Source: Polymyxa betae A26-41
Taxonomy: Eukaryota; Protista; Endomyxa: Phytomyxea
DNA length: 56,324 nucleotides
Assembly: GCA_003693705.1 (NCBI GenBank)
Contig: RBZT01000468.1
Coordinates: 1 to 56,324, forward strand
Direction of reading: 5' to 3'
The translations under genes were made by a program, and so were the position numbers. Below the pieces are notes generated by a model. It saw only the letters and a list, made by a program, of their open reading frames with translations. It did not search any database and had not been told where the DNA came from. Positions 1-56,324 of this stretch are shown one piece after another (position 1 is the first letter of the stretch; every line of letters starts with the position of its first letter).

Positions 1-260
1 CCATCTTATTTCACATACAGTTGCTGCCCTTTATCTCATGTAGATCCTTCCTGTTCCATTCCCAATCGTATATTCGAATTGGATCATCACAGAACGTTAA
101 TCGCATGGTTCGATGGTTTTTACCATTGAAGGGATTTCTTGAGGGTTTCGACCCTCTCTCGGAATGATAATTGTGAAGCTGAAGTAACACTGTTTATTTC
201 AAATTGAGATGCGTTTCAACTGGTGATTTCGGCATGATCACCCGCCTTGCTTGGTAGATC

Positions 261-621
261 TTAAAGCTTGTGGAATATGGCGACCAGAGCGCTCATAAAC
301 ATGGCGAACAGGGCGTTCATAAGCAGCGAAGGACCTACGCTGGCTTTCTGAATTAGAATAGTAATAGCTTGAACGTTGGAAGGATGTGGATAGCCGTCTG
401 TGCAACTATACAAATGCAGAATCAGAGCCAGAATCGTCTCGGTTCAAGATGCAGATTTACTCTGGAAGAGCGGACAGAGGCTGTATCATGGAGAGCAACA
501 CGGTGAAGATGGCGACTAATAGCAGGCCGTGTAATCGCTGACCCGCCCCGGCGATTATCGGGAGATAGGTAGACTCCCCTTGCGTTGATCCAGGACAAGA
601 ACAGCCGAAACAATTCCCCAT
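261..621 (-). CDS. Small (~101 aa) putatively lipidated membrane protein, 2 exons
   Basis: ATG at 621. A GT-AG intron at 406-460 restores the frame to TAA at 261-263. Protein MGNCFGCSC...LLLVAIFTVLLSMI...LLMNALFAMFMSALVAIF HKL* has an N-terminal MGxC motif and two hydrophobic segments. Confidence 0.6.
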
Positions 622-1454
622 ATCGATCTGATTGAGTCTGAGAGTACAGTAACAGAATAGAATAGAGGAATGAAGGCGGATAGAGATGTCGACTGTCGGC
701 ACAGCGGCGCGGAGTCCGTACCAAATTCTTCCTCTCTACTAATATAAAGCCGCGCTATATATAGACCATAGACGGACTTGCCGCGCAGAATCTCATGCAA
801 TAACGATGTTGGGAGGCGTATGCAGGGTTTCTATGATGTCACGGGTTCAATTCTTCAACATGTTATCTTTTTTGATTCTGAATGAGGATGAGTTCGGTGA
901 TTACTCTGTGCGATTTCGATGATTTTGCCTGGCACGAGCGCTTTACCTACCTGGCCCAAGATCATGTTGTACGGGAAAATGGCATTTTTTAACAAGTTTT
1001 TGCTTTTATCAGTTCATATTTGCTTTACGAAACGGTATTAGCAGAAGATCCTTACAAGATTGTTTGACAGCTTCAGCCTTTGATAACAGGCCTACCACAG
1101 CCCGGGAACGATGCGGAGATTGCCTGGCAGTTTTGCCTGGCACGCTTCCCAATCAGGATCATATGACGAATATTATGGATAAACAGCGAATTGAATACTG
1201 ATCAATGCGCCTGATTGATTGTCATGGTTTAAAATATTTCAAAAATGCCAAATAAGATGAACCCCTGACAAGACACCCATACCATATAACCAAAAAAATA
1301 TTCATGATTTTTGGAATTGATTTCCGAAAATAACACGTGATATGGTCGTTTAAAATGAATCATTTTTTTATTCTTCGGCAGTATTTTGAAAGTAAAGAAA
1401 AAATATATTGTACAAACGTTCTCAACGCAAAAACTGATGTGATTGCAATCTCAG

Positions 1455-2107
1455 GAAAAGGAGGAGTCGAGGGCCCTGGATTCAGTTTCGAATGCGTCGA
1501 TCGCTACAATTATTCCAATGAAGAATTATCCACTCTTTGTGCTGTGATAAGCATGCTTAAAAGTAGGTCATATTCATATAGTGGTCAATATATTATTGTG
1601 AGGACTGGGACAGGGCGANNNNNNNNNNNNNNNNNNNNNNNNNNNNNNNNNNNNNNNNNNNNNNNNNNNNNNNNNNNNNNNNNNNNNNNNNNNNNNNNNN
1701 NNNNNNNNNNNNAATTGATGGTAGATGACTCATGAGGCAGCTCGGAAGCTGAACGGAAGTAGTGAATCATGACAATTATCTGAAACGGTTTTCAGGCATC
1801 GGCTCCACGCTGCGGGAAGCAGAACCATTTGTTAGAACTATTATTCGAAAGTCAATGCATGATGAGATTCAAATGTATCTGCAAGGAACTTTGTCTCAGC
1901 CGCTCAGAAAGGCCTATAAACGCGGTTGATATGACACTTTTGCGAATCAGTACTTCTGTTAAATAAGCCGCTTTATTATAGGGAAAGACGATGTTCGGGC
2001 GTGTATGCTACTGTTGAGATGGATAGCTGCTGATTGGTCCAGAGATACTGCAACTGTACAGGATTATAAATCGCATTTGAAAGATAAGGGCGGATCAGTG
2101 GCAGGAT
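1455..2107 (+). pseudogene. Internal fragment of a CYFIP/Sra1 (WAVE complex) gene, 3 exons, truncated at both ends
   Basis: Spliced translation FECVDRYNYSNEELSTLCAVISMLKS/IGSTLREAEPFVRTIIRKSMHDEIQMYLQGTLSQPLRKAYKR/GKDDVRACMLLLRWIAADW resembles the CYFIP segment recalled as YERATRYNYT..E...L.EVIAMIKG...LREPLR.AIK...I...DW. Flanking CYFIP exons were not seen. Confidence 0.7.
1619..1712. other. Assembly gap (94 N)
   Basis: Run of n characters. Confidence 0.99.
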
Positions 2108-2938
2108 TTAAAACATTTGCGTAATCGCCCTTACAACATTTCCATTTTCAATGATTCCCCGTACATGCAGAGCTGTAGTAAACGCGATTTGTTCCATGAT
2201 CGCATCATTCGCCTCTTGAGATCTTGATCGACCTTCAGTATGGTCAGGGTTAAGCCCTAGTTGAAATGTATTATCGACCCGTATGTAGCCGGGTAGGCTC
2301 GACCATGATCAAGAGTCAATATTTTCGTCTTCTTGCGGAAGCGGGCAAAGCGCCCAGATCGCGGACGCTCTAGCTTGATCTGACCATTAAATTGTGCTGT
2401 CGCCAACGTCACAATGAAGGCGTCTTCCGAAACCGGATTGATAGTAAGACAAGCCCCGACAGCACCAAATGATGCAGAAGCGGGCGAAAACGCTAAAACC
2501 GGTACAGTTGTCGCTGTGTTGAAGGAATGCCCATTGACCAGGCGTAATTTTCGTATTTGTCGACCGCCAGCTATACCATCAACGTTGATATCGACGCGGG
2601 TGACCTGAAATAATCGGATGGTAGGCTCTTCCACAGCGTCCCGAACCATAAGGAAAGAGAAATCACCAGCAGGCTGGGAGCTCATGTTTAGAAATGAAAA
2701 ATGTAACTGATTGCAAACAAGTCACCTTCCTATCTTCGAACTGTTCACGAGTGACTTTGGCTGAGTTGGAATCCGTTGCGACCTTTCGCCTAACCGTCTC
2801 AGCATTGTAATCCGTTCGCGCTGTGGCAGTGAACCGCGTATTCGCTTCTGTAACGTCGGTCGGAAGAGCTGACAAGCAATTGCTGCATTGTTTATAAGCA
2901 GGGAAGAAGTTGACTTGCACATCCATGGGGAAATTCAT
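2108..2938 (-). CDS. Hypothetical protein, ~3 exons; may be the 3' part of a decayed larger gene
   Basis: ORFs 2663-2938 and 2257-2685 plus a last exon (LNPDHTEGRSRSQEANDAIMEQIAFTTALHVRGIIENGNVVRAITQMF*) ending at TAA 2108-2110. The upstream 2950-4150 region has coding-like stretches broken by stops. Confidence 0.4.
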
Positions 2939-4637
2939 CGTCTCTTAAAAATGTATGAATAGTGTGTTGCAGTCTCCGACAGCTTTCTTGCATCAACGGA
3001 CAATTTCAATAATCAGATACTCTTCCAGCAACTCTTCTGTTACAAACGTATTCGATTTTGATTTCAATATACCACAATGTGAAAACTACCAACCATCATC
3101 GCCTTCCGCCCATCAGGATTCAGCATGCAGCTCCGCCTGACCATCTTCTTTAGGCGTTTAGCTGCAAAAGGATTTCTACCAGTTTTTTCAGCTTTGGACA
3201 AAATACTTCAATGATTTTTTTGTTAAAATGCTGCAAACTCATGAAGCTTTGCACTTTTCTCTTTAGAAAGTTCTAAACAGAAATGAACAGTTTCAAAAGC
3301 GACAGATTTTAACTTTTGATGAATGTCTTTTCCATATATTATTATCTGCTTCGTTTTTCATCATCGGCAATGCCTTAGAGCAGCTTCTAAAGCAATATGT
3401 CATGATTTTTAAGCGAACCGATTTCCTTAACAATAGCTTGCATCTCTGAAGACATGCTCTTCCTCAAGACAGATTTATAGATAACAATATGACCAGGACC
3501 TCGTTAAAGAGCGTTTGAAAGGCAGATAGATCAGCGAACTTGTCTGAAGGCCCTAGAACTCGTTTGATAAAGAGATTCGCCATATCGATTAAATATAATA
3601 CCGATTAGCTCAGCGTCTAAAGAGACCGAAGTTTTATCCGTTTTCGACCCAGAAAATGTTGAAGTTCCCTGACTTTACTCATTAGAAGAAACTCAAAGAG
3701 TCGGCGAGCCGGATGACGAGGACAGATGAGGGATATCATATTCTCAATCTGGGTTCATCCAACATGTCTCCCCACGACCGAATTCAACACGATTCAGGAA
3801 AATGATTTGTTATTGACATGACCTCATTAGAGAGTTGGTCATTTCTATCTCCTAACGTAGCTTAACCGACTATACATGAAACTTGTTCGTGATTGTAGAA
3901 CCGCAAGATCAGCTTCCAGATTGGCCGCATTCAGGTATGTCAGACAGCGTACTTCTGAACGCCTTGTAGGCGCTCACATTCAGAAAGCGAATTCGGTAGT
4001 CGGATTTGCTCCCAGTCGTTGATGGACGATGGATTTGGCGTCCTTGATCGGCCTGTTGGCGATTGTTGGAACTGTTTCGGTTTATTGCTTCAGAGGGATG
4101 ATCGAGGTCCATACTGAGCATGGGAGAGCTGGTTAGTTGCATCATCGATCGTGATGCGTTCATGTCGAAAGCGTCTGAGGATAGATCGGGGATCTATACG
4201 AGTCCGGCACACGACGTGGGTCGAAATTGGGTCTAATTTTGTTCGCGAGGTCCAGCCCCAAATCGGTATCGGCGGGAAATGGGATGCTATGGCGAACTGG
4301 GTTGATAAGGAAAGATCATTCGTATACTGTAGCTAGGCCTCAGTCAGCCTCAAACCCTAGAACCCTGATAAAACCCGCATTCATGTCCAACAATAAATTT
4401 CAAATCTTCGAAAGGTCGTCGCTTCGGTGTCAGCGACTTTCTCTAAAAAAACGATGACAATGACATTGTCGCTGTAGAGGAAGTGTCGTTGCGAAAGAAG
4501 CCCGACCTTGTCTTCATGGTCGATGACGAGTCCAAAGTCGAGGATATTTCCGATCAACTTTGACCAAGATTCAAAACATCGGCGATAGCGAACAATTCAT
4601 TACTAAGACCCTCAGGTGCTCTCAGGTTTTGTATAAA

Positions 4638-7600
4638 TCAGCCGAAGAAACTTTGGGACTCGGAATGTCCAGCGAATGCTATCGACAAACTAAGGCTCAA
4701 AGATTCCATGTACCTGAAGGCAATATATTACAATAATTTGCAGATGATTGACAGCTGCAAGGCTTTATAAATTAAGTTCATAGTATGAGGAATCAACTGA
4801 AATGTCAGATTCGGCAATGGTTTGATCGAACATGGTCGACTCGCGAACCGACATTGTTGTATTGGTATCGCCGTACGATCCCGAATCCTAAAACAAAAAA
4901 GTCAAGGTCTCATAAGATTCTAAATCCGATCAATACGCACCAATGCTGAAAGATCGGTATCAAGCCTGGAGAAGCTACCCGGATCTAGTGTCGATAGAAT
5001 AACCCGATCAGGTGGTTGTTGGGCCAACGAGCCATTCGATCGAACAAAATTGTCCAGATCTGTTTCCACACAGATTCGATCGATCGAGATGCTAAATCCG
5101 GACAGAAAGTCGGCCAGCTGCTGACTATAAAACCTGATGAATGCAGCTAAAGGCTTGATAACATAAGACATCAAGATAACAGTTTTACGTCTGGTGTTCG
5201 CAGTGAGTGGTAAACGCCCATTTGACGGCATTGAATCTCGTCGTATTGATATTTTGAAGTGATTGTATGTGGGACTTCGTCATTGATGTGTACGACGAAA
5301 GGGCATCTTTCAAAGAGACGGTGGCATGATCGAGGGCGCGCTGCGTCCTCTCTGCAACTTCCACCGCCGAGTCCATTCGTTGCCGCGGGCTTCTAGCTGG
5401 AAGCCTGCCTTGAATCATCGTCGCTATGAACGATTGCCTCCTCTCTGATTAATGAATCAATGTTATAATATGTCATCTGAGGAATATATTTCCAACCATG
5501 ACCGGCTTTCTCTCGTTCTTGATCTTTCTCGTTCCTCTGCGATATCTTCTCCATGGTCTCCACCGCTTTTCGGTAAGCCGACGAGATATTGTTGAAGTTC
5601 GCTTCCACACTTGCAATTCGTTTGTAGGCCGCTTGATGCTGCAATGATTATTAACAGAATTAACCGCGACTGGCAGAGGAGACCTACCTGCTGCACAATA
5701 TCGGTGATATTTGTCTTGATAATTGATTTCTAGAAAAAACAATATGAAAACCAGGTCTGCAATAATATGTATCGGACTCACTTGTCTCTTTAATGATTTT
5801 GAGATCTCCTTCATTCTGGAGCTGCGTTCATCGATGCAGTTTCCCATACATTCAGTCTGTACTGTATCAGTTCGGAAATCCGAGTATGATGACAAGGCGC
5901 ATAACCGTTTTTTGCAATTGAATGAATGAGCCGACAAGCGATGAGTATTTTAGCGATTGCCCAAGAGAAGAGAAATCCCATGGGTACTTCCGCAAAACCC
6001 GAACGAAGCCATCGTCGATAACACTCGCTTCCTGTGCTGAAATTGAGGCAAGGCTATTTGTTTCATTTAATGCAAATATTACTTGAAACAGAGTAATCAA
6101 GAATCGCAGCGAACCGATTCCTTTCAAACTCTTCGAATGGAAGCTATCAAATTCGGCGCTATCCAGTTGCTGTTTAATGGTCGATTCTTCTCCATGCGAA
6201 GGTCTTTCCTGACCAATATGTTTATTCTCCACCTAAAACCATGTTTAATTATCAGCAGCAAGAATATCTTCATCTCACCGAAATAATGAACTCTCGCAAA
6301 TCATTCTCTGTATCGATGGTTTGCACCATCCGCTCCATCCGTTGAAGGCAATGTCGCGAGGCCTCATTTTGTGCCTGAAGATGGGTGTAAATGCCCTGTA
6401 AAATCTTCTTCGTGCTGGTGTAATGACGAAGCATGCAATCCTATAGAAGTGGTTAATGTGACCAACATCGAATGAAAGATTCAGAAACCTGAGCGAAGCG
6501 CAGAAATACGCCCGTTGCGACTTCATCCTTCAGAAGCAGATGTTCTCGGTGACGTTTTACCCTCAAAACCTCATTATCTGCGAAAAGCGATGCCTTCTGG
6601 CATGAAAGGAAGTGATCGACCTTCACCACAAACATTTAGTTGACATTCCACAGCATATTGTAAATCATACAATGGATTGAAACTCGTTTTGGTCGGGACA
6701 AGTATTGAAGTCCAGATTACGATTCAGATTCTCTTTTGAAGACAGAAAAGCACTTGATTTGAGTCGCTTCTGTTCAAGCGCGTGGTTTGCCTCATTGTTA
6801 ACATTGACGATCTGTTTCTCCATTTGCGATCGATGTCTGTTGAACATCACTCGAAGTTGTTTACCCTCCGATCTGTCACGAACGTTAAGCATTACAAACT
6901 TCTGAGAACCTGGCAGACAACACCTGATGACATCGAGAACGGCAACTGCTTTCTTTACAAATCTCGCGGTATTTCGATTGGCATCGGATTCCGCAATGAA
7001 GGCGTCCAACAGAGATAGCCACGATTGTTGTATAGGTTCGTTGTTGAAATATTTACTTGATGACGACTGATGCGAAGAAATCGTTTTCCGCAGCTGCTTT
7101 GATGATGATTCAAAAGCCTGTACTATTCCCTAACATTTCGTCAGAACGCTTTTCAACGTAACGGAGCCAGCAGAACCTCGAGGACAGTAAAAATCTGTGT
7201 CAGAACACTTTTCGAAGAGTGCAAGAAGTCATAAGTTCGACGAAAGCCTTCGGTTCCCCACCTGTTGATACAATGTCAAATCCAACGCCCAGATGCTGTC
7301 AATAACGCTGTACATGTCAATAACGAACGATCTTGGTCGATCATTAGACAGATAATAGTTGCGGATAATGGCAGCCGCGTCTTCCGATGACAAATTGCCA
7401 TCTTCATCGATAACAGCTGAAGGTTTGCTGCTGGCTCGAGACGACTCTCCAGTATTCATCGGATCATTGAACAGATCCAGGTCATCATCAAGCTGGAGCT
7501 GTTGAGCTGCTAAGATCTGCAATTGCGAAACATTACAAAGCGTGTCGGAGAAGATGGAGTTCTTGAAATCGAGAAGTGCAATTAGCGAGGCATGAAGAGT

Positions 7601-10080
7601 CGTCATTCTATAAACCAGGCATGTAATTAGATGAATCAGGTGCTGTATGGATCAAACCTCTTCTTATTCAACTCTCTACAATCCGATATAACAATGGGAA
7701 GGCGGGTTTTCCATATTTCGGCATAAACACGAAGCTGCTCTTCAGCCGCGAGGCGCTGTATTTCAGCAGATAAAAATTCGTTTTCGAACTCGTTGGATAT
7801 ATTCGGTGGATCTGCAGCTACAAACTTCGGTCAAGAACACAATCGAATGAGCATACTGACCGACCTGGTGCATTTGATAGTTTCACAGAGCGGCTAGAAA
7901 CATGCCCTTTGTTGGTTGCCAGTTTCTGACATGCCAGAGTTCTTTTATGCGTCAGATGCTGGAACTGCTGGACGCTAGAAACATGGGCAGTGTCTGCTTG
8001 ATGAATTAATGCATCAAGACAGTCAGCTTCGGAAAAGAAGGCTGAGATCAAGTTCCGGATTTCCTGAATGTCCACACTGCAAAATGCTATTCAGACCAGA
8101 AATTCTCCAGGCAAAATGCTTCAGATGTACCACAGCGGCACCAGGCAGACGGACCGAAACTTGGCTAGAAGCTCGGACCAATGCTCATTTTCTGCAGAGG
8201 CGTATTTCTGAATCTCCGACCAGAATGCATTGACGGAAAACAAGCAGGCAGAGTCTGATGTTATAGAGCCTTTTCTTCCGTTGGCGGACGATTTTTCTAA
8301 CGAACTAAATTGATTATAAGCGAGCTCGACGATTTTTTGAAACGACGATGCAAATTCAACAATCTGTATCAAAGCGATCGTCAGCAAGCGTAACAGCCTG
8401 TATAATCCAGAAATTCTAACCTGATTAGACAAATGATCAAGCGAAACCGATTTTTCGCGAATCGAATGCAGCTGCGAGGCAAACTGTAATCGTTCGTCTG
8501 AAAATTCGCGATTGATTTCGACCATTGTTAGGCGCTGAAGAGCCTGGAATTGCTCGCGTAGAGTCAACGTTCGTTTCAGTGGGATCTGTTCCATTGAAAT
8601 TGCTCCTTCTTCTGAGTCGCGCGATATGGGTGCAGGTTTAACCAGGCTAGGTGACGCCAGAGGATGAAATGAAGGCAAGATCGAAGCTCGAATGTTTTCT
8701 GGTGAAAGTTGAAGGTGCGGTCTTTGGATGAAGCAACAATTGCCAAACCTTCCGTTGGCAGTTGAACTTGTAGAGATGGTTGGCTCGATGGTGGGTCGGG
8801 ATGGCCAACAAGTTCTATATGGAAAGTTGTAAGAACGTGTGTAGACCATGGCAGTTCATACCATTGATCTCCGTTTCGCTCACAGAATCCAATGCCTCCT
8901 CAGTTTCACCAGCACGCATTGTGTCGATTTCATCATTGAGTTGATCGTTGATATCATCCTGATCAACATTTCTGAAAATCATCGTAGTCTCCAGACAATC
9001 AGGCTCAGAATCCGCCCTCCTGTCGGCGATAAAGAGCGTGGGAGAATCTGGAAACGGGCGATCATCGGTTTTTATCTGAATTGGAGCTGGCGATTCGGGA
9101 AGAATGTAAGGTGTCCCTTCATCAGAGCTTTGTGATGCCGTTGGCGTAATTTTACCTTCGTCGTTGTGGTCAATCTCGAAGATAGCTTGCGATAGGAGCA
9201 CTGGTAAGGAAGCATCTTCGCCAAGTCTGTCTACTTCACTAGAAGCAATTTTGTTCCGAATTCGTATCAAATCCGATTCAAGCTCGGTTTGAACTTCATT
9301 GCGGTTAGACTTGACAACAGGACTTCCAACTGTTGAATTTCTCAACCCTTCAACAGGGATATTCGATGATGGACTTTTGTTATCAAATAAAACTGAGCTC
9401 GAAGGATTCTGATTTTCAGTTGGTTTACCGAAAGTCGCATCATTTTTCGCGAATTCCTTTTGTCTGAATTGATCATCGGTGGTGAGGCTGCCATCCTTCG
9501 AATTTTCGGATGCTTTCCTTAAATGAAGTTTGTCGATAGCAGGACTTTCAATGCATATATTCTCTTTTTGCCTTTCTATTTCTAACTCAACTCCGACATC
9601 TCCCTCAATACCAAAATCGAATGTAGGCATTATGCCAAAGATCAGTGACCGTAAATAAGTCAAGTCGGCTGAATGCCGAGGATGCGGTGGTGCTGGCAAC
9701 TCAAAGAACATCATTTTTTAAAAATACGGTAGCGAGTAGAGATGTCAGCAAGGGATTTCAACACAGCGGTCCAGAAATTGAACTCTAGCACCGGCAGCGA
9801 GTGCTTTGTTCGAAATGGTAGGAATGAGACCAATGGGAGTCTCTTTAACGAGAAGTATAAGAGGGCTGGCAGAGGGGGATGCGGGACCCCCTTTGGAGAT
9901 ATTGTCACCTAATCATCGGACAGCAACCATACAAAGTCACCGTTCGCTGCTCACCAGCTCGTGCCGATTCATGGGCTGCGCACCTAAACGAATGGCGAAC
10001 CATAGACGAAATCAGATTGTATTTAACTGGCAAAGATCTAGATCAATCCTGGACCAAGAAACATCTCGCTTAGATGCCAT
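4638..10080 (-). CDS. Large multi-exon helical/coiled-coil protein with weak ATG11/ATG17-like features; boundaries approximate, could be more than one gene
   Basis: A chain of minus-strand ORFs (8815-9714, 8121-8849, 7818-8075, 7229-7606, 6665-7009, 5867-6232, 5393-5644, 4920-5231) is separated by intron-sized gaps. The last exon ends SQSFFG* at 4638. It has an acidic low-complexity region and helical segments. The family call is only a loose resemblance. Confidence 0.5.
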
Positions 10081-10166
10081 TATGTTCCTTTCTACGCTCA
10101 AAACTTTCAGAGCATCAACATTAAGGTATCTCGAGCGCACGCTTAGTGGAATTCTGAAATGTAACA

Positions 10167-13100
10167 CTAGACATTGAAAGGTAATTGATCTTCAGCAAGT
10201 CGAGGCGATTGACAACGTATCAAGGCCCGTTCAATAGCGCAAGCGGGAGTCAGTGGTTCCTGAAATTCCAGTACGGTTGAGCATCCAGCTCCTGATAACG
10301 TGTCAATATTGGTCATAACACTCAGCAATGCTTCTAACCGTCACGGACAATATTTGGGACATCGAGCTTGGTCAAGAACATGCGTCGACATCGATACGTT
10401 TTGCGATAACGAAGCAGCTCAGACGCTGGTTCCTCATCAATTGTATTAACCATTGGCTTAAAATATTCAGTGACAACAAAAGATATTTTTGTGAAACTCA
10501 CCTTCCGGTCAACAAGCGCAAAATCGTCATAAGGGGAAACGGAGGTCGATCCGGTTGCTTTAATCAGTTCAAATCCGTTGCCGTTGGATTGCAATAAGAA
10601 AACCCGGGGTACAATCGAATTCTGTAGAGCCAAAGCCACCCATTAGATCGCGTTTCAGTAAGGTGACAGAAATAAACCTTTGTTCCGGAAGGCTCAACAG
10701 GGTTAGCTTTTGATCTGGGAGAACTACTGGCAACGGGCCGTTGAACACCAACGCCATCTGACCCCAACTCAAAATAGCTGCCGTCAGAATCTTGAAGTGA
10801 AAGCGCCCCGTTTGAGAAAATATAGCATCCAGTAATGTGATTCTGAATTCACCTTAAGTGAATGCAGCCAAAGAGATTGAGTGCCTCACCACGTTAGGCC
10901 AGTCTTTTTGAAGCTGGACAGAATTATCCGATGAGAGAATGAGACGGGATGGTGAGCCAATTAACTGAATTTGACCAGAGCTTATCATAAAAGTTGACAT
11001 CCTTGTATCAATCGATATCGCAGGTTGATGTTCAGCAGAGATGTTTATTTGCGCTTATGTCGATATCAGCCCTAATCATATATTCAGATATTAAAGCTTA
11101 CCAGGACTGCTAGGACAGCCTTCGAGAACAATTTCAGCGACACCCGGTACTGCGACAGTTGTTCGCTCTGGAGAGACAGTGATCCTTGTCCAATCGCGGA
11201 AAACGTGAGCATATCGTTCTCCTTTAGCGTAGGCAATAGACATCACGCCATCAGCTCTAGTGGTCACCACATCGCCAGTATACGGATCAGTTTGTCTTAC
11301 TACCTACCCGTATTGAAACAAAAACATAAGCAACGGCATGAGAAAAATTACTTCGAGTGGAACGCAGTCACCCCTTTCACAACGGACGCAGCCGTCGGAG
11401 GTTGTCACGGTCCATGAAGTCGCAGATCTCAATGTCACCACTGTACTGTCCGGGAACATAGCTTCAGACTGCTCTCCAAATCGACTCGTAACGATTCCGC
11501 AAGGATCAATACGCCAGAGCTTTCCGTCATGTCTTTGGCATAAAATGACCCCATCAAATCCGACACTGCAGTAGTTTCCGTCAAAAGCTCTGCAGTATAT
11601 ACGATCTTTTGCTATTTCGACTTGACTGTCATCTTTCACAAACTTGGCTTTAAACGTATTTTGACAAGCCGTAATGAATATCTGTTCCGCTAAAGATACC
11701 CAATGCACTACGTTGCAATTAAGTTTAAGCGATCCCATGACCCCTATGCTCATACAAATTATATTCAAGCGGAGCGATAAAAATTCAGAAATAACCTCGA
11801 TCAGCAGGGAAGAACACAGTGGAATTCCTAATTAAGCGTAAGGCATCGTTTCGTCCCTGAATGAGGGCAGGCTGACGCTGATTTCGAATATTCTCAGGCA
11901 TTCGTTGCCAGCTATCCAAGCCGACGTCGCCACACATAGTCACGTTCCCCGATTTCAAATAGGAGCGATGATTCGGCGAATTGGCGTGCAAAATTAAGCA
12001 TATATAATCGCTATCTGTATCCAAGTAAGCTTTGTCAGAGCACGAGCTAAAGCCTTGATTGGCGAGAAAATTACTAACCAGTTTGTATTTTGATGTCAAA
12101 TGGAACTGGAGATGATCCGTCGAGGTATGACGCGATTACTTCACTCAGATAATCAAAGTTCACGTTTTCTCTCCATATTGCCTGCTTAAACGGATTGCTG
12201 CATTCCCCGATCGATTTCGAGATCTCATCAATACAAGAGCACCTGCGCATAATCAGCCACAACCACAGACAAAGTCATCAGGGATACCACTGTGAATACT
12301 CATCAATACCAGAGGGCAGCGAGAATAATAACTTGCTGCGTTCAGTTACTGGATTCACCTCAACCTACTCAGCGTTACAGATCAAGCGCATGAAATGCGT
12401 ATTGTCAAATTACACGAGAATCAGGCGCATTGACACATGGGACCGGAAAAACTTGATGTCTAAGTCTAATTCCTTCCTCAAAAAACCATTGATTGACTTC
12501 TTGACCCTTCTCATCGACAGTGCAGTGCAGAGCTTGCTGACGTGAAAGGCGGTCAGTATGCGTGATAACCTCTTCAGATGCAGATTCCTCGATCGACAAG
12601 CCTTTGTCAGTTTCCAGTCGTTCCCAGATAGAAGCTAGCTTCTTGTCCAAAGTCGGCGGAGGCAGCTCAGCAGGTTCGGTTTTCTGAATCCAGCTTTGAA
12701 CCTAAGACCCGTCATGGACATCATCTATACCTATGATATGAACATCTAAGAGGGTTCCGCCTACCTGATAGAACATGGCACAGAGAACATGCTCGACTGA
12801 ATGAAACGTAGCTGGCAGTGAGTCCATGAGCTTCGCATACGTATGGGCGCAGCCTGGCTCCATGTCAGGTGTCCAGCTAGGAAGACTGACAATGGGGACA
12901 TCTGAGCGCCACTGTCTCCATTGGCGAAGAGAGCCCAGGGTCTGCTGAACGAGTCCTATCATTTCGAGATCAAAGGGCTTGTTGATATCGATCTGCCCAA
13001 ATCCCAGCTCGGGGATGTTGGCCGAGGCCATGTCGGTTATCGATTTAGCAACAGAGCTGCTCGATGACTCGTCGTAGACGCTCACCACTGCGCTCAGGCG

Positions 13101-13528
13101 GATTCCTTTTTTGCTTAGATCGGCGATATCATTAGGGGATTCGATGATTCCACGTAGCACGACAATCAAAACAATCGGGCTGGGATCAGGATTCTCTGGG
13201 TTATTCAGTAGCTTGTTTAGCGCAGCACGACGGCCAGCGGTTTCCTTATTCGCTCGGTCAGTAAGCGCTCTAGCGAAGCCATCCGGAATTGGATCGTTCG
13301 GATTAAATCGGAAATTTACGCCTTTGAAAACGACTGGATGAATCGTCAGAATCTGAGGATTGGCATCCAGCTGTGAATCGAGTTTTGAAAACTTCTCCAC
13401 TGCGTTTGGTTCCGGGATTACTGCGACAAAAACCGTTTCAACATTCTAATTCACATTTCAAAAACACATCAAACTTCCATGCAGATACTAACGCGCTCTT
13501 GGACAACGCTCTCCGCTGACGTACCCAT
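10167..13528 (-). CDS. PF6/SPAG17-like flagellar central-pair protein (multi-exon, ends approximate)
   Basis: N-terminal YAKLMDSLPATFHSVEHVLCAMFYQV resembles the SPAG17/PF6 Y..LL..VP...SV..ILHCM.EQV motif. Later beta-rich segments (EAMFPDSTVVTL...WTVTTSDG) resemble SPAG17 repeats. Confidence 0.6.
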
Positions 13529-14079
13529 GAGCTAAATTGGAGGAAAACCTAAGGCATACAATCTGTGTCATCTGATGACCCGATGCAGTCACAGAATGCA
13601 AATCATGGACGATTTTTTCCTGGTTCGAAATCACTCAATCAAATGCTCGCTGAGTAAAATAAACTGGTCTCGAGTCTGGATTACAGTCTACATCTTTTTA
13701 GGTTCACCAGTCTGCACATTGCGGCAATCTCATTTCGCAATATCGGAGAGGTAACCTTAACTTCCTGATTAAGTGGCAAATAGATTTGAAAGTTTCCGTT
13801 CGAAAAGCGAACTCAATTTGTCGAGTTAGGGCTCTAGACCATCAAAGCTCTAGAGAAGACTGCTATTATTTATCAGAGCGCGAATCATCTATACATGCCG
13901 CACGATCATGACTGCATGTGAAGATCGATTTTGCAATCAAAATCACAACATTCGAAAATGTCGAAGATGGCCGAACCGGATATTTTGATTTCCATCCTCG
14001 CAGTTTCCATCGTGTCTGGCTGCATCATTATAGGCTGCTTGCTGTCGAATTCTCTCAACAGCTCTGGATTCAAGCTCCA

Positions 14080-15837
14080 ATGGAGCCATATTCCAACGAC
14101 CATTCGGACACCGACCCAGTCAGTGCGACGACTCCAACTAACGATGACGGAAGCCGCCTGTTCACCGAATTTGATGCCGTACTGATGGCACTCGACGACC
14201 GTGAATGCCTTCATCCTTTAACAGAAACTCTGGCAGTCCCAACTCTTCCTGTTGGTAACCAACCCATGTTGGCATTCCCGCTGCATCAAATTGCACGGGC
14301 AGGATTTGAGAGTGTCATTGTTGTGGTATCCCAATCATCGCATTCAGCTGTATCTTCAAGCCTTCGCCAAGTTCTGGATGTGTTACCCATCAAAGTTCGC
14401 CTTGAAACGGTTCCGAACGGCTTAGGCACTGCTGATGGTATCAGTCTCATCTCGGATCTCTGTATCTTTGTTATTCATCGTATTTACAGCATTAAGGAGG
14501 ATACGCAGTCTGATCCAACATGACTTCCTCGTGGTTGATGCCGATGCGATTTTTACAATGCCTTTACAAGATTTGGCTGACATGCATCGTCTCAGGAACT
14601 CGGGAGCCATTGTAGGTCGTTCATTGTTTTTTGTTGATACATCTCCGCCCTGACTTCGAATACTTCCTCATACGGCTTTCAATTTAGTTTGGCTTTCTAG
14701 ACGCTACTAAACTGGATGCCTGAACCCGAGGGCGACACCTATAAACAAAAACGAAAATCTCTCACAGTTGATATCGGGCGTCATTACGTGGCGCTTGGCG
14801 ACGACGACGTTCTCATGTATATCCGTTCAGCGTTAGATATAGAGACCGAGCCAACGTTCGGCCTCAGTCATCGTCTAATGAGGCGGTCAACCCTCACCAT
14901 TCAGACTCGTATACAAACGAGTGGCGTCTCCATATTCGCTCATTGGATCTTGGATGTTCTTGATACGAAGAAAGGTAAGAACCCGATTTTCTCGTTTTCA
15001 TGTATTAGCACGAAGATTGTTTTATTTTGTAGATAATTAGAACTATCTTTCAGTTTCGATTAGGCATATCGAGCATTTATGGCGAACTGCTCCCGTATCT
15101 GGTTGAACGTCAGTTTATGGATCCGTCGCCATGGGCGGAGGTCGTGGGCGACCAAAGCCGTTCCCGTCTCGCGCTAGAAATGAGCAACAGCTACGATGGC
15201 GAACGCTATCCGATGAATGCCGTCTACGCCATGATCATGCCCGACGATTATTACTGTGTTCGTATCAACACCATTAGTTCGTATATTCGCTTCCAGCAAA
15301 AATTGTTATCGTCGCCTGCCGACTGGAGGTTCGTCTACGACGCCAACTGTGCTAATAGCGTCATGCAACGTAATGGAGCAACTAAGGCAAAAATTGTTAA
15401 AAGTTTGGTTGGTAACGGCGTGACCGTCGCTGAGGTGCTGCTAACTAGAGGATGTTAACTAACACTTAACTGAATCGTTCATCAGGGCTCGATTATCAAA
15501 GACAGTGTGATCGGTTCGGGTTGTACGATTGGGAACGGCGTTACAATCTCCGGTTGCTATCTGATGGACAACGTCGTCGTTCAAGACGGGTTCGTTTCCT
15601 GGTCTGCGTCTCCGATCTCGTGATGACTTTGTTTAGGTGCCGACTGACTGGGACTGTGATCTGCCCGCAGGCGGTTGTTCAGGATCAATGCGTTGTCAAT
15701 GGCTGCGTCGTCGGAGCATCATATTCAATCGAGAGCGAGTGTAAGTCTCGAGTGTTTATCCCAACATTTCTGTACGTTAACGTATTCGGTAATCAGCCAT
15801 GGCCACGAATGAGACTCTGTTCAATTCTCAGGATTGA
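14080..15837 (+). CDS. EIF2B3: Translation initiation factor eIF2B subunit gamma
   Basis: N-terminal NTP-transferase-like fold (EFDAVLMA...LHPLTETLAVPTLPVGNQPMLAFPL..IARAGF) and a C-terminal left-handed beta-helix (SLVGNGVTV, SVIGSGCTIGNGVTISGCYLMDNVVV). No C-terminal W2 domain, so gamma rather than epsilon. Confidence 0.85.
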
Positions 15838-16070
15838 TAAAATAACGAAAATGATATTGATGAGAACATCACAGTTCTGGTACATTCGCGAACAACATTG
15901 CTGCGATTCCCGCAGGGGCGGTGCCGCACGCGCTCTCAAACTGCAAATATCCCTTTGTTGATCTTGTCATTTTGGGACCGACGACAGCAGATATCGTGTG
16001 GATAGAGGGCACGCTACTGCTATTTTGTCCCATAATACGACGGGATCACTGAGATCTGTTGCCTCAGGCT

Positions 16071-18171
16071 ATGCCGATGCGGCGTCATAGCCTTCATGGG
16101 GTTGATTCCGATCCCATCTGGCGTGATGGTCCCGTCGTTCCCAGCTATCTGCGGTTTCGTATGAACTCCAGGTCGCATATATCGTGGGCGACACCGGGTT
16201 TAGCCACGTTCCAGGAATGGGTGGCACCTTGTTTCAAACCGGTCGCCTGCAGAACGCCGCCCTTCACTTCGGCATCGTCGGGGGCCTTCTTACCCTATCA
16301 CGACGCTTTGTTACGACAATCACTGTCATCGACATCGATCCAGCGCGCCATCGATGAAGTGATTGCTGCCGTGCGTCCGACGCGCCTCTCGCTCGATCAT
16401 CGCGAGAAAGTCGTGACTTTCGTCCAGATCGTTCTGAACGCCACGCTGGGCGTCAAGGTCGTACCGCATGGATCGTACGCGTTGCGAACGTTCCTGCCTG
16501 ATAGCAACGTTAATCTATCATCGTTCTTCACGCGCAATCACGACAAGAGCTGGTTCCAGCGCGTCATTCGAGCGCTCGCTTCGGACGGCGCCGAGAGCGT
16601 CGACCCGATCGTACGTGGCGCCCAGCCACCGTACACGCCCTACTTCTCGGTCGGCGTGAAATCCGCGCTGTTCACAACGTCACCGGACGGGACGCGATCG
16701 ATTCGCGTCAATGTGAACGGCGTCTCGGTAGAGATCGGCTGTAATCAAGGCAGGTCGGTGGCCGTCACCGCTTTCCTTGAAGACGCCGATCGACGCATCG
16801 GACGCAATCACCTGCTGAAGCGTACCTTGATCCTGACGAAACTGTTTCTTGCGAACGAGGCGCGGGTGACGCGTCTACTGCCCTCTGGCGCCGTCATCGC
16901 CATCGTCCTGCAGGCGTTCGCGTTGAACGATGATATTCGTCACCCGCTGCAAGGCATGATCCGCGCCCTGGATGCATTTCTGGCCGGTTATTGGCGATCG
17001 ATTGTGTTCACGATTCTCGGGTCGCTACCATTACGAGATCCTGGAAATCTGTAATGCTGCTCTGTATCAGTGTTCGAATCGTCTAATAGCTCTGCACAAA
17101 CAGGCACATTACGATGGCATCGCTGGCGCAGGACTCGAAATCACCCATCAACCTGGCGCTGCTGGCGCGGCATTCGGACGATTTCAGAATCGCGCCCGAT
17201 ATGAAGAAGGACGATGATGGAAACCAGATCACGTTCCAGCCGACGGCCCTGAACGTCATGGACCCGCTCGATACCTCTGTGAACTTAACCGCTCGTGTCA
17301 CCTTGGCCGAAGCCGCCGAGATCCGCGAATCCATTCAGCACTCGCTGTCCGATCTGAAACTGCAGCTGCGTTTCTGGGCTGATTCCACGGCCGTCACCAA
17401 CGACGCCGATACATTCGCCTGGGTCTGTCAGCATGTCTTCCGTCGTAGCTGCGATCGATACAGTGTATGATCTCTGCATCAGACACCGCTGCTTGAATCT
17501 CATTTGTATTGTAGACGTTGATTTCGGCTCAGAAGTTCGCGGACAAGGGCGCCGATGGCGGCAACGATATCTTGCAGGCGAATCTGGATTTTCTCACCGA
17601 ACAAGTCCATCACGCTGGCAAGTTTGATCTGCCGAAGATCGCCGAGGCAGATCTCATCCGTCTGATGGAGCAGATTTTGGAGCAGAACGGCGGTACAGTG
17701 ACAGTCGGCAAGATGGGCTCATTAATGCACGAAGCCACCAATAATCATTCATTGCCGGCCATGATCAAATCGCGATTCGGCGGCCTGAAGAAGCTTCTGA
17801 AACGCCACGAGAACATCTTCCAGGTCGGGGCAGATCATCCACACAATCCACATGTGTCGCTGAGGCCGCTGAGCATGCGGCGAGCATCGCTCAGGGCGCC
17901 ATCAAGCCCTGATGCTGCCCAGCAGCCGATCTTGCCGCTGATGACGCCGTCGCCCAAACGATCGATGGGTTCCCCATCTCCGTCGCCGAAGCGATCTGTG
18001 TTACCCTCACCGACGACGTTATTGTTCTCAAAATCAGGATCATTCACACTGAGTGGTGATCGGAAATCGTCCAGTGCCGATCTCAATTTTGATTCCATCG
18101 CCTTAACTAGTAAGGATGGTAAATATGCACATAGCAGCGAAGCATTGAAAGCTCTAGCTGATCGATTGTAA
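16071..18171 (+). CDS. PAP/OAS1-type (Pol-beta superfamily) nucleotidyltransferase-like protein with degenerate catalytic motif and a C-terminal LOTUS/OST-HTH-like domain
   Basis: PT..S..HREKVVTFVQ, HGSYALRTFLPDSNVNL, AFLEDADRRIGRNHLLKRTLILTK and LNVMDPL...NL match the plant/protist PAP-OAS1 family pattern. The C-terminal LIRLMEQILEQNGGTVTVGKMGSLM...KSRFGGLKKLLKRHENIFQV looks like a winged-helix LOTUS domain. Confidence 0.8.
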
Positions 18172-18709
18172 AATTGTATAATGTACATTGCAGTTTTGCA
18201 GAGAGTATACAACTGATCGTTCTCTTCGTAATCGGGATATGATGTGCTTGGCGGCTGCTTGTAGCATCCTTGCCCTATTGCATACCGGTTGATGTCGTTT
18301 AGTCACATCACATCGGTCGGTCTCGTTCCGTTTTGGGGGTCTGGTTTGGCTGTGATCAACTCTAAACGGTTGGCCAACGAACAGTGACTCAAGATAACTT
18401 TACAATAGATCGAGATAGTAGTTGTAACAGGTCGGGAGCCTATCTTTATTGAAATTATTCCGATCAAAATCAGAATAATTCGTTATGAATAGGACACCGT
18501 TAGTGAATAACTTCGAGACGAGTTCCTTCTTCAAATTCAATGCTATGCAGTCCCGGTTCGAGGATATTTTGTTGCTGTATTCCTGTGTTAATGAGTTGAC
18601 GACGATGTGCCATCCAATCACAAGCAAAAAATCACTTCATTTATCTCATTCTCTTGATCGATCAGTATTGCAAACAAGTTGCTACAGATTAGAAAGGTGC
18701 CAGCCGACG

Positions 18710-18955
18710 TCAATTGGTGGAGCAGCAGCAGGCCCACGCAAAGAACGAGCAGCAGAAACACGACGTAAAAAGGGTGCTTGGAGCGTCATCGACGGGCGCT
18801 GATTTCGCACTGAATGTGAATATGTTCATCATGAGATTCCATATTCAATGCTGGTCTGACCTCTGCCGATATTTCAATCCTGGCATTGGGACCTGCGACA
18901 TGGATCCGTCTGCGTTTTCCACGTACATTAACTGCTGCGGCGGTGGCGACGACAT
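18710..18955 (-). CDS. CYSTM-like cysteine-rich tail-anchored peptide (64 aa, 2 exons)
   Basis: The intron at 18810-18860 gives MSSPPPQQLMYVENADGSMSQVPMPGLKYRQSAKSAPVDDAPSTLFTSCFCCSFFAWACCCSTN*: a P/Q-rich head and a Cys-rich hydrophobic tail. Confidence 0.75.
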
Positions 18956-19405
18956 TGCCACTTTTCGATGATATCGAGTAGTGCCGACAACCAAGACCGT
19001 CGTCAAGATATTTTCTCTGATCTCCAGCTTCGGAACAGATTTTTTTGGTACATTACACAAAAGACTTCGACCATACAAGAATACACCGGATTAAATTGCC
19101 GATTCAGAACATGCATCGTCACATTTGACTTGAAGTCTGTTTTCACCCATGAGCCATGACAATACAATTGAACCTCGCGATATGAAATGCTGTTGTTCAA
19201 TCGATCCACTTTTCATCAAATGACCTTCAAATCAGATTAAAATTTGTATTTTTTTTCTAAAGTTAAAACCTTACGTTTGCCTCCAAGCGTGCATTATTAG
19301 TATCTGAAGTCCCAATGGGGGAATCAGCTTGAATTTTCTGTCCTTTAAGTAGATGATAAATTCTTGTCAAAATATGTAACGAAAACCGCAAACAACACTG
19401 TATTA

Positions 19406-22400
19406 CTATCCGGCATTAACAGCACTCAGTAATGCTCTCGAGTAAAACAAATCGCTGCTTGCTACAATAGTTGGATCTTCGTGATGTTGAAGACAGTTAT
19501 CTAGCCACACTTTGTCGATGAGTTTGATAGATATCATCATGCTATCAGTAAGGCCGGCAAGCATCGTTCTATGAAACCTAGAACGCATGAGAAACTTGGC
19601 AACAATGAGATAGAGAACGATTTCTGACTTGAAGGCAGAAACATCACAAGTTATAATGTGTGTCACATCCTGATTCAGGTCCCTCACAATCCGACCGCTG
19701 TAAACTTTAATACAGTTCGCTATCATCATTGCTGTACTGCTAAAATGACAGTTAGACTAGATGGAAACGAGCAGCGTAAGGGATCCGACCATGGATTACC
19801 ATGCAGAGCTACATGGGGACATTCAACAGCAGCAAAAGCGGTAACATCGCGAAACATGGTCGTCGATGTCCATAATAAATCGTATTTTGCAGAGCCCAGC
19901 TGCTTACGGAACCGCCTATATACACGTTGAGACTTATTTTAGAGACGAAACATTCACGAACTTAATCCCACGAGGCGTCGTACTGGATCCGTCCATTGCG
20001 TCTTCGGATGATTCTCTTGAGCAATACCACGTGTAAATCTGTACATAATCAGAATGACGACGGATCGCAGAATCGGTCAAGATAGGACGAACCCGTTTAC
20101 ATGTCTCTTGATCAGGTAAACGGCCCCAAACAACACCACAATCGACGTCCATAATCGGTTTCAAACGCGCTCTTGTTTGTTGGCTTAAATGTATCCAGTA
20201 CCTGTTCGAAGTGAATAACGACGACGAAGTGGTGACAGGAATTCGCCCGACCAAGGATAATAAAGAAGCTGTTCAGACTGGGAGATCGAATCTTCCACCC
20301 ACTGAAACTGAATAATATCGACATCAAACTCGGCATCGCTCGACGCCATCCGAATCAAGTTCTCGACCTGAACCGTTCTGTCACCGACAATAACCAAGTC
20401 CACCTTTCTGGCGGTCTCTTTGGTCAAATTCAGAACCAATTCGCCTAAACGAAAGCCCTGAATATCTGATAGCAAATAGTTAATAACAGCAACAGACCTC
20501 CATTTTCAACAATATGTTTTTGGATATCTCTCGTTGTATATCGAGGTGTGCTACTGCGAACGTGAATTCGAAGCCCTTCGAATCTGAAACAAAAATGAAT
20601 ACGATTGGCAATAGCTTTTAACTATTCGGACAGGGTTGACTTCACGTCGACTTTACCAATCTTGAAGTTCGGAAACGACGTCAATATCTTACCAGCCGTT
20701 GTCTATCAAGGGTCAACAGTGCTTAAGGCGAGTTGGCAACAGCAGACCTTCTTGGTTCGATGCGTAGCAGAAAGGAGCTTCTCACGAACATTGTAGCAGA
20801 TTCGGCCACGATTCGGTCCCGAAACGATCTAAGTCAACATTGTAAGAAGAAAGTGAGAAGATGAGGTAAAAGCCGACCGAGATGACGTCACTCATTGTCC
20901 AGCATTCGTACCAAAGCTTATCAGTACGAATACGAACAGCTGTTGGAAACCGGACTGTATAACCACACGATTGCTTATTCGTCGAATTGATTTCATATCC
21001 CTGGCAGCAGCAACTCTCACATTGAACATCCAGCAGACTCGGTTTCGAATACCTTAACCTCCAGAATGACGGATTGGAATGGATCCACGACAACATTTGG
21101 GGAGACGAACTGCGAGGCAAGCGGCTGGATCAACCAATGAGCCAAGACGCCGATCCAAATGACTCAGATAACCGACTTCGAACCATGTTGGAGGTGAGTT
21201 TCTGTCGAATTTCCTGTAATGCGGTTCGAGGCGTTCCAGCAGCATATTCAGCTCGTCTTGCGTAAATCCACTACCAACCTATACAGATCGATCAGCGGTT
21301 GTCAAACGATAACCATTGGGGGCCAACACGAATGAACGTATAGAACGTCTTCGGATGACCTTGCTCGTCAAGATTATCTTGATTGCCAACGCCCAACAGA
21401 AAGCTGTTCCTCTTTCCAAAATACACTCCTATCTGATGTTAGCAGATCGCGAGCAGATCAGCCTTGATCATACCAAGAATAAGAGCGTCCATTGTATCAC
21501 ACATAGCATCGCTCTACAAGCAACTTAAGAATGTGTTGATCAAGACCGATCTTCAACTCACAAGAAGATAATCGGCTTTGACTTTCATCCAGAAACTCTT
21601 ATCACGAGTTCCAGTAGAATACAAACTGTCCAAATTCTTGATCAGCAATCCTTCGTTCCTGATTAACAGCACTATCAGCAACCATATCAATTATGAGATA
21701 TGAAATACCCTTGGTCGATGGCATGGTCCAGCGCTGTCGTAATCTGATCCGCTTTCTCGATGATCTCTTGCTTGGATATTTCGAGTCGGTGGGAGACCTC
21801 GGAAACAATGCATTTCTGAAGCATTTTGCGACGTTCGCGTAATGGCTACAGCAAGCTTGAGATAGCAGAAGGCGTGACGTGAAGGACTAACAAGACCAAC
21901 AAGCAGCTTGCCATCCAGATAAACGATATCGAATGCCACGTAAGCCAGATGGCAGTTAGGAATCTGACCAGCAGCAACAGCGCGATTCGTGCCGAAGCCC
22001 GCATAGCCGCCAAGAGCATCGTCCCAGACGACCAATTCCCCATCAAGGATGAACGATTCAGCAGTGATCTCCTTAAGATGCGGCTCTAATGAGGTCATAT
22101 AATCGGGATATTTCTCGGACAGCTCTATCTGATTTCTGCAATAATATTCAAATGCGACCAGCCGATCTTAAACTGAGAAGAGAACCTTGAGAAGAAATGG
22201 ATTCGCTCATTGTTTTTATGAATTAAACATCTTTCGCCATCAAATTTCAGTTCAACGGCCCAGCTGCCGTTCTTCATTTGCTTCATTATCGTCAGAAAAG
22301 GATCTCGGGTGAGAGCAGTAGTTGCTTACTTCTTCAATATCACTCCAGGCTACACGTGCAGCAAGCATCGGCCGAATAGGATTATCTGGCGATATATTAA

Positions 22401-23208
22401 CTTCAGGAGTTGTCAATGGCGATGACGTCGGCAGATGCTGCGTGGCATTCGTGCAAACTATGATGGTAAGGAGACCGAAGCATGATGGATGATATATTGC
22501 AGACCTAACTGCAGATCGCTGGTTGCATTATACCAATCAACAGCTGATGGATGGAAAGTGGCCAGAATCGTATTATCGCCAATACCGAGCTTCAAATCTT
22601 TCAATATAATTCGCATTAGAAACTACAGCATATCACATCGGGCATCGTTCCGGCAATATCAAAACTGACCTTATGCTCCATAGCCGACGTCAGTTGAAGC
22701 GAAAGCTTACGCCAGAGAGGGAGCCGCTCAGCATGGCTTGTCAGATCCTTTATCTCCTCTAACAAGGCATTGACGTCTGCGACGGTCCAATTTGATTCCT
22801 GGACGAGCCCTTCCTCGCGAAGAATCGTCTCCAAAACATTCGTAAAGTTCGAGACGCCCTTCCGAACCGTTACTAACAGGCGTTGGGGATGCACATCTTT
22901 ACCGATGCTTTCGTCGCTTGCTTCTTGTCCGCCCACTGCGATAACCGAGAAGCTTTATGGCCTTGCACAGGCCAGGCATTTGCATCGATGTAAAGCGCTG
23001 CGATTTTCTTCACGCTGATTCCATACGTCTTCTCACGATCAAATTTAGGCACCAGAAGCCTCAGCAGCGGGAATGCATCCTCGGTTAACAGGGCCGGGAT
23101 CGATTTGAAAAACGAAACGAAAACGTCCTGTTTGTTAGCGGATCCTCGAGCCTTTTCGACTCGCTCAAGGACTTGGCAGATAACGGCAAACCGAACCTGA
23201 TCGGCCAT
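19406..23208 (-). CDS. LIG4: DNA ligase IV (ATP-dependent, NHEJ), multi-exon
   Basis: DNA-binding domain (FPLLRLLVPKFDREKTYG), motif I VELKFDGER (~22230-22255), motif III FILDGELVVWD, IIIa YVAFDIVYL, OB-fold TVRFP..VRIRTDK.W.EC, and C-terminal BRCT-like segments (VTHII...WLDNC). Confidence 0.93.
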
Positions 23209-24012
23209 AATTACAACAGCTGTTCTTCTACTATCAGCATGGAGATTGAAAATTTGAAGCGCACTGCCACAGTTTATTGTCATGTTACGCTGTTTCTGAA
23301 GATTTGAGTTTCGTCAGATTTTAAAAGTGATCTCAAAACGCGTCGCTTAAGAGCAGGGCTTGACGAGAAGTTAGCCGATTAGTTGATGGAGCATTCCATC
23401 TTCTTTTTCGCTGGCATCATCTCGAACTGTTATCCAGTGACCCGGAGCGACACGCTAATACCGGCATAAACATGGCAAATAGATGTGGCGATTTGACCAT
23501 TTTAGTTACGAATGAGCGCATTGTGAAACCCATCATCAATGAGACACCCGGTTTGTAGGTATTCTGTTTTTACTATTAATAGCGGATGCACACACTAACT
23601 TTTATTGATGAAGAATGGGTCCATGCGGTGCCATAACATAGTATTGATTGTTTCAGGGTTTCCCATTGTCTGCGGCCCAAACATGTTTGTCCACGTTTTG
23701 GCTTGGGTTGAACTCTAGATTAGATTTGAGATTCGTTGAGGCTGCCCTGGTCAAAGGCCTTTCAAGATAGGTGGACATCAAATCAACTCTAGCGCCTTCT
23801 AAAGCCAGCCTCCAATTTAACAGCGTTCGCAAACACTATTTTTGAGTAGCACGTTAAATCAGCTGACGAAGCTTATCGTAACAGTTTTGTGACAAACGAT
23901 TTATAGATGTTTATGTAGTTATGTATGATGGGTGAATTTCCAAGAGAAATGTTTCGTTTTCCGCACCGTAGAACCGGGTTGTACAATGCATACAATACAT
24001 AACAGTAATATA

Positions 24013-25302
24013 TCAAGAACTTGTAAATGTGAGGGTTCCTGATCCAGTCAAAAATACGATATCGTTGTCATTGATGAAATGAGTTTCGACTTTCAATTCC
24101 AAAGGCAGCGTTACCAGACAGATATCTGGTCGTCGAAGCATGAGATGATTAAATGACGATATGAGCTCCGTTTGCACCAATGGAGCTATAGACACCATTT
24201 GCAGGCTTGCACTATTATGAAGGGCCGAAATATTGTATATTCCGGCATCTCGTAGCAGTAATAGTCGAAGATCTGGTAGAGACGCTAACGAGCTGGCGTC
24301 ACAGGTCAATGTTGCTCTGACCAGAATGAACGTATGTAGCCATTTGCAGTTGATTATCCAATCCAGACGAGTCAGCTGGTGAGCCGAAAACAATATTAAA
24401 ATTCTTAACTGATGCAAATAGGAAATAACGTCGAAATTCTCGATAGAGTTCGCCCCGAAAATGGCCAGCGTTCTCAACGATTTACATCTAGCTAACGCGG
24501 AGATATCGTAAATTTTTGTAGCTGGAGCGATAAAAAGCTTTTTCAAGCATTGACATCGAGATAACGGCGTCAGATCCACATAATGCGGACAGGACAAAAA
24601 CAGAACTGTAAGCGATTCAAGAAACCCGATAGGTGTGATATCCTGATAGATCTGTTCTGAACATATCATCCGACAAAAACCGTTGGTATCCTTGAGTTGA
24701 ACATTCTTAAGAAGAAGATGATTTAAATGTGGCATCTTTTCCAAAAACCGAAGATCGGCAACCTTCTGGTTCGATAGATCAAGATATCGAAGCGAATTCA
24801 ACGTCATGCTAAGATTTGTCTGTATATGCTCTTTTGGTACCCGACAGTTCTTAAGAATAAGATGCTCCAAAAGTGGCATCTTTTCCAAGAAGCGAAAATC
24901 GGTCAAACTCTGATTGGAAAGGTCGAGAAATCGAAGCGAATTTGATCCCACACTTAACTTTGTCAGTAGCAGTTTTTGAGATACCCGGAGGTCGTGCGAT
25001 TTTCTCCTAATCGTTAGACTTTGTAAATGGGGTGCATCTTTCAGAATGCTATGCAGAAATTCGGCGCTAATTGGTGCCCGGTTGTCATCAATCGTCACGA
25101 CCTTCTGATACCCTGCTTCTCGGAAATTTCGACAAACCAAGCATAGCTTGCCGCGCAGGAATCCAGACAACCCGATGCATTTCCAGACAGACTCAGATGC
25201 TGGGCTCGGTATCGAAAGCAGCAAACAAAGCTGATTACTAGCGTTTGGGCCAATAGATGGAGCCGGACGTATGTCGCGGCAATGACTTCCAGTGACGCCC
25301 AT
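24013..25302 (-). CDS. Leucine-rich repeat protein, possible N-terminal F-box-like motif, intronless
   Basis: About 12 LxxLxL repeats, including near-duplicates LRFLDLSNQSLTDFRFLEKMPLLEHLILKNC / LRYLDLSNQKVADLRFLEKMPHLNHLLLKNV. LCLVCRNF resembles an F-box end. Start codon uncertain. Confidence 0.8.
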   Translation of the reverse strand: MGVTGSHCRDIRPAPSIGPNASNQLCLLLSIPSPASESVWKCIGLSGFLRGKLCLVCRNFREAGYQKVVTIDDNRAPISAEFLHSILKDAPHLQSLTIRRKSHDLRVSQKLLLTKLSVGSNSLRFLDLSNQSLTDFRFLEKMPLLEHLILKNCRVPKEHIQTNLSMTLNSLRYLDLSNQKVADLRFLEKMPHLNHLLLKNVQLKDTNGFCRMICSEQIYQDITPIGFLESLTVLFLSCPHYVDLTPLSRCQCLKKLFIAPATKIYDISALARCKSLRTLAIFGANSIENFDVISYLHQLRILILFSAHQLTRLDWIINCKWLHTFILVRATLTCDASSLASLPDLRLLLLRDAGIYNISALHNSASLQMVSIAPLVQTELISSFNHLMLRRPDICLVTLPLELKVETHFINDNDIVFLTGSGTLTFTSS

Positions 25303-25405
25303 CACGTTTTGTGAAATCGGTGAACGCAGCAGACCGCGTCCGATCGTCGCCACCACCAACTTGGTTTATTTCCATCAGGGTTCTTCTGAAAGAAGTTTGC
25401 TTGAA

Positions 25406-25843
25406 TTAATGAAACTGGTCGGTGATTTCCGCGATACATTGCCTGAGCTGTTGGTCGAACAATTGGCCTTTGATAGGCATATCCATTTCGTAGAAGGGAT
25501 TTTTCAAAGCATAATCCGTATAAATTTGATATAATCGCTGCAGAAATTTCACCATCTGAGGGCTGTCTGAAGCTCCAACAACCACGAAAGTGACACCTGT
25601 GATAGTCTTCATCGCCTTTAACGTCGTTCGTTCAGTCTGCAAAGTATGCATGCCGGATTTCTTGGGATTGTCGCCGAATACGACCAGCTCGGACGCGATC
25701 GTCGACAGCCCGTGGAACGTCGATGCAAGACGAAGCTGATCGTTCAGCGATGACGCTGCTGGGTTGGCAGTCGGCCGAATCGTTTGCGAATAGATGAGAC
25801 CGCCGGCTCGGTTGATGATAAACACCGAGTATAAGACAACCAT
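25406..25843 (-). CDS. TRAPPC4: TRAPP complex subunit 4 (Trs23/synbindin)
   Basis: YSVFIINRAGGLIY, NDQLRLASTFHGL, and LYQIYTDYALKNPFYEMDMPIK..LFD are signature motifs. Confidence 0.92.
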   Translation of the reverse strand: MVVLYSVFIINRAGGLIYSQTIRPTANPAASSLNDQLRLASTFHGLSTIASELVVFGDNPKKSGMHTLQTERTTLKAMKTITGVTFVVVGASDSPQMVKFLQRLYQIYTDYALKNPFYEMDMPIKGQLFDQQLRQCIAEITDQFH

Positions 25844-25939
25844 TTTGAAACTGGCGACGCTATAAAGGCGCTCTAGAGGCCCAGCCCCCTTCCCCCCAGT
25901 AATGATGTTACAGTACGTACGTATAACAAATCAGATTTA

Positions 25940-26225
25940 TTACTCTGTATGGTCTTCTGCAGGAGGTTGCTCAACAATCCCATCTAACAGGTCGCATTCT
26001 TTGATCCTGTTTGTTTAAATGCAATCAGGATGAAGGGAGCTTCACACGTTTGGTGTACCTGCGGCAGGCGAAAGCGACGAAGCTCCGATCCGGCTGAGAC
26101 AACACCCCGATCCCTGATATCGGATCGAGTATCTGCAGATGCCCTTGCCGCGATTCGCCATCGCTGGCCGTGATTCGGACGAGAGTGCCTAACGCCACAT
26201 TCTGAAGCACGCTCGGTGTCTCCAT
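25940..26225 (-). CDS. Small Sm/LSm-fold protein, Gemin6/LSM12-like N-terminal domain only (2 exons, ~77 aa)
   Basis: LGTLVRITASDGESRQGHLQILDPISGIGVL fits an Sm1 motif as in Gemin6 (VRVTAS...KGWVLTTDPVS). The second exon IKECDLL...TE* follows a GT-AG intron. Confidence 0.55.
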
Positions 26226-26405
26226 TCAACCAGCATTCGGAGTGCGGCAATTTAAAACCAGAATTTGATGTTTATCATCCAGTTTGTATTTCAAGCATCC
26301 TACATTACATTCTGAAGTGGGCTGAATCTCATGTGACAGGATGCTTTGGGCTGTGTCAATGGCGAGTGATTTGCCAATCTCTGCAACAGCGGAGGATCGG
26401 TGAAG

Positions 26406-28576
26406 ATGGAGCCACGGCCGACCATGCCCAGCATGGTCGCGACACGATATTTCACCAGCAGCCCAATCGATAATCTTTATATACAAGTGACGTTGAAGAA
26501 ATCGAGAAACCAATCGGATCTGACACAGTCCCATCGGACTACCTTCAAATCAGCAATGCTTCGACTACGAAGGCAGCGAACTGAGAAAGCCAAATTTGAT
26601 GGCTTAGCAAAGATTGTTGAACATCCGGTACCGGGGCTTGTTCAAAACGAATCCGGAGGCTTCTCTGAGCTTCCACACTTGAAAGAGGTTCGTCTGTGCA
26701 TTGTCAATAAAACTGACAGGTCATTTAATCTGAATCAGGCAGAAATTCAGCGAGTAATTTCATGGCAAGAGAAACTGTATACAGCAAGGTATAGAAGTTC
26801 CAAAGTGCTTTATAAAAAAGTGAACGAACTCAATAGGGAGATTCTCACGAAATGCCATTCGAAGTTTGAGCCAAAATCGCATCTCGATAAAACGTATGAA
26901 GCTGATATCAAAGCTTTTCTGAAACGCCAGTTTCCAACCAAGATCGATGAAGCTGAGACAATGTCAAGAAATTACATCCTTGCTCAGGGTGGTGTCCTGT
27001 TGTCGACCAAAGTCGACGTCGATGATTATGTGTGACAATCGTTTCGCACGAACGCGCTATCAAACTGATCGTTTGGTAGATTCATCCAACAACGCTGAGG
27101 GAGAATGTCACCACATCAAATAACGAAAATTTGAATCCGTTAGCTCTGCGACGAGCGCTGGGCTCGTCGTCAGCCAAACATGAGCGATGCATCAAGATGT
27201 TCGTAATTGCCTGCGTCGACCTTCCCGATAACGAAAATGACATCAAACACTGGGCGAAAGTCGGTCGCCATTTCCGAAATGGCTTCTAATATGAACTGGC
27301 CCATAGGTTCAGCAATGTAGCTACGAACAGATTCTTTATCAGATCAATGCATATGATAACGGCATGTACGAGATCGCACCGGGTTTATCTACCGGATCGA
27401 CAACGGATCATACGCCTCATGTGTTCCGGAGCCCGGCTGGCGTTTGGTACGAATACTGGATCGAGAATGTCGCCAAACCGCCTCCTCGAATAAAATCGAC
27501 CAACCCGAAATCATTGCAAACGCCGGTACTTTGCCCTGACGCTGTTTATACTGTTTCTTATTCTCGACCAGGTTCATTTGGCAAACCGACCTCCTCGTGA
27601 TCACGTTCAATTGAATGTGTTTGGGGAGATTCTCCAAACCGAGGATGTTGACGCCGACAATCTCTGGATCGAATATCAGATCGATCTTCCAGATGGATGG
27701 CAGTGGTCGAAACTGGACCTGAATCGAATCGAGTCGTCACTGACGCAGATCTCGAGCTCAACTGAAGCCCCCGGCCGTCGTCCGCGACAACCTTATCGTA
27801 CGATGATTGGATCCCCAAATAGATGACAGCTCATGAGTATTCAGGAATATGCAATTTCGCATTTCCTATAGAGTTCGAGCTATTGGGGCGGCCGGAAGAT
27901 GATGTATTATCATGGCCGACAATCTATTTTCAAGTGAATTCGACAGATTTCTGGGAATGTGATCGTGCTGAAGGCTACACATCGATTCAGGTTTGTGGAA
28001 TTTCGCTCTTAATCTGTGTCGTGATGATGTCGGGCCTAATAGATTCCATCGGCTGCTGGAAGCTATGAGATTCGGTCACAATTGTGGAGACCCAGTGGAA
28101 GTTGGTCAGATGAAAGAGCCCGATTTTTTCTCGGGTCATGTCCAGCCTTGAAAGATATCGTTCAAGGAGGGCTGCCTTGTCAATCTCGAGATGTAATTCT
28201 GTGGCAATCTACAATGCTCATTTATTGATAAACTGACAGAAGGGAACGTTCAATCGATACGGATTTACGACAATCCAGAATGGATCGTTATTGGTGCGTC
28301 TTAATGTGGTTCTAACATTGAATACTGCTTCTGTACAAGGAAAAGGTGTTGTTCAAAAGAAGATGCCGTTGATGTTGACTTCCGGTATTGATGAGGCTCT
28401 ACGAAGACAAAAAGCATTACTCGATGCAATCGAGGTAGTTTTTAATTTTGATTGTTCCTACAAATATTGATATAGTATAGGCATTACGTGTGTCGTCATT
28501 AGCCGGTCAACCTGAACCAAAACAGAATGGGCCGAAAGTCTTGGGAATTAATCGGAGGCTATCGTTAAACAGGTAG
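26406..28576 (+). CDS. MKS1: MKS1 (B9/C2 domain ciliary transition-zone protein)
   Basis: N-terminal YFTSSPIDNLYIQVTL and ISWQEKL. B9 domain VFGEI...DNLWIEYQIDLPDGW...FAFPIEF...WPTIYFQVNSTDFW...EGY...WRP...FFLG...NRYGFTT...GSLLVRLNVV. Confidence 0.88.
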
Positions 28577-28640
28577 AACAATACAGAGCCATCGGCTTCA
28601 TATAATCTCCATCTTGAGCTTAGCTATCAGCCAGAAATGT

Positions 28641-29366
28641 TTAGGATTGGTCGATACAGCCTAATGATAGCTTTCTTGGTTTTCGGCGAAATAGTTTGCC
28701 AACTGACTGCATCTCGGATCTGGTGAGATTTGACAGATTCAGCGATCGGGCCATATTGGTTAGGCTTGGGTGACGCCTGTGCTCTCGATCTGCTCGGTTT
28801 TGGTGAAAGTCGAACTGTTCACATATGTCGTCCTTGAATTCTGGGCACAAAGTTACAAATTGTGCAATGATGGCAGCGTCTTCATCAGATACGATTTTGG
28901 GCTTCTTCTTGAACTCAATTTGGTTCGTCTCTGATGATTTGTAGCCTGGTGCAACTAAGCGCTATTATAAAGCACATTACAAAATCGACCTGGTAGAATA
29001 TTCATTTGTGACAGAACATCATGCAAATCATCTGTACGAATACGACGATCAATATCGCAGATTTTGGCGATAATCGATTCAGATAGAAGTGTATTGGATC
29101 TGATATCAGTTTTCAGTGGTGCTATGATAGCTTCCATCTGCTTCATAGTCGTCATATACACATCCATATCTTTGGCGGATTCGCCCATCTGGGAATCCCC
29201 TTGCTGATGGCTGGACCGATTCAATATGAAACCATCCTATGACTGAACGCATCTCCATCCATCCTGATTCTTCATCCTGATCTTCGGAAGTGATACCGGC
29301 CTGGAATCTCTGAAGCTGGTAAAGCGACAATGTTTCTATGATGTTTGCAGAGAACTCTGCAAACAT
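28641..29366 (-). CDS. Hypothetical protein (multi-exon, start uncertain)
   Basis: Linked minus-strand ORFs 28955-29224 and 28641-~28945 are separated by an intron-sized gap. No recognisable motif. Confidence 0.45.
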
Positions 29367-29696
29367 CTGATCTGATCGTTAAATTGATCTCTCTAAGGCG
29401 GGTCGACGATGGGCTTGTCCAATCAGCATCCTGTCTGATCGCCCATTGGGTTGCAATGGACCCATGTAGAATTAGTCAGATATGAAACTGGACAACGAAA
29501 TGAGTCATGGTTCAACGTCCAAGTCTATGCAGTGCCTGAGTCACGGCGGACGTACTGGCTCGCGAAATTTGTCGCTCAGACAGCTCTCTGAGCAGAACAC
29601 AAGTCAATTTAACTTTAATTTCCATCATCGTCGTTGTTTCATTTATTAATCGTTCGTTCATCATCTTATTCAATCAACACCAACACACGGAGACAG

Positions 29697-31490
29697 ATGG
29701 CGTCACCGACCGCGGCCAACACCAACGCCAGCAACAACGGCAGCACTGTCAGTGTCAACAGCAAAGCCTCCAATCAATATATTCGTAAGACGCCTTCGGC
29801 GTTCCTTCCCCCACGAATCTGGGCCGAATACAGCCCACGACCACAACACGAAGCCGACGACGATCTGTCGTCATCGTCGGACTCGGAATCGTGGCGTCGG
29901 CAACCGCGCCGGACCCGGTCTGCGTTCTCAAGCGCGGCCGTGTTCCCGTTCCCCATAGACCACGCGCAGGCCGACGCCAAAGATAAACAGCCGCAGCGAT
30001 CATATTCGTCCAAGAAATGGACCGATGCGAGCTCGGCGGTTGGGACGCCGCGCGACTCGTGGCCGGCGTCGCGTTCGAACTCGGTCCGACTGGACTTGTC
30101 AGCGATCGAGTCGTCGGCGGTGCGTTCCTTCAACACCAAGATCAACTTGCTTGCTCAGCAAGGCAAGCACCGCGAAGTCCTCGAGATGATTGACGAAGCG
30201 CGCGCCAGCGGTGATAAATCTCTGCAGGAGGCGCTCAACACACAAACGTTCACGATTCTGGTGAAGGCGTACTGCAACAATGGCAATCTCGAAGCCGCCG
30301 AGTACATGGTCGAGGAGATGCGCTCGTTCGACGAGCACCAACGTCCGAATCGGTTCACGTTGAACACCCTTCTGAACGGGTATGTGAAGCGTGACCAGAT
30401 GAAGAAGGCGGCGGAGCTGTTCCGGTCGATGGTCTCCAGCTCTGATGTCAAGCAGCGCCCAGATCATGTCACCTACTCGACCATCATCAAAGGGTTCGCT
30501 GGCGCCGGCGACATGCGCAGCGCCGAGGACCTGTTCAGGACCCTGGTCGACCACGCGGACGAATCGTGCCGGCCCAATATCGTCATGTGCAATACGGTCG
30601 TGAAAGGATGGTGCTTCAAGGGCGAGATGGCACAGGCCGACGCCTTGCTTGATGAGATGGCCAGCAGCGAGAAGCTCTGCTCTCCCGATGTCATCACGTT
30701 GAACACCATCATTGACGGCCACGCTAAGAACGGCAACGTGCAGCTCGCCGAGCAATACTTCCAGCGCATGCAGGCGGGCGAGTTCGCCGGCATCCGGCCC
30801 AATCAGGTCACGATCAATTCCATGATCGACTGCTACACGAAATCCGGGAAGATGGCCAAAGCTGAGGAGCTTTTCTTCATGCTGGAGGATGGCAGCGATA
30901 CCGAGCTATCGCCCTCTCCCGTCACGTACGGTGCCATGATCAACGGATACGTCAAAGCCGGCGATCTACGTAAAGCCGAGCTGTTGTTCTCGCAGATTAA
31001 GAACCATCGCGACCCGGCATGTCGCCCGAATCAGGTCAGCTACACGACCATGATCGGAGCGGCCGCTAAGTCCGGTCAAATGGACAAAGCCGAGAAGCTG
31101 TTCGAGACCATGCTGGCGATCAGCGACCCGAACTGTCGCCCGAACAATTTCACCTATTCCATTCTGATCGACGGTTATTGTAAGCTGGGCAACATGGCTC
31201 GGGCTGAGCAGCTGCTCTCCCAGATGCAAGCGTCGTCAGATCGGCAATGTCGCCCGAATCGCGTCACTTTCAATACGATGCTGCATGGGTACGGCCGAGC
31301 CGGCATGAACGACAAGGCCGAGGTCCTGTTCCAGTGCATGCAGCGCCATCCGGATCCTGCATGCCGTCCCAATACGATCACTTACCGCACCATGATGCAT
31401 ATGAACCGATCCCGAGGTAATGCCAGCCAGGCGCAGAAGTTCGCCGATATGATGAATGTCGTCGATAAGCGCAACTCGGGCCGCCGTTAA
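29697..31490 (+). CDS. Pentatricopeptide repeat (P-type-like) RNA-binding protein, intronless, ~11-12 repeats
   Basis: Tandem P(N/D)xxT(Y/F)xxxIxGYxKxGxxxxAExLFxxM motifs follow a low-complexity Ser-rich N-terminus. Confidence 0.93.
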   Translation: MASPTAANTNASNNGSTVSVNSKASNQYIRKTPSAFLPPRIWAEYSPRPQHEADDDLSSSSDSESWRRQPRRTRSAFSSAAVFPFPIDHAQADAKDKQPQRSYSSKKWTDASSAVGTPRDSWPASRSNSVRLDLSAIESSAVRSFNTKINLLAQQGKHREVLEMIDEARASGDKSLQEALNTQTFTILVKAYCNNGNLEAAEYMVEEMRSFDEHQRPNRFTLNTLLNGYVKRDQMKKAAELFRSMVSSSDVKQRPDHVTYSTIIKGFAGAGDMRSAEDLFRTLVDHADESCRPNIVMCNTVVKGWCFKGEMAQADALLDEMASSEKLCSPDVITLNTIIDGHAKNGNVQLAEQYFQRMQAGEFAGIRPNQVTINSMIDCYTKSGKMAKAEELFFMLEDGSDTELSPSPVTYGAMINGYVKAGDLRKAELLFSQIKNHRDPACRPNQVSYTTMIGAAAKSGQMDKAEKLFETMLAISDPNCRPNNFTYSILIDGYCKLGNMARAEQLLSQMQASSDRQCRPNRVTFNTMLHGYGRAGMNDKAEVLFQCMQRHPDPACRPNTITYRTMMHMNRSRGNASQAQKFADMMNVVDKRNSGRR

Positions 31491-31827
31491 AAAACGCCAA
31501 CTGTAATCCCAACATGCGACGATGATGATTTATCCAATTAATTTCGCTATTAAACCTAACTCAATCGTTAGCAACTCTAATAAGTCGAGCGAGCGTGAAA
31601 AAGCGATGAGGTGAGGAGCAAATTTGTTAGCGAGATTCGAATGCAGACAGGGGAGCGCCATGCTAAGAAGAGCTTGTCGCCATGCACTTTTTATATCATC
31701 AGTATATATATTGAAGATGATCATGAGAAACTTGACAGTAAGAATTATTAGAACATCGCTATACATCTGGGTAAATAGATAGTCGGTCGTTGAACCTGAC
31801 CAAGAAGCATTGCCATTGTGAGAGCGC

Positions 31828-33929
31828 TCAGTGCAGGTCTTGAGCCGAGGTCAGACCCTGCTCAATTGCTTTTATCACATTGTCACGATATCGCAGCACG
31901 ACGCGAGTGTAGTTCACGATCTCGGAACGCGCTTTGTTATCAAGCAGTTCCTCAATAGGTTTCTCACTCAACCCATGCAGGAATTCAGTGAATTTTTCAA
32001 GACGTTCTTGATGTTGTTCAAAAATGTCCTTTTCAACTGCGTTTTCAAGATAGAACCCATAAGCATAGGTCCACATCAGCACACGACGACAAGCAACAAC
32101 AGCATTAACCTGAGCCCTATCAAGTCAATTTTATGGATCAGCGAAACGGCCGCCTACCGCATTCAGGACGAACTGGACATCTTGGTAATTGGTTCCCTGA
32201 ATGTCACGAAGCTGCTGCATTCTAGTTTCCGCGTCTTGCCTCGTCTTTCTGGCGAATTGGATGGACTTCTGATGGTTATCGAATCTTGTGAAATAAAACA
32301 TGTACCTATTGAATGTAAGCGATACAGTTAGTCCTAACAGTGGATTTGTACTTTTGCAAAGCGTTTCTCGCTTCCTGCATTTTCTGCTCTTCCTTTTCCA
32401 AAACCGTACTACTTTCTCCTTTGGCTTTCGCTTCTTCATATTTGTTACAGCGGTAGAAACTGAAGTATTCTGAGTGACCCGATGTGAAGGAAGGAATTGA
32501 GAGACCCACCCTCCTGTGGCACTGCCATGCTTGCTCCATTCTCCTTTACACAGCCAGCAGAAATCGTATTTGCAAAACCGACAGGTCATATGATTGCAAC
32601 CTTGGTTTTTTTCAATATTAACCTAAGGTGATGTCAAACAAGCAGGCACCTTCGGTACTCCTTCATCTACCTGGCATTTGGGACACCTTTTTGTATTGGC
32701 AATTATCCAGTTGACATTCTCTGAGTCGGTAGAGTTCTTCACCATCCACGTGCGAACCAGTTCGCAAGAGCACGGCCTGTGCCCTTCCAACTCGCATTTG
32801 AAGCAGAACACATAGCCGCATCGACATTCGATTTCTTTTTCTGCTCCAGCCTGAACAAAAACGTAAACGTGCGAAGAAAGAATATAAAGAGATAAGTTCA
32901 AAAACCATTTAGAAAACAACAAAAGAAAGCGAACCTTGATCTCAATGATTTTGTCACAATCTGGGCTAGGACACCATTTCATCCGTGTCCGGTTACCCTG
33001 AACGAACCCGTCCAAGATCCATTGCTTGAACTGAACCCTCTTATAGACAGGCAATAATCGTATCTGAAGCTCGGCAGGGATAACAGCTCCACATTTATAG
33101 CTCGGACACGATGTAAACACAGCTTGCGGGCCCTGAAAAATACCGATTTAAATGCAGTTTTCAGAAAAGAAATGGAATATCACAGCTTATGCTTGCAAAG
33201 AAAGACATAACGGACCTTGCCAAATTCGGCGATTATCCATTTCGACCAACAATCATTACAGAACCGATGCCCGCATGTAAGACCCAAAGTATGAGGCAAA
33301 GGAACTGATTCAAGACAGAGCGAGCATGCGAACAATGAGCTCTTGCGAGTCTGCGGTAAAGTCTTGTCGATGGCAACATCTGCCAATCCGCACGTTAGGC
33401 GAATCTAAAAAGCGAATATATGAGCAAGTTGAAGATTTGAAAACCATTGCAACAGTACTAAATCATGCAAAAGAATTCATTCAAAGAAAGCGATAACTGC
33501 TTGGCAGTAATAACACATAATATCGAACTCATAACTCAGAAGACACAGATCGACCTTTTCGGCGTCGTCAAGCCAATCGTTAATGAGCTTTTGAATATTC
33601 CATCGATAATGCCTCAACAGCGTGGACGCCTCATTAGGTGATACGAACAATTGCTCGACAATTCGACTTATTAGCAGAGACTGCCTCTCCTGCAAATCCT
33701 GTTCGGTCAGGATTTCATATGACTGCTGTCTGGAGCGCAAACAGCTCGAATCTGTTAGATTCTGAAGTTGAGACGAATCCAATGTCGCCCATTCGGCTAA
33801 AAAAAAGTGAGTGAGGTTTGTGCATCAGCTAGGAAGAAAAATACAGGATTCATCCTGGTCTTCATCGTCCCATCCAGTATCCGATAAGACCTCATTGGTT
33901 TCATCTTCGTCGTCAAATTTCATATCCAT
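31828..33929 (-). CDS. ARIH1: Ariadne-family RBR E3 ubiquitin ligase
   Basis: Acidic N-terminus, UBA-like (LLRHYRWN), RING1 (CSLC...[10 protein letters not shown]), IBR (KWCPSPDC...[11 protein letters not shown]...HRPCSC), RING2 ([20 protein letters not shown]) and Ariadne domain ([23 protein letters not shown]). Confidence 0.92.
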
Positions 33930-34278
33930 CACCGACAGCCTGAGTCGGCGAAAATGGCCAACAACGACAGTAAAACCAGACGAAGGAGTCGGTTTCAAAA
34001 CGTTCTGGTCAAAGTGAGGGCGATTGACGCAGCCTTTGCGATGGAGAAAGAGTCGAAGACCCAGGCAGGAGGGCTGCGCGATATTCATCCACATCATCTC
34101 ATAAACCTGGGATGTTCTTTGCCCGCAAACTGATAAAGGGCGCCTAGGCAGGCATTGAGACAGTCGCCAACACAAGTAGAATGTTGGCGATGGATACGAT
34201 GCCGAATTCAGTTAAATTTATGTCTTCAATATATTATAAATGTTGAGTTCGGATCATTCAAACACCATATTATTGGTA

Positions 34279-35985
34279 TCACAAGAATGACGAAAGTTCC
34301 TGATGGAATACAGCGCCATCAAAGCAATGCTCCAGCTTAGAGCAAGCCAGAGGCCATCCCAGAAGTGAGTTTGCCACTTCGGCCAGAAGCAATGCATGTC
34401 GGAATACAGCGCACAGCCTGAGAGTATGGATGTACAGTCTGGAAGAAGACGACGTCGTTTGCTTGTCATTCCCGCTTTGAAGTGTCTGGTGCATTTTGAT
34501 CAAAGCTGCAGCAACTGCTTCAACGCCAGTGCACGTAACCAGCAAATACCTGATAACATTCATGAAGATGCTATCAGTTCGCCACACATCCTGTTCGTCT
34601 TTTCCAAAAAGCACGAATTGCAGAAGTTGTTCTCTCTTTGCGGGACTGATATTGCAATCGTGGCACTCCTGGATGACGTCGATGTTACAGCTAAGTCCAG
34701 TACGCGAGCTTGTTCGTCCATCTTTTTCCTCGGCGATGACAACGTCATCGAATTCGATCCCGAGCCCAGCCTCGGTAATGGACCACTGAGTAAGTCCATC
34801 AGACATAACGAGATAACATAGACGTTCCCGAATGCCAGAGAGCGCATTCGACACGAACCGAACGTCTTCCGGGGTTGAATATCCCACGCCAAATGGAGCA
34901 GAAATATACCTATTCATATACACATCGACTGCGAAGTTGCAGCACAGATTACCAGAGCAATGCAGTTTGAAAAGCGTGGTATTAATCAAAGCAGTGACAG
35001 GTTCTGTTTCGTATTTTGGAACTCCTTCCGCTTCAACAATCTGGTATAAGCGCTTGGCTGTGGCCTGGTCGCTGATAGAAGTTTGAATGAAATGCTTTAA
35101 AAAAGCCATCGCATCTTCTTGTGGCCTTCTGCTGTGAAATGATTTTGCGGCAAGAAGAATTTGTTCCAGTACGCCTTTTGTAGATGAACGAAGCCGCAGC
35201 GTTTTGTGCAACCTCTGAATTTCGGGCAAACTCTCAACTACGATATCGTTTCCGCTTAGGCTGGCCACAACAGGCAGAAAAGATGCTGGGAACCCCAACA
35301 AATTTGCAATCGCTCGGACCCGATATAAACGACCATATATCGAGCCATCATCATCAAAGATCAACGATGATAAAGGGATATAGCCGCCTTGCTGATCAAA
35401 GATGAAATAATCGCTGTCTTCACCAACAACGCCTAATGCCCTGACTTCATTACATAACCGAACGCATTCGTTATCTGCTTCGTACAGGGCGACCGAAAGT
35501 GGAATCTTCATATCGCGAAGCACTTGCATTAGAACAGCCTCGCTTAGATCCGTACATCGTAACCTTTCCACGTTGATCTCAGCCAGATGGCTTTTCTGAG
35601 AATATGTGTTCAAGCAGCATTTAGACACTGCTGATTCAACTGATTTCGCGCGGGACATAGCACTTTGACGACGAAGAATCCTCGTTGTATGTTTGAATGT
35701 TGACTGAATCCCGTCGAACACTACCCATATTGGACAATCTGCAGCGATAAAAGAAGATATAAAATCGCGGACGATTTTAGCGAATTCAGGTAGGCAACCA
35801 CCGGTGATGGCATGAAGGGAAAGCGGGTTCAGCTGACGCAGCCGAGACTCCAAATAGTACAGAAGACTGCCAGCATCGAAAACCAAACCGCGCCTTCCAT
35901 GTGTATCCGAGCCAGAGAGGTCTAATCGAAGAGAGACTTGAGACTCATAGCGACGTATTAGGCGACAGAGGCCACGAACCCCCAT
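34279..35985 (-). CDS. Asteroid/FAM120-like XPG/FEN1-type PIN domain protein, intronless
   Basis: MGVRGL, VFDAG, VVFDG, YEADNEC, GEDSDYFIF, GYIPL, ASLSGND: the acidic FEN-like PIN residues are present. Confidence 0.85.
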   Translation of the reverse strand: MGVRGLCRLIRRYESQVSLRLDLSGSDTHGRRGLVFDAGSLLYYLESRLRQLNPLSLHAITGGCLPEFAKIVRDFISSFIAADCPIWVVFDGIQSTFKHTTRILRRQSAMSRAKSVESAVSKCCLNTYSQKSHLAEINVERLRCTDLSEAVLMQVLRDMKIPLSVALYEADNECVRLCNEVRALGVVGEDSDYFIFDQQGGYIPLSSLIFDDDGSIYGRLYRVRAIANLLGFPASFLPVVASLSGNDIVVESLPEIQRLHKTLRLRSSTKGVLEQILLAAKSFHSRRPQEDAMAFLKHFIQTSISDQATAKRLYQIVEAEGVPKYETEPVTALINTTLFKLHCSGNLCCNFAVDVYMNRYISAPFGVGYSTPEDVRFVSNALSGIRERLCYLVMSDGLTQWSITEAGLGIEFDDVVIAEEKDGRTSSRTGLSCNIDVIQECHDCNISPAKREQLLQFVLFGKDEQDVWRTDSIFMNVIRYLLVTCTGVEAVAAALIKMHQTLQSGNDKQTTSSSSRLYIHTLRLCAVFRHALLLAEVANSLLGWPLACSKLEHCFDGAVFHQELSSFL

Positions 35986-36412
35986 TTGCTGCTACGGAAG
36001 AAAATCCGAAAGTCGCGGATTTTCTTTCATATTCTCCATTCTTCACTTCATCGAATTAGCGTTAGCTTCTTTACCGCCAGGCGCCAAGCGTGAATAAACA
36101 GATGGCATGTATGCAGTTGATGACAATCAGACTTGAGTTATCCGATGACGCTGTTCTTCAATGCCATGAAATCACTGAGCGGTTCACCATCTTTGCACTG
36201 ATGTATTCTCGTTCGAAATGGCTTGCAAAGGCGCATGTCGACTTCTTTTTTCTGAAATGACACTGAACGTGATTGGGAACGTTGGAACGTGTTCAGAACT
36301 GCTTGTAATTCCTGTAGGTACCCGGCAAATCTGTACCGAAACGATCTTTGGTAGCGAGCAACTATTCGGGCTCCTCAGGATCTTGTCACTAGCGGTTCAG
36401 AGGTCCTTGGTT

Positions 36413-39400
36413 ATGTCAGATGATCTTCATCTAAGCAACTTACAGCTTCAGAACAGCAAAAAAAATCGCTCTCGCTCTAAACATCTTTCTAACAATGTCG
36501 ACTTTTTGGCAATTCAGAAGGAACTCGGTGAGGCTATTATTCATGCTACCGTATCAGTACCTCTTCTGATGTTTTGTGCTCACAGGACTTGTAGTCCCGG
36601 ACACCAATACTGAAAACGATGAGATTCCAAAGCAGCTATCTTCACCAAGAACACGACATCATCGATCCATATCAGATTTCGTCCGTCCTAAAAGCAACTC
36701 GATTGTTAGTCTGCCTGTTACAAGAGAGAGCTCAATCGCTGATGCGCCGCGAAAAACCACTTCCACAATTCAGACATTTGAGTTTAATTTTGGTCGGGAA
36801 ATGTCTGATATCGAGGACGAGGGTGTGTTGGAATCTGATGATGAAAAGGAGCAATCCCCAGAAAAGAGCGATTCCACTGAAGAAATTGAAATCGACCCTG
36901 CTAGAATCGATGATATCCAGCTGCAAGAAGCGACAACTGAAACGCTATCTATTGAACCCGACGAGAATGAAGGTCGTACAATTTTTGGTTCAATTCGAGA
37001 AGCGGTTACAGCCAGCGTCCGAATGGCCATGGATTCTCGGCTCGCAGTTCGACGCAATCGACATCAAATGTTTCGATCGCTACAGCGTGAAATTCCTCAG
37101 GTTGATAATGGTGACCTGCTCGCTGGCGATCTGGCAGCATCTACAACCCCTGGAAGGAATGTCTTCGACCAGAAGAATTACCGGCAATGCCTGCAGCATC
37201 CGAACCTTCGGCCGCTGGGCATCATGGAAGTCAAACGCCTGTGGTGTGCTCTTCGCTTCTTAATTGAAGAGAAGAATGTCGAACAATTCTTGAGGAAGTA
37301 CGCAGCTAATACTTCACTGAGCAATGTAGAGGCGGATCCAATTAGCCCAGTCAAGTGGCCTTTCGACTCCACAACTCGAGATGTCACGTTACACTATACT
37401 CATCGCTTCTGTAGGGAGCCCCCTTCTTTAATTCTTTCGTTTAATGATGCTGATTTTGATCCCCAGCGTCATCGGGCGATATACAGCTCGCCCCGAGCCT
37501 TGAAGGTTTGATGCGGCAACAAACGTTGGCCAGTAGGACCCGCACTGAGAGCGGAAAGCATCGCTCTACTCTGGTGAATCGGCATTCATTGCCTAACGCA
37601 CGCCGCATATCGGTGAAGGGACTGAACGGGCATGACTTTCGTAGAGCATCAGTAGCTGGGATTGAGACCAGTCCCAAAATGGACGCATTAGGTTTGTTCG
37701 TGTCAACAAGGCTAGCTGTTTTGGTACACTGAAGCAGCCAACAGGTCTCAACTCTGATTCAATCAGCTCGAGCGTGCCGGATGCTTTACGAAAGAAGGAG
37801 AATGAGGGATTTCAGTTAATATTTGACCAATATTTCAAACCTCAGCTGGAACGAGCTGTGTTATCACCAAGTCTGCCGTTACCTCCTAGTATCGGCGTCC
37901 GTCCTTATGAAAAGCGGCTTTACAAAAACCTGTGCGCATTCCTGCTGGCGTGCCTGAGCATCGAAGAAGGGACTAATCGGTTATCAAGGTTTGGGTTTAG
38001 TCGCAGTTTCGCTTATCGGCTAATAGGTATTTGATGAAACTTACACAAACTACACTCTCCTATTTGCGCTCAATAGAAGAATGTGAAAGTTCCCGAGTTT
38101 GTAAGTAAGTACGAAGTTAGCTTTGTACTTCGACCAGATATCAATTTTGGCTACAGGGGTTTCGTGAATAAAATTGACAATTATTTGGCAATACTGCTGT
38201 TTCGCCTTCCTAACTCTGAAGATGAACTGGTAACGTGCGATCCAAAGCTAAAGCATGTCTCTTAGATATATTTCGTAGGTAAACGGAAAATCGGAAGTCC
38301 CGTTGTTGAAGACGTTGCCTCGGTCAAAGTCCAATGTCTTCTCTTCTCATGCTACAGAAGAGTTTGGAATGACGGGTTCATCGATCACCTCCGACTCGCA
38401 ACATATGGCATCGCTTCGACCAAATTTTGCTCGCCCTCCTGCGTTACTCACTTCCAGGCAATCAGGAACACTGATCGGCGTTCAAGCGTTAGTTGTTGTT
38501 TGCGGTCTTTTAGTTCTTCTCGGCGTTTGGGCACTCTTATATCCAGGCGCAATCGAGTCCGCTTATGAGCAATATGGCCATGAACTGTCAGCTACGATTT
38601 CTTCAAGTTTGGCGGTCGATGGGTAAGTGCCAGTTAAACATGATCTAATTAACTAAATTGCTTTCAGTTTGGTTGGGAAGCTGGCATTATCTGTCCCCAA
38701 AGAAATCATCGATAGCTACATAGCAAGTTCCAAATTCGATACAGTTGAACCACATCTTGTTGTTATGGCATCGATTTTGCCTACAGTTGGAGCATCGTGG
38801 ATTTTTTTACCGGATTCTGGTGCCTTTGCTGCAGCCATTCGCGATCCTGAATCGAATGTTGAGTTTATCGAAAGAAATTTTTTTGGATCTTCATGCTATA
38901 AGTTCAATGCATCGTCCACATGGCGAAGAATACGCAACAGCAATATTACTGTTCCTTGTCCAACAATTTTCGGTATGAACACATCGAATCAGAATTGGTC
39001 CAGCCCAATGAGCATTGATGGATCGCATTCTTTCTATGGATGGTCTCAAACTCGGATGATGTCATCCTCTAAAAGAACAGTTGCCCTAGGCCTGCACTTT
39101 ACCTCAAGACTCATGACCGAGGCTCTCAGCAACCGTTTACTCGGGAAGCCCCAAGTTGGCATTGTTTTACGAGATACCTTTTCTGGTCAAACAATCTCTA
39201 AGTCGGATGCTGATGGAGTTTTTGATCAGCTCGAACACACATTCAAGATTGCTACTTCCCCAGTCCGAATCGCTTTTGCGAACACGACTGCAGAATTGGT
39301 CGCTGCAGTTTCTATTCCATTTCCACTTTCTAATATAGAATATTCGGCGATCGTCCCGTTAGTAGCAACTGCGGCTATAACGCTCATTTTCATGGGATCG

Positions 39401-42400
39401 TTGATTCGTCCAACTTCAGTTAAGAACAATGCGGTTAAACAGCTCGATTTGATTCGGTCTGTTGTCGATGAGCGTCCATCATCTCTAGTGAAGAAAGAAC
39501 ATATACTATTTTGCATAGTGTTCGTCTTAACATCCTGCACCGTCGTTCTGTTGCTTCTCTATCTCAGCTCAGATAAAACGTAGGCTCTGATAATTTATTT
39601 ACAATTTTTTTCTTATTGCCAGTTAAGATTACGAACCGTTTCTGATGAAACATGGAAACAAGCGGGCGAAACTTTGCAAGAGAGATTTAGACTGTTGCCT
39701 TCTGTTGCCAGCCTGATCAGTTCGACAGTTGCTTTGCAAGTGAATGATGGTTCCATTAACGGCAAGACATCTATTAGCACTAATTCCAACAGGGTATATG
39801 CTGTGGCTACTGACGCCCTTTCTCGAATGGTTCAGATGCCCCCAGAAGCCATGTTTGCATATAGCGTTGGCGTTTTAGTACAAGGGCAACTTTATGCAAC
39901 TCTTTTACCAAACATCAGCAATCCTGATCCGAAAACAATCTCCATCAACCGAATTGTAAATATCCACTTTATGGTAGTATCTCCAAATCAAAGAGTTTAT
40001 AGGATCGAGATGTAAATTCGACTCTTTCTGACTGGTATCGGTATTCGAATTCCAGTGGGATGTTCGGTAGCTTTCGTCGATTAGTTAGTGGAAGTGACGC
40101 CCTTCCATTTGGAAGAAGTGTCAATATATCTGGTATTGGGCGATGTGTTGTTCTTGTAGATTTCAGCTCCGGAATCTTAGTCAATTATCTCAAAAAATTT
40201 GTTTCAGAAATCGGTCTCGAATCTATCGCATTACAATTGCTCGAATATCCATCACTCACCCTGTTGGCATCTAGTTCGCCTTCTGATGCTGATTCAGGCG
40301 TTGTTTCGCTTAATTTGAGTACCATTTCCGACAACGAAGTGACCCGAACACCGGTTTTCGATCGCGATACACTCTCTTTAAACATTCCGTATTTCGACCT
40401 GCAAACAAGTTGGATTGCAAGTGCTATATTATCCTTACATGAAGTTTGCGGATCCAATTTAGAACTAAGCATTACAGCATGGACTGTTTTTGTTGGTGTC
40501 ACGATTGTAAGATCTTTGTTTGGGACGGATGCACATTACTTACCATGCTTTCAGATAATCGTATTTCTTGTGTATTCGAGCTCATGGAATCTTGACAAAA
40601 GGTATCCGACATCTTGGCTGGGCATCAATGATTCTGATGCCATCATCGCTCTGGCGAAAAAGGAACCCTCTCGTGCAGCATTAAGTCACCATTTGATTAG
40701 TATTCGCCAGAAGATTACAAGTGCTTCAGCGCAAAGCTGGAGACGTAAGCGTAATTTACGCTCAGGCGAAATCGGTGATTATGATCAGCCTCTCGACTTT
40801 GACGAAATACAGAATCATGTTTCCGATCGTGCAGTTCGTCATGTTCGCGATGCATTGCATAATCGTATGACGATCGTCTTTGCTAACAACAATACTTATA
40901 CATTCATATTCAGGAAATATCCTAACCCTTTGCGAACTTGAATCTCGAGAAAGCCCTGTTGCTGTTGGTCTTTACAAACTGATTTCTCATAATTTTTCCA
41001 GAACGGTTTTGCTGGTTGTTGCAATTGTCCATATCGGCCTGCAGTTTTTTGAACCACAAACGCAATCCCATCTTGCACAAGATGGTACAGATTTATGGGT
41101 TCTTGTAACAGAGGGCGTCTGTCTTCTTTTTGAGATAACGTACATGGCGCTTCATTTCGGCCTAAAGTATAATCTTTTAGCCATGGTATGAATCTGTATT
41201 CGCTGTTGTTGATGCTAACTTTTATGTCTAGGAGAACATTCTTTCAAGGGTTGACAATAGCTTGGCTATCGATGTTATGACTGTTATAATCCTAGCACTG
41301 ACCTGCTTAGATTGGCTTCTTACTATGACAATGAACTTCAGCTTCGAATATTCTTGTCCGCTTCGACCGTGGATTTTCCTTCTGTTCTTCTCTGATTTGC
41401 GCCGAGGTAATTATGAAATCAAAATTGTCTCGTTTCTGATCTGGTACAGGTCTGTCTCTTTTCTTGAGAGCAATAGTTCGCGTAAGGTTTTGACGGCGTA
41501 CTATACCCATTATGAATTGAAATTGGTTAGGCATTCGATGTAATCTTGTTATGGATGTCAATCATCTTCATTTTCGCTCTGTTTGGCGTTCTTTTCTTCC
41601 GGACCAATCTCAATATTGAAACGAATCGCTCAAGTTTTGGGAACATAAGAGATGCTCTAATTACTTGTTTCGTATTCGCTTCAAATGCAGATAATTTCTC
41701 TGACCTGATATATAATCCTACTCAAGAAAATCCTCTTTTTATGATGTACTTCATTGTTTTGTGGATGATTGGAATGTTTGGCATTCTAGCAATGGTAATC
41801 GGGTTTGACCTTTACAGAAATGTTCTAAGTAATAGCGAATAGGTTGTAGGATGTTTTCAATCTGAGTTTATGCTCCAGCAAGAACAGAACGTTCAGCAAA
41901 AGACCTTGTTCACTAGAACTGGTATGATTGCAGCGTTTATACTAATCGATGTCGATCAAAGTGGGGGAATTTCTGTGGAAGAGTTTAAAGATTTCATTTC
42001 TGGTTGTGCAAATCACGATGCTTCTGCTACCCGTCGGGCTTTCATGAAGATGTTCAGAAACATAGATACCAACGGCGACGGCCAGATGGATATTTATGAG
42101 TTCGTAATGGGAATCGAAGGTGAGATGATTGGGATCTGTACTGTAATCATCTTTCAACAATGATAGATCTAACTTTAAACCGTTTATTTTTGGGTCGAAG
42201 GCGTCCTGCTGTCGATTCCAAATGGAGGAAGTGGATGAGAGAAAACGTTTTCCATGCCCAGTCGGACTGGTGGCGTAAACTTATCGAACTTCTGCTGCTT
42301 GCAGAACTCACAGCTGCTTGCACCTATGGAACGGTGGTAGACGTGATTGTTATCGATCGAATTTGTCATGGATTACTCTTGTTTTTTACCATTGAGATGT

Positions 42401-43323
42401 TGACAAAAATGCTGATTTATGGTCCCACAGAAGTGAGTAACATCTCCCAAATATACTAATGCAGTTCTAAGCTGTTTGTCTAGATGCTTCTACACGGTCA
42501 TTATGATGGCAGTATGTTTGAGGTAAGCAGCTGTTGCATGTTCAAGACTTTACTGATAGTTTTGTTAGAGGCGATTTGACACTGTAGTTGTGTTTGGAGC
42601 TTGCATAACCTATTATGCGGTACGGTTTGGCTATAGTTCAGATCAAGGTGAATCTGGATTGTCTCACTACTTGGTCCTACTTTTGAAGTTTTCTTCAGGG
42701 ATCGAACCTGATCAGAACCATACAAACTTGTTACGAATTCTACAGCTAATTCCAGTATTGCGAATCTTTTCTCAGGTGGGACAGGAGAAGCCTGAAATCG
42801 TTGTCGATATTCACAAGATGATTAATGCATTTTCAGGTGAAAATCATCCGGCATGTAATTACGACATTCCTTCGATCTGCCCGCGAATTTTTCAATTTGT
42901 TCTGTCTATTGCTGATTATCATGGACATTTATGCTTGTCTTGGTGTCTACTTTTTCTCAGGCTTGTGGCAAGACCCCGAAAATCCACAAGCAAATTTCGA
43001 CACCCATTCCAATGCACTGATTTCGTTAATACAATGCATGTACGAACAAGCCCTAAGAGATACCAACCGGTAAATCTCAATTTGTTTGCAGGGTGCAGCA
43101 AGATTGGCGTCTTATCATGTATAATGCAATTTCTGCTTACGGCTGGAGCGCATCTCTCTACTTTCTGTCCTTCACGTTCCTGATTGCCATTCTTTTTACA
43201 AACCTATTTCTTGGAATTATTTTGACGCAGTTCAGCAAAATTGTACAGCACAAAAGAGAAATAAAAGCAGCACTTCAGAAACCGATCGCGAACCGTTCAC
43301 AACGTGCACTTTTTGACGAATGA
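36413..43323 (+). CDS. Two-pore channel (TPC-like: 2 x 6TM, EF-hand linker) with a very long N-terminal extension containing TM-bounded luminal domains
   Basis: The channel part starts ~40830 (AVRHVRDALHNRNI). Domain I has LRPW..., pore SFGNIRDALITCFVFASNADNFSDL and S6 YFIVLWMIGMF. EF-hands IDVDQSGGISVEEF and IDTNGDGQMDIYEF follow. Domain II has pore NFDTHSNALISLIQCMVQQDW and S6 YFLSF...TNLFLGIILTQF. Upstream ORFs join in frame through GT-AG introns (e.g. 38230-38278). Confidence 0.85.
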
Positions 43324-43705
43324 GATTGGCTTGAGAACTGCTGAGGCCTGATACAACCAAGAAAACAGCTAATGCGCTGTGTTCCACTTTATAACACTCT
43401 CATGGTGAACGCCAAGATTATTACAATACTTCTGCCAGATGCACTCTGATTAATAGAAACAGGCATTAGCGTTTCAAATAATAATAATATACAATTCTGA
43501 TTGCATTTTTTTTTCTATATTTTGGTGATGGCCTGATCGGTTGAAGCGTACAAGGATCTGAACCGACCCCGAGTTTTTGTATGGCAAAAATAATAGCTGT
43601 GTCTACTGGACAATATTTGAAGAGTATTAAAAGAGGCCAAAAAAGAGAGAAGAGATTCTCTCGGGTCGCAGAACTTCAATTGTAGAAGTGAAAGGCCGTC
43701 TGTAG

Positions 43706-44297
43706 ATGGCGACAGAGTCATTAAAGATCCAGGAGACCGAGATCAACACCTGCATTGATCAGGCACCCGACTCCGATGATCCAGGTCTATCTTCTATCAT
43801 AGAGTTGGTCGCCATTGTTAACCTGTCCTGATTCTAGACGAGAAGTTGGCTGATGCTGAAGCCATGCTGAAGCTGATGAAGGCGGAGATTCGTACTTTGG
43901 CACCGCCTGACAAAGATCAATGGCAACAACGTGCCAAGCAGATTGAAGCTCGGCTAAAACGGGCACAGTTAATCGGAAACAAATCGGATCCGGTCAGAGG
44001 ACAGTCAAAGGCTGTTAATAACCCCAACGATGTATGACCAAGGATTCGGGCGTTGACGGTTTTCGTCTCACTATTATGCAGGAAATTGCAGCCAGCGCTC
44101 AGCGCCAGAAAGACATGCTGCTGGAAGCGAAACGGCAGCTGGAAGAAACTGAACAGGTCGGCGCCCAGACTATGCAGGATCTCGCGAAGCAACGAGAGGT
44201 GATCATGAAAACGCAACAGAATGTGAGCGCCATCAATCAAGATCTGGATCATAGCAGCCGAATAATGTCTCGGATGTCGAAATGGTGGCGAGGCTAA
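43706..44297 (+). CDS. Vti1-like Qb-SNARE (3 exons), no C-terminal TM helix
   Basis: Habc-like region (LADAEAMLKLMKAEIRTL) and SNARE motif LLEAKRQLEETEQVGAQTMQDLAKQREVI...SRIMSRM, then KWWRG*. Confidence 0.8.
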
Positions 44298-44320
44298 CTC
44301 AATGTCGACTGTATTCATAT

Positions 44321-45015
44321 TTAATACAAGCACGGGAGCCCGTTCGCTCGAACGTATCGCCGAGCTGTGTTCAGGAACGCCAGCACGATTGTGACATAGT
44401 AAGCGCCAACGTAATACTTACAGACGAGAATCAGGTTCAGATCGCAATCATTACGACTTGTTCTCCAGACTAAATAATTGCCGACCAGAAGCCAGAACAG
44501 AATAAAGAACGAGCCCACGAACAAGATATTCATGGCGATGTTCTCCCTAGATAACATTATTAGGATCTGTGGAGGCGTTGATCCGGTTGATGTACAAAAG
44601 GCGGAAGATGATGGAAACGGGTGGCGGCCGTTCGCCTTTGACAATGTACGATGCGATTTGGCGAGCTTGTCGTTTTCTATAGACGACAAGAGCATAGGCT
44701 AAGACTGACATTCCGATCCCAAATAAGCTCATGAGTAAGAGCCATGGACCCAATAACGTTTGACATTCACGTCCACCTGATCACACACGTCATTCAATCC
44801 GAGATCGCTTTCTTCATTCAAATCGCTTGCCGTATTGTTGCCATGTGTAGAACAGAAAGGCATTGACAGCCAGCCCCAGGATTGTATGAACATCTGAGTG
44901 AAGGTTTTAATTGGAGCCTTGCAGCAATGTTGCTCTCAGATCTACATGTCAGAACCGTATTGACAAGCGGTTTCTTGGACAAGATATGATTGAAGTTGTC
45001 CATGACCTCTTCCAT
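44321..45015 (-). CDS. Multi-pass membrane protein (TMEM272-like layout), multi-exon
   Basis: Hydrophobic segments PWLLLMSLFGIGMSVLAYALVV, ILFVGSFFILFWLLVGNYLVW...CD..L, YYVGAYYVTIVLAFL. Confidence 0.6.
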
Positions 45016-45278
45016 GGCTCCAGTACGACCGACAACTAACCAGCACCTGTGACGGAATCGGATATCGTTTCATAGGCTTGGGAAATTCACGAGATCGACA
45101 TTGCCCAAACAAATATGAAACTATCCTGGATCCAGCATGACGCATGCTGAATCGCGAATGAAATAGAAAGCGTTATCGGGTTTATTAGATGTATAACCAA
45201 CTTATAGAATAGATGTTAAGTTATTACGCTTTGATGACTTGACTCTTAAATGAGAACTCTCGCGATCGTCATATAATA

Positions 45279-45818
45279 TTAATGATAGCTGGAGAGTTTA
45301 GAGACCATGTTGGCGATGGATCCGTCGACAAACGATACGATAGGTGATGATATGGCCGTCATTAGATTTGAAACGGGGTGGATCCACCTAACATACGTTC
45401 AGTTCTTCAATTGGCATTATCGTCGAATAGCTGACCAAGAATTAGCAGCAGACGCCGAATGCAAAATGAGACGAGGCACAGCACCAGCATGCTTCTCGAA
45501 GAGATTCGTCGCCACTTTGCCAAACTGGTTCATATCGTGAAGGCGCGACTGGACAAAGCGACCGTTCTGTGCGTCATCAATCAGCTTCTGCTTGGACATT
45601 TCTGGCAGAGTAGCATCAGGCAGCGGACGCGGCTCAGACGCCTTATGCATCGACGAGATCGCACCATGAACGCGGCAATCCACAGCATCGACCAGCGGCT
45701 CGAGACGATTGGCCAGCGGCTCCGCGGCGTTCAGGGCTCGATCGATGAGCGGGACGCCGACGACGGCCTGACGGACGGCGTGCAGGCTGTCACGAATGGG
45801 GGAGTTGGTATTGATCAT
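45279..45818 (-). CDS. Small amphipathic-helix protein resembling lipid-droplet proteins (perilipin/REF-like), 2 exons
   Basis: VPLIDRALNAAEPLANRLEPLVDAVDCRVHGAI resembles PAT/REF-type helices. A second exon WIHPVSNLMTAISSPIVSFVDGSIANMVSKLSSYH* repeats the P.V..VD pattern. Confidence 0.5.
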
Positions 45819-46448
45819 AGAGAGACAGATGATAATAGAGAATGAATGGCGATGAGATCGGAGAATGACGACTGAATGGAATATTCATGACAAGGTGAAA
45901 CAGTGCGCTCTGACTTTCACAAATATCAGGATGACGGGCCATTGTCACGTCGACCACCTCTCTTCTGCCTTCATCATAACAACAAGTCATTCATCGAATA
46001 CAAAAGCCAACGCCCGCAAACTGGATAGCGCGTCGTCCTCGAAACGCGAGCCAAACCGATCGGTTTCCCGACAGATTGCAGATGCTTGAATTCTCACGTT
46101 CAAAGGGCACGCTAATGAGTAGATAGTGAGAGAGTTGCTTTGATTCTAAATAAGCATCAGCTACGATGTTTTAAATTTCTTAATCGCTAAAGACCACATC
46201 CACATTGGGTGAACTCAGAACTTGTATTCCGTTATAGACGATAATAAACATTTCAATGAGTTCGCTTCTATCAGTTATATGACTATTTACGATTTGTAAA
46301 CAACATCGCTTCTCTTTCAATCTGATCCCAATGCTTTTTTGTGACGATTGCAATAAAACTAGCGGTCGGTCGTATAATACCTTGAGGAACTGGCTGCGCT
46401 CGCGGACTTAGACGGACTCCGCACGGTCATTGATACATTCTTTCAAAC

Positions 46449-46706
46449 ATGGTGAGGTTTTGTGATCGTGCCTTGCGTCCCTGATTGCTGACGTGATCGC
46501 TGCAGGCCGACATCGAGGAAGAAGCCAAGTTGGCGCGTGTCGTCAAGATTCACGGCCGTACCGGTTCCCGAGGTGGTGTCACCCAGGTCGTTGCCGAGCT
46601 GCTGCAATCGAACCGCCCCGTCACCCGAAACATCAAAGGCCCAGTTCGTGTCGGAGACATCCTCTGTCTGCTCGAATCTGAACGTGAAGCTCGCCGTCTA
46701 CGTTAA
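46449..46706 (+). CDS. RPS28: 40S ribosomal protein S28 (eS28)
   Basis: An ATG-only first exon, intron 46452-46505, then [28 protein letters not shown]...[26 protein letters not shown]. Not captured by the ORF track. Confidence 0.97.
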
Positions 46707-47100
46707 TTTCGCCCGCCAATATATACAAGAAACCTCTTTTCATCTGTCTGTGAGATTTGACTGTGGGCACGCGTCGTATCACTTTGCTGAGGGCAGGGTC
46801 CACGTTCTCCAAAGCCTACAGGAACGGTATCGTCCGACAGCCTGCCAAAGCTGCTTGAAACATCATCTGTGAAGAGAGAGAGGCGAATAGTTGAAGTGAA
46901 AGGGGCGACCTCTCTCCCTGCTTGAAAAACGTTTCCTCTTTACAGCAAAAGAATCGGTGAGAGCGCGACCTGATTTAGGCCGCGCCTTGTGTGTGTAGCT
47001 GCTGTTGAAGGGGTCTCTAGGGACACCATCAGGTCAGGGAAGGGGAGAAGAATCTCCCACATCCTCCTCCAGGTCGTCATAGTTGCAACACAAGCCCCAG

Positions 47101-48654
47101 ATGAACCGATCCAAACGTTCCCTCCAGGAGGTGGTGGCATCGGCCGCCATCGCCAGCTGCTATAAACGGTTCAAGGCGGCTGATGTTGCAACGGAGGTGG
47201 CGGCCCGCGACCATGACGAGGAACTGATTCACGAATTGGAGGATGGGAGGTCGGGCGGGCATTCCCGCCAGATCATTCTATCACAATACTGGCAGGCGAT
47301 ACTGCTGGCGCCGATTGGTGCCGGGGAACCATCGACTCAGATCCGATTCACAGCTCGATATCACGCCCTCTCGGTATCACACAAACTACGACTACTAGAA
47401 GCGACCCAACGTGATGAGATCGCCACCGATTTACTTAAGAATTGCTTTCAAACCATGTCCGGTACGGACCTAATCGCTTTTTGAACATTTTTCTGTCGTT
47501 TTTTTTTACTTTTTTCGAGATTTTTTTCTGATTTGGCTCTAGTTGCTGAGCAACTTGAGCTGCTACGCTTGTCGCCATACCATAAGACTGAGATCGGCAA
47601 CCATATCATGGTGACTCAATTTCCAGTCATGTCGGATGAGCTGCGGATGCGATTTCTCGAGGTGGCGCCCAAGAACATTCTCGTGACGATGCTGGAGAAG
47701 CATCTCGAGTGGCTATCGATACGGGAAGCGTTGACGGCCGCCCAGAACCTCGATGATCGTCAATATGCCGATATTCGGCGGCAGACTTCAGAACTTATCT
47801 GGAAGAAACGCGACATCTGCGATATCGACGACTTGGCCAAGCTCGGCCAGATCACCTTGCCGAAATTCGGCCGCGAGATCGTCGCCGAGATCAGGAATCG
47901 GTGTCGTCCGATTCTGAGGAGGGCTGTTCCCAATGCTACTATACCATCACCGCGCCTAATGCAAAGTCCCAGCTTACGACCAAATCGATCGTCGTCGTTG
48001 GCTATTCTGTTTCCAACATTGATGGCGAAATGCTATCAAATCGGAGACGACGACCCGAATTCGAGGTTCATCGGCCATGGTCCGCTCATGTCAATTCCGC
48101 CCTGCAATCAGGGAGCCTGCAATCGAGCTTCGTTCGGAATCGATCTGGTTGTCGATTGGGCGTCGGCTGAATATGGGTTTGTGCACGTGATTCTCACCAA
48201 GGAACTCGGCGAGTTCATCGAAGCGGTCGTCAGCATTTCGGATGGTGTCGATCGGGAGTTTGATGTTGGAATCATCGACGACGATTCGCCGTCGCTGGAG
48301 ATTCTTTGGCCAATGCCACGATTGGGGACACCATCATGTGTCTCTATTCGCGCTCATCTGCAGCAGACTGAACCCGATGAAGACGAGATGGTGTCCGAAT
48401 GCCAGGACGCTTCAAATTCACGAGGAGTCCAGGCGGGCTCTTGCCACAGCTGTCTTCCGGATGATGAGGACCCGAGCCTCAACGGTCCCGTTTCTATCGA
48501 CTCCATTGTCGAAGAATTAATGTCACAGGAAGAGATAACCGACATCGACCAGATGAAGTTGCGTCTTGTCTACAATGATCCCAGGATCAAACCGCTTGTT
48601 GATATGATCATTGAAAAAGCCAATATCGAATCGAGGAGGTTGTCAAATGCTTAA
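47101..48654 (+). CDS. Hypothetical protein (2 exons)
   Basis: ORFs 47083-47484 and 47533-48654 are joined by a T-rich GT-AG intron. No motif recognised with confidence. Confidence 0.7.
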
Positions 48655-48835
48655 TATCGCATATGATATTTTATATAAACATACCATAAATAGTTCAGCA
48701 CCTTTAACCTTAGACGCTGCTTTATCTTTGATGGGTTTTGTCTAACATGATGAGAAATAACATCCCAATCGGATTACCACAGTCTGGCTTTATCAGTTTT
48801 AACTTCTATAACGAAATGCAGGTAACATTACAGTT

Positions 48836-49359
48836 TTATTTTTCTTTATTAGCTAGGTCGTATTCGACTTCGACGACCGTTTGCCAGTCTGGTTGATACC
48901 CGGCCCCGATAGACTTTGTCATCCGTTTAGCAATGGTGCGAAGCAGGACAATAGGGGAACTCACCGCTAAGAAGAATTGCTGGCCTTTATCGGCTTGCCC
49001 TAGGCGAAGATAGCAATGACCGAGCATGTGGAAAGCGGCAGAGATGTTGTCCTCGAGCCCTTTCGGCATTTTGAGGTAAATCTGCAGAATAGTAACTGAG
49101 AAACTGTTAGACTTCATTTGGATGTTCTGATTGAAATCCTTAACTGGATGCCTCATACCGATCCTCGAGGAACTGTCTTTTCGCTTCCTGCAATAGATCT
49201 CGGGGCTTCCTACCCGATTGATTATACTGCTGGCTAAACCAGTCTAGATCACGTGCGAGATCCTTTCGCTAATTGACCCATATCAATGGGATTAACGACG
49301 TATACAAACTTGCAAACCTCTTTATTGGATAACAACCTCTCGTTTTTTACACTAAGCAT
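48836..49359 (-). CDS. Small TPR-like protein, multi-exon
   Basis: Spliced MLSVKNERLLSNKE/RKDLARDLDWFSQQY...LLQEAKRQFLEDR/FSVTIL...AAFHMLGHCYLRLGQADKGQQFFLA contains a TPR-like helix pair. Confidence 0.55.
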
Positions 49360-49484
49360 TAGCTACTTTTTTGACACTGATCGTACGGTTCAATATCGAA
49401 GACCTAATAGGTATATAACTATATATATTGGCAAGCCAAGTACAGACAAGCGTTATGCCCTATTGTATACGATATGTGCATTTA

Positions 49485-51898
49485 TCATGAAACAGGGCTG
49501 GGATGGTCCTCAAAGCCAAGATACTCGAAAAGAGGGCCTGTTGATAGTTCATCGCCATAAAACTCGACGAACGCTTGATAAGGATCGACCGAGAACCCTT
49601 TTGATAACACCTTTGTCCTTAAAGTATCACCAACGTGACGGCAAAGGCCTCCGTTCATTCCGACCCATTTCTCAGCACATCGGACCATCAGATCGGCGTA
49701 TTTGTAGGAGTAATATCCAGCTGCATACGAATATCCCGAACCAAATATATGTTTAAAATAGCCTGATCGATACCGGGGTCCGATCACTCCGTTGATGTCG
49801 AGATTCTTGAGAACGGCATTCTCAAACTCATCAATCTGAGAAACTCGTCAGAACGAACAGATGATAATCTCGATTCGGACAAACCTCTCCAATATCTGTT
49901 TCTGGCATAATTTGATGCCATGCTTGATCGAGAATAGCCGCAGAGGTGTACTCAAGGGTGTTGAAACCCTGATTGAACTTCCTAGCAGAGAGAATCTTTT
50001 CCAGAAGAACCTCAGGTATAGGCTCATTGGTCTGATGATGTCGTGCAAAATTGCACACGACTTCGCGATTGTATGACCAGATTTCGTTCAGCTGGGAGGG
50101 AAATTCGCAATAATCCATCGGAACGTTGATCCCAGAAAATCGTGGGTATTTTACACGTGAAAACAATCCATTTAATGCATGGCCAAACTCATGAAATGCC
50201 GTTCTGACCTAAAAACGCATATAAATTGCTCATCAGTAGATCTCGACATAAGCTCAAAACCTCGTCAAATGTCATGAGCGTAGGCATTCCTTCTGCAGGT
50301 TTAGGAATATTGAGGTTGTTTAAGACAACAGCGTTGGGTTGCTTCATCAAATCCGACTGTTCTGTATAGGAGCTCATCCAACCACCTCCTGTCTTAGAAT
50401 CGCGAGCGTAATAATCGAAGAGAACAATTCCGAGCTTAGAATCATCTTCGTTGAATAGTTCATAGACCATCACGTCAGGGTGATAGACTGGTAAGTTGTT
50501 ACAAGCTTTGGCTTTGATTCCGAACAGCCTCTGACTAGCATAAAAAACGCCATCGTGAAGCACACGGTTCATTTCAAAGTATGATCGAGCTTCAGATTCC
50601 GAAAAAGAATATTTCTTTTGTCGGATCTTCTCAGCATAAAACGACCAATCCCACGGGCACAGACGAGCATTTGGAATTTCTATTTCCATTTCTTTCTGGA
50701 TCTCCAAAGCTTCCTGTACTCAGAGTCAGATGGAGACAATGGAAGGGAAATTGGGACCTGCTGAGCCTTCTTTGATGCGCCTTGAGCGACGAGGTCCAGC
50801 AGTTCAGAAACTTTGGCATAATCACGAGCAACATTATCAGAAATTGCATAATCCGCATGATGTTGGTACGAAAGTACTTTTGCACGCTCAGCACGAAGTT
50901 TCGCCATCTTCTTAATGGTGTCAATAGTAGGGTAGGGTGAGCCCTCCAAACCTATGTTTATTAGAAGCGCGAATGAAAAACAAAAGTTTAAACAATCATG
51001 AAATATATGAAAAGGGAAGAGCTAACTACAGTACCTCGAGAAATCGATGCCCGATAAACTTTTTCACGAACGGATCGGTTTTTCAACTTCTGAAGACACG
51101 GTTGAACAGTAGTGTTTGTTAGTGTTAGCAGCCAGGCATTTCTGTGGCCACGCTTTCGTGCCGATTCAGCAGCAGCACTGATCTGATCGGGATCGAGTCC
51201 ATCAAGTTCGGCAATGTTCGTGATTAACACTGCACCTGCGTTCATGCCTTTATCGACAGCTTGTTCAAACTGCAAAGTTCCAATATCGTTCAAACAGAAT
51301 AGCAATATTCACCGATAAAAGCTTACATTGGCTCCAAGCAATGAGAGCTGCTGATTTACAGCAGATAATTTCTGTTTGTTTTCTGGGTTCAGTTCTGCTC
51401 CATGCCTTCGAAATATTTTGTGCAATTCTTGCAGCAATCGCTGTGATTCGGCGTCAAGTCCTTCAGAAGGTATTGAAGAGATTCGTTTAAATAGGCATTC
51501 GTTCATGTAGATGTAATCGTCCAATTCGGCGAATTTTGGAGAAAATTCGGTTTGGATCCGTTTGAGGACATCGTCTGAATCAGAAGATACCAGACTAAAA
51601 AACACATTTCGCACTCGATTTAATTCTTGGTTGGATTTCTCTAAAGCGGCAACAGTATTTTCAAATGTCGCCTCAGCAGGATTCGATGCAATTTCGTTGA
51701 TTCTTTTTCGGCATAGGTCAATTCCAGCTTCAAACGCCGGTCCAAACCATTCCCTCTGACACAGGCCACTCAATCCAAGCCGGCGAACGGATCACCTACA
51801 ACCACCTGGATCTGATCTAGCTGTGGGTAATTATAAGGCAATGGGCTCGGATCGAGCAGGATCCGATACGAAGGCTGATGATTAACCCCAGACGACAT
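49485..51898 (-). CDS. Peptidyl-dipeptidase Dcp-like metallopeptidase (M3A family), multi-exon
   Basis: PSPLPYNYP, ATFENTVAALE, WDWSFYAEK, DYYARDSK.GGGWMS, zinc motif FHEFGH, DYCEFPSQLNE, PRYRSGYFKHIF, YAAGYYSY. Confidence 0.92.
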
Positions 51899-52592
51899 TC
51901 TACGATAGAGCTTGCTGATTACGAATGAGATAGTGAATGTACGCGACCCCCCCATAGTCAGCAACATTGAGATTGCTCAGTAGTACGCAGCCCTCCATCT
52001 ATCTGTCAAAATCAGCTCATCGGCATTATCTGCATCAGCAACAAGGTAATTTGCAGAACCGGCTAAACGTCCTCTTCTTCTGCAGGCTGCTTATGTAATC
52101 TGTTTCCCAAAAGATATAAAGAGCTTGTGTCAATAGATCCATTTGGCTGATCACTTTAGTCAGCAGTCCCAAACATAAAGCCAATGCTTATGCAATCCGC
52201 AACGAGTACACCTCGTAATGGCAGCCATTCAGAAATCAGCGCATCAAACTGCCAGATCTGTTCCAACGTGTTCTCGCATCATTAAGGCTACAGTTGACCC
52301 TTCTTTATCAACCACGACAGCAGCTAATATATTTCAACGCTGCGATTGCAGAATCAAGATTGCATGAAGATACTGCCGCTATCCGGAATGCAGGGGCAGC
52401 CTTGAAATCATGCTGGGCTTTTATTGGCGGGACCAAGATGTTTATCGCACATCCGTCAGCTCGTCAGCCACCATCTAGCCGCTTTGAAAATTTACAGAGC
52501 CGTTTTCAACCGCCATCCACGGCGTCACTGCTTTAACTGGCAGGGTGTAACCACACCTGATGGTTTAATTATCAGTATGTTCGGACCAGGAG

Positions 52593-52826
52593 TGTAATGG
52601 ACCAGAACTACAGTATTATAAAATTAGATAAAAAGATACGAGAATATAAGGACTGTAATGCTACAGAACAGAAGCGAGTTATATAGACTGGAAAGTATAA
52701 TATAAGAATATAAGAATACCAAAAAATAGGAATACACGGGAGTACGACGAGCAGAGGAAGACTACGAAGGAGATAGAAACAGGGGCGACGATACAGAACA
52801 GGGTTTTAGTCCAAAACGGGCGTTAA
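52593..52826 (-). mobile_element. Possible solo/partial LTR
   Basis: Starts TGTAA. Strongly purine-skewed on the + strand, similar in texture to the LTR at 56030-56194. A TATA-like CTATATAA lies on the minus strand. No clean terminal CA or TSD found. Confidence 0.3.
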
Positions 52827-55431
52827 TCCAGTTGATTTATTATCATGTGACAGGCGGCCAGCAGTAAGAACTGCAGTGCAAGCAGGCACCGCGCTGTTGA
52901 GCTGCATTCTCGGGTTGCGCTCATGACAAGGAGACGGACGTTGGCATGACTGTGCAGCGATGGTAGAAAGTGGGCTGTTGGAGGTATTGCGGGCGCATCC
53001 TCAGAAATTTATTTTTTCTCATTGTGGCGATCCTGCTCATGGTTGCACCGACTTGACGTGCTGTCCCTTTCCACTAGTCGCCCCGGATCCTCGCTCAGTT
53101 AATAGGGATAACCCTGGGCCAGCATAATCAGGAAGAGGAAGAAAGTCAGTTGGAGTCTTAAGACGATGATTCTCCTTGATGATCAGCGAATCTGTAGCGC
53201 ACTTGCACGGGACGTTGTTCTGACAGCATTTCGTGCATAGTGAAATAGCTTTCCACTTCCATGCCTTGAGCGCTTCATGCGGAGTCGTCAATCGGTATAT
53301 CTCGAACTTTTATTTTGGTCGAAAACATCATTATTTTTGTCTTTTCGTTGGATGCGGAGGATAGAACTGAATCTTCTGCACACGCTCATAATTAACCCTG
53401 TTCCGCATATAGCGCTACTTGAGATCTCCAAGTTAAGATTGCAATGATGAATGCAGAATAAATATATAACCGTATAGTGCGGGACTTTGTAACCCCCTAA
53501 TATACATGATCCTGGATGGAGGGCCGGAGGGGTATAATGTCACAGTGGCGCCAAAAAAATGCGCCCCTTGCGTTCAATCTCGAACTGTTGCAGCTGCTGA
53601 GCCTGTTGCTGTTGCTGCTGAGCCTATTGTGTTGAATGTTTTCGCCTTGCAATCTAGCAAATGCCGTATACAAGTCATCAGTCTTTACACACCTTGATTC
53701 GACGGTTCGCCACGAGAAAAATGTAAATCTCATCAATTACCCATTCTTGGAAATCGCAATTAGGTCACAATGGTGGTTAGCCAATGCTGCTCCCGAATTG
53801 CGACCTCCAATGAAATAATTATCGTCTTTGATTCTAAAGACATACTCGCTGTCGGGATTATTTCTTGAAGGTCGCTGGTTGGTTTGTTGTACTTGCGCCC
53901 GACACGTGCAGACGGCTGCGAAGGCGTGTCAGGGCATGGCTCAGACTCGACGTCCGGGCAGCCTAACCCGGAGTCCTGGACTGGCACGGACAATGCCGGG
54001 GTCATGGGGCGAGCAGGAATTTTCGCTGGAGATGGAGAGAAGAACACACGGTTGGCCGTGCCAGCCGCCGCCGTCGCAGGTGCTGGTTGATCATCACCTT
54101 CGAGATCGATGGCGTTATCAGCACCCTGCCCGATATTATCCTGTCCGGGACCGTTAATGCTAAAATCCGCTTGGTAATCGAGCTCAAGAAGAGATTCGGA
54201 AATAGCGGCGGAGAGGTCACCGATTTGATTTAGCATGCGTTCGTGCCCTTCACGCCATGTAGAATGCCACGACATCTCCTCTTGAGATGTTATTGGTTGT
54301 AAATAATCCCTTCATTGATTGGGTTGAATCTAGGACTTTATATTGAAAGCTTCCTATACAGTTATTAAATATTTTTTTCCTTTTGTGAAAAGTATTATGA
54401 AACCTTAACGCCTTTCTGTTCTCATGTTTGCGTGCAGGCGCAGCTCAGTTCAATTTCAGAGAATTTCTCCCCCTTTCCTAGTAACCTCATGCCCAGAACA
54501 ATAGAGGACACCAGAGACACGGCATTACTGGAAACAACTCCAAAGGCCTTCTTAGGATTGTTGATTCTCTGAAGTCCTAAGGCTTCAGTGACTGCTGATG
54601 TTATGCGAAACTGATCATCATCAAGCGATATTGAGGTCACTCCGCGAATGTAAGCCAGTTTACAAGAGGCTGCTGTCAACGCTTGTTCTGCACCACGAAT
54701 TGTACTGTCGACGCTGAAAGGAGCCTTCCAGCTGCCGCTGTTTTTGCTTTCTCGAACAGATTTCAGACCCGTCATGCATGACTTTCTCAAAAGAAGAGCG
54801 CTGCAGCGTGGAAGCAACAGGATACAATCCCCTTTTCTTCATCAAACAGCCTCGTTGGTGTCGTACGATAAATTGAAAGATATCCTAGAACCTTCATAAA
54901 TCCAATCAGATCTTTGCCGGAAACAGCATCAGAGCCTGTGGAAATAAAATGATGTTAGGGTTAGGGTTAGGGTTTGGTAACGTTACCTGATGGTAAGCCT
55001 TCACGAACAGCCGTCAGTAGATTGCCAGTAATGGCAGACAAAAAATAGTTGGTGACGTCATCGAAAGAAACATTGGCGTTCGTCTCTTTGTTGAACATAT
55101 TTCTGAGATTCTGACAAACCGCTTTGATTTCAGTTTGTGCTTGTTCTAGTAACATCCCGTCCATCGCGGAGGTTACAATCGAAAAATCGTCCATTTGTTG
55201 AGCGGTAACGTTACTCCACTCACAGGTGTCCTCTTCTGGACAGACGCTAGAAGTCTGCGACCCAGAATCATCGAATTACTCAGCAAGAGAAGTCATACTG
55301 GCTGTACGAAAATACTCACAAATGCAGCTGCGACGACGAGGTCAAAAATGGGAACTGCGCGCAAACGTTTTTGCGGGGAAATGTTTGGGCAATCCCTGGG
55401 AGATTGCAAAAATTCAGGGTAATTGGATTAA
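52823..55431 (-). mobile_element. Degenerate, internally deleted piggyBac-like DNA transposon
   Basis: Frameshifted transposase-like translation DLIGFMKVLGYLSIYRTTPTRLFD / YPVASTLQRSSFEKVM / ...ISLDDDQFR resembles the piggyBac N-terminal helices and the first catalytic Asp region. Candidate ends are TTAA-TCCAGTT (52823) and AATTGGA-TTAA (55431). Confidence 0.55.
54955..54972 (+). repeat. (TTAGGG)3 telomere-like repeat inside an intron of the transposase remnant
   Basis: ttagggttagggttaggg read directly. Confidence 0.85.
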
Positions 55432-55621
55432 TCGTGGCATTGATTTTATTTTTCGAAATCGACCCATTTTGAAAATGTAAGCACTTTATTGATCACATCT
55501 TCATCGCAACGGTCATACACAAGATTCACGTCGTCAACTCAATCGTTTCCGGGTGTCGTCAGAGCCGCACCGCACGCACTGTGGAGTTAGCGGATGCGAG
55601 GTCAGGCGAAACCGAACTTTC

Positions 55622-55737
55622 GCGCTGTTTCCGGCTAGCCGACGGTTAGCCGGCTACAACACAATGACCAGCCGGCTAGCTGTTTAGAACGGCGAACCGG
55701 CTAGCCGATTGGTTAGCCGGAACCGCGCCCATCCCTA
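55622..55737. mobile_element. hAT-like transposon end or MITE with subterminal repeats
   Basis: Ends in CCCATCCCTA (reverse complement TAGGGATGGG, Ac/hAT-like terminus). Several CCGGCTAGC / GGTTAGCCGG units occur in both orientations. Confidence 0.45.
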
Positions 55738-55752
55738 CCATTTTCAGGACTC

Positions 55753-55836
55753 AAGAGTGAATAATATTCACTCTCTTAAGCATTAAAACCGGAAAAACTG
55801 CGAACCCCGTAGAGTGAATATTATTCACTCTTACGG
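55753..55836. repeat. Two palindromic 22-bp units in inverted orientation
   Basis: aagagtgaataatattcactct (55753-55774) and agagtgaatattattcactctt (55811-55832) are exact reverse complements, and each is itself a hairpin. Confidence 0.85.
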
Positions 55837-56029
55837 AATCAGGGGTATTATCATGTGTAGTCACAGGAATGCAGTTCCTGAAGGAAGCGGCTCACTGCGG
55901 CTGCGCCTGCACGCAATCATGACACCTGACTGCATTACAGCATGCAGTTTTTTGTTTTTGTACTGGTGCATGTTGTTCCTGCACATACATATTGAATTTC
56001 AGCTTGCATGTGCAATCATGTTTTAGGAT

Positions 56030-56324
56030 TGTCAAGACAAGGGAGAGGAGGAATACGACGATACAAGACTAATCGTGTATTGAATAAGAGAAGGGAAAAC
56101 AACAGGAAGACATTGCACCGGAGGTGCGTGGCGGACTAAATTATGTTATGGACTAAATTATGTTATGTTATGTCACTGTAGTCAGGACATGACATTGTCC
56201 CCGACCGAATCGGAGAACATCTCTGGATGATGACGTTTACGCCAGTAGATCAGGATGGGGGTTTCGTCCAGGAAATTCTGAGCGGGCTCCCATGAGTCGT
56301 GGAAGGGTCGAAGCCACGCCAACG
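56030..56324 (-). mobile_element. 3' end of a chromovirus-type Ty3/Gypsy LTR retrotransposon (chromodomain remnant, PPT-like tract, 3' LTR 56030-56194)
   Basis: The LTR is bounded by TGTCA...TGACA. On the minus strand GGGGACAA lies immediately before the LTR. The minus-strand translation RWRGFDPS/HDSWEPAQNFLDETPILIYW is a chromodomain with a 1-nt frameshift. A 17-bp tandem duplication sits in the LTR (56133-56166). Confidence 0.75.

What the first reader, a model, noticed from the sequence alone, without database searches (positions are those of the whole stretch)
36413..43323. Two-pore channel fused to tandem TM-bounded Cache-like luminal modules: candidate ligand-sensing TPC
Seen in sequence: consecutive ORFs join in frame through short canonical introns. 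An example is ...EDEL|38230-38278|VNGKSEVPLLKTLP, which links the 36.4-38.2 kb cytosolic region to the membrane region. This gives one protein of roughly 1,900-2,000 aa. It has a long cytosolic N-terminus, then TM-(~250 aa)-TM, then TM-(~250 aa)-TM, then a complete TPC (6TM, two EF-hands, 6TM). Both luminal modules end in similar beta-helix-beta segments (RTVALGLHFTSRLMTEALSNRLLGKPQVGIVLRD...ISKS and RCVVLVDFSSGILVNYLKKFVSEIGLESIALQLLEY..LTLLASS). These resemble the GVVGxDxxLxxLxxxL...xxxDxxGxLLA pattern of dCache sensors. Established: known TPCs are ~730-820 aa with short N-termini, and dCache domains are small-molecule sensors that meet voltage-gated channels only in trans via alpha2delta/CACHD1. 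Inference: this may be a single-chain receptor-channel gated by an extracellular or luminal ligand and modulated by Ca2+, for example in zoospore chemosensing.
Basis: partly seen in the sequence, partly recalled or inferred. Interest (0 to 1): 0.85.

Follow-up and report, generated by a model that had tools for sequence, protein, structure and literature searches.

The report
Cache-sensor modules fused to two-pore-type channel
One expressed gene of a plant-root protist (very probably Polymyxa betae) encodes a ~1,950-residue protein in which two outward-facing, bacterial-type "Cache" sensor-like modules sit in the same chain as a calcium-regulated two-repeat cation channel, an arrangement also found in a few distant protists and not found in the literature searched here.

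Summary
Spliced transcript contigs from two studies join 37.96-43.34 kb into one mRNA, and every shown joint is a 43-61 nt GT..AG intron. My model has 22 exons (36413-43323) and 1,954 aa. It reads: cytosolic N-terminus, TM, 259-aa module, TM, loop, TM, 271-aa module, TM, linker, 6TM, EF-hand pair, 6TM.

A related genome (L004) encodes both modules and channel repeat I in one uninterrupted 896-codon exon. It also carries the N-terminal region upstream, with two introns at the same positions.

The Cache reading is supported, not proven. No Pfam or PDB sequence match exists for the window's own modules. However, distant homologues with the same architecture (P0004, P0008, P0005) hit MCP-like_PDC_1/dCache_1. 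Language-model neighbours of both modules of the orthologue P0001 are dCache families. A low-confidence model of its module 1 retrieves only dCache sensors.

The channel is TPC-like in architecture. Repeat I is closest to TPC3 and repeat II to CaV1.

Ligand gating is inference. No description turned up in the open literature searched.

The scan had already noted the channel's selectivity filters on this same stretch (s1-665546).

Novelty: new variant of a known kind. Interest 0.78.

The parts
36413..43323 (+). Whole coding region: 22 exons, 21 GT..AG introns (43-61 nt), 1,954 aa. Exons: 36413-36527, 36586-37410, 37467-37691, 37745-37979, 38027-38104, 38157-38229, 38279-38622, 38668-39579, 39628-39955, 40003-40506, 40555-40864, 40914-41185, 41232-41406, 41450-41481, 41531-41794, 41843-42119, 42167-42432, 42484-42522, 42569-42647, 42699-42775, 42837-43039, 43092-43323
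   Evidence: Fifteen introns are shown directly as joints of transcript contigs X1/X5. Introns 37980-38026, 38105-38156 and 43040-43091 follow from X1's contig length, its loose end and bin depth. Introns 36528-36585, 37411-37466 and 37692-37744 rest on open frame plus colinearity with L004. The open frame was checked.
36413..38470 (+). Cytosolic N-terminal region, aa 1-581. No known domain. Conserved blocks are shared with the relatives.
   Evidence: No Pfam hit. Homologue P0002 is 56% identical over a third of 36588-37508. Colinear tblastn to L004 covers aa 137-270 and 313-631, the second piece running from this region through TM1. The introns after 'THRF' and after 'EEG..' lie at the same positions in L004.
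38471..38527 (+). TM1 (aa 582-600)
   Evidence: Hydropathy peak 2.74
38528..39349 (+). Extracytosolic module 1 (aa 601-859, 259 aa; contains intron 38623-38667): dCache-like sensor module
   Evidence: The only homologue among 1.84 billion representatives is P0001, E 1e-13. For the orthologous P0001 module: language-model neighbours are dCache_1/PDC families at 0.93-0.95; the AF2 model has pLDDT 47; the Foldseek top 50 are all dCache sensors; VIA Z is 5-6.5; atlas TM is 0.50-0.53. The window's module has 5 N-x-S/T sequons and a Cys pair at columns shared by the three relatives.
39350..39406 (+). TM2 (aa 860-878)
   Evidence: Hydropathy 2.30
39407..39502 (+). Short basic cytosolic loop between TM2 and TM3 (32 aa)
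   Evidence: Position between two TM peaks. It is K/R-rich by inspection of the translation, and has no sequons.
39503..39559 (+). TM3 (aa 911-929)
   Evidence: Hydropathy 3.00
39560..40467 (+). Extracytosolic module 2 (aa 930-1200, 271 aa; contains introns 39580-39627 and 39956-40002): dCache-like sensor module carrying a Cache-type 'D-W-Y ... VV-x-x-DFS ... L' motif
   Evidence: Language-model neighbours of the P0001 orthologous module are dCache_1 at 0.96, 18 of 30 hits. hhalign of the three-species alignment to module B of P0004/P0008/P0005 gives E 6e-4, exactly over the stretch that Pfam calls MCP-like_PDC_1/dCache_1 there. The window's module has 5 sequons.
40468..40572 (+). TM4 (aa 1201-1219), split by in-frame intron 40507-40554
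   Evidence: Hydropathy 2.42 on the spliced sequence. The intron is seen in transcripts.
40573..40978 (+). Conserved cytosolic linker between TM4 and channel S1 (about 119 aa; contains intron 40865-40913). Candidate coupling element.
   Evidence: 50% identity to P0001, against 28-30% in the modules. The last ~70 aa also align to P0004/P0008.
40979..41857 (+). Channel repeat I (S1-S6, pore loop with 'A-S-N')
   Evidence: Pfam Ion_trans, E 8e-10, on exon 41531-41839. 61% identity to P0001. The only PDB sequence hit of the orthologous repeat is TPC3 6v1q, E 2.5e-9.
41948..42100 (+). Pair of canonical EF-hand loops (aa 1600-1611 and 1639-1650) in the cytosolic inter-repeat linker
   Evidence: Pfam EF-hand_1/6/7, E 5e-10 to 6e-12. 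Loop pattern D-x-[DN]-x-[DNS]-G-x5-E is found twice.
42283..43227 (+). Channel repeat II (S1-S6, pore loop 'V-Q-Q-D-W')
   Evidence: Pfam Ion_trans on 42822-43070 (6e-13) and 43057-43320 (2e-10). The orthologous repeat hits CaV1 repeat II at E 5e-32, and AtTPC1 only at 5e-5.

Best explanation
Shown. A single expressed gene encodes a ~1,954-aa membrane protein with this order of parts:
- a ~580-aa cytosolic N-terminus
- two tandem extracytosolic modules of ~260-270 aa, each bounded by its own pair of TM helices
- a conserved ~120-aa cytosolic linker
- a two-repeat (2 x 6TM) cation channel with two canonical EF-hands between the repeats

Well supported. The modules have the double-Cache (dCache/PDC) sensor fold of bacterial chemoreceptors and sensor kinases.

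Inferred. The protein dimerises like other two-repeat channels. Small molecules bind the outward- or lumen-facing modules. As in bacterial Cache receptors, binding displaces the TM helix that follows the module (above all TM4). The conserved pre-S1 linker passes this movement to voltage-sensor domain I or the gate. Cytosolic Ca2+ acts through the EF-hands as a second input. On this reading it is a one-chain chemoreceptor-channel. The ligand is unknown, and the amino-acid-binding motif of dCache_1AA is absent.
For: One mRNA: contigs of 4,680 nt (X1) and 4,498 nt (X5) from two studies cross 15 listed GT..AG introns without any other difference. The frame is open for 1,954 aa.

Fusion at the DNA level in relatives:
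- L004 has one 896-codon exon holding module 1, TM2, TM3, module 2, TM4, the linker and repeat I. Its called ORF P0003 carries Ion_trans.
- P0001 is colinear over its whole length.
- P0004 is a single 1,949-aa ORF with the same layout.

Topology: four strong TM peaks. Sequon density is 1.9 per 100 aa in the modules against 0.34 in the N-terminus.

Cache fold:
- PF22673 above its cut-off in P0004 (44.6 bits), P0008 (39.8) and P0005 (30.5).
- dCache_1 at E 4.5e-9 in module A of P0008.
- hhalign link at E 6e-4.
- Language-model neighbours.
- Fold searches of the module-1 model.

EF-hands and Ion_trans.

Coupling element: the linker is 50% conserved, against 28-30% in the modules.
Against: - No sequence method places the window's own modules in the Cache clan.
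- The only structural model has pLDDT 47, and its Z-scores of 5-6.5 lie below the level the tool calls safe. The model of module 2 failed at pLDDT 30.
- Modules 1 and 2 show no similarity to each other. Module 1 shows none to module A of the distant homologues.
- Fold evidence was obtained on the orthologue P0001, not on the window's own sequence.
- Nothing here shows ligand binding, coupling to the gate, ion selectivity or location.
- The three most 5' introns have no transcript joint, and one of them (37692-37744) has a weak donor.
- Upstream contigs have lower depth (6-8 against 13-22).
Confidence: 0.6

Rival explanations
1. The modules are Cache-like but are not ligand sensors. They would act as a built-in counterpart of the alpha2delta subunit, helping folding, trafficking, surface stability or attachment to wall or matrix. 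Gating would be left to voltage and Ca2+ (EF-hands).
For: - The amino-acid-binding motif of dCache_1AA (R two residues before W-Y; PMC8915833) is absent in all three relatives, by inspection of alignment A3.
- The modules evolve fast: 28-30% identity against ~60% in the channel.
- In animals, Cache domains associate with CaV-type pores as auxiliary subunits (PMC4822843), and repeat II here is CaV1-like.
Against: - Fast evolution is also typical of ligand-binding sensor domains.
- The TM-module-TM arrangement, repeated twice and followed by a conserved linker into S1, is the arrangement of signalling receptors.
- alpha2delta carries a VWA insertion that is absent here: no VWA hit.
Confidence: 0.25
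2. The extracytosolic modules have some other alpha/beta fold, new or merely PAS-like in secondary structure. The dCache matches would then come from a low-confidence model and from the generic TM-helix-sheet-TM layout.
For: - Model pLDDT 47, pTM 0.42.
- TM-scores to PDB are 0.2-0.37 at rmsd 10-15 A.
- Z is at most 6.5, and the tool warns that Z under 8 may be a common arrangement.
- No HMM hit for the window, P0001 or L004.
Against: - Three homologues with the same architecture pass Pfam's own threshold for a Cache-clan family in the equivalent modules.
- hhalign aligns module 2 to exactly that stretch.
- All 50 best Foldseek rows are dCache/PDC sensors. So are all domain-length rows of the Foldseek-independent VIA search, and seven of the ten atlas rows carry a dCache_1 or MCP-like_PDC_1 family.
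Confidence: 0.12
3. The 36.4-37.97 kb region is a separate gene or an alternative 5' exon set. The main channel protein would then start at the ATG at 38034 and be 1,485 aa long.
For: - The ATG at 38034 is in frame and gives an open 1,485-aa model.
- Contig depth upstream of ~37.95 kb is 2-3 times lower in both runs, and the assemblies break there.
- The three upstream introns lack transcript joints, and the donor at 37692 is weak.
Against: - X1's contig carries 21 nt of the upstream exon spliced through a canonical 47-nt intron that keeps the frame.
- That intron and the one after 'THRF' are at the same positions in L004.
- L004 has the same N-terminal blocks directly upstream on the same strand, and one tblastn piece runs from them through TM1.
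- There is no in-frame stop once the intron is removed.
- P0008 shares a short N-terminal block, E 0.001.
Confidence: 0.12

Closest known systems
Plant two-pore channel TPC1 (e.g. Arabidopsis TPC1, PDB 5dqq/5e1j) and vertebrate TPC3 (PDB 6v1q)
   Same: Two Shaker-type 6TM repeats in one chain. An EF-hand pair in the cytosolic inter-repeat linker, as in plant TPC1. A colinear sequence match over both repeats (TPC3 E 4e-13, AtTPC1 E 8e-12). Repeat I's only PDB match is TPC3. Filter I reads A-S-N, close to T-S-N/T-A-N of known TPCs (motifs from my own knowledge).
   Different: About 2.5 times longer. It has a ~580-aa N-terminus and four extra TM helices holding two ~260-aa extracytosolic modules in front of S1. 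Repeat II is far closer to CaV1 repeat II (E 5e-32) than to AtTPC1 (5e-5). Filter II reads V-Q-Q-D-W.
Bacterial dCache_1 / MCP-like PDC sensor domains of chemoreceptors and sensor kinases (PctA-D, Tlp3, McpU, CtaA, KinD, CqsR, LuxQ)
   Same: An extracytosolic domain of ~250-270 aa between two TM helices. A long N-terminal helix followed by strands and helices in the order of two PAS-like subdomains. These are the best fold matches. The 'W-Y ... GVV-x-D ... L' type motif is present in module 2.
   Different: The output is a pore-forming channel in the same chain, not a kinase, MCP, cyclase or phosphatase. There are two modules in tandem, each with its own TM pair. No Pfam-threshold match for the window's own sequence. 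The amino-acid-binding motif is absent. The organism is a eukaryote.
alpha2delta subunits and CACHD1 of animal voltage-gated Ca2+ channels
   Same: Cache-type domains functionally tied to a CaV-type pore. Repeat II of this channel is CaV1-like.
   Different: alpha2delta and CACHD1 are separate polypeptides acting in trans and carry a VWA domain inserted in a dCache_1 domain. According to PMC8915833, all eukaryotic dCache_1 proteins they found have that insertion. Here there is no VWA, and the modules are covalently part of the channel subunit.

Membership tests
Two-pore channel (TPC) family | Two tandem 6TM voltage-gated-type repeats in one polypeptide | tested here: met
   Pfam Ion_trans in both halves (two stretches in orthologue P0001, E 3e-40). 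Hydropathy puts S5 and S6 of both repeats above the threshold, with further weaker peaks on each side of the EF-hand linker.
Two-pore channel (TPC) family | EF-hand pair in the cytosolic linker between the repeats (plant TPC1 type) | tested here: met
   EF-hand_1/6/7 hits, E down to 6e-12. Two canonical 12-residue loops at aa 1600 and 1639.
Two-pore channel (TPC) family | Sequence or phylogenetic placement with known TPCs rather than with four-repeat CaV/NaV channels | tested here: inconclusive
   Repeat I matches only TPC3, E 2.5e-9. Repeat II matches CaV1 repeat II at 5e-32 and AtTPC1 at 5e-5. No tree was built, because no reference TPC sequences were on hand.
Two-pore channel (TPC) family | TPC-type selectivity-filter motifs (filter I T-S/A-N, filter II V/M-N/G-N; from my own knowledge) | tested here: inconclusive
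   Filter I is A-S-N (close). Filter II is V-Q-Q-D-W, which resembles both V-N-N-W and the CaV T-x-E-D-W. Ion selectivity is not testable here.
dCache / Cache clan (Pfam CL0165: dCache_1, MCP-like_PDC_1) | Extracytosolic position between two TM helices | tested here: met
   TM peaks flank both modules. Sequons are 5-6 times denser than in the cytosolic N-terminus. With four extra TMs the channel's S1 keeps its cytosolic start.
dCache / Cache clan (Pfam CL0165: dCache_1, MCP-like_PDC_1) | Match to a Cache-clan profile above the curated threshold | tested here: not met
   No hit for the window's exons, P0001 or L004 modules even at E up to 10. No dCache_1 match at this locus in six frames. It is met only in distant homologues of the same architecture: P0004 at 44.6 bits, P0008 at 39.8 bits and P0005 at 30.5 bits for PF22673, whose cut-off is 27.
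dCache / Cache clan (Pfam CL0165: dCache_1, MCP-like_PDC_1) | Fold: long N-terminal helix plus two PAS-like alpha/beta subdomains | tested here: inconclusive
   Module 1 of orthologue P0001: the model has pLDDT 47 but the right order of elements. The Foldseek top 50 are all dCache, E 1e-4 to 2e-3. VIA Z is 5-6.5 over ~190-200 aa. Atlas TM is 0.50-0.53 over 225-240 aa. The module 2 model was unusable.
dCache_1AA (amino-acid-sensing subclass) | AA_motif with R two residues before the W-Y pair (Y-x4-R-x-W-Y; PMC8915833) | tested here: not met
   In module 2 the residues before W are S-D (window), E-Q (P0001) and Q-D (L004), read from alignment A3.

The most novel reading that the evidence does not exclude
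This is the founding example of a eukaryotic family of single-chain chemoreceptor-channels. Members seen here are three related (plasmodiophorid-type) organisms, a record labelled Rmarinus in EukProt (probably Rhodelphis marinus) and two unnamed protists. In this reading, ligand binding to dCache modules directly gates a TPC/CaV-type pore. The family would then show in cis the Cache-to-CaV partnership that animals realise in trans through alpha2delta, suggesting that this partnership is ancient.
Probability: 0.3. Interest if true: 0.9.

Novelty: new variant of a known kind. Interest (0 to 1): 0.78.

Why it matters
Extracellular ligand gating is not a known property of the voltage-gated-like superfamily's multi-repeat members (TPC, CaV, NaV). 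Cache domains are known to meet such channels only as separate alpha2delta/CACHD1 subunits.

A natural protein that puts two Cache-type sensor modules and the pore in one chain would give a direct system for two questions. The first is how a piston-type TM signal from a Cache domain can act on a voltage-sensor or gate. The second is what eukaryotic Cache domains bind.

The host organism matters as well. It is an unculturable root parasite and virus vector whose swimming zoospores must find roots, so a candidate receptor-channel is a concrete lead for how that sensing works.

The family's scattered distribution (Rhizaria, a probable Rhodelphis record, others) also bears on the evolution of two- and four-repeat channels, because repeat I looks TPC-like and repeat II CaV-like.

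Tried and rejected
Sequence searches on the modules
- Pfam at E up to 10 on the window's exons, P0001 and L004: nothing.
- PDB sequences, single and profile: only noise.
- dCache_1 HMM on the whole genome in six frames: one weak hit elsewhere, none here.

Comparisons between modules
- Module 1 against module 2 by BLASTP and hhalign: no similarity, so a recent tandem duplication is not supported.
- Module 1 against module A of the distant homologues: nothing.

Other searches
- Paralogue search in the own genome: only this locus.
- RNA raw-read runs X10 and X15 laid no reads at all, so they give no test.
- Contig look-up for P0001: not on record.

Structure
- The AF2 model of module 2 (pLDDT 30) and its Foldseek search were useless.

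A reading I dropped
- I first read X1's loose end as a non-canonical 47-nt skip (37973-38019). I rejected this once the L004 comparison showed the canonical intron 37980-38026. That intron explains the same letters with one mismatch, which the aligner ran through.

Handling of the joined protein
- The joined (spliced) protein was never handed to a database-search or fold tool. Exons and stored orthologues were searched by reference.
- The joined model was built only inside scripts for frame, hydropathy and motif checks.
- It was aligned there only with sequences already fetched.
Full report
**What the window is.** The window is eukaryotic DNA with very short introns. Its assembly (G000) has 27,085,814 bases in 1,001 contigs. 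This agrees almost exactly with the published Polymyxa betae draft: 1,001 contigs, 27,085,946 bp, GC 45.1% (PMC6328671). I therefore take the organism to be P. betae or the same assembly in a slightly trimmed form. P. betae is a plasmodiophorid (Rhizaria), an obligate root parasite of beet and a virus vector.

- The two RNA raw-read runs I chose laid nothing, so they are no test.
- The indexed holders X1 and X5, from two studies, turned out to be assembled transcripts.
- One contig of 4,680 nt (X1) and one of 4,498 nt (X5) lie on the stretch without a single other letter. They skip 15 listed segments of 43-61 nt, and every one is bounded by GT..AG.
- Two further introns follow from the data. 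Intron 43040-43091 (52 nt) is the length that the depth of bin 42950-43149 requires. Intron 38105-38156 follows from X1's contig length: the 171 letters upstream of 38278 equal 72 + 78 + 21.

**The 5' joint.** X1's 14-letter loose end "before 38020" first looked like a non-canonical skip. Comparison with the related locus L004 showed the true reading.
- There is a canonical GT..AG intron at 37980-38026 (47 nt).
- The contig's letters after the joint differ from the genome at only one place (38025), so the aligner ran on to 38020.
- This intron keeps the upstream frame (…SIEEGTN) joined to …RYLMKLTQ.
- It lies at the same codon position and phase as L004's intron 5422-5478.
- The channel mRNA therefore reaches into the upstream exon.

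**Gene model.** Together with three upstream introns chosen by open frame and homology (36528-36585, 37411-37466, 37692-37744), the model has 22 exons (36413-43323) and encodes 1,954 aa with no internal stop.

Hydropathy on the spliced sequence gives the following layout:

| Part | Residues (aa) |
|---|---|
| Cytosolic N-terminus | 1-581 |
| TM1 | 582-600 |
| Module 1 | 601-859 |
| TM2 | 860-878 |
| Basic loop (32 aa) | 879-910 |
| TM3 | 911-929 |
| Module 2 | 930-1200 |
| TM4 | 1201-1219 |
| Linker (~119 aa) | 1220-1338 |
| Repeat I (S1-S6) | from 1339 |
| EF-hand loops | 1600-1611 and 1639-1650 |
| Repeat II (S1-S6) | to about 1923 |

- With four extra helices, S1 keeps its cytosolic start and both modules face outside or into a lumen.
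- N-x-S/T sequons are 1.9 per 100 aa in both modules against 0.34 in the N-terminus.
- Module 1 has a cysteine pair at columns shared by the three relatives.
- Pfam confirms Ion_trans in both halves and an EF-hand pair between them. It finds nothing in the modules or the N-terminus.

**Relatives.**
- A search of 1.84 billion representatives with the large module-1 exon found a single protein, P0001 (1,376 aa, UniParc UPI0006B2AD2E, truncated inside TM1), at E 1e-13.
- P0001 is colinear with the window's model over its whole length. Identity is 28-30% in the modules, 50% in the pre-S1 linker and 57-63% in the channel and EF region.
- The N-terminal ORF found P0002. Its 14-kb contig L004 (GC 56%, genomic, with introns) carries a third orthologue.
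- In L004, module 1, TM2, TM3, module 2, TM4, the linker and repeat I lie in one uninterrupted exon of 896 codons. The ORF called on it (P0003) has Ion_trans.
- TM1 shares an exon with the conserved N-terminal block 'YLMRLT…GFLNKIDN'.
- The window's protein aligns to L004 from aa 137 to 1941 in order.
- Several intron positions are shared: after THRF, after EEG.., after the first helix of module 1, in IIS2-S3, after RIFSQ, and in pore II.
- The own genome has no paralogue of the modules, although it has many other Ion_trans loci.

**A wider family.** Searching with the channel half of P0001, and then with P0004, found more distant proteins of the same layout.
- These are P0004 (1,949 aa, one ORF on a 6.9-kb contig), P0008 (1,891 aa, 66% identical to P0004) and P0005 (2,176 aa, EukProt label 'Rmarinus', probably Rhodelphis marinus).
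- Hydropathy shows TM, ~320-420 aa, TM, loop, TM, ~330-345 aa, TM, linker, 6TM, linker, 6TM in all three. Pfam finds an EF-hand pair in that linker in P0004 and P0008 but not in P0005.
- They align to the window's aa 1265-1941 at about 25% identity, E 6e-52.
- In these proteins Pfam itself recognises Cache-clan domains inside the modules. MCP-like_PDC_1 scores 44.6 bits (P0004, module B), 39.8 bits (P0008, module B) and 30.5 bits (P0005, module A) against a cut-off of 27. dCache_1 scores E 4.5e-9 in module A of P0008.

**Are the window's modules Cache-like?** Direct sequence evidence is absent. Indirect evidence comes from several sides.
1. hhalign of the three-species alignment of module 2 against module B of the distant clade gives E 6e-4 over 70 columns. 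These fall exactly on the stretch that Pfam calls PDC/dCache there, the '…P…(D/Q)W(Y/W)…' and '…VV.(I/V)DF(S/D)…L…' motif.
2. Language-model feature neighbours of P0001's module 1 are dCache_1, MCP-like PDC, sCache and HK-sensor families (0.93-0.95). Those of module 2 are dCache_1 (0.96, 18 of 30).
3. An AlphaFold2 model of P0001 residues 1-300, built from a three-row alignment, is poor (pLDDT 47, pTM 0.42). It does have a long N-terminal helix followed by strands and helices in the dCache order.
4. With that model, the Foldseek top 50 in the PDB are all dCache/PDC sensor domains (CtaA, Tlp3, CqsR, KinD, PctB/C/D, TlpQ, TlpA/C, LuxQ…) at E 1e-4 to 2e-3, though with low TM-scores.
5. VIA-align gives Z 5-6.5 over ~190-200 residues, both as a second look and in a Foldseek-independent scan of 48,161 chains. 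In that scan every domain-length match (rows 1-7, 21 and 41) is a dCache/PDC or related periplasmic sensor domain.
6. The ESM-atlas shape search gives TM 0.50-0.53 over 225-240 residues. Seven of its ten rows carry a dCache_1 or MCP-like_PDC_1 family.

There are limits. The Z-scores are below the level the tool calls safe. The module-2 model failed (pLDDT 30). Module 1 has no detectable link to module A of the distant clade. I put the Cache-type fold at about 0.8 for both modules together.

The amino-acid-binding motif of dCache_1AA is absent, as there is no R two residues before W. The ligand class is therefore open.

**The channel.**
- The architecture and the EF-hand linker are those of a plant-type TPC.
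- By sequence, repeat I of the orthologue matches only TPC3 among solved structures, E 2.5e-9.
- Repeat II matches CaV1 repeat II far better (E 5e-32) than AtTPC1 (5e-5).
- The pore loops read A-S-N (TPC-like) and V-Q-Q-D-W (between TPC V-N-N-W and CaV T-x-E-D-W; motifs of the known families are from my own knowledge).
- I therefore call it a two-repeat, TPC-architecture channel and leave clade membership open.

**Mechanism.**

*Shown:* one chain, expressed and spliced; both modules on the non-cytosolic side; EF-hands and linker on the cytosolic side.

*Inferred from the known behaviour of Cache receptors and TPCs:*
- The protein dimerises to a four-repeat pore.
- Ligand binding in a module shifts the following TM helix.
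- TM4 feeds the conserved pre-S1 linker, and through it voltage-sensor domain I or the gate.
- Ca2+ at the EF-hands is a second input.

*Rivals:*
- The modules are a built-in alpha2delta-like auxiliary part without ligand gating (0.25).
- The fold is not Cache (0.12).
- The long N-terminus belongs to another transcript and the protein starts at 38034 (0.12).

**Known or new.** In the library searched, no paper combines two-pore channels or Ion_trans with Cache in one chain.
- Upadhyay et al. 2016 list only alpha2delta (VWA_N, VGCC_alpha2) as the ion-channel output of Cache (PMC4822843).
- Gumerov et al. 2022 state that all eukaryotic dCache_1 proteins they found carry a VWA insertion (PMC8915833).
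- The library holds open-access papers only, so this is absence in what I could search, not proof of absence.
- I rate the finding as a new variant of known kinds: a new architecture joining two well-known modules. It is conserved in at least six sequences from distant eukaryotes.

Noticed in passing
L004:4155-10190 (+), against window 36413-43323: The related locus has about ten introns against 21 here, several at identical positions. Its neighbours differ: an IBR/RING gene upstream, and ATXN7L3B, OTU and NUDIX downstream. In the window the neighbours are a 568-aa ORF on the minus strand (34279-35985) and a Vti1-like SNARE. The gene is therefore conserved but the neighbourhood is not.
   Followed up: partly
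window 42283-43227 (repeat II); P0001:1095-1376: Repeat II of this two-repeat channel is much closer to repeat II of L-type CaV channels (E 5e-32) than to any solved TPC (5e-5). Repeat I matches only TPC3. This mosaic may bear on how four-repeat channels arose.
   Followed up: partly
window 37973-38026: A 5-nt repeat (CTAAT) at both ends of the intron region made the read aligner report a loose end at 38020 instead of the true GT..AG joint 37979|38027. This is a trap for anyone reading such tables.
   Followed up: yes
window 40507-40554: A 48-nt in-frame intron lies inside the TM4 coding segment. If retained it would add 16 residues without a stop, giving a possible alternative form with a different TM4.
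   Followed up: no
G000 contigs C666, C940, C941, C446, C839, C892 and others: The genome holds at least 15 further loci with Ion_trans matches, so this organism has a large set of voltage-gated-type channels for a 27-Mb genome.
   Followed up: no
window 40573-40978; P0001:642-761: The pre-S1 cytosolic linker has a strongly conserved block (…SAQSWRRKR…YDQPLD.DEIQ.HVS.RA..HV.D.LHNR…) with no Pfam family. Part of it is also aligned in P0004/P0008.
   Followed up: partly
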